From assembly GCA_011391835.1 (NCBI GenBank), contig JAABPS010000001.1, forward strand, positions 1 through 24,502: a DNA stretch of 24,502 bases, in the 5' to 3' direction. Every line of letters starts with the position of its first letter. The first letter of the stretch is position 1. The notes under the pieces are model-generated. The model saw only the letters and a program-made list of their open reading frames with translations. It had not been told where the DNA came from and ran no database searches. The DNA is from Desulfobacteraceae bacterium. GTDB taxonomy: Bacteria > Desulfobacterota > Desulfobacteria > Desulfobacterales > JAABPS01. Of this stretch, positions 1-24,502 are shown piece by piece. The position numbers and the translations under genes are program-made.

Positions 1-153
1 CTGAATAGAATTACCCAGTGGTTTGTACGGACGTTTATAGCCCGCCCCACTTATTTTCGTGCTATCGCCGATTTTGATGCCCGGATTTCTTCAAACGGGT
101 CAACAGACAAAATTTTTGGAACATGCCTCTACGAGGTCATGGGGTTTGAGTAA
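1..153 (+). CDS. 3' end of an unidentified protein (partial, runs off the left edge)
   Basis: Frame 1 is open from base 1 to TAA at 151-153 (LNRITQWFVRTFIARPTYFRAIADFDARISSNGSTDKIFGTCLYEVMGFE*). The sequence is protein-like and co-oriented with the next gene. Family not recognised. Confidence 0.55.
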   Translation: MNRITQWFVRTFIARPTYFRAIADFDARISSNGSTDKIFGTCLYEVMGFE

Positions 154-186
154 AGATGTATTATATCGATTTTTGGAGTGTATAGT

Positions 187-1032
187 ATGCCTGAAGTCCT
201 AAAATATGATGAAATAGGATATTGGTCGGAAATTAAACTCGACATTATTAAGGATTATGCTTCCGAATATTCAAGGATATTAAACAATCAGTATAATCCG
301 TCATTTTATCATATTTATATTGATGCTTTTGCTGGGGCGGGAAAACACAAATCAAAGAATACAGGGGAATTTATACCAGGCAGCCCAACCAATGCTCTAA
401 ATATTCGACCCGCTTTTAAGGAATATCATTTTATTGATTTAAATGAACAAAAAATTGAATCACTTGAAAATATTGCCGGCAATAGAAAGGATGTCTATGT
501 TCATCACGGTGATTGCAATCAGATCTTGCTTGATAAAGTTCTTCCAAAAGTAAAATATGAACAATATCGTCGTGCACTTTGTATTTTAGACCCTTATGGA
601 CTTCACCTCGATTGGAAAGTAACATCAAAAATTGGCCAAATGAATTCTATTGAGATATTTCTAAATTTTCCTGTTTATGATATTAATCGAAATGTTCTAA
701 GGAAAAGACCGAAAAGTGTATCTCCGGACCAAATCGATAGAATGAATAAATATTGGGGTGATGACTCATGGCGAGGAATTGCATATGAACAATCACCACA
801 AATGCCGCTTTTTGGCAATCCTGAAGAAGAAAAAGTTTCGAATGAAGTAATAGCTGATGCATTTAGATCACGACTAAAAAAAATAGCAGGGTTTAATAAT
901 GTTCCCAAACCTATTGCTATGAGGAATTCACAAAATGCCATTATATACTATCTCTTTTTTGCTTCTCATAAACCAGTAGCTGAAAATATTGTAACTTATA
1001 TTTTTCAAAAATATGCAAATAGAAGAGGATAA
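187..1032 (+). CDS. tcmP: Three-Cys-motif partner protein TcmP (predicted SAM-dependent methyltransferase-like fold)
   Basis: Motifs WSEIKLDII, YIDAFAGAG (SAM-binding motif I-like), GSP, HFIDLN, GDCN, LDPYG, EIFLNFP and YYLFFAS. It sits directly upstream of a DUF5131 gene, the partner that defines the family. I prefer ATG 187 (GGAG at 175-178) over the track's GTG 178. Confidence 0.9.
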   Translation: MPEVLKYDEIGYWSEIKLDIIKDYASEYSRILNNQYNPSFYHIYIDAFAGAGKHKSKNTGEFIPGSPTNALNIRPAFKEYHFIDLNEQKIESLENIAGNRKDVYVHHGDCNQILLDKVLPKVKYEQYRRALCILDPYGLHLDWKVTSKIGQMNSIEIFLNFPVYDINRNVLRKRPKSVSPDQIDRMNKYWGDDSWRGIAYEQSPQMPLFGNPEEEKVSNEVIADAFRSRLKKIAGFNNVPKPIAMRNSQNAIIYYLFFASHKPVAENIVTYIFQKYANRRG

Positions 1033-1034
1033 AA

Positions 1035-1775
1035 ATGTCCGCATCTTCTGCAATTGAATGGACTGAACACACATGGAACCCTACCACAGGCTGCACAAAA
1101 GTTTCATCTGGTTGTCGAAACTGCTATGCGGAAATTATGGCCCGCCGTTTAAAAGCAATTGGAGTAAAAGGTTATGAAAACGGATTTATACTCACTCTAC
1201 ATCCTGATCGATTAACTCAGCCATTAAACCGGAAAAAACCCACTCTTTATTTCGTAAATTCAATGAGCGATATTTTTCATGAAGATATACCTGACAGTTA
1301 TATTCATGATGTCTTCAATATAATTAAAAAAGCGCAGCAACATACTTTCCAGATATTGACAAAACGGGCAATTCGGATGTCACAGTTTCTTCAATTGAAT
1401 GGTGTGCCAGAAAATGCATGGATAGGTGTTACTGTTGAAAATAGAAGACATGGTATCCCTAGGATTGATATATTACGAAATGTAAAGGCCCCTGTACGAT
1501 TTCTATCAATGGAACCATTGCTTGAAGATTTGGGACATCTTAATTTGACAAATATTGATTGGATTATTGTAGGTGGTGAATCAGGTCCAAAAGCTCGTTT
1601 AATAAAACCCGAATGGGTAAAAAGTATTAAACAACAATGTGAAAAACATAATATTTCTTTCTTTTTTAAACAGTGGGGTTGTTGGGGTATTGACGGTAAA
1701 AAGCGTTCCAAAAAATTAAATGGGAGGTTACTGCTTGGCCGTATATGGGATAATAAGCCAGTTCCCTTTAACTAA
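1035..1775 (+). CDS. DUF5131 / phage Gp37-Gp68 family protein (radical-SAM-like Cx6Cx2C motif)
   Basis: WNPTTGCTKVSSGCRNCYAE, FVNSMSDIFH, FQILTKR, RFLSMEPLL, WIIVGGESGP and FFFKQWG. It starts 2 nt after the tcmP stop, with GAGGA upstream. Confidence 0.92.
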   Translation: MSASSAIEWTEHTWNPTTGCTKVSSGCRNCYAEIMARRLKAIGVKGYENGFILTLHPDRLTQPLNRKKPTLYFVNSMSDIFHEDIPDSYIHDVFNIIKKAQQHTFQILTKRAIRMSQFLQLNGVPENAWIGVTVENRRHGIPRIDILRNVKAPVRFLSMEPLLEDLGHLNLTNIDWIIVGGESGPKARLIKPEWVKSIKQQCEKHNISFFFKQWGCWGIDGKKRSKKLNGRLLLGRIWDNKPVPFN

Positions 1776-1917
1776 TTAATTTCTAGTACACTATTTTATC
1801 GATACTCTCGTCCCATCGATCCGTAGATCCAAGCAAAACTTAATCATATGGTGCCCACAAAATTATCCACACTTTAGCATCAATAAACATTAAATCCTAT
1901 TCTTTTAAAATATCCCT

Positions 1918-3432
1918 TTAAACCATTTTCCGAAGCTCTTTCTTCTGAATTTTGCCCACCAGGTTCTTGGGAAGGGCATTAACAAACTTGACCCGTGAAG
2001 GACTCTTAAACGGCGTCATCTTCGACTGCGCGAATTGGATAACTTCTTCTTCAGTTATTTCCTGATTCGGCATCTTTACCACAAATGCCATAATCTCCTC
2101 CCCATATTTTTCATCAGGAATTCCGATTACCGCCACTTCCTGAATGGCTGGATTCTCATCCAGGTATCCCTCAATCTCGCTCGGGTAGATATTGTATCCG
2201 CCTTTGATCACCATATCCTTAATTCTATCCGTAATAAAAAGATATCCTTCTTCATCCATATATCCTACATCACCGGTATGCAGCCAGCCACCGCGAAGAG
2301 CTTCTGCCGTAGCCTCAGGATTTTTATAATACCCTTTCATTACATTTGGCCCTCTGACAACTATCTCTCCCTGTTCGTTGGGCGGAAGCTCCTTGTCATT
2401 CAGATCAAAAATCTTAACCTCTACACCAGGCACCGGAACACCGCAGGAACCGCTTTTCATTTTCATGCTCGGCCTGCATAAAGCCACAGCCGGGGCCGCC
2501 TCGGTCAATCCGTATCCCTCATACATTTTACACTTGAATTTCTCGCTAAAGGCCCGGTAAAGCTCAGGCGAAACGGGCGCCGCACTGATCGAGCATCTTT
2601 CCAGAGAACTCGTATCATATTTATCCCCAGCAGGATGGTGCAGAAGCACCTGGTACATGGTCGGCACACCGATAAAATTATTTGCCTTATATTTTTCAAT
2701 CAAACGGAATATCTCTTCAGGATCAAACCATGTCATCAGCACGCCAAAGGATTCTTTAAAGGATGAAAGATTCGAAGCGTTCATGGCCACCACTCCAAAG
2801 GAATGTGCCAGCGGAAGGCAAAGGATGGCAACCGCTGCCTTCTGATATTCATTGGCTTCCCAGGCAGCTTCAGCATTGGTTTTTAAATTGTTATGGGTCA
2901 GCATGACTCCCTTGGGTCTGCCTGTTGTGCCGGATGTGTATATCATGAGCGCCAGATCGTCTTCATCCATATCTTCGATTGTTTCGTCAGGAGGATTTCT
3001 TTCAACAAGACTCTCAAAGCCAACCTGATCCCCATGATCCGCTCCGCCAAGGACAATGACATGTTTAATGCTGGTGATCCCTTCCGTGGCCTTGTTGATT
3101 TTTTCAAGCAGATCTTTGCTGGTGATCACTGCCTTGGCATCCGAATGATCAAGAATATAACGGGTTTCATCCTCACCCAGAAGAAACATGATCGGTATAA
3201 TAACCGCACCAATCCTCCAGATAGCCCCAAAACAGGCAAAGACTTCAGGCGAGTTGGGCAGGGAAACCACCACATGATCGCCTCGGCTGATTCCTAACGA
3301 TTTCAAGCCGCTGGCAAGTTTAAGGCTCATCTCCCTGATTTGCACATTGGTATACGGCTTGTCTTGATAATAAAGTGATACTCGTTCGCCCATCCGTTTG
3401 ATTCGTTCATCTCCGAGGGTTACCAGGTTCAT
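1918..3432 (-). CDS. Long-chain-fatty-acid--CoA ligase (class I adenylate-forming enzyme)
   Basis: YTSGTTGRPKG (AMP-binding P-loop), EGYGLTE, GWLHTGD, DRIKDMVIKGG and a C-terminal GKIQK. AGGAGG Shine-Dalgarno upstream on the minus strand. Confidence 0.93.
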   Translation of the reverse strand: MNLVTLGDERIKRMGERVSLYYQDKPYTNVQIREMSLKLASGLKSLGISRGDHVVVSLPNSPEVFACFGAIWRIGAVIIPIMFLLGEDETRYILDHSDAKAVITSKDLLEKINKATEGITSIKHVIVLGGADHGDQVGFESLVERNPPDETIEDMDEDDLALMIYTSGTTGRPKGVMLTHNNLKTNAEAAWEANEYQKAAVAILCLPLAHSFGVVAMNASNLSSFKESFGVLMTWFDPEEIFRLIEKYKANNFIGVPTMYQVLLHHPAGDKYDTSSLERCSISAAPVSPELYRAFSEKFKCKMYEGYGLTEAAPAVALCRPSMKMKSGSCGVPVPGVEVKIFDLNDKELPPNEQGEIVVRGPNVMKGYYKNPEATAEALRGGWLHTGDVGYMDEEGYLFITDRIKDMVIKGGYNIYPSEIEGYLDENPAIQEVAVIGIPDEKYGEEIMAFVVKMPNQEITEEEVIQFAQSKMTPFKSPSRVKFVNALPKNLVGKIQKKELRKMV

Positions 3433-3720
3433 ATAAGCCTCCTTTTAAATGAGTTGTATTGACCACATCATATATTAAAGCAGGTGAACGCAGGAATCGA
3501 ACATCGAAGTATGGCAAGGGTCAACATGGTTTTGATTGAACCGTCCATCAGCTTGTTTGAAGCATATCCTGTTTTGGATGATGAATATTGAAATGAAGGA
3601 TTTCGATATTCGATTATGGATTGTTGTGTATCATGTCTGTCTGTGAATGGCAATAGCGTGCGATCGTTATTTTACCGCCTGTGAAATAATCATCAGCCTA
3701 ACCTTTCAATTCTTTATTGT

Positions 3721-3749
3721 TTGACACGCAAACGCTCAACCTATATATT
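3721..3749 (+). promoter_or_regulatory. sigma70-type promoter (TTGACA-N17-TATATT)
   Basis: Perfect -35 at 3721-3726, 17-nt spacer, and -10 TATATT at 3744-3749, 33 nt upstream of ATG 3783. Confidence 0.65.
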
Positions 3750-3782
3750 TTTAAAAACAGCATAAAAACATCAGGAACGCCC

Positions 3783-4001
3783 ATGAAAGAAATTGGCACA
3801 CTCAGCCTCATTGAACTGGTTAATAAAATTCAAAAACATGAACTATCTCCCGTTGAACTCATGCAGGCTGTAATTTCCCGTATTGAAGAAACCCGGGATG
3901 GCTTAAATGCCATTGTCACCTTTATAGACAGGAATTTTGCTTATGGCCCTGGCATTCTGACTGGCCAACCCAATGGAAAAAGCGAGTTCTGGATTAAATG
4001 A
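3783..4001 (+). pseudogene. Truncated amidase (GatA-like amidase-signature family) remnant
   Basis: MKEIGTLSLIELVNKIQKHELSPVELMQAVISRIEETRDGLNAIVT matches the typical amidase N-terminus. Similarity ends near 3920, there is no GGSSGG signature or catalytic Lys/Ser, and the frame stops at 4001. Confidence 0.75.
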
Positions 4002-4047
4002 ATATCAGATGAGCTGCTCTTTAGCGGCCAGTCAATAAAAGGATACC

Positions 4048-5469
4048 ATGACGTTGCAAAAAATAGTTTCTGCCTTTATTAAACGATGGAGTAGCGAAGC
4101 TGGATACCGCCAGGTTGTTTTTCTTGCAATCCCTCTCATCTTAAGCACCACGTCCCTGGCAATCCAGCAGTTTGTCGGGCGAATATTTCTGGCATGGTAT
4201 TCCGCTGAAGCCATTGCCGCCACCATGCCTGCCGGAATATTAAATTTTACCATCATCAATCTCTTCATCGGCACAGCCGGGTATGTAGGGGCATTTGTTG
4301 CTCAGTACTGGGGAGCTTCACAGCACAGGCACATTGGTCCGATTGTGTGGCAGGGATTTTATATAGCCATGATTGCCGGCATAGTTCATTTGGCATTAAT
4401 ACCGCTGGCCGGCCCTTTCTTCAGTTTTGTAGGACACAGTCCGGAAATCCAGCATCTGGAAACCGCCTATTTCCAAATCATCTGCCTCGGCGCAGGCCCT
4501 GCCGTTGCCATCAGCGCCATTGCTGGATTTTTTTCAGGTCAAGGGAAGACAAAAATTGTAATGATCGTAAGTGTCATAGGGAACATCATCAACGTGGTCT
4601 TAAATTACCTGCTGATTTTCGGCCACCTCGGATTGCCCAGACTTGGCGTCAAAGGAGCGGCTATTGCAACCGTAATTTCAAATACGATAGCCTTCTTTAT
4701 ATTTTTATTTCTTGTTTTTACCCGCACACATGAAGCAGAATACAACATACGTTCCGGGTGGCGGCCCAACAGCTCCCTTTTCACCCGGCTGCTTCGGTTT
4801 GGCCTTCCCAATGGCATGCAATACTTTGTTATATATATGAGTGTTACTGTATTTATCCTTCTGGTTGGCCGGCTGGGCATCATCCCGCTGGCTGCAACCA
4901 ATATCTCTTTTAATATCAACATGCTTGCGTTTATGCCGATGATGGGCTTTGGAATGGCGGTGATGATCCTTGTGGGACAATATCAGGGTAAACGGCAGCC
5001 CGACCTATCAGAAAAAAGTGTTTATTCAGGGCTGCATCTCACCTATATCTATATGGCAGGAATTGCTGCTGCCTATTGGCTTATTCCTGAGTTTTTTCTT
5101 TGGCCGTTTGCAGTAAAAGCCGATCCAAAAAGTTTTACAGCCATAAAAGAAACAGCAACTGTACTGCTTCGGTTTATTGCTTTGTATTCTCTATTCGACA
5201 CAATGAACATTATCTTTGCTTCAGGAATTAAAGGTGCCGGGGACACACGGTATGTTATGCTGATGACCTTCTTCCTTTCCATGTTTGGCCTGGCGATTCC
5301 CACATATATTGTTTTAAATGTATTTCACTTAAATTTATACGCTGCCTGGACGGTGATCACCCTGTATATCGTTCTTCTGAGCTTTGCATTTCTTGCGCGC
5401 TTTCTTGGAGGCAAGTGGAAAACCATGCGCATTATTGAAAAAGCAAAACTACCCGACAGTATTAAATAA
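4048..5469 (+). CDS. MATE family efflux transporter (MOP superfamily)
   Basis: 473 aa with about 12 hydrophobic segments in two repeats. Family-typical strings LAIP, GFFSGQGKT, NYLLIFGHLGLPRLGVKGAAIAT, GQYQG and GIKGAGDT. Confidence 0.9.
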   Translation: MTLQKIVSAFIKRWSSEAGYRQVVFLAIPLILSTTSLAIQQFVGRIFLAWYSAEAIAATMPAGILNFTIINLFIGTAGYVGAFVAQYWGASQHRHIGPIVWQGFYIAMIAGIVHLALIPLAGPFFSFVGHSPEIQHLETAYFQIICLGAGPAVAISAIAGFFSGQGKTKIVMIVSVIGNIINVVLNYLLIFGHLGLPRLGVKGAAIATVISNTIAFFIFLFLVFTRTHEAEYNIRSGWRPNSSLFTRLLRFGLPNGMQYFVIYMSVTVFILLVGRLGIIPLAATNISFNINMLAFMPMMGFGMAVMILVGQYQGKRQPDLSEKSVYSGLHLTYIYMAGIAAAYWLIPEFFLWPFAVKADPKSFTAIKETATVLLRFIALYSLFDTMNIIFASGIKGAGDTRYVMLMTFFLSMFGLAIPTYIVLNVFHLNLYAAWTVITLYIVLLSFAFLARFLGGKWKTMRIIEKAKLPDSIK

Positions 5470-5488
5470 TGTATACTTCCCTATTCAT

Positions 5489-5518
5489 AAAAAAAGGCCG
5501 CGGTTTTTATCCGCGGCC
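5489..5518 (-). terminator. Rho-independent terminator between the convergent MATE and parA genes
   Basis: 8-bp GC stem GGCCGCGG (5496-5503) / CCGCGGCC (5511-5518) with a 7-nt loop. The A7 at 5489-5495 gives a U-tract on the minus strand. Confidence 0.8.
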
Positions 5519-5548
5519 CTCGTGCCATGAAAAATCGTTAGGGTAGTT

Positions 5549-6388
5549 TCAAACCAGCGACAGCCTCCCTGCCACCTCCGCCGCAAGGGATCTGAACGCA
5601 TACGCTCCCGGTGATGAAGAATCGTATACATTGATAGGCAGCGTCTGCATGGGTGCTTCTGAAAGGGTGATATTCTCAGGAATATAGGTATTGAAAAAGT
5701 GAAGCTTCTTAAACGGAGCCTGGTTTTTTACTTCCTCCATGGTGAGTGCGTGATAATTCAAATAGCCGCGCACACGGGTAAACACAACCCCCAGGCATTT
5801 GACGTTAAGCTGAAGGCTATTTTTTAAATACGCAATACGATCAAGCACCAGCTTGAGCCCTACGGTTGAAAGATAATCCGGCTGCATGGGAATCATAAAA
5901 TAATTGCTGGCACACAGAGCATTCTGAGTCACGGACATGAGGCTGGGCGGGCAATCACAAATGATGACATCATATTGATCCTTTACCTTCTTCAATTTAC
6001 GGGAAAATATTCTCTCCCTGCCCGGCTGGGATGCCAGGATCGTATCAATAAATGTCATTTTCAGATGGCTTGGCAATAGATCCAGGGTCGGTATCCTTTC
6101 GCAAACACCCTTGACAATATAATCCTGTATATTTTGTGATGTCTTGTCACCCTTTTTTTCCTTTTCCATCCCCATCACTTCTGCCATGGTTCCATGTGCA
6201 CGGTCCCATTTCAGCCATTCTTTTTCATGCATAAGACTTAATGTAGAATTGGTCTGAGGATCAAAATCAGCGAGCAAAACACGTTGATCAAAATTTTTCG
6301 CGAGAACAGCAGCAAGATTTACCGCACAGCACGTTTTTCCTACACCGCCTTTCATTTGTATTACTGAAATTATTTTTGTGTCAGTCAT
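5549..6388 (-). CDS. ParA/Soj family ATPase (orphan)
   Basis: Deviant Walker A MKGGVGKT, plus DFDPQTNST, ICDCPP, IPMQPD and LSEAP. I prefer ATG 6388 (purine-rich AGGGGGAGAGAG leader) over the track's 6424. Confidence 0.88.
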   Translation of the reverse strand: MTDTKIISVIQMKGGVGKTCCAVNLAAVLAKNFDQRVLLADFDPQTNSTLSLMHEKEWLKWDRAHGTMAEVMGMEKEKKGDKTSQNIQDYIVKGVCERIPTLDLLPSHLKMTFIDTILASQPGRERIFSRKLKKVKDQYDVIICDCPPSLMSVTQNALCASNYFMIPMQPDYLSTVGLKLVLDRIAYLKNSLQLNVKCLGVVFTRVRGYLNYHALTMEEVKNQAPFKKLHFFNTYIPENITLSEAPMQTLPINVYDSSSPGAYAFRSLAAEVAGRLSLV

Positions 6389-6464
6389 CTCTCTCCCCCT
6401 TTTTATTGGTATGAGGTTAACCAAATCAATTCGCTCTTCTCCAGACTACATAAACTGATTAAAA

Positions 6465-6493
6465 TATATAGAAAAATTGGGATTCCCTGTCAA
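6465..6493 (-). promoter_or_regulatory. Candidate sigma70 promoter for parA (TTGACA-N17-TATATA)
   Basis: Forward-strand tgtcaa at 6488-6493 and tatata at 6465-6470, 17-nt spacer, about 75 nt upstream of the parA ATG. Confidence 0.45.
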
Positions 6494-6591
6494 TGAAAAC
6501 ATTAAAAAGAGCAAAACTTGGGGTATCATCCAAGCTCTTCGTTAAAACTATCGTCAAAAGAGACATGATTGATTCGGAAATCATATATAAA

Positions 6592-6785
6592 ACCCGGGGA
6601 ATCGAGTACAATGCAGAGTATCCATTGTGGACTTACTCGAAGACGGTATTACCTATAATGCCATCCTGTTTACGTATGATGGAAACAATGCGGGGGTAAA
6701 AAGGGATGCAGAGGATGGCATAACATATTATATTGGCAATCATTATGAAGTGCATAATGGTCAGGGGGTGATTCTAATAACTTAG
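6592..6785 (+). pseudogene. Frameshifted RHS/YD-repeat protein fragment
   Basis: TRGIEYNAEYP in the 6493 frame joins, by a 1-nt shift near 6621, to SIVDLLEDGITYNAILFTYDGNNAGVKRDAEDGITYYIGNHYEVHNGQGVILIT* (TAG 6783-6785). FTYDG-x3-VK and TYYIG-x2-YE are characteristic RHS core repeat strings. Confidence 0.6.
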
Positions 6786-6861
6786 TTTTTTTTCCATAAT
6801 TTTAACTTAAGCAGCGACTCTAAAATTGGCATCCCCAGAGTTGGCTTCGCTGATTGAATGA

Positions 6862-7590
6862 TTAAAGCGGGGTGGGTTGTACCCATTTGCTATTATTTCC
6901 ATCGTAAAACCATTTATCCGGGAACCCCCGACGCTTGATGAACGTTGGGTTTTCCGCCCATGCAATCAGTTGCTCATAGGCCGCATGAATTTTTCTAAAT
7001 GATACGGTGTCGCCGCCATGGTCAGGATGATGAATTTTAGCCTGTTTTCGATAGGCATTCTTAACGGTTTTTTTTAACTCAATTGAATTTAAGTCAGGTC
7101 TGCCAAGTTTAAGATAGAGCAAAGCGGTTTTTTCAATTGCTGGAATTTTATTTTCAACGGGTTTGACGGAGCGTACAGATTTATTAGATTTGATGGCCTG
7201 TTGATATACATGGCGGGTTGCCAGGTAGCTTTTCTTTGTCCGATTTTTCTCTTCCCACCAGGCATTTCCCAAAATATCGGCCATTCTGCTGAAATCTTCA
7301 GCCGGTTTTCTGCCAAGAGATCGAGGCAGGATATAGCTGAATATTTCATTTGAGCCATACGGAAGCATGTCCATAATAATAACTTCTTCAGTAAAGTAGA
7401 AAGTGGCATATTTGGCATTTAACGCTTTAAGCAGACCTGTTCGAATGTCGAGTTTATACCGTAAACGCTGTCTGCATTTAATGGAGCAATACTTGCGGTT
7501 CCCCATATTCTCCGATATGCCGCAGGAAAGGCATCCATTCGCTTGCCTGCTGTCTGAAGTTGTTGACTTCATTTTTCGTTTATTACTCAT
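6862..7590 (-). CDS. J-domain (DnaJ-like, class C) protein with an N-terminal Cys cluster
   Basis: J-domain near the C-terminus (VKNAYRKQAKIHHPDHGG...FRKIHAAYEQL). N-terminal CLSC...YCSIKC. No G/F region or DnaJ CxxCxGxG repeats. Confidence 0.8.
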   Translation of the reverse strand: MSNKRKMKSTTSDSRQANGCLSCGISENMGNRKYCSIKCRQRLRYKLDIRTGLLKALNAKYATFYFTEEVIIMDMLPYGSNEIFSYILPRSLGRKPAEDFSRMADILGNAWWEEKNRTKKSYLATRHVYQQAIKSNKSVRSVKPVENKIPAIEKTALLYLKLGRPDLNSIELKKTVKNAYRKQAKIHHPDHGGDTVSFRKIHAAYEQLIAWAENPTFIKRRGFPDKWFYDGNNSKWVQPTPL

Positions 7591-7671
7591 AGGTGGAAAT
7601 AATTTATCAGGAAGCCATCCGCAGGTAAAGACTTATTTTGTGAGAGGGCACTGGGTCTTTGAGTCCAAGAG

Positions 7672-8835
7672 TTATTGCTGTTTATACGGATATACATACA
7701 TGCGAAAAACCAGAAATAAAATTCCGCCTGACAGCGCAATGATGCTGCTGAGAAAAAAAAGATAAGATGATCCCAGGCTTTCATATAAATATCCGTTAAT
7801 AAAAAAGCCGATCATCAATCCAAGGCCATAGGAAATCGCATTATTTGCAGCCTGTCCGAATGTTTTTGACTGGCGTGGAGTCAATTGGTCGATATATAAA
7901 ATGCTTGCCATGTGAAACGTGCCATAGGTGATGGCATGCAGAAGCTGGGTTAGAAGAATCGCAGATGGAGCAGTAGTAAAATAAAGAAGAAACCATCTGG
8001 CCGCAGCAATCATAAAAGAACCTGCAATAACTTTTTCAATGCGAAACCGTTTAAATATCCAGTCAGACTTAAGCATCGCGAAAATTTCGGCGATAGAGGC
8101 CAGCGCCCATGTGATTCCAATAAATGTGTTGCTGTAACCGAGGCTTTCAAGATGGATTGAAAAAAAACCGTAATAGGTGCCATGGCTTAACAGCATAAGA
8201 AACCCGCAGGCGAGAAAAACAATTGTCTGTCCTGTGAACAGGGTTTTTATATCAGATGATCGATAATCATGCCTTGCCAGCGTGCTTCCCGGGATTTGAG
8301 GAGAAATGGCAGCTTGCAGCAGAGACATTGCCAGGATAAAAATAAGTATAATTTCAATTGAATAAATATCAATTAGTTTGCCGAGCAATACAACAATACC
8401 AATAAAACTGATAGACCCCCATACCCGGATCGATCCGTATCGTTTTTTTTGAATTCCCAATAATTCCATGGTAAAGGTTTCCAGAAAGGAAATGATCGGG
8501 GCATAAAATATTCCATATAAAAAGGTAATCAAAAACATGAGCCAGAAGTTGGTAGTAAAAAGGTAACATGCCCACATCAACGAGCTTGCTATGTTAAATA
8601 GGATATACAGAGGTTTTCTGATTCGAAATCGATCTGCCAGTACTCCCCAAAGCAATGGAAATAGGACCATGGTTACAGATCGTAATGTTGAAAGGACGCC
8701 TATCTGAAATCCGTTAAAGCCTAAGTGAAAACAATACAGGTTAAAATAGGGCAAAAAAAGGCCCATGGCGCCGAAATAGAAAAAATACTGTGAACCTAAT
8801 ATTAATTTTCGTTTATCTTCTTTGGCTAAATTCAT
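7672..8835 (-). CDS. MFS transporter (MFS_1-like; HcaT/nucleoside-permease-like)
   Basis: About 12 TM segments, with YFFYFGAMGLFLPY, WGVLADRF, YGSIRVWGSISF, AEIFAM and HAITYG. The start could be 8871 (track) or 8835. Confidence 0.88.
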   Translation of the reverse strand: MNLAKEDKRKLILGSQYFFYFGAMGLFLPYFNLYCFHLGFNGFQIGVLSTLRSVTMVLFPLLWGVLADRFRIRKPLYILFNIASSLMWACYLFTTNFWLMFLITFLYGIFYAPIISFLETFTMELLGIQKKRYGSIRVWGSISFIGIVVLLGKLIDIYSIEIILIFILAMSLLQAAISPQIPGSTLARHDYRSSDIKTLFTGQTIVFLACGFLMLLSHGTYYGFFSIHLESLGYSNTFIGITWALASIAEIFAMLKSDWIFKRFRIEKVIAGSFMIAAARWFLLYFTTAPSAILLTQLLHAITYGTFHMASILYIDQLTPRQSKTFGQAANNAISYGLGLMIGFFINGYLYESLGSSYLFFLSSIIALSGGILFLVFRMYVYPYKQQ

Positions 8836-8925
8836 TTCCGCAAAAATAGGGCATTTCTTAATAAAGCGCAATGGCTATATCTGAAAAGTTGTTTATTATG
8901 GTAGCGGAATAAGTACTATAATTGC

Positions 8926-8954
8926 TTTACAAAAGTTAAGACGAGTGATAAATT
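8926..8954 (+). promoter_or_regulatory. Candidate sigma70 promoter for hsp20-lon (TTTACA-N17-TAAATT, extended -10 TG)
   Basis: -35 at 8926-8931, TG at 8946-8947, and -10 at 8949-8954, 52 nt upstream of the hsp20 ATG (AGGAGG Shine-Dalgarno). Confidence 0.4.
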
Positions 8955-9006
8955 TATACTTCCTAACATTTAGAATAATTATAGCCTGAATTTCCAGGAG
9001 GCGAAC

Positions 9007-9456
9007 ATGGATGATTTTATTAAAATAAGATTTACAAATGATTTTGGCCAGATAGCATCCCAGTTGGAAAAAACCGTTGAGAATATTTTTCGATCCACAC
9101 GGCCCATGTTTGCGGATGCGGAACGTGCCTGGAAACCACAGATGGATATATATGAAACACCTGAAGAAATCATTATCCTTGCGGAAATTGCGGGCGTTGA
9201 GAAGGAAAATCTTGATGTTGAGATCAGCAGCAAAGCGGTAAAAATTTATGGGAAGAGAACTGAAATGTCACGAATTGAAAATGCCAGGTATATGCTGGCC
9301 GAAATTCAATATGGAAGGTTTGAGCGGATTCTTTTTCTTCCGTCACCCATTGATCCTGAAATCGTATCTGCTTCGTATGTGAACGGCTTTTTAAGGATCA
9401 GGCTTGCAAAGATACCGCTTGATAAAACGTACAAGATAACGATAACGGACGGATAA
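9007..9456 (+). CDS. Hsp20/alpha-crystallin family small heat-shock protein
   Basis: PQMDIYETPEEIIILAEIAGV, EIQYGRFERILFLP and ASYVNGFLRIRL. Strong Shine-Dalgarno. Confidence 0.92.
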   Translation: MDDFIKIRFTNDFGQIASQLEKTVENIFRSTRPMFADAERAWKPQMDIYETPEEIIILAEIAGVEKENLDVEISSKAVKIYGKRTEMSRIENARYMLAEIQYGRFERILFLPSPIDPEIVSASYVNGFLRIRLAKIPLDKTYKITITDG

Positions 9457-9501
9457 TGTTTTCTATCATCGACATTCCACAATAGATCGACGGAGGTTCT
9501 T

Positions 9502-11847
9502 ATGCCAGATCAGCAGCCCATGGAGATAAGTGCTGACAATATTCCCGGACAGCTCCCTATACTCCCTCTATTTGATACTGCCCTTTTCCCAAAAATGCTG
9601 CTTCCCATTGTGGTCATGCAGGCAGATTCCATTAAGCTGGTTGATGAAGCAATGGCAAAAGACCGAATCATCGGCCTTATCGTATCAAAAAAACCGGACA
9701 GGGAAAGCTTTACATCGCGTGATAATCTTTATTCTGTCGGGACCAGCTCGTTAATTCTTAAAATGGCAAAGATGGATGATAACAAGGCTCAGCTTCTGGT
9801 ACAGGGGCTGGAACGATTTAAAGTAAAAAAATTCCTTGAAGATAAACCGTATCTGAAGGCCGAGGTGGAGCATATCAAGGTTGTAGAAAAAAGAAATAAA
9901 GAAATAGAAGCGCTTATGTCCAACCTTGTTTCATTATTTATACGAATCACCGAGCTTTCACCAGGCCTGCCTACAGAATTTGGGCCCATGGCACGATCCA
10001 TACAGGAGGCAGGCACTCTGGCGGATATGGTGGCTTCTACCATCAATACCTCTCTGGAAGAAAAACAGAAGATCCTTGAGATTCTTGATGTGAAAAAGAG
10101 GTTACTGGAAGTGTCGCGCCTGACCAATCAGCAACTGGAGATTCTTGAGCTTGGGAATAAAATACAATCTCAGATAAAAGGAGATATGGATAAAAGTCAG
10201 AGGGAGTATTATCTGCGGCAACAGCTAAAAGCCATAAAAAAGGAACTTGGGGAAGAAGAAGAAAAGCCTGTTGAAATTGAAGAATACAGGATGAAAATTG
10301 CCAAGAAAAATCTTCCCGAAGAAGCACGGAAAGAGGCTGACCGGGAACTGGACCGATTGTCCCGCATGCATCCATCATCAGCCGAATATACGGTTGCCTC
10401 TACCTATTTAGACTGGATTACAGCACTGCCCTGGCATGACAGCACAAATGATAACCTGGATATTAAAAAGGCAATAAAAATTCTGGATGAAGATCATTTC
10501 GGTCTTGAAAAGGCAAAACAACGGATTATTGAGTATCTCGCAGTGCGCAAGCTAAAAAATGATTCCAAGGGTCCTATTCTTTGTTTTGAGGGGCCACCTG
10601 GTGTAGGCAAAACCTCTCTGGGCCATTCCATTGCGCGTGCGCTGGGGCGTAAGTTTGTTCGGATCTCGCTTGGCGGCATCAGAGATGAAGCGGAAATCCG
10701 AGGGCATCGACGCACCTATGTCGGGGCGCTTCCCGGGAGAATCATTCAGGGGTTGCGAAGAGCGGAATCGAACAATCCGGTTTTTATGCTGGATGAAATC
10801 GATAAGGTGGGAAGTGATTTTCGCGGGGATCCTTCATCCGCGCTTCTGGAAGTGTTAGATCCGGAGCAGAACTTTTCTTTTTCCGATCATTATCTGGATG
10901 TTTCATTTGATCTTTCCAATGTCATGTTTATTACTACAGCCAATATTTTAGATACCATTCCGCCTCCGCTGCTTGACAGGATGGAGGTGCTAAAACTGGC
11001 AGGCTACACAGAAGATGAAAAAATAAAAATTGCCAATCGATACCTGATTCCCAGGCAGCGAAAAGCCCATGGTTTAAAATCAGGCCAGATTGTTTTCACA
11101 AAGGGAGCAGTCCAAAAGATTATAACCAGCTATACGCGGGAAGCGGGCTTGCGAAATCTGGAACGGGGGGTAGCAAATATTTGCCGAGGGGTTGCCTCCA
11201 AGATTGCAGAAGGGAAAAGCAGGCTTTATACAATTAAACTCGAAAATATATCAAAATATTTGGGACCTGAAAAAATAAGTTCAGAAGCAAAAGAACGGAC
11301 GTCTACCCCGGGTGTTGCCATGGGGCTTGCCTGGACTCAAACCGGCGGGGAATTGCTTTTCGTGGAAGCCACGGCCATGAAGGGAAACAACAAACTAACC
11401 CTCACCGGGCAACTGGGCGATGTCATGAAGGAATCGGCAACTGCGGCTTTGAGCTTCATACGGACAAATGCCGCGTCTTTGGGTATTGATGAAAAATATT
11501 TTGAAACGCACGATATCCACATCCACGTTCCAGCAGGGGCTATCCCAAAGGATGGGCCATCTGCGGGCGTAACCATGCTTACTGCGCTGACATCGCTTTT
11601 TACGAATAAAATTATTAAAAAAGATCTGGCAATGACCGGAGAAATTACATTAAGAGGCCTGGTGCTTCCTGTAGGCGGGATTAAGGAGAAAGTATTGGCA
11701 GCTCATCGCGCGGGAATTAAAACACTGATCCTTCCAAAATGGAATGAGAAAGATATGGTAGATATACCCAAAAAAGTCCTCAAAGAGATCCGTTTCCACT
11801 TTGCTTCCAAAATGATGGATGTCTTAAAGATTGCACTTTCAAAATAG
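9502..11847 (+). CDS. lon: ATP-dependent protease La (LonA)
   Basis: N-terminal LON domain, Walker A GPPGVGKT, RRTYVGALPG, Walker B MLDEIDK, catalytic PKDGPSAG (Ser) and GGIKEK (Lys). Confidence 0.97.
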   Translation: MPDQQPMEISADNIPGQLPILPLFDTALFPKMLLPIVVMQADSIKLVDEAMAKDRIIGLIVSKKPDRESFTSRDNLYSVGTSSLILKMAKMDDNKAQLLVQGLERFKVKKFLEDKPYLKAEVEHIKVVEKRNKEIEALMSNLVSLFIRITELSPGLPTEFGPMARSIQEAGTLADMVASTINTSLEEKQKILEILDVKKRLLEVSRLTNQQLEILELGNKIQSQIKGDMDKSQREYYLRQQLKAIKKELGEEEEKPVEIEEYRMKIAKKNLPEEARKEADRELDRLSRMHPSSAEYTVASTYLDWITALPWHDSTNDNLDIKKAIKILDEDHFGLEKAKQRIIEYLAVRKLKNDSKGPILCFEGPPGVGKTSLGHSIARALGRKFVRISLGGIRDEAEIRGHRRTYVGALPGRIIQGLRRAESNNPVFMLDEIDKVGSDFRGDPSSALLEVLDPEQNFSFSDHYLDVSFDLSNVMFITTANILDTIPPPLLDRMEVLKLAGYTEDEKIKIANRYLIPRQRKAHGLKSGQIVFTKGAVQKIITSYTREAGLRNLERGVANICRGVASKIAEGKSRLYTIKLENISKYLGPEKISSEAKERTSTPGVAMGLAWTQTGGELLFVEATAMKGNNKLTLTGQLGDVMKESATAALSFIRTNAASLGIDEKYFETHDIHIHVPAGAIPKDGPSAGVTMLTALTSLFTNKIIKKDLAMTGEITLRGLVLPVGGIKEKVLAAHRAGIKTLILPKWNEKDMVDIPKKVLKEIRFHFASKMMDVLKIALSK

Positions 11848-11862
11848 GTATTAATCACTGAG

Positions 11863-12636
11863 ATGGTACGATCCATTAGCATACTCAAAACTATGAAAAT
11901 TGGTGTGATGATCCGGTTTGTTTTTTTGTGCTGGTTTATTTTTTCGGCTTTTGGATGTGCCGCATCAAAACCGCCTTCAACCATACCGGGATATCCGAAA
12001 CCCTACAAAGTGCTGGGGAAGTGGTATCAGCCATTGCCAAGTGCACAAGGCTTTGGTCAATGCGGTATTGCGTCCTGGTACGGGGAACCGTTTCATGGAC
12101 GGAAAACATCCAATGGGGAGACGTATGATATGTATGGCATCTCAGCGGCACACAAAACGCTGCCGCTGGGAACCCATGTATGGGTACGAAATTTAGAAAA
12201 TAACAGGGAGATCACTGTCCGCATTAATGACCGGGGGCCTTTTGTTAACGACCGGATCATTGATCTTTCATACGGTGCTGCGCAGCAACTGGGAATCGTT
12301 AAATCCGGCACAGCGCCGGTCGAAATTGTAGCAATGGGAATCGAGACAGGTTCGGATTCATCTGCATCATCCGGGCAGGTTCCCCAGCCCCTGGATTATT
12401 ATAAAGGAAAATTTACCTTTCAAGTAGGCGCATTTAAAGTGAAGGGAAATGCGGATCGATTAAAAGAGGAATTGGGTCAGAAATATCAAAACGCCCATAT
12501 TGCTGTTTTTGACAGCGGTGAAGAGACGTTTTACCGGGTCCGGGTAGGCCAAAACAATGACCTTAAGGAAGCGGAAGCATATGAACAGATTCTGATTCAA
12601 GATGGATTTAAAGATGTTTTTATCATCGCGGAATAG
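11863..12636 (+). CDS. rlpA: Septal ring lytic transglycosylase RlpA family lipoprotein (DPBB + SPOR)
   Basis: Hydrophobic signal ending in the lipobox SAFGC, then GIASWYG, AAHKTLP, VRINDRGPF and RIIDLS, and a C-terminal SPOR (FQVGAF...YRVRVG). The start may be 11893 or 11908. Confidence 0.93.
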   Translation: MVRSISILKTMKIGVMIRFVFLCWFIFSAFGCAASKPPSTIPGYPKPYKVLGKWYQPLPSAQGFGQCGIASWYGEPFHGRKTSNGETYDMYGISAAHKTLPLGTHVWVRNLENNREITVRINDRGPFVNDRIIDLSYGAAQQLGIVKSGTAPVEIVAMGIETGSDSSASSGQVPQPLDYYKGKFTFQVGAFKVKGNADRLKEELGQKYQNAHIAVFDSGEETFYRVRVGQNNDLKEAEAYEQILIQDGFKDVFIIAE

Positions 12637-12638
12637 CC

Positions 12639-13211
12639 ATGAAGCAAAAAGTCCTGTTTGTTGACCGAGATGGCGTCATCAATAAAGATTCTCCAGGGTA
12701 TATCAAAAGCTGGTCTGAATTTGAGTTTCTGCCGCGAAGCCTTGAAGCAATTCGACACCTGACAACAAACGGATTTGATGTGATTTTAATTACCAACCAG
12801 TCTGTAATTCATAGGAAACTTGTTTCAAAAAACGATCTTGAGGATATCCATACCCGGATGAAGGAAGTTATAAACCATCATGGGGGTGAAATAAAAGATA
12901 TCTTTTACTGCCCTCATGTTCCGGAAGATCGGTGCGACTGTCGGAAACCTAAACCCGGGCTAATTGTACAGGCACAACAGAAATATCAAATCGACGTGAA
13001 AAAAACAATGATGGTGGGAGACAATTCCAAGGATATAGAATGCGCCATAAATGCACGATGTGGCGGGAACATCCTTGTTCAGGCAGGAAATGAACGAACG
13101 GCTGAAAAGATTTTAGCAGACAAGGGAATCGTTCCCAATTTTATTGTCAACGATCTCTACGAGGCTGCCCGGCTGATAACCAATCCCGATAAAAAAGTAT
13201 ATCCCCAGTAA
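12639..13211 (+). CDS. gmhB: D-glycero-beta-D-manno-heptose-1,7-bisphosphate 7-phosphatase (HAD)
   Basis: FVDRDGVIN (DxD), ITNQS, Zn loop CPH...CDCRKPKPG, and MVGD. Confidence 0.88.
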   Translation: MKQKVLFVDRDGVINKDSPGYIKSWSEFEFLPRSLEAIRHLTTNGFDVILITNQSVIHRKLVSKNDLEDIHTRMKEVINHHGGEIKDIFYCPHVPEDRCDCRKPKPGLIVQAQQKYQIDVKKTMMVGDNSKDIECAINARCGGNILVQAGNERTAEKILADKGIVPNFIVNDLYEAARLITNPDKKVYPQ

Positions 13212-13226
13212 ACGTACGCTTTCATC

Positions 13227-15395
13227 ATGATCACACTTGCCGGCAACCTGGAACGAATTACATATCAAAATCAGGAAAACCATTTCACAATTGCGAAGTT
13301 AAGTGTTGATGGCACTCGAAACCTCATAACCATTCTTGGCTACATGGCGGGGATAACTCCCGGAGAAACCATACGGGTTCGTGGAACGTGGGAGACGCAT
13401 CCACGGTACGGTCAGCAGTTTAAGGTGGATTCATTCGACGTGACACTGCCCGCTTCAATTGATGGGATACGAAATTATCTCGCTTCAGGGATTGTCAAGG
13501 GAATAGGCAAGAAGATGGCCGAACGGCTGGTCGATTATTTCAAGGATCAAACTCTTTTGGTTATTGAAAACAGCCCGGAGAAACTTACCTGTGTTGAAGG
13601 CATTGGTGAGAAAAAGGCACAGCAGCTGCATCAGGCATGGCAGGAGCATCATTTTCTAAGAAGACTGATGCAGTTTCTTCAGGAAAACGGGTTGAAGTTA
13701 TCGTATGCGGCAAAAATTTTTAGACAGTACGGAAAAGAGGCCATCGATATCCTTACTGTGGAACCGTACAGGATTGCGTATGATATTCCTGGAATCGGTT
13801 TTATTATTGCAGATACAATTGCGCAGAATCGAGGCGCTAAAAAGGATGATCCTGAGCGGATACACGCGTGCATCCTATTTCTCATGGAACAATCAATTTC
13901 AGAGGGTGATACCTATATCCATGAAGATGAGCTGCTCCAGAAATGCTTTGAGATATTTGAAATTGGATACGAAGAGGCCACAGAAATTCTTGAGGCGCTA
14001 AGCAAGGCGGGCGATGTTATTAAAGAAAAATCCGTAGAGAGTGAAGGCCGTACAGTGGTTTTTGCCAAATCTATTTATGAGGCGGAAATAGGGGTTGCCA
14101 AAAAAATCAGAGCCATATTGTCAGTTCCGGTTGAATCGTATCCAATTGAAAGCGAACAGATTACCGCAGAAGTGTATAAAAAACTTGCCATTGATCTTTC
14201 ACCGGAACAACTGGGGATCATTAAAGAGATACTGGCGGACAGGATAGCTGTTATAACCGGCGGGCCTGGAACAGGCAAGACCACCCTGATACGGTCTTTA
14301 AATGCAATCTTTGAAGCGTATGGAGAAACGGTCTGCCTGGCCGCACCGACCGGTCGCGCAGCCAGAAGACTTTCCGAAGTATCCGGGAGAAAAGCGGAAA
14401 CCATACATAAACTGTTGGGATACAGCCCACAGGAAAATACGTTTCAAAAAAATCAGGATCATCCCATTGCTGCAGGCGTTATCATTATTGACGAAGCATC
14501 CATGGTCGATACCGTATTAATGTTTTATCTCCTCAGATCCATTCTGCTCACATCGAGATTCTATCTTGTGGGTGATATTTTTCAGCTCCCTTCTGTTGGG
14601 CCTGGGAATGTGCTCTCTGATATTATCACATCAAACAGGGTGAAGGAATTTAAGCTTGAAAAAATTTATCGACAATCCGATGAAAGTCCAATTATTATAA
14701 ATGCCCATAAAGTCCGCAATGGCGAAGATCTGATTTTGGATGACCATGACGATACCCAGGATTTATCGGAGTTCTATTTTTTGGAGCAGGACAACCCGGA
14801 ACGGGTGGTTTCAACAATTATCGAACTATGCTGCAGATCAATTCCCAATTCCTTGCATCTTGATCCTGTAAATGGAATTCAGGTGATAACACCCATGCAT
14901 AAGGGAGTTGTTGGCACCATCCATTTGAACCAGGAACTTCAAAAAGCACTAAACCAGAATACCGATGTCTTTCAAACCAATGGAAGCACATTTAAGTATG
15001 GCGATAAGGTTATGCATTTAAAAAACAACTATCAAAAGGAGGTGTTTAACGGAGATATTGGGCGGATAAACGGCATTGATATGGAAGAAAGAAAATTTTC
15101 AGTGGCATACGATGACCGAACAGTGGAATACGATTTTGCAGAAGCGGATGATATTTCTCTGGCCTATGCCATCTCGGTACATAAGTCGCAGGGTTCTGAG
15201 TACCCTGCAGTCATCGTTCCGCTGATGACGCAGCATTTTGCTTTGCTTCAGAGAAATCTGCTGTACACGGCCATGACGCGTGGGAAAGAACTGGTAGTCC
15301 TCATCGGCACAAGACGCGCCCTGGATATTGCGTTGAAAAACGATAAACCCAAGCGGCGTCTTTCAAGTCTGTCAAAAAGGATTGATACTCTGTAG
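13227..15395 (+). CDS. recD2: ATP-dependent RecD-like SF1B DNA helicase RecD2
   Basis: N-terminal OB/HhH region (VEGIGEKKA), GGPGTGKTT, APTGRAA, IIDEASM, VGDIFQLPSVG, IYRQ and HKSQGSEY. No recB or recC adjacent. Confidence 0.94.
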   Translation: MITLAGNLERITYQNQENHFTIAKLSVDGTRNLITILGYMAGITPGETIRVRGTWETHPRYGQQFKVDSFDVTLPASIDGIRNYLASGIVKGIGKKMAERLVDYFKDQTLLVIENSPEKLTCVEGIGEKKAQQLHQAWQEHHFLRRLMQFLQENGLKLSYAAKIFRQYGKEAIDILTVEPYRIAYDIPGIGFIIADTIAQNRGAKKDDPERIHACILFLMEQSISEGDTYIHEDELLQKCFEIFEIGYEEATEILEALSKAGDVIKEKSVESEGRTVVFAKSIYEAEIGVAKKIRAILSVPVESYPIESEQITAEVYKKLAIDLSPEQLGIIKEILADRIAVITGGPGTGKTTLIRSLNAIFEAYGETVCLAAPTGRAARRLSEVSGRKAETIHKLLGYSPQENTFQKNQDHPIAAGVIIIDEASMVDTVLMFYLLRSILLTSRFYLVGDIFQLPSVGPGNVLSDIITSNRVKEFKLEKIYRQSDESPIIINAHKVRNGEDLILDDHDDTQDLSEFYFLEQDNPERVVSTIIELCCRSIPNSLHLDPVNGIQVITPMHKGVVGTIHLNQELQKALNQNTDVFQTNGSTFKYGDKVMHLKNNYQKEVFNGDIGRINGIDMEERKFSVAYDDRTVEYDFAEADDISLAYAISVHKSQGSEYPAVIVPLMTQHFALLQRNLLYTAMTRGKELVVLIGTRRALDIALKNDKPKRRLSSLSKRIDTL

Positions 15396-15475
15396 AACCT
15401 TCCAGCGCGCTGACCAATTCAGGCAATTCGCAGATAGGATTTTGTTCCAGATTGTGCTCAGGGATTCGGCGGCGT

Positions 15476-15895
15476 CTATGAATCTGTGTCAGAGGATTCG
15501 GGTATGGGAAGTTTAAAAAACTGAACCCCCTCCTCTTTCAAGGTCTTTTCTTCTGCCTTGGTGCTTACCCCGCGGATATTTCGCGGTTCCGAAACGCCAT
15601 AATGGATTTTTAATGCTTCTTTGGAAAAGTCGGCACCTACATTGTCGAAATTTTTTTCAACATAATCCGAAATCTCTTTAGTCATCTTCGCCAGAACGAT
15701 CTCTTTGCTGTCGATTTTTGGCAAAGAATCCGCTGACTTGATAGCAAACGTGGACAGAACTTTAAATACATGGGTATCATTACAGACAGGGCATGCGATC
15801 AGCCCTTTTTTTTGCTGTTCTTCATATGCCCTGCTGTCTTCAAACCAGCCTTCAAATGTATGGCTATTTTTGCATTTTAAATCAAATACGATCAT
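15476..15895 (-). CDS. DUF1178 family protein (putative Zn ribbon)
   Basis: MIVFDLKC...HTFEGWF, CPVC, FDNVG..F..EA.KIHYG and NIRG. Confidence 0.88.
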   Translation of the reverse strand: MIVFDLKCKNSHTFEGWFEDSRAYEEQQKKGLIACPVCNDTHVFKVLSTFAIKSADSLPKIDSKEIVLAKMTKEISDYVEKNFDNVGADFSKEALKIHYGVSEPRNIRGVSTKAEEKTLKEEGVQFFKLPIPESSDTDS

Positions 15896-16011
15896 ATACG
15901 TTTACATCTTTTGTTTTAGGTGTTAATCGAAAGTTTACTAAACCCTATCATATTTATTGGCCTTTTAAAAGAAATTCTTGTTAAATTTAGCAGATTGAGC
16001 TGATTATGTGA

Positions 16012-16040
16012 AAGATAAGACGTGATATTTATTCCGTCAA
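16012..16040 (-). promoter_or_regulatory. Candidate sigma70 promoter for DUF1178 (TTGACG-N17-TATCTT)
   Basis: Forward-strand cgtcaa at 16035-16040 and aagata at 16012-16017, 17-nt spacer, in the divergent DUF1178/nadB intergenic region. Confidence 0.5.
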
Positions 16041-16090
16041 CATAAATAAACTGTGTAATGTTAATGAGTTAAAGAATAAGGTTGATACAC

Positions 16091-17743
16091 ATGGAAATAG
16101 AAGCAGATTTTTTTGTCATCGGCAGCGGCATTGCAGGATTGAGTTTCGCTCTTAAGGTGGCTGATGCTGGCACAGTTGTCATGGTGACGAAAAAGGAAGC
16201 CATTGAAAGCAATACCAACCTGGCACAGGGGGGAATCGCAACAGTTTTCAGCAGTCTTGATTCCTTTAACCTTCATATCCAGGATACGCTTGCCGCTGGT
16301 GACGGGCTCTGCAACCGCGATGTGGTAGAGATGGTGGTAAAGGATGGTCCGGACAGAATCCGGGAATTAATCGAATTAGGGGTAACATTTAATGTAAAAG
16401 CGGAAAAGGATACCTGTAGCGTATCTGTTCCTGATAGTATGGAGTTTGATCTCGGACGCGAGGGGGGGCACTCCCAAAACCGCATTGTCCATGCACATGA
16501 TATGACAGGAAAAGAGGTGGAGAGTGTTCTGTTAAATCGGGTTAAAAATCACCCGAATATCAGCCTCTTAGAAAATCATCTAGCCATTGATCTGATCACC
16601 GTTTCAACCCGTCTAAAAAGCGAACAGATTACAACCACCCATGAGCATTACTGTTACGGAGCGTACGTTTTAGACAGGGAATTAAACAAAGTGAAAACGA
16701 TCCGCGCCAAGATAACGCTCCTGGCAACTGGTGGTGCGGGGAAGGTGTATTTATACACCAGCAATCCGGATATTGCCACAGGCGATGGTATCGCGATGGC
16801 CTACAGGGCCGGTGCGAGTGTGGCCAATCTTGAGTTTGTTCAATTTCATCCCACGTGCCTGTATCATCCGGATGCCAAAAATTTCCTTATTTCCGAAGCA
16901 GTTCGTGGGGAAGGGGGGATTCTTTTAACTGCCTCCGGACACCGGTTTATGGAGAGATATGACTCTCAGAAGGATCTGGCATGCAGAGATGTTGTTGCAC
17001 GTGCTATTGATACAGAGCTGAAAAAAAGCGGCGATGATTCAGTCTATTTGGATATATCCCATAAGGATTCTGATTTTATTAAAAAACGTTTTCCGAATCT
17101 GTATGAAAAGTCTTTGGAATACGGTTTTGATATGACCGCTGAACCTCTTCCAGTGGTTCCTGCTGCGCATTACATGTGCGGGGGAGTTGTTACTGATGTG
17201 AAGGGCAGGACAGATATTAACCGGCTGTATGCCATAGGAGAGACGGCCTGTACCGGTTTGCACGGTGCGAACCGGCTTGCAAGTAATTCGCTGCTGGAGG
17301 CGCTTGTGTATGCAGATAAAGCCGCAAAAGCAGCTATCGAGGAAATTCAAACATCAGGAGGGAAGATCGATGTTCCGAATGCATCGGCGTGGGATGACGC
17401 AGGTACAACGGACAGCGATGAACTGGTGACCGTTTCTCAAAACTGGGATGAAATTCGACGATTTATGTGGAACTATGTGGGCATTGTCAGATCCAATAAA
17501 CGGTTGTCCAGAGCAAAGCGTCGAATTGAGCTTATCAGCAGTGAGATCAAAGAGTATTATTGGAATTTTAAAATTGCTCCGGATTTAATAGAGCTTAGAA
17601 ATATTGCCATGGTGTCAGAGTTAATTATTCAATGCGCCTTAAACAGAAAGGAAAGCCGGGGGCTTCATTACAATATCCAGTATCCGGAAAAAGACGATAA
17701 GCAATGGCTTAAGGATTCTATTCTTCGGCAGCCGTCTAAATAG
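16091..17743 (+). CDS. nadB: L-aspartate oxidase
   Basis: GSGIAGL (FAD binding), AQGGIA, REGGHS, FVQFHPT, SEAVRGEGG, HYMCGG, GLHGANRLASNSLLE and ESRGLHY. I prefer ATG 16091 over TTG 16082. Confidence 0.95.
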   Translation: MEIEADFFVIGSGIAGLSFALKVADAGTVVMVTKKEAIESNTNLAQGGIATVFSSLDSFNLHIQDTLAAGDGLCNRDVVEMVVKDGPDRIRELIELGVTFNVKAEKDTCSVSVPDSMEFDLGREGGHSQNRIVHAHDMTGKEVESVLLNRVKNHPNISLLENHLAIDLITVSTRLKSEQITTTHEHYCYGAYVLDRELNKVKTIRAKITLLATGGAGKVYLYTSNPDIATGDGIAMAYRAGASVANLEFVQFHPTCLYHPDAKNFLISEAVRGEGGILLTASGHRFMERYDSQKDLACRDVVARAIDTELKKSGDDSVYLDISHKDSDFIKKRFPNLYEKSLEYGFDMTAEPLPVVPAAHYMCGGVVTDVKGRTDINRLYAIGETACTGLHGANRLASNSLLEALVYADKAAKAAIEEIQTSGGKIDVPNASAWDDAGTTDSDELVTVSQNWDEIRRFMWNYVGIVRSNKRLSRAKRRIELISSEIKEYYWNFKIAPDLIELRNIAMVSELIIQCALNRKESRGLHYNIQYPEKDDKQWLKDSILRQPSK

Positions 17744-17807
17744 CCCTCGTACGGATCTATGAAGTATTTTTTACTTTTTAACCCTTACACTGACTGAAGG
17801 GAGTCAA

Positions 17808-18719
17808 ATGTATTTTGAGGTGTCTGGCGTTCAGGTATTTCCGGCCATTCCTTTTTTGGTCGCTTTTGTGGCTTCTTTTTTTTCATCCATGGGCGGCCTT
17901 TCAGGCGCATTTCTTCTTTTGCCTTTCCAGGTCAGTGTTCTTGGGTTTACCAGTCCAGCAGTGAGTCCGACAAACCTTGTCTATAATATCGTTGCCATAC
18001 CCAGTGGTGTGTACAGATATATAAAAGAAGGGCGGATGGCGTGGGTTCTTGTAGGTATTATCATTACCGGGACAATTCCCGGCGTGATTATAGGAGCTGT
18101 AGTGCGGATAACATACCTGCCTGATCCGGCAAAATTCAAGTTTTTTGTGGGCTGCGTTCTTCTCTATATTGGATTCAGGCTTGTCCATGATCTGGTGAAA
18201 GGTAAAAATGAAAAATCGATCAAAGATACTGCAACTGAATTAAATCAAGTTCATGGGAAAGGTATTCGAACGGTAAAGTTTTCGATAACCAAAAGTACGT
18301 ATCGATTTTTGGATGAAGATTTTACGTTTAATACAATGGGTCTGTTTTTTCTTACCTTTGTGGTGGGAATTATAGGGGGTGTATACGGTATTGGCGGCGG
18401 CGCGATTATTGCTCCGTTTCTTGTAACCTTTTACAGGCTGCCGGTATATACCATTGCAGGTGCAGCATTGCTGGGGACACTGGTAACGTCAATTGCTGGG
18501 GTTTTCTTTTACTCCGTCATCGAGGCCTTTTATGGGGATTCGGTGACTATATCGCCAGACTGGATGCTTGGCATGCTTTTTGGCGCAGGGGGATTTGTGG
18601 GGATGTACTGCGGGGCAAGGCTTCAAAAGCATGTATCTGCAAAGATCATTAAGGCAATTCTCGCTGTCCTGATTTTATTTATTTCTGTCCGTTATATTTT
18701 AAATAGATTCCATTTTTAA
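17808..18719 (+). CDS. Sulfite exporter TauE/SafE family transporter
   Basis: Two repeats with MGGLSGAFLLLP and GVYGIGGGAIIAP, and multiple TM segments. Confidence 0.88.
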   Translation: MYFEVSGVQVFPAIPFLVAFVASFFSSMGGLSGAFLLLPFQVSVLGFTSPAVSPTNLVYNIVAIPSGVYRYIKEGRMAWVLVGIIITGTIPGVIIGAVVRITYLPDPAKFKFFVGCVLLYIGFRLVHDLVKGKNEKSIKDTATELNQVHGKGIRTVKFSITKSTYRFLDEDFTFNTMGLFFLTFVVGIIGGVYGIGGGAIIAPFLVTFYRLPVYTIAGAALLGTLVTSIAGVFFYSVIEAFYGDSVTISPDWMLGMLFGAGGFVGMYCGARLQKHVSAKIIKAILAVLILFISVRYILNRFHF

Positions 18720-18728
18720 TCCATGCCA

Positions 18729-19649
18729 TCATAACTCTTCCGGCATGAATGCGATCACATCGTCAATGATGGGCGTATCTGAAAATAGCATGACGAGCCT
18801 GTCCATTCCCAGAGCGTTTCCGGATGCTTCGGGCATATCGTCAAGAGACTGGAGAAATCTTTCCGGCATGGGATACATCTCCTTCCCAGATATTATACGG
18901 GCATTTCGCTCTTCTTCAAATCGTTGTCTTTGTTCAGCAGGATCCGTTATTTCTGAAAAAGCGTTGCATATTTCTATCCCCTGAATATAAAGCTCAAATC
19001 GCTGGGCAAGGGCGGGCTCCCCGGACTTTAGTTTTGAAAAAGCCCTTTGAGACTCAGGATAATCAAAAAGAAATAGCGGCTTTCCTATTCCAAGGTGAGG
19101 TTCTACCTCAAATGCGATGGTTTCATGAAAACAATTTCGGGAAAGGGCATGTTCAAGTGATAGTGTGGCATAGGTATCAAACGCTTCATTGACTGACATT
19201 TTGGGCCATGGATGTGTGAAGTCAATGGGCTTTTCCTGATAGACGATGGAATCACCACAGCCAATGGCTTTACAGGCATATCGTATAAGTTCTTCGCACT
19301 GGTCCATCATTTCAATATAAGAAGTATCAGCAGCATACCATTCCAGCAGAGTAAACTCAGGCAGATGCCTGCTGCCCCGCTCTTTCTTACGAAAGGATTT
19401 ACAGATCTGGAAAATACGGGGATATCCTGCACAGAGAAGTCTTTTCATGCACAGCTCAGGAGATGTTTGTAAGAACCATCCATCCGATGATACGGCATCA
19501 ATGGTGGCTTCCGGTGCGGGCGCGGGAATGCGAAGAGGGGTTTCAACTTCCAAAAAATTTTTCTGGATAAAAAAACTTCGAACTGCCTGAACAATGAGAG
19601 CTCTTAATTTCAGGCGTTGAATAATTTTAGTCTGTCTGTAATTTGCCAT
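18729..19649 (-). CDS. epmA: EF-P lysine aminoacylase (beta-lysine transferase) EpmA/GenX
   Basis: Class II LysRS catalytic domain only, with no anticodon domain: FLEVETP, LQTSPELCMKRLL, FRKKERGSRHLPEFTLLEWY, RFELYIQGIEICNAFSE and GNALGMDRL. Confidence 0.93.
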   Translation of the reverse strand: MANYRQTKIIQRLKLRALIVQAVRSFFIQKNFLEVETPLRIPAPAPEATIDAVSSDGWFLQTSPELCMKRLLCAGYPRIFQICKSFRKKERGSRHLPEFTLLEWYAADTSYIEMMDQCEELIRYACKAIGCGDSIVYQEKPIDFTHPWPKMSVNEAFDTYATLSLEHALSRNCFHETIAFEVEPHLGIGKPLFLFDYPESQRAFSKLKSGEPALAQRFELYIQGIEICNAFSEITDPAEQRQRFEEERNARIISGKEMYPMPERFLQSLDDMPEASGNALGMDRLVMLFSDTPIIDDVIAFMPEEL

Positions 19650-19712
19650 AAAAGATTAGGAGAAAAGTTATGGGGTAAAAAATCAAGGAGATCTGGAAAG
19701 AGGTAAGTAAAA

Positions 19713-21026
19713 TTATTTTTTCTCAAGATAGATATCTTCGGTTCTGTCCTGAAGGACAACCATGCCATAGGCGCTTCTGTCTGCTGATTCATACCAAGCA
19801 TAGCCTGTTTCTTTACATTTCGCACATGCTTTTAAGGGGATGTGTATTGCAAGGATATGGTGACCCCTGTCCGATGACGAATCGATGCAAAGCGCTCCGC
19901 CGCAGTCATTGCAGGGCCGGATTTTTTCTTTTTGCTTTTCACTGATGCCGTCCGTATCGTAAAATATGCTGCGCGTGCGCTGATCAAATCCTTCTGTTCG
20001 TTGGATTTGATCCCTTAAAGAATTTCGCCGTTGCCAGTACGAAAGAACGGTTTCACCGATCTTTTCAATAGCCTTGGTAATTTCAGAGGATTGGCGTATT
20101 TTATCCGGATTGTAATCGGGCTCTTTGACCTTGCTGTAATCAATCCCCGCCATGGCAAGGATAATGCCCACATTCACATACGGAAGTGCGCCTTCAATGG
20201 AATACCCGCCTTCAAGTACCGCAATATCGGGCTGGAGGATGGATGTAAGCGCGGCGTATCCTTGGGCGGAAAAATTCATATTGGCCAGCGGATCGGTAAA
20301 ATGATTATCCTGTCCTGCGGAATTAACGATGAGATCCGGCTTGAAATCATCTAAAACCGGTTTAATCACATGTTTCATGACATGTAAAAAGCCCTCTTCA
20401 GAGGTATTGGGGGGGAGCGGGATATTGAGTGTTGTGCCTACGGCATTGGGCCCTCCCAGTTCATTGGTAAATCCGGTGCCAGGGTAGAGGGTTCTGCCGT
20501 CCTGATGTATGGAAATAAACAACGTGTCCGGATCATGCCAGTAGATATCCTGCGTGCCGTCTCCATGATGGCAGTCTGTATCGACAATAGCCACTTTATC
20601 AATTTTATAAGCCCTTCGCAAATATTCAATCATGATGGCTTCGATATTGATATTGCAGAAACCCCGCGAACCATGAACGATTCGCATGGCGTGGTGGCCG
20701 GGCGGACGAACCAGCGCGAATCCGCGTTCAATTTCTTTAGAAAGAACCGCAGAACCAATGGTTTTAGCTCCTCCTGCGCTGATAAAATGAGACTCTGTCG
20801 TGACGTTCCATACATCCGGCACGCAGAAGTGAACCCGCTGGATATCCTTTACCAGAACAAGATCGGGTTTGAATTCGATAATCCCTTCAATGTCAAAAAG
20901 ACCTTCTTCAAAGACCTGGTCCTGAGTATAGAGCAGGCGTTCTTCTCTTTCCGGATGGGTCGGACTGATGGCCCAATCAAACGCAGGAAAAAAGACAAGT
21001 CCGGTTTTATGTCTGGCGCTTAGCAT
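19713..21026 (-). CDS. Histone deacetylase (HDAC/AcuC/AphA) family Zn-dependent amidohydrolase with a C-terminal extension
   Basis: RPPGHH, GFCNIN, DTDCHHGDGTQ, SIHQ, YPGTG, NIPLPP, SAGQD...DPL and EGGY are all intact. About 110 extra C-terminal residues carry two CxxC pairs. Confidence 0.92.
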   Translation of the reverse strand: MLSARHKTGLVFFPAFDWAISPTHPEREERLLYTQDQVFEEGLFDIEGIIEFKPDLVLVKDIQRVHFCVPDVWNVTTESHFISAGGAKTIGSAVLSKEIERGFALVRPPGHHAMRIVHGSRGFCNINIEAIMIEYLRRAYKIDKVAIVDTDCHHGDGTQDIYWHDPDTLFISIHQDGRTLYPGTGFTNELGGPNAVGTTLNIPLPPNTSEEGFLHVMKHVIKPVLDDFKPDLIVNSAGQDNHFTDPLANMNFSAQGYAALTSILQPDIAVLEGGYSIEGALPYVNVGIILAMAGIDYSKVKEPDYNPDKIRQSSEITKAIEKIGETVLSYWQRRNSLRDQIQRTEGFDQRTRSIFYDTDGISEKQKEKIRPCNDCGGALCIDSSSDRGHHILAIHIPLKACAKCKETGYAWYESADRSAYGMVVLQDRTEDIYLEKK

Positions 21027-21072
21027 GTTAAAAATCTCTTCGTACGTCTTATGTGCTGACAGTAAATAATGG

Positions 21073-22755
21073 CTACACTAAAAGCATTTCCGCGATATCG
21101 GCATATTCGCTTAAAATACCGGGTTTCACCTGCACTTTGATGCGGATATTTTTTCCTGTGGAATGAAATCCCCGTACCATATTAAATTGCAGATCTTCGA
21201 GTACTTCCAGTTCAAGATCCTCCGGGTTTGCCCCCTTGTGCAGCGCTTTTGCCTTAAGAAGTTCATTGGCTTTTTTTAACGCATCGTCTCGTGTAAAGCT
21301 TCTGTCGATGGATTCATAAAAATTTTCTTCAGGAGAGGAAGCAAATCCCCGTTCTGTGTCTGCGAAAAAAACCACTTCACACGTTGTCCGTGCCAAGGCG
21401 GCCCCGATGGCATTGGCAACTTTCCATTTTGGAACAACGCCAACCGCTATGCCGGAATATTCTTCAATATGTCTGGCAAAATAAGGTGCGGGCCCTCCGA
21501 TAATAAGAATTTGTTTTGGATCGACCTTGTAGCCTTCTTGAAGCTCATGGATGGTGTAAACCGGTTTGCTGTTGATTCGATCGATCATAGCCCGCGCTTC
21601 ACTGATAATCTTTTTGTAGGTAGCATCGAAAATTTTCAAAGCAGCGGTTTGAAGCGGATCACCCAATTGATCGGCAATCTGCTGAATGCCGTTTCTGGCT
21701 TTTTCATTATCTCCGTCTTTAATTAACCCGATAACACACAGTGCATCTGTAGGCGTAGGAGACTGACCTCCATAGGCCATGGCAGAACCTTTTCGATCCG
21801 GACCAATTTTTAAATGACCGTCTTCTACGCGTACAAAACTGTCCCCCCCAATGCCAATGGAATGGGTGTACAGGGAACGAATAAGTGTTTTATAGTAGGA
21901 CAGACTGGTGCCCAGCGGATCCAGGACAGGTACACGGTCAATTAACACAGCCATATCCGTAGTCGTGCCGCCAATATCAAGAACCAGGCAGTCCTGCTGA
22001 ACCGGCGCAAACGGGATAGACCCCATAATGCTGGCTGCGGGTCCGGAAACGATGGTCTGGCCCGGGAAGTCCATGGACGCTTCCAGGCTCATGGTGCCAC
22101 CGTCAGCTTTCAGAATATGGAGGGGAATGTGGAGCCATTTTTGTTCTATGGATTTAATGATGGCATCATAAAATTCCTTATGGATCGGATATACAGCCGC
22201 ATTGAGATAGGTGGTAGAGATGCGGCGGGGAAAGTTGAGGTTGCCTGAAATGCGATGTCCCAGAAATACTTTTTCAAAGTCATCTTTTAAGATTTCATAT
22301 ATTGCCAGCTCGTGGGAAGGGTTCCGGACAGAGAATTTACTGACAACTCCCACATACGGTATGCCGCTTTTTTTGAGTGTTTTTGAGATGGTTTTGATTT
22401 CAGCAGGATCAATGGGTTTGATTTCCCGGCCACGATGGTCAATAGAACCCGAAACAGGAAAATAATGATCATTTGTCCGAAAAAACTCAGGGTCAACACC
22501 CGGACCGCTTGATACGATCATGCCGATGGGTGGAAGATTGTTTTGAACGATGGCATTGGTAGTCAGTGTTGTGCTGAATACAGCGCGGTGAATCTCCTGA
22601 GGTTCAACGCCTTTTGTAATTTTGTTCAGACCCGAAAGAACGCTGCGAAAAAGATTTGAAGCGTCTGTAGGTACCTTGACTTCATTTATCAGACCCTGTT
22701 TCCCCAGGAGAACAACATCCGTGTGCGTACCGCCGACATCAAGGCCGATAATCAT
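21073..22755 (-). CDS. Hydantoinase/oxoprolinase A-type (ATP-binding, ASKHA/actin-like) protein
   Basis: GLDVGGTHTD, STTLTTNA, KADGG, SGPAAS, LDIGGTTTD, SIGIGGDS, PTPTDA and ANAIGAA. I prefer ATG 22755 (AGGA Shine-Dalgarno) over the track's 22815. Confidence 0.9.
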   Translation of the reverse strand: MIIGLDVGGTHTDVVLLGKQGLINEVKVPTDASNLFRSVLSGLNKITKGVEPQEIHRAVFSTTLTTNAIVQNNLPPIGMIVSSGPGVDPEFFRTNDHYFPVSGSIDHRGREIKPIDPAEIKTISKTLKKSGIPYVGVVSKFSVRNPSHELAIYEILKDDFEKVFLGHRISGNLNFPRRISTTYLNAAVYPIHKEFYDAIIKSIEQKWLHIPLHILKADGGTMSLEASMDFPGQTIVSGPAASIMGSIPFAPVQQDCLVLDIGGTTTDMAVLIDRVPVLDPLGTSLSYYKTLIRSLYTHSIGIGGDSFVRVEDGHLKIGPDRKGSAMAYGGQSPTPTDALCVIGLIKDGDNEKARNGIQQIADQLGDPLQTAALKIFDATYKKIISEARAMIDRINSKPVYTIHELQEGYKVDPKQILIIGGPAPYFARHIEEYSGIAVGVVPKWKVANAIGAALARTTCEVVFFADTERGFASSPEENFYESIDRSFTRDDALKKANELLKAKALHKGANPEDLELEVLEDLQFNMVRGFHSTGKNIRIKVQVKPGILSEYADIAEMLLV

Positions 22756-22843
22756 ACTAATTTCCTGTTGAGGTTCTATGCATATAGTTTGCCGGGCAGC
22801 CCAGCATATTGTCATATATGAATATGTCTAATGAAGAGACGTC

Positions 22844-22872
22844 ATGCTATCCGAATTACAGGGGGTTGTCAA
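22844..22872 (-). promoter_or_regulatory. sigma70-type promoter (TTGACA-N17-TAGCAT) for the hydantoinase-HDAC(-epmA) unit
   Basis: Forward-strand tgtcaa at 22867-22872 and atgcta at 22844-22849, with exact 17-nt spacing. Confidence 0.65.
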
Positions 22873-22941
22873 TAAATCTCAAGAGTTTTTGGGATGTTCA
22901 TTGGGCTTGCGGATAAGAGAGAAGAATCCAGAGCTGTCGGG

Positions 22942-23298
22942 TTATGAACCGATAATTTTGTTCCTGAACAGAAAAAAGACAGCCCCCATCAGGCAGAGTC
23001 CTGCATAAAAGTAATCCATCGTGAGCTTTTCTTTGATGTAATATATTGAAAAAGGGATGAAAATAAAGAGGGTAATGACTTCCTGCAGGATTTTAAGCTG
23101 GCCAACTGACATGACCTCATGTCCCACACGATTCGCGGGCACTTGGAGTAAATATTCAAACAATGCAATTCCCCAGCTCAGGAGTGCGGCGATGACCCAG
23201 GGTTTATGTGAAAGATTGCGTAAATGCCCATACCATGCAAATGTCATAAATACATTGCTGCAGCAGAGCATAACGGCAGTGATTACAATACGGTTCAC
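22942..23298 (-). CDS. DMT family small membrane protein (DUF486/DMT_6-like)
   Basis: SNVFMTFAWYGHL, SWGIALFEYLLQVPANRVG and QLKILQEVITL. Confidence 0.88.
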   Translation of the reverse strand: MNRIVITAVMLCCSNVFMTFAWYGHLRNLSHKPWVIAALLSWGIALFEYLLQVPANRVGHEVMSVGQLKILQEVITLFIFIPFSIYYIKEKLTMDYFYAGLCLMGAVFFLFRNKIIGS

Positions 23299-23584
23299 AG
23301 CGAATTACCACATCCTCTAATGGTCTATAGTTATATCTTATTGAATTAAGGCATGTATTTCAGAAAGCATTCACTACTTGCCAAAATAACAAAAGTTCAT
23401 GCCTATGAACGCGGGAAATTAAGGCAGAAATAAAAGAAAGTAAAGAAATTTATTTAATTGAATACATTTTTATTAGCTGGTATTAATAACGATAAATCAA
23501 AACATGATGCGCTTGTAAGGATTATGTTTTTAAATTGCTGCCTATACTGCACACAGCAATGTAGAACTGATAAGGAGGTCAGGT

Positions 23585-23869
23585 ATGAAAAAAGACGAAC
23601 AAAATTATTTGCTGGAAAATTTGGCTGGTATTTTTATCCGTTGTTTCTTTCTGGCTTACGCTCTGCTTCTTTTATGGTTTGTTTTCTATTGGGTAGGGGG
23701 AGGCTGGAGTTATAATTTGACTTCACACTGGTTCAAGATAAGTGAACACGAATACGGTTTGATATGCTATTGCGGCATAGCCTTCCTGAAGATTTGCATC
23801 CTTTTATTCTTTTTGTTTCCCTATATCGCGATAAAGCTGGTCTTGCGAAAAAACAAAAAGAGCAATTAG
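23585..23869 (+). CDS. DUF6868-like small two-TM membrane protein
   Basis: AGGAGG Shine-Dalgarno. Pattern of F.RCF, LLLLWF, a WF-containing loop, then Y.GIAFLKI.ILLFFLFPYIAI. Confidence 0.7.
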   Translation: MKKDEQNYLLENLAGIFIRCFFLAYALLLLWFVFYWVGGGWSYNLTSHWFKISEHEYGLICYCGIAFLKICILLFFLFPYIAIKLVLRKNKKSN

Positions 23870-23872
23870 CAT

Positions 23873-23944
23873 TTGAATGAGCCTGAGTTGGCTTCCGGAT
23901 ATTTGAAAAAGAGATACAAGTGCGCCCAAGCAATTATTGAAACG
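23873..23944 (+). pseudogene. Possible N-terminal remnant of a C-GCAxxG-C-C family protein
   Basis: LNEPELASGYLKKRYKCAQAIIET resembles the family start A-x2-YF-x3-YNCAQA(V/I). The later GCAxxG motif is absent and the frame stops soon after. Confidence 0.35.
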
Positions 23945-24172
23945 AAAAGAGCGGTAAGATCTTTATTCTTCAGTAAATATCTGTGTTAAAAGTGAAGACG
24001 GGCCCCACAACTCCGATGTTTCTCTTGGCAAGGCGGGGAACCGGGTATCTATCAATGAGAGCGGGCAGGCGGATTATTATGTTAAGAATTCGAATAAGCT
24101 GGATTTTAACGTTGAGCGTTTAATCACAACCCTATCTTGAACAAATTATACTCAACATAAAAGGATACGTTT

Positions 24173-24502
24173 ATGCCTTACAAATATATTACCGTTGAAA
24201 AAAGGGATCATATAGCTGTCGTTACACTAAATCGCCCTGAAAAGCTTAACGCACTGAGTATTGATCTGATGAAAGAGATTGAAAGGGTTACGGAGGAGTT
24301 TCAGGAGGATGTTGAAACGCGGGTGGTTATTTTCAGAGGTGCGGGTAAACATTTCAGCGCAGGCATTGATTTGACAAATATCGAGCAACAACCCAAAACC
24401 AAACTGGGGATTCAACGGTTTATCAATATCGGACCCCGCATGATTCGAAAACTTTTTGAGATGAATCAGATCACAATTGCCGCCATCCATGGCTCTGCCG
24501 TC
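24173..24502 (+). CDS. Enoyl-CoA hydratase/isomerase (crotonase) family protein, partial (runs off the right edge; absent from the ORF track)
   Basis: ATG 24173 after AAGGA. It reads MPYKYITVEKRDHIAVVTLNRPEKLNALSIDLMKE...VVIFRGAGKHFSAGIDL...TIAAIHG, with crotonase motifs TLNRPEKLNA, FSAG.DL and IAAIHG. Confidence 0.93.
   Translation, partial: MPYKYITVEKRDHIAVVTLNRPEKLNALSIDLMKEIERVTEEFQEDVETRVVIFRGAGKHFSAGIDLTNIEQQPKTKLGIQRFINIGPRMIRKLFEMNQITIAAIHGSAV

Follow-up and report, generated by a model that had tools for sequence, protein, structure and literature searches.

The closest described systems to the gene pair studied here are two phage-defence candidates in PADLOC, i.e., PDC-M41, a short TcmP (three-Cys-motif partner protein) with a DUF5131 protein, and PDC-M30, a long TcmP with DUF5131. 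The PDC systems of PADLOC are predictions made by 'guilt-by-embedding' (Payne et al., bioRxiv 10.1101/2024.01.29.577857); PDC-M41 is not named in the main text of this preprint, and the link between the pair and the preprint therefore rests on the PADLOC models. In the literature that we searched, PDC-M41/PDC-M30, PF07505 and GMT-wHTH appear as incidental mentions only, DUF5131 is scarcely named, and no reaction is described for TcmP or DUF5131, in line with what the initial annotation of this DNA had said of both enzymes. Among single enzymes, spore photoproduct lyase (SPL) is a radical-SAM DNA-repair enzyme acting on DNA bases, which to our knowledge needs no methyltransferase-like partner, and RlmJ (PDB 6qe0, 4blu) is the 23S rRNA m6A2030 methyltransferase. 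Another protein of SPL type, gp53 of phage M6, is a radical-SAM isomerase in the hypermodification of thymidine in DNA (PMC8989533). It resembles the role proposed below for DUF5131 in being an SPL-type radical-SAM enzyme that alters a substituent of a DNA base within a multi-enzyme pathway on a mobile genome, a likeness of described function; its partners are a 5-hmdU kinase, an aGPT-Pplase and a PLP enzyme, and none of the three is found in the 24,502-nucleotide stretch analysed here (the window).

Here, we report a tcmP-DUF5131 pair at the very beginning of the window (G000:C1:1-24502), whose base 1 is also the first base of the contig, leaving only 186 nt of upstream context. The source is a sediment MAG, 69% complete, from a low-coverage assembly. 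The features are the following.

1 to 153, forward strand: possible 3' end of an upstream open reading frame, 50 codons, frame open at the contig start.
173 to 176, forward strand: GGAG, Shine-Dalgarno-like, 10 nt 5' of the tcmP ATG (direct sequence reading).
187 to 1032, forward strand: tcmP, 281 aa, three-Cys-motif partner protein with a class I SAM-methyltransferase fold nearest to RlmJ.
316 to 342, forward strand: TcmP motif I, YIDAFAGAG (residues 44-52), predicted SAM-binding loop, placed where predicted strand E41-46 ends.
589 to 600, forward strand: TcmP D135-P136-Y-G, where strand E128-134 ends; this is the site of the (D/N)PP(Y/F) motif, here one Pro short.
1035 to 1775, forward strand: DUF5131 (Gp37/Gp68) gene, 246 aa, predicted compact radical-SAM-fold enzyme.
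1092 to 1124, forward strand: Cx6Cx2C of DUF5131 (C20, C27, C30), predicted [4Fe-4S] ligands.
1572 to 1586, forward strand: GGESG of DUF5131 (residues 180-184), a GGE-type motif.
1668 to 1679, forward strand: KQWG of DUF5131 (residues 212-215), a family signature.

The tcmP gene begins with ATG at 187 (its longest frame starts from GTG 178) and ends with TAA at 1030-1032; after a gap of 2 nt, the DUF5131 gene runs from ATG 1035 to its own stop at 1773-1775. Both frames are intact and tightly spaced, as had been noticed initially; the two genes are translationally coupled, and the start of DUF5131 2 nt after the tcmP stop agrees with the definition of the TcmP family by adjacency to a three-Cys-motif protein. 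A tblastn search found no relative of the 1 to 153 frame in any fetched locus. No promoter-like site, inverted repeat or operator-like repeat is present in window positions 1-186. In three sediment runs, contigs cover the locus in small pieces at a depth of 2-6, and one 385-nt contig of run X2 reaches 215 nt past the window's first base; no RNA run is listed as holding the locus. Because the window starts at contig base 1 of a 69%-complete MAG, the pair cannot be claimed to be 'stand-alone', a term of the initial annotation that was overstated. The related statement that the pair sits among unrelated genes holds for the downstream side, where ten housekeeping genes follow (acyl-CoA synthetase, MATE, ParA-like, DnaJ-like, MFS, Hsp20, Lon, RlpA-like, HAD and RecD2), and does not extend to the upstream side with its 186 nt. 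In a test for a restriction-modification (R-M) system, no nuclease or helicase-nuclease partner was found among these ten genes, the upstream side lying beyond the contig start. The window's own visible context, i.e., the downstream side, contains nothing pointing to defence.

TcmP matches the NCBIfam model TIGR04474 at 1e-60 (205.9 bits against a cut-off of 53, model positions 1-262 of 263) and PADLOC PDC-M41A at 8.7e-74. Pfam gives no match for it at E up to 0.01, nor does any RNA-methyltransferase family model of Pfam or NCBIfam match, and a sequence search of both window proteins against PDB chains returned nothing at E up to 10. With its AF2 model (pLDDT 96.5), the top Foldseek match is RlmJ 6qe0 (E 6.4e-9, TM 0.52), followed by Trm1 and TYW4; these nearest solved folds are RNA methyltransferases, which we count against a reading in which DNA bases are the substrate. 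In an alignment of 60 diverse homologues, at least 90% keep Y44, D46, F48 and G52 of motif I, as well as D135 and P136. The motif (D/N)PP(Y/F) is catalytic in amino-methyltransferases, and the known motif order of the class I methyltransferase fold suggests that DPY of TcmP is the motif IV equivalent; tested as a class I amino-methyltransferase, TcmP has a conserved motif I (D/E-x-x-x-G-x-G) and, at the presumed motif IV site, DPY, one Pro short. The same order of elements is found in TcmP and RlmJ, namely motif I, then an acidic residue following strand 2, then Asp-Pro-aromatic following strand 4. They differ in that identity is ~15%, no sequence-family match connects them, and TcmP reads DPY where RlmJ reads DPPY; besides, RlmJ serves as a single housekeeping enzyme acting on RNA, and TcmP, by contrast, is mobile and always occurs in a pair.

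The DUF5131 protein matches PF07505 at 7e-103 (343.8 bits against a gathering threshold of 28.9, model positions 2-243 of 243) and phrog_2045 at 2.2e-91, and both family assignments of the initial annotation are therefore well above their cut-offs. Its only other NCBIfam match is TIGR04471 (radical SAM mobile pair protein A; 2e-29), likewise a mobile, paired radical-SAM enzyme; at 102.6 bits, the match stays below the cut-off of 355 and membership is excluded. In PADLOC, it matches PDC-M41B at 2.3e-106 and PDC-M30B, slightly better, at 6.6e-110. Both component models of PDC-M41 are matched by adjacent genes of the window, and the defence idea is not new, being already catalogued as this candidate. 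Among solved structures, the AF2 model (pLDDT 86.6) comes closest to spore photoproduct lyase (4fhc_A; Z 12.5, rmsd 3.5, 197 aligned), and radical-SAM enzymes make up most of the top matches, with viperin (Z 11.6), SuiB (10.9) and LIAS (10.7) after SPL. The protein is accordingly modelled as a partial TIM-barrel radical-SAM fold and, taken together with TcmP, the methyltransferase-plus-radical-SAM combination proposed from the motifs is supported at the level of the folds. Of 38 homologues, at least 90% have each of C20, C27 and C30, while G180, G181, E182 and G184 as well as K212, Q213, W214 and G215 are invariant in them; all four motifs read off initially (YIDAFAGAG, Cx6Cx2C, GGESG and KQWG) lie in place and are invariant or nearly so. 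The GGE motif of radical-SAM enzymes suggests, by analogy, that GGESG may take part in SAM binding. The cysteine spacing, Cx6Cx2C instead of the canonical radical-SAM Cx3Cx2C, counts against the preferred reading below, as does the absence of PF04055 (Radical_SAM) from the Pfam matches up to E 0.01.

SplB (PF20903/TIGR04070; 4fhc) deserves a closer comparison. DUF5131 forms a subgroup in RadicalSAM.org, within megacluster 5 that it has in common with SPL (PMC9477430), and SPL-family proteins stand in for DUF5131 beside TcmP in relatives of the pair. On the other hand, the two proteins are 15% identical, DUF5131 is ~100 residues shorter with Cx6Cx2C against Cx3Cx2C, and the window protein has no model match to PF20903 or TIGR04070, i.e., the likeness is in the fold only.

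The distribution of the pair is patchy, TcmP being above cut-off in 56 of 401 genomes of the phylum, and the GC content of the window pair is 0.35 against 0.40-0.47 in the neighbouring genes; on the basis of both, it is a horizontally acquired, mobile two-gene operon. PF07505 is adjacent to TcmP on the same strand in 39 of these 56 genomes (hand count), with the order TcmP>DUF5131 in 31 and the reverse in 8. In 46 loci that span more than ten phyla, best-segment identity is 46-81%, with 29% in one (L099); DUF5131 follows TcmP in ~30 of the 36 TcmP genes kept by a crude gene caller, the spacing being mostly -4 to +3 nt. In two phage lineages, tcmP and the DUF5131 gene are adjacent but convergent. 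Fourteen TcmP genomes are without an adjacent PF07505, and in all eight that we examined, an SPL-family (PF20903) or Radical_SAM/DUF5131-like protein adjoins TcmP or is fused to it. Fusions include a TcmP::SPL-like protein of 695 aa (L049) and TcmP::radical SAM proteins of 585 aa (L047/L048). The partner of TcmP is a radical-SAM protein in every case examined. Adjacency, translational coupling and fusions support TcmP and DUF5131 as a functional pair, as had been assumed initially; complex prediction of the two proteins scored 0.00, which gives no verdict and is evidence neither way. Long TcmPs and one DUF5131 (P0387) bear a wHTH domain, PF22560. Among 50,697 phage records, 5 contain TcmP, indicating that homologues are not always parts of prophages, the refuting case named initially, and 178 contain DUF5131; in 173 of these, DUF5131 is found without TcmP, from which we take the enzyme to be able to work without it, a point against the preferred reading below. 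At 50% identity, TcmP forms at least 3,298 clusters.

Relatives are embedded in, or neighbour, R-M systems of types III, I and IIG, CRISPR-Cas and toxin-antitoxin genes. For example, type III res/mod genes flank or adjoin the pair in six loci (L056, L068, L074, L075, L079 and L098), and a four-gene cassette, res-tcmP-DUF5131-mod, recurs in several phyla; in L010, a type I R-M operon encloses the pair along with DarTG and TIR; Eco57I-type methylases are located directly upstream in L047, L052 and L053; and CRISPR-Cas I-D or I-C is next door in L003 and L011. Abi genes adjoin the pair on a Leisingera plasmid, and in Gordonia phage BaxterFox it sits between integrase and immunity repressor. Two relatives (L009 and L012) are outside any defence island, which counts against a defence reading. 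Please note that these neighbour tallies are counts without a matched control set; the survey for defence islands suggested initially did find relatives in R-M and CRISPR-Cas loci, and statistical enrichment is not claimed. The window pair thus resembles PDC-M41/PDC-M30 in that R-M embedding, a criterion for the PDC set, is also seen in its relatives, and it differs in having no defence system visible around it, besides the slight preference of its B protein for PDC-M30B.

Our preferred reading, to which we assign a probability of about 0.5, is that the pair is a horizontally acquired two-enzyme module whose members jointly act on the bases of a nucleic acid, DNA being the most probable one; the window pair itself is an ordinary member of an orphan family. 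TcmP, with its RlmJ-like class I methyltransferase fold and as a predicted SAM binder, would hold a flipped-out base against the DP[Y/F] pocket. DUF5131 would be a minimal SPL-like radical-SAM enzyme in which the Cx6Cx2C cysteines hold a [4Fe-4S] cluster; this cluster would cleave SAM to give a 5'-deoxyadenosyl radical, which in turn would take a hydrogen atom from the base held by TcmP or from a substituent on it. The outcome would be a base mark, either newly written or remodelled, for self/non-self discrimination, in a defence system or as an R-M accessory, and the role is probably defence or self-marking. DNA as the target is suggested by the wHTH domain PF22560 on long TcmPs and one DUF5131, and by the SPL-like enzyme of phage M6 that acts on DNA thymidine.

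The bolder proposal that TcmP-radical-SAM modules are a new enzymatic class of DNA-base chemistry working with ordinary R-M methyltransferases is, in our estimate, quite unlikely. Under it, an N6-methyladenine-type mark could be converted or extended to a hypermodified base or, alternatively, DNA lacking the mark could be damaged by means of a radical; the cassette res-tcmP-DUF5131-mod would be a composite 'radical' restriction-modification system and the solitary pair of the window its minimal core. TcmP plus DUF5131 is a very large, widespread orphan family. If radical installation or removal of a DNA-base modification is true, it would be a new reaction type for DNA epigenetics and phage defence, and thousands of annotations would gain meaning. 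The window copy, a typical member located at one end of a low-coverage contig, adds little to this; what matters most is the comparative picture, i.e., the constant radical-SAM partner in the cases examined, the fusions, and the recurrence between type III res and mod.

An alternative that we consider possible, though unlikely, is a module for DNA repair or damage tolerance, in which TcmP would recognise and flip a lesion, and DUF5131 would reverse it by radical chemistry; candidate lesions are cross-links, alkylations and bases altered by an attacker, and the pair would travel on mobile elements, protecting their DNA. SPL as the best structural match of DUF5131 fits this, as do the true SPL-family proteins that replace DUF5131 beside TcmP and the 173 phage records in which DUF5131 occurs without TcmP. 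In one genome (G246), the pair is located between two lexA genes of the same contig, 4 and 12 kb away, and a sequence upstream of it agrees at 9/12 positions with the palindrome before one of them; we treat these as leads only. However, no lexA gene was found in the MAG of the window (G000, 69% complete) or in three related genomes (G182, G298 and G151), and the upstream regions of 31 operons, scanned for the known types of LexA box, gave no standard box and just three relaxed TGT-N8-ACA matches, nor does an operator-like repeat precede the window pair. The embedding of relatives in R-M, DISARM and BREX-type loci is unexpected for a repair gene.

It is improbable that the pair modifies RNA, with TcmP methylating an rRNA or tRNA base like RlmJ or Trm1 and DUF5131 adding a radical step on the same nucleotide, a scheme as in multi-enzyme tRNA hypermodification. 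The best fold matches of TcmP, which are RNA methyltransferases, speak for it, and TYW1, MiaB and Cfr are among the lower radical-SAM matches of DUF5131; against it stand the patchy, mobile distribution, the low GC of the window pair, the wHTH fusions, the R-M and CRISPR neighbourhoods of relatives, and a TcmP sequence that matches no RNA-methyltransferase family. Highly doubtful, too, is an inert passenger, i.e., a phage or mobile-element remnant kept by chance without function for the host: low GC, the contig-break position in a low-coverage assembly, the lack of a recognisable promoter in the 186 nt upstream, and broken copies in two genomes (G360 and G384) would suit it, but both frames of the window pair are intact with every invariant family residue present, the Shine-Dalgarno sequence and the 2-nt coupling are preserved, and the closest relatives, 72-85% identical and likewise intact, point to purifying selection.

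The tcmP–DUF5131 pair (TcmP, three-Cys-motif partner; DUF5131, Gp37/Gp68) exists as described, with both genes intact, and is foreign to its surroundings; it typifies a large family that is catalogued but functionally uncharacterized. The window itself gives no special handle on a modification or defense role. The comparative results are useful for the family, i.e., a radical-SAM partner in every case examined, fusions, winged-helix (wHTH) fusions, and res–tcmP–DUF5131–mod cassettes (res and mod, type III restriction-modification [R-M] genes). The source MAG is 2.78 Mb in 551 contigs and 69% complete, and the window opens at the first base of its contig.

1–153, frame open at the contig start, 50 codons, ending 33 nt before tcmP
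187–1032, tcmP, co-directional with the DUF5131 gene, 281 aa
1035–1775, DUF5131 gene, co-directional with tcmP, 246 aa
TcmP residues 44–52, YIDAFAGAG (homologue alignment)
DUF5131 C20/C27/C30, Cx6Cx2C (homologue alignment)
DUF5131 residues 180–184, GGESG (homologue alignment)
DUF5131 residues 212–215, KQWG (homologue alignment)

All motifs quoted in the initial annotation were found, each on an invariant or near-invariant alignment column. GGAG lies 10 nt 5' of the tcmP ATG, and the DUF5131 start is 2 nt past the tcmP TAA. Both genes of the proposed "stand-alone" cassette are thus present; the label itself is overstated at a contig edge, where only 186 nt of sequence precede tcmP. Neither a promoter-like site nor an inverted repeat was found in these 186 nt, and the 50-codon frame has no relatives in any fetched locus. 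The contig break seems to reflect low coverage, since the locus is represented in three sediment runs by Logan contigs of 165–730 nt at depth 2–6; a 385-nt contig (run X2) reaches 215 nt beyond window base 1. Bases 1–2000 have a GC content of 0.35–0.36 versus 0.40–0.47 across most of the remaining window, consistent with horizontal acquisition, and the ten downstream genes are all ordinary (acyl-CoA synthetase, MATE, ParA-like, DnaJ-like, MFS, Hsp20, Lon, RlpA-like, HAD, and RecD2).

TcmP was identified by TIGR04474 (1e-60, 205.9 bits versus a cut-off of 53), with no Pfam family matched, and the second protein by PF07505 (7e-103); the latter also matched phrog_2045 and, below threshold, "radical SAM mobile pair protein A" (102.6 bits, cut-off 355). 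Both proteins match the PADLOC candidate PDC-M41, short TcmP plus DUF5131 (A, 8.7e-74; B, 2.3e-106), and the DUF5131 protein matches PDC-M30B, from the long-TcmP candidate, equally well. The defense or modification idea of the initial annotation is reasonable, and it is not new, since PDC-M41 is already catalogued. PDC systems go back to Payne et al., who used "guilt-by-embedding" to predict, but did not assay, 145 candidates on the basis of genes lying within BREX, DISARM, or type I R-M loci; the pair is not named in the preprint main text (bioRxiv 10.1101/2024.01.29.577857). RadicalSAM.org places DUF5131 in subgroup Megacluster-5-2, beside spore photoproduct lyase (SPL) in Megacluster-5-3 (PMC9477430). 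In the literature searched, this is the one paper that names DUF5131, and two more mention TcmP, in tables only; one of these puts TcmP (SMa2243) right behind the S. meliloti Hna defense gene (SMa2245).

Among 401 genomes from the window's phylum, with coordinates compared by hand, TcmP exceeded the cut-off in 56 and DUF5131 in 73. A PF07505 match over cut-off adjoins TcmP on the same strand in 39 of the 56, in the order of the window in 31 and reversed in 8. Three others have a weak adjacent DUF5131-like match and 14 have none; eight of these 14 were looked at, and the neighbor was an SPL-family (PF20903) or Radical_SAM/DUF5131-like protein in seven, while in the eighth an SPL-like domain is fused to TcmP. 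Close relatives of the window TcmP (L023, L035) are among the seven. The fusions are as follows.

L049, TcmP::SPL-like fusion, 695 aa
L047 and L048, TcmP::radical SAM fusion, 585 aa

A one-genome-per-species scan gave 46 loci in more than 10 phyla (including Desulfobacterota, Planctomycetota, Acidobacteriota, Chloroflexota, Bacteroidota, Bacillota, Nitrospirota, and Fibrobacterota) at 46–81% best-segment identity (29% in L099); DUF5131 follows about 30 of the 36 TcmP genes kept by a crude gene caller, mostly with gaps of −4 to +3 nt. Adjacency, substituted partners, and fusions together make TcmP plus an SPL-like radical-SAM enzyme the constant feature, which argues for joint action of the two. 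One locus has a single DUF5131 between two TcmP genes on one strand (G255 contig C26, 131213–133982).

The DUF5131 model (38 homologues, pLDDT 86.6) found SPL as the best but weak match in Foldseek (4fhg, E 1.7e-3, TM 0.48) and first in VIA-align (4fhc_A, Z 12.5, rmsd 3.5, 197 residues), followed by viperin (Z 11.6) and then mostly radical-SAM enzymes. By these structural matches, the predicted protein has a radical-SAM fold with non-canonical cysteine spacing; the window's DUF5131 matches neither PF04055 nor the SPL-family sequence models. SPL acts on DNA, and so does a radical-SAM enzyme of SPL type from phage M6, which remodels a substituent of thymidine (PMC8989533). The winged-helix domain PF22560 ends long TcmPs (~365–430 aa, PDC-M30 type; 3.7e-21 in L017) and occurs in one DUF5131 homologue (P0387). 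These fusions, SPL, and the M6 enzyme may be read as evidence for DNA as the target.

The SPL likeness would also suit a DNA repair module, as would the solitary DUF5131s of phages (173 of 178 phage records with DUF5131 have no TcmP) and genome G246, where two lexA genes flank the pair and the sequence upstream of the pair matches, at 9/12 positions, the palindrome that precedes one of these genes. We regard repair as rather unlikely. No lexA was found in this MAG (69% complete) or three related genomes, and the standard LexA box is absent upstream of 31 scanned operons. The G246 lexA genes are 18 kb apart, one preceded by the perfect palindrome GTCTAC-AAAT-GTAGAC.

G246 contig C7, 39374–39985, lexA, full length (L101)
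G246 contig C7, 51730–53490, tcmP–DUF5131 pair (L042)
G246 contig C7, 57148–57780, lexA, full length (L102)

A motif, TTTTGTGCA[C/T]-N4-9-T[G/A][C/T]A[C/T], lies 40–60 nt 5' of the first TcmP-operon gene in family f55, in whose genomes lexA was not found, and in G246. The partner in these operons is DUF5131 or SPL-like, and the motif could be a lineage-specific operator.

L023:1424, motif site
L029:1423, motif site
L027, two motif sites (minus-strand coordinates)
L042:1401, motif site (minus-strand coordinates)

The TcmP model (60 diverse homologues; pLDDT 96.5, pTM 0.92) has as its best solved match RlmJ, the 23S rRNA m6A2030 methyltransferase (6qe0, E 6.4e-9, TM 0.52, ~15% identity), then Trm1 and TYW4, the same order as in the Swiss-Prot model library. 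An RNA-modification pair, of which these folds are the sole basis, is considered very unlikely. In alignment and model, the conserved residues follow the usual amino-methyltransferase order:

after strand 1, D46-x-F-x-G-x-G
after strand 2, acidic residue
after strand 3, D109-x-N111
after strand 4, D135-P136-[Y/F], one proline fewer than the (D/N)PP(Y/F) of amino-methyltransferases

This order makes both SAM binding and base flipping plausible for TcmP. An inert remnant is quite improbable, as the frames are intact and all invariant residues are kept though the nearest relatives are only 72–85% identical.

Among close relatives (65–73% identity), the pair has as neighbors a type III R-M system together with HEPN/MNT pairs and AAA_21-RloB (L002), or CRISPR-Cas I-D or I-C along with HTH-M78 regulators and PIN-MazE pairs (L003–L006, L011), or it sits inside a type I R-M operon (L010); no defense gene is nearby in L009 and L012. 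The L010 genes, hsdM-hsdS, tcmP-DUF5131, darT-darG (Macro), hsdR, then a TIR-domain gene, share one strand (7151–17609), and tcmP begins within the end of hsdS, with a 4-nt overlap. Across phyla, PF01555 (type III/II DNA methylase; 7) and ResIII (5) are the commonest Pfam families among 100 genes up to three positions downstream of the pair, and PADLOC type III methyltransferase models agree. Upstream neighbors include DrmD, BrxH, HmaA, a type I S subunit, and a type IIG enzyme, single cases each, and two Abi genes adjoin the pair on a Leisingera plasmid. Please note that the neighbor counts were made without a matched control and show an association rather than enrichment. The type III arrangements, from local search, are as follows.

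L068:7315–13548, L074:2134–9508, and L075:232–7573, pair between res and mod
L098:572–3829 (Latescibacterota), pair directly after res; only res–tcmP visible before the contig ends
L056, pair before mod-res
L079, pair before res-mod

The res–tcmP–DUF5131–mod order, recurring in MAGs labeled Bacillota and Bryobacterales/Bryobacteraceae, may be a composite system and not just a pair embedded by chance. Eco57I/MmeI-type methylase genes (681–929 aa) overlap or abut long or fused TcmPs, the Eco57I-type methylases overlapping the TcmP start, in L047:86–3888, L052:1103–5988, and L053:986–5997, forming three-gene or two-gene units of methylase, TcmP, and radical SAM.

TcmP homologues are not confined to intact prophages, given their rarity in viral sequences: 5 of 50,697 phage records (two Synechococcus phages, Gordonia BaxterFox in two records, and PantheRoc), all with DUF5131 adjoining but convergent, and two close relatives only in IMG/VR contigs. 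The immunity repressor comes before TcmP and the integrase after it in BaxterFox, the usual place of lysogen-expressed genes in temperate phages. This phage also carries a full, unannotated DUF5131 frame (L007:5984–6997; record ~32200–32928, + strand; tblastn 7e-69), over which genes 40 and 41 were called on the opposite strand; in related phages, the DUF5131 gene is annotated.

What the first reader, a model, noticed from the sequence alone, without database searches (positions are those of the whole stretch)
19713..22872. Hydantoinase/oxoprolinase A subunit without a B subunit, paired with an HDAC-fold amidohydrolase: candidate new ATP-dependent amide or lactam pathway
Seen: a near-consensus promoter, then an intact ASKHA-type A protein, then 46 nt later an intact HDAC-family enzyme. 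No hydantoinase-B gene occurs in the window. Established: ATP-dependent hydantoinases, oxoprolinases, caprolactamase and acetone carboxylase pair the A-type ATP module with a metal-binding B module, while HDAC/AcuC/AphA enzymes are Zn amidohydrolases acting on acyl-lysine or acyl-polyamines. Inference: the HDAC-fold protein replaces the B module as hydrolytic partner, or the pair runs sequential ATP-dependent activation and deacylation of an N-acyl or cyclic amide. I know of no characterised example.
Basis: partly seen in the sequence, partly recalled or inferred. Interest (0 to 1): 0.72.

Follow-up and report, generated by a model that had tools for sequence, protein, structure and literature searches.

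The report
ATPase plus zinc deacylase enzyme pair
A hydantoinase-A-type ATPase with no usual partner subunit sits beside a zinc deacetylase-like enzyme; the two travel together across sulfate-reducing bacteria and are predicted to dock, so they probably form an undescribed ATP-driven amide-cleaving enzyme of unknown substrate.

Summary
On the minus strand lie an intact HyuA-type ASKHA ATPase (21073-22755, 560 aa), then 46 nt later an intact HDAC-fold zinc hydrolase (19713-21026, 437 aa) with an extra Cys4 zinc-ribbon domain. No HyuB was found in this 69%-complete MAG.

- **Co-occurrence.** In 301 genomes of the phylum, the HDAC ortholog occurs in 66 and the A ortholog in 64, all 64 among those 66. 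A lies directly upstream of HDAC in 70 of 73 assessable loci.
- **No B partner.** 39 of the 66 have no HyuB, several of them complete genomes. In the relatives where I compared positions, HyuB sits beside a paralogous HyuA.
- **Predicted binding.** The model scores 0.88 against a best control of 0.15. The interface uses clade-invariant residues and covers the HDAC active-site entrance.

Best reading: a two-subunit ATP-dependent amidohydrolase in which the HDAC fold takes HyuB's place, substrate unknown.

epmA follows in 45 of 71 loci, so a beta-lysine or EF-P link is possible. It is not obligate, because 26 of the 66 genomes have no EpmA. A test for 5-oxoprolinase replacement was negative.

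I found no publication describing the pair. This scan has met it before on other DNA.

The parts
22844..22872 (-). Promoter-like site, TTGACA-17 nt-TAGCAT, upstream of the A gene
   Evidence: matches 10 of 12 positions. Such sites are no more frequent here than in shuffles (12 found against 10.1 +/- 3.4), so this is weak evidence.
21073..22755 (-). HyuA-type ASKHA ATPase ('A'), 560 aa. The ORF stays open up to 22815, but the conserved start is the ATG at 22755.
- Pfam PF05378 and PF01968.
- Invariant DxGGTxxD, DxGGTTTD and GGPA nucleotide motifs.
- AlphaFold model pLDDT 90.8.
- Best folds are NMHase, acetone and acetophenone carboxylase HyuA-type subunits, and CapA (TMq 0.63-0.77).
19713..21026 (-). 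HDAC-fold zinc amidohydrolase, 437 aa. It has a clade-specific N-terminal segment (residues 11-45) and a C-terminal Cys4 zinc-ribbon domain (about 348-436).
- PF00850.
- Invariant H111/H112, D151/H153/D240 and Y275.
- Invariant C372, C375, C401 and C404.
- Model pLDDT 87.2.
- Class II HDAC-like fold (Kdac1, HDAH; about 30% identity).
18729..19649 (-). epmA (genX/poxA), the EF-P--(R)-beta-lysine ligase, 306 aa, 63 nt downstream of the HDAC gene
   Evidence: TIGR00462 scores 312.8 bits against a cut-off of 286.9; it lies directly downstream of the HDAC gene in 45 of 71 assessable loci.

Best explanation
The two proteins form one heteromeric enzyme. It would be an ATP-dependent amidohydrolase or lactamase built like the HyuA/HyuB enzymes (5-oxoprolinase, N-methylhydantoinase, caprolactamase), but with an HDAC-fold zinc hydrolase in the place of HyuB.

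**Inferred mechanism**
1. A binds ATP and phosphorylates the carbonyl oxygen of a stable small amide or lactam.
2. The activated intermediate passes across the interface into the Asp-His-Asp zinc site of the HDAC subunit.
3. Metal-bound water hydrolyses it there.

The Cys4 zinc-ribbon domain lies outside the interface. Its role is open.

**Shown**
- Both proteins are intact and keep their catalytic motifs.
- They co-occur almost strictly and are adjacent.
- HyuB is absent from many pair-bearing genomes.
- A confident predicted interface is built from clade-invariant residues.

**Inferred**
- The binding itself, the channelling, the ATP-dependent hydrolysis and the class of substrate.

The recurrent epmA neighbour, and occasionally a KamA-family aminomutase, make a lysine- or beta-lysine-derived amide or lactam the leading substrate guess. 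It is no more than a guess.
For: **Co-occurrence in the phylum sample (301 genomes at least 85% complete)**
- The HDAC ortholog (E <= 1e-90, full length) is in 66 genomes and the A ortholog in 64. All 64 are among the 66.
- The two genes are adjacent and co-oriented even where A identity falls to 38-40%.

**Adjacency in representative genomes**
- In 80 loci from species-representative genomes (at least 581 matches in all), A is directly upstream on the same strand in 70 of 73 assessable loci.

**HyuB is not the partner**
- HyuB was not found in 39 of the 66 pair-bearing genomes. These include the single-contig genomes G028 and G289 (100% and 99% complete).
- In the relatives where I compared positions, HyuB lies beside a paralogous HyuA of about 30% identity.

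**Predicted complex**
- ipSAE is 0.88 (three runs, 0.87-0.88) against a best control of 0.15.
- The mark was reached by 58 of 80 solved complexes and 2 of 110 mismatched pairs. These counts hold only roughly here because my own alignments were used.
- The runs agree in at least 95% of contacts, and the partner's pLDDT is 92.
- No HyuA-HDAC complex is known to me that the model could have recalled.

**The interface uses conserved residues**
- On A: G84-P85-G86, H107, K140-F141, L173-N174-F175-R177, P398-Y400-T401 and F524-N525.
- On HDAC: F13-P14-A15-D17-W18 and H24...D45, plus loops around catalytic Y275.
- HDAC residues 11-40 have low confidence in the monomer model (pLDDT 55-63), as expected for a segment that orders on binding.

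**Comparison with caprolactamase (PMC8453981)**
- CapA phosphorylates the substrate and CapB hydrolyses it at an Asp-His-Asp-His metal site. A tunnel lined by CapA D302, R439 and loop 106-118 connects the two.
- By HMM alignment these map to A D267 and to about residues 403-404 and 95-106. Those positions lie in or next to the predicted HDAC-contact segments.

**Active-site differences**
- Invariant polar residues Q239, N241 and H242 flank zinc ligand D240, where canonical enzymes have SAGFDA.
Against: - No biochemical data exist.
- The complex is a model score, not a measurement.
- I could not obtain the coordinates. So I could not measure the distance between the ATP site and the zinc site, or superpose the model on CapAB.
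- In one family (f81), and in G028 and G144, the two genes are apart.
- Desulfonema magnum has A with no HDAC gene in the locus read, about 10 kb to either side.
- Loci L049, L050 and L100 keep HDAC-epmA without A upstream.
- HDAC-fold enzymes have not been shown to hydrolyse phosphorylated lactims.
- The very high conservation of the HDAC protein (mean column identity 63% across the phylum) and its zinc ribbon would also suit a macromolecular substrate.
Confidence: 0.5

Rival explanations
1. The pair is an accessory to EF-P beta-lysylation. It would supply, salvage or proofread the substrate of EpmA, for example by releasing beta-lysine from an N-acyl or lactam form, or by recycling the beta-lysyl-lysine isopeptide.
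For: - epmA is the only recurrent third gene. It lies within 3 kb downstream in 45 of 71 loci, with a median gap of 45 nt and sometimes a 4-nt overlap.
- Three loci keep HDAC-epmA even without A.
- A KamA-family 2,3-aminomutase sits directly upstream of A-HDAC-epmA in G012 and within 2-4 kb in L038 and L053.
- EpmA is found in 40 of 66 pair-bearing genomes against 52 of 235 others.
- The genome's own EF-P has the KPGKGQA Lys loop.
- No protein reaches the EpmB equivalog cut-off in any of the 41 genomes searched, that is this genome and its 40 relatives.
Against: - 26 of 66 pair-bearing genomes, including whole families (f51, f81, f83, f99), have no EpmA.
- Outside Desulfobacterales, epmA is usually elsewhere in the genome.
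- G028 has the pair but neither EpmA nor any KamA-family gene.
- Many EpmA-bearing genomes lack the pair.
- Related genomes are not independent, so the enrichment is overstated.
Confidence: 0.2
2. The pair is an ATP-gated protein (or other macromolecule) lysine deacylase. The HDAC subunit would be the only catalyst. A would be a regulatory or chaperone subunit that opens or closes the active site on ATP hydrolysis, and the zinc ribbon would recruit the target.
For: - The HDAC protein keeps every residue of a classical lysine deacylase.
- A is predicted to sit over the active-site entrance.
- An extra zinc-ribbon domain lies outside the interface.
- Sequence conservation is very high, as is typical of enzymes with macromolecular partners.
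- The neighbours are translation-related in two lineages: epmA in one and an RlmN-like gene in the other.
Against: - A keeps the whole HyuA architecture, and its invariant non-nucleotide residues face the partner. That fits a catalytic subunit better than a lid.
- The clade-specific changes next to the zinc ligand (Q239, N241, H242) argue for a substrate other than acetyl-lysine.
- I know of no precedent for an ASKHA-gated HDAC.
Confidence: 0.15
3. The pair is a third, non-orthologous type of 5-oxoprolinase. It would replace PxpABC or the HyuA/HyuB-type enzyme in these anaerobes.
For: - HyuA-family enzymes include 5-oxoprolinase.
- The pair looks like a housekeeping function, since it is kept in a 2.1-Mb genome (G028).
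- None of the 9 Desulfobacterales in the phylum sample has PxpA.
- An earlier unchecked note of this scan reports the pair next to a GGACT/AIG2 gene in another genome.
Against: - There is no phyletic complementarity. PxpA occurs in 17 of 66 pair-bearing genomes against 54 of 235 others.
- Genomes lacking both PxpA and HyuB make up 29 of 66 (44%) against 99 of 235 (42%).
Confidence: 0.07
4. These are two independent enzymes that are merely co-transcribed. They would either catalyse sequential steps without a complex or be unrelated.
For: - In some lineages the genes are apart.
- Operons often join enzymes that do not bind each other.
Against: - Co-occurrence is near-perfect across a phylum.
- Clade-invariant surface residues on both proteins coincide with the predicted interface.
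- The complex scores 0.88 against 0.15 for the best control.
Confidence: 0.08

Closest known systems
HyuA/HyuB-type ATP-dependent lactamases and carboxylases: caprolactamase CapAB (PDB 6YRA), N-methylhydantoinase (9H03), 5-oxoprolinase OPLAH, acetone and acetophenone carboxylases
   Same: - The A protein has the HyuA domains and fold: PF05378 and PF01968, TMq 0.63-0.77, and intact ASKHA ATP motifs.
- It is predicted to dock a metal-dependent hydrolase.
- The hydrolase has Asp/His metal ligands, as CapB does (Asp-His-Asp-His).
   Different: - There is no HyuB.
- The partner has an unrelated fold, from the arginase/deacetylase superfamily.
- A is about 130 residues shorter than canonical HyuA (560 against about 690-720 aa), has no Hydant_A_C match and is only 17-22% identical.
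- The substrate is unknown.
Bacterial class II-like classical deacylases: Kdac1 of A. baumannii (8SZT), HDAH (1ZZ0, 5G0X), HdaH, acetylpolyamine amidohydrolase, HDAC6 catalytic domains
   Same: - The HDAC fold.
- The His-His dyad, the Asp-His-Asp zinc ligands, the catalytic Tyr and the RPPGHHA motif.
- About 30% identity.
   Different: - An invariant clade-specific N-terminal segment, predicted to bind A.
- NSAGQDNH in place of SAGFDA next to the zinc ligand.
- An added Cys4 zinc-ribbon domain of about 90 aa.
- An obligate genomic partner ATPase.
- No NCBIfam equivalog matches it.
EpmA/EpmB/EpmC pathway of EF-P beta-lysylation
   Same: - A bona fide epmA follows the pair in most Desulfobacterales loci.
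- EF-P has the Lys-tip loop.
- A KamA-family aminomutase is sometimes adjacent.
   Different: - Neither A nor HDAC belongs to any known Epm family.
- No EpmB equivalog reaches its cut-off.
- The pair also occurs in lineages without EpmA.

Membership tests
Hydantoinase/oxoprolinase A subunit (HyuA) | Pfam Hydant_A_N and Hydantoinase_A domains above their gathering scores | tested here: met
   106.9 and 159.4 bits against cut-offs of 25.2 and 22.9.
Hydantoinase/oxoprolinase A subunit (HyuA) | ASKHA nucleotide motifs: P1 DxGGTxTD, P2 DxGGT, and the adenosine motif | tested here: met
   D6-G8-G9-T10-D13, D260-G262-G263-T264 and G420-G421-P422 are invariant or nearly so in 17 orthologs. The motifs are as defined for CapA in PMC8453981.
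Hydantoinase/oxoprolinase A subunit (HyuA) | A cognate HyuB (PF02538) subunit, adjacent or fused | tested here: not met
   none in the window's genome, and none in 39 of 66 pair-bearing genomes. In the relatives where I compared positions, HyuB lies beside a paralogous HyuA.
Hydantoinase/oxoprolinase A subunit (HyuA) | Full-length architecture of about 690-720 aa with the C-terminal region of canonical HyuA | tested here: not met
   560 aa, no Hydant_A_C hit, and TM-score normalised to the target of only 0.52-0.64.
Hydantoinase/oxoprolinase A subunit (HyuA) | ATP-dependent opening of a lactam or hydantoin | not testable with these tools
   This needs an enzyme assay.
Classical Zn-dependent HDAC/deacylase family (PF00850) | Domain match and HDAC fold | tested here: met
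   212.2 bits. Foldseek E 5e-26 to Kdac1 with TMt up to 0.81.
Classical Zn-dependent HDAC/deacylase family (PF00850) | Catalytic His-His dyad, Asp-His-Asp zinc ligands and catalytic Tyr | tested here: met
   H111/H112, D151/H153/D240 and Y275 are invariant in 18 orthologs.
Classical Zn-dependent HDAC/deacylase family (PF00850) | Membership of a named bacterial subfamily (AcuC, acetylpolyamine amidohydrolase, HdaH) | tested here: not met
   no NCBIfam model matches; the clade motif is NSAGQDNH against canonical SAGFDA; the 2024 survey of bacterial deacylases mentions neither hydantoinase nor a zinc ribbon.
EF-P beta-lysylation system (EpmA/EpmB) | An EpmA equivalog and an EF-P with Lys at the loop tip | tested here: met
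   TIGR00462 scores 312.8 against a cut-off of 286.9; the loop reads KPGKGQA.
EF-P beta-lysylation system (EpmA/EpmB) | An EpmB equivalog present | tested here: not met
   the best KamA-family protein scores 231 bits against a cut-off of 369.3. It is a generic KamA-family radical SAM enzyme.
EF-P beta-lysylation system (EpmA/EpmB) | The A-HDAC pair depends on EpmA (strict co-occurrence) | tested here: not met
   26 of 66 pair-bearing genomes lack EpmA.
5-oxoprolinase (functional class) | Phyletic complementarity with PxpABC and HyuAB-type enzymes | tested here: not met
   44% of pair-bearing genomes lack both, against 42% of the others.

The most novel reading that the evidence does not exclude
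The A-HDAC complex is a new class of ATP-dependent amidohydrolase that acts on a beta-lysine- or lysine-derived lactam or isopeptide. In Desulfobacterales it would be a previously unrecognised fourth component of the EF-P beta-lysylation pathway, supplying, recycling or proofreading substrate for EpmA. That would explain how these bacteria run EpmA without a canonical EpmB.
Probability: 0.15. Interest if true: 0.8.

Novelty: new variant of a known kind. Interest (0 to 1): 0.68.

Why it matters
If the model is right, the ATP-driven 'activate, then hydrolyse' strategy of the HyuA/HyuB enzymes has been rebuilt with an unrelated zinc hydrolase fold. That would extend both what HyuA-type ATPases can partner with and what HDAC-fold enzymes can do.

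The pair is a well-conserved enzyme of unknown function. It occurs in at least 581 matching stretches among the contigs of 185,579 species-representative genomes, and an Atlas lead, unchecked for context, suggests it also occurs in Bacillota. It is retained in a 2.1-Mb genome, so it probably handles a common metabolite or damage product that no annotated enzyme covers.

ATP-dependent lactamases are also sought as mild biocatalysts for nylon-type lactams.

The recurrent epmA neighbour gives a concrete, testable lead on how EF-P is modified in bacteria that lack a recognisable EpmB.

Tried and rejected
- **5-oxoprolinase replacement.** I tested for phyletic complementarity with PxpA (PF03746) and HyuB (PF02538) in 301 genomes and found none.
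- **Riboswitch or other RNA clue.** Rfam at gathering threshold found nothing in the window.
- **Promoter as evidence.** The site is not above shuffles.
- **A fused to another domain in f62, f90 and f101.** The long open frames are upstream read-through in high-GC genomes. The ORFs align from the normal start.
- **Other conserved neighbours.** ORF clustering over 20 and then 80 loci found only A, HDAC and EpmA. The remainder is lineage-specific synteny:
  - RlmN-like plus his genes in Syntrophobacteraceae.
  - A class IV aminotransferase in three loci.
  - GDPD.
  - Sensor kinases.
- **Co-decay of the trio in G002.** A is intact and only HDAC and EpmA are fragmented. An assembly artefact is not excluded, so I did not use this as evidence.
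- **Replacement of A in the three exception loci.** No alternative ATPase is present. One locus has a type ISP restriction-modification gene inserted upstream.
- **Distant HDAC relatives.** At 50% identity only about three full-length clusters exist.
  - P0127 keeps A upstream.
  - P0134 has the same neighbourhood without A.
  - The next relatives, about 360 aa, lack the zinc ribbon. The one whose context I read (P0139) looks archaeal and has no A.
- **Zinc-ribbon domain.** The Atlas feature search gave only hypothetical proteins scoring below 0.9.
- **EF-P loop type in EpmA-less genomes.** All have a Lys tip (KPGKGGAF), which is uninformative.
- **Literature.** Six full-text searches and two targeted reads found no description of a HyuA-HDAC pair or of its link to EpmA.
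Full report
**Observation**

The finding's two genes lie on the minus strand. The first ORF (21073-22815) encodes a protein with Pfam Hydant_A_N and Hydantoinase_A domains. Its conserved start is the ATG at 22755 (MIIGLDVGGT), preceded by AGGAAA. That start gives the 560-aa product which public gene callers also report.

The second gene begins 46 nt after the first one's stop. It spans 19713-21026 and encodes a 437-aa protein with a Hist_deacetyl domain at 1.3e-62.

The promoter-like TTGACA-17-TAGCAT is at 22872-22844. Such matches are no commoner in this region than in shuffled sequence, at 12 against 10.1 +/- 3.4. Rfam finds no riboswitch or other RNA in the window.

The genome is a Desulfobacterales MAG of 551 contigs, 69% complete. 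It has no Hydantoinase_B match and only this one Hydantoinase_A gene.

The next gene on the same strand lies 63 nt downstream, at 18729-19649. It is epmA, the EF-P--(R)-beta-lysine ligase, with TIGR00462 scoring 312.8 bits against a cut-off of 286.9.

The HDAC protein also has a C-terminal extension of about 90 aa with four invariant cysteines: C372, C375, C401 and C404. In the AlphaFold model this folds as a confident beta-rich domain with one helix.

**Is the pairing conserved?**

Across 40 relatives, nearly all from different families of the same order, orthologs of A (45-66% identity) and of HDAC (59-89%) are found in about 30 genomes. They are almost always adjacent and co-oriented.

I then searched a sample of 301 genomes of the phylum, each at least 85% complete. 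The full-length HDAC ortholog (E <= 1e-90) is present in 66 and the A ortholog in 64. All 64 are among the 66. Adjacency persists where A identity has fallen to 38-40%. The two genes are apart only in family f81, G028 and G144.

A scan of species-representative genomes matched at least 581 stretches. In the best 80 loci, A is directly upstream on the same strand in 70 of 73 assessable cases.

At 50% identity clustering the full-length HDAC type forms only about three clusters, so this is a compact family. One distant member keeps A upstream. Another has the same neighbourhood without A. The ESM Atlas lists look-alike clusters of 446-457 aa that are commonest in Thermodesulfobacteriota and Bacillota. 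I treat that as a lead only.

**Is there a B subunit somewhere?**

No. HyuB is not found in 39 of the 66 pair-bearing genomes of the phylum sample. These include the single-contig genomes G028 and G289, which are 100% and 99% complete.

**Do the two proteins bind?**

I submitted the pair with alignments of 17 and 18 orthologs.
- The score (ipSAE) was 0.88 (three runs, 0.87-0.88) against a best control of 0.15.
- In the tool's calibration the mark was reached by 58 of 80 solved complexes and 2 of 110 mismatched pairs. These counts hold only roughly here because my own alignments were used.
- The runs agree in at least 95% of contacts, and the partner's pLDDT is 92.
- The model supports binding. 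It does not show it.

I know of no solved HyuA-HDAC complex that the model could have remembered.

The interface is made of residues that are invariant in this clade.
- On A: G84-P85-G86, H107, K140-F141, L173-N174-F175-R177, P398-Y400-T401 and F524-N525.
- On HDAC: the clade-specific N-terminal segment F13-P14-A15-D17-W18 and H24 to D45, plus loops around the catalytic Tyr275.

That N-terminal segment has low confidence in the monomer model, with pLDDT 55-63 for residues 11-40. This fits a segment that orders on binding. The zinc ribbon is not part of the interface.

**How it probably works**

Both proteins look catalytically competent.
- A keeps the two phosphate-binding motifs and the adenosine motif of ASKHA ATPases.
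- A's fold matches the HyuA-type subunits of N-methylhydantoinase, acetone carboxylase, acetophenone carboxylase and caprolactamase, with TMq 0.63-0.77.
- A is about 130 residues shorter than those subunits and only 17-22% identical.
- HDAC keeps the His-His dyad, the Asp-His-Asp zinc ligands and the catalytic Tyr.
- HDAC's fold is that of class II-like bacterial deacylases.

In caprolactamase, the CapA subunit is proposed to form a phosphorylated (or carboxylated) lactim. This intermediate travels through a tunnel of about 40 A to the Asp-His-Asp-His metal site of CapB, where it is hydrolysed. The tunnel is lined by CapA Asp302, Gln330, Arg439 and the loop 106-118 (PMC8453981).

By the HMM alignment, CapA Asp302 corresponds to A's invariant D267. 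Arg439 corresponds to about residues 403-404, and the loop falls near residues 95-106. These positions lie in or next to the predicted HDAC-contact segments 104-112, 281-289 and 396-406. This mapping is approximate and is an inference.

Next to zinc ligand D240, the clade has invariant polar residues in the motif NSAGQDNH, where canonical enzymes have SAGFDA. That suggests a substrate other than an acetyl-lysine side chain.

The HDAC-fold protein takes the place of HyuB as the metal-dependent hydrolytic partner of an ATP-dependent activating subunit. The substrate would be a stable small amide or lactam. Binding, channelling, chemistry and substrate are all inferred.

**The epmA link**

epmA is the only recurrent third gene.
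- It lies within 3 kb downstream of HDAC in 45 of 71 assessable loci. The median gap is 45 nt, and in one locus the two genes overlap by 4 nt.
- Three loci that lack A upstream still keep HDAC-epmA.
- In G012 a KamA-family amino-acid 2,3-aminomutase of unclear specificity sits directly upstream of A-HDAC-epmA. Its orthologs lie 2-4 kb away in two further loci.
- The genome's own EF-P has the Lys-tip KPGKGQA loop.
- No protein reaches the EpmB equivalog cut-off in any of the 41 genomes searched, that is this genome and its 40 relatives.
- EpmA is found in 40 of 66 pair-bearing genomes against 52 of 235 others.

Against an obligate link:
- 26 pair-bearing genomes, including whole families, lack EpmA.
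- Outside Desulfobacterales epmA is usually elsewhere in the genome.
- G028 has the pair with neither EpmA nor any KamA-family gene.
- Many EpmA-bearing genomes lack the pair.
- Related genomes are not independent, so the enrichment is overstated.

I rate a dedicated EF-P role at about 0.2. A lysine- or beta-lysine-type substrate is the leading guess, but it is only a guess.

**A tested alternative**

If the pair were a replacement 5-oxoprolinase, it should be enriched in genomes that lack the known types. It is not.
- PxpA occurs in 17 of 66 pair-bearing genomes against 54 of 235 others.
- Genomes lacking both PxpA and HyuB make up 44% against 42%.

**Novelty**

Six full-text searches and two targeted reads found no description of this pair or of its link to EpmA. 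One read was the 2024 survey of bacterial classical deacylases; the other was a 2026 review of EF-P modifications.

This scan has met the same pair before on other DNA. Several first readers noted it. Two follow-up agents independently called it a conserved, undescribed ATPase-deacetylase module that probably forms one ATP-driven amide-cleaving enzyme. One note places it between mutS and mutL in a Firmicute. Those are unchecked AI notes. My own counts and the complex prediction agree with them.

I class the finding as a new variant of a known kind. It has HyuA/HyuB-like logic with a non-homologous hydrolase subunit.

Noticed in passing
L124 (G000:C259:1485-2405) and L125 (G000:C500:2-499): The same MAG holds a second epmA (62% identical), which is not preceded by an HDAC gene. 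It also holds a second partial HDAC C-terminus (62% identical) at a contig start, which is not followed by epmA. These are either contamination (3.7% estimated) or a second, unlinked copy.
   Followed up: partly
L035:7796-8869 (G012); also L038:2956-4026 and L053:1367-2437: A KamA-family radical-SAM amino-acid 2,3-aminomutase lies next to the A-HDAC-epmA cluster. Its best matches are the arginine, glutamate and lysine aminomutase models, all below their cut-offs. The window genome's own KamA-like gene (C551) is only 34% identical to it.
   Followed up: partly
L123:7671-10061 (G002:C12): In this relative the A gene is intact, but the HDAC and epmA genes are each split over three frames. This could be real decay or local assembly error.
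   Followed up: partly
L068:9329-11716 and eight further Syntrophobacteraceae loci: Instead of epmA, the HDAC gene is followed by an RlmN-like radical-SAM gene and then by hisI and hisG.
   Followed up: partly
L017:6995-8116, L016:12910-14973, L020:10483-11595: A class IV aminotransferase gene lies immediately upstream of, or divergent from, the A gene in three families (f90, f62, f81).
   Followed up: no
window 15476-15895 (-), 16082-17743 (+), 17808-18719 (+), 22942-23298 (-): The flanking genes are a DUF1178 protein, L-aspartate oxidase NadB, a TauE/SafE-family permease and a DMT_6 (DUF486) membrane protein. None recurs beside the pair in other genomes.
   Followed up: yes
window 9502-15395 (+): A run of housekeeping genes: Lon protease, an RlpA-like lytic transglycosylase with a SPOR domain, a HAD phosphatase and a RecD2 helicase.
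   Followed up: no
L014 (Desulfonema magnum CP061800.1): The A ortholog stands alone, with no HDAC or epmA gene in the locus read (about 10 kb to either side). This is one of the few cases where the pair is unlinked.
   Followed up: no
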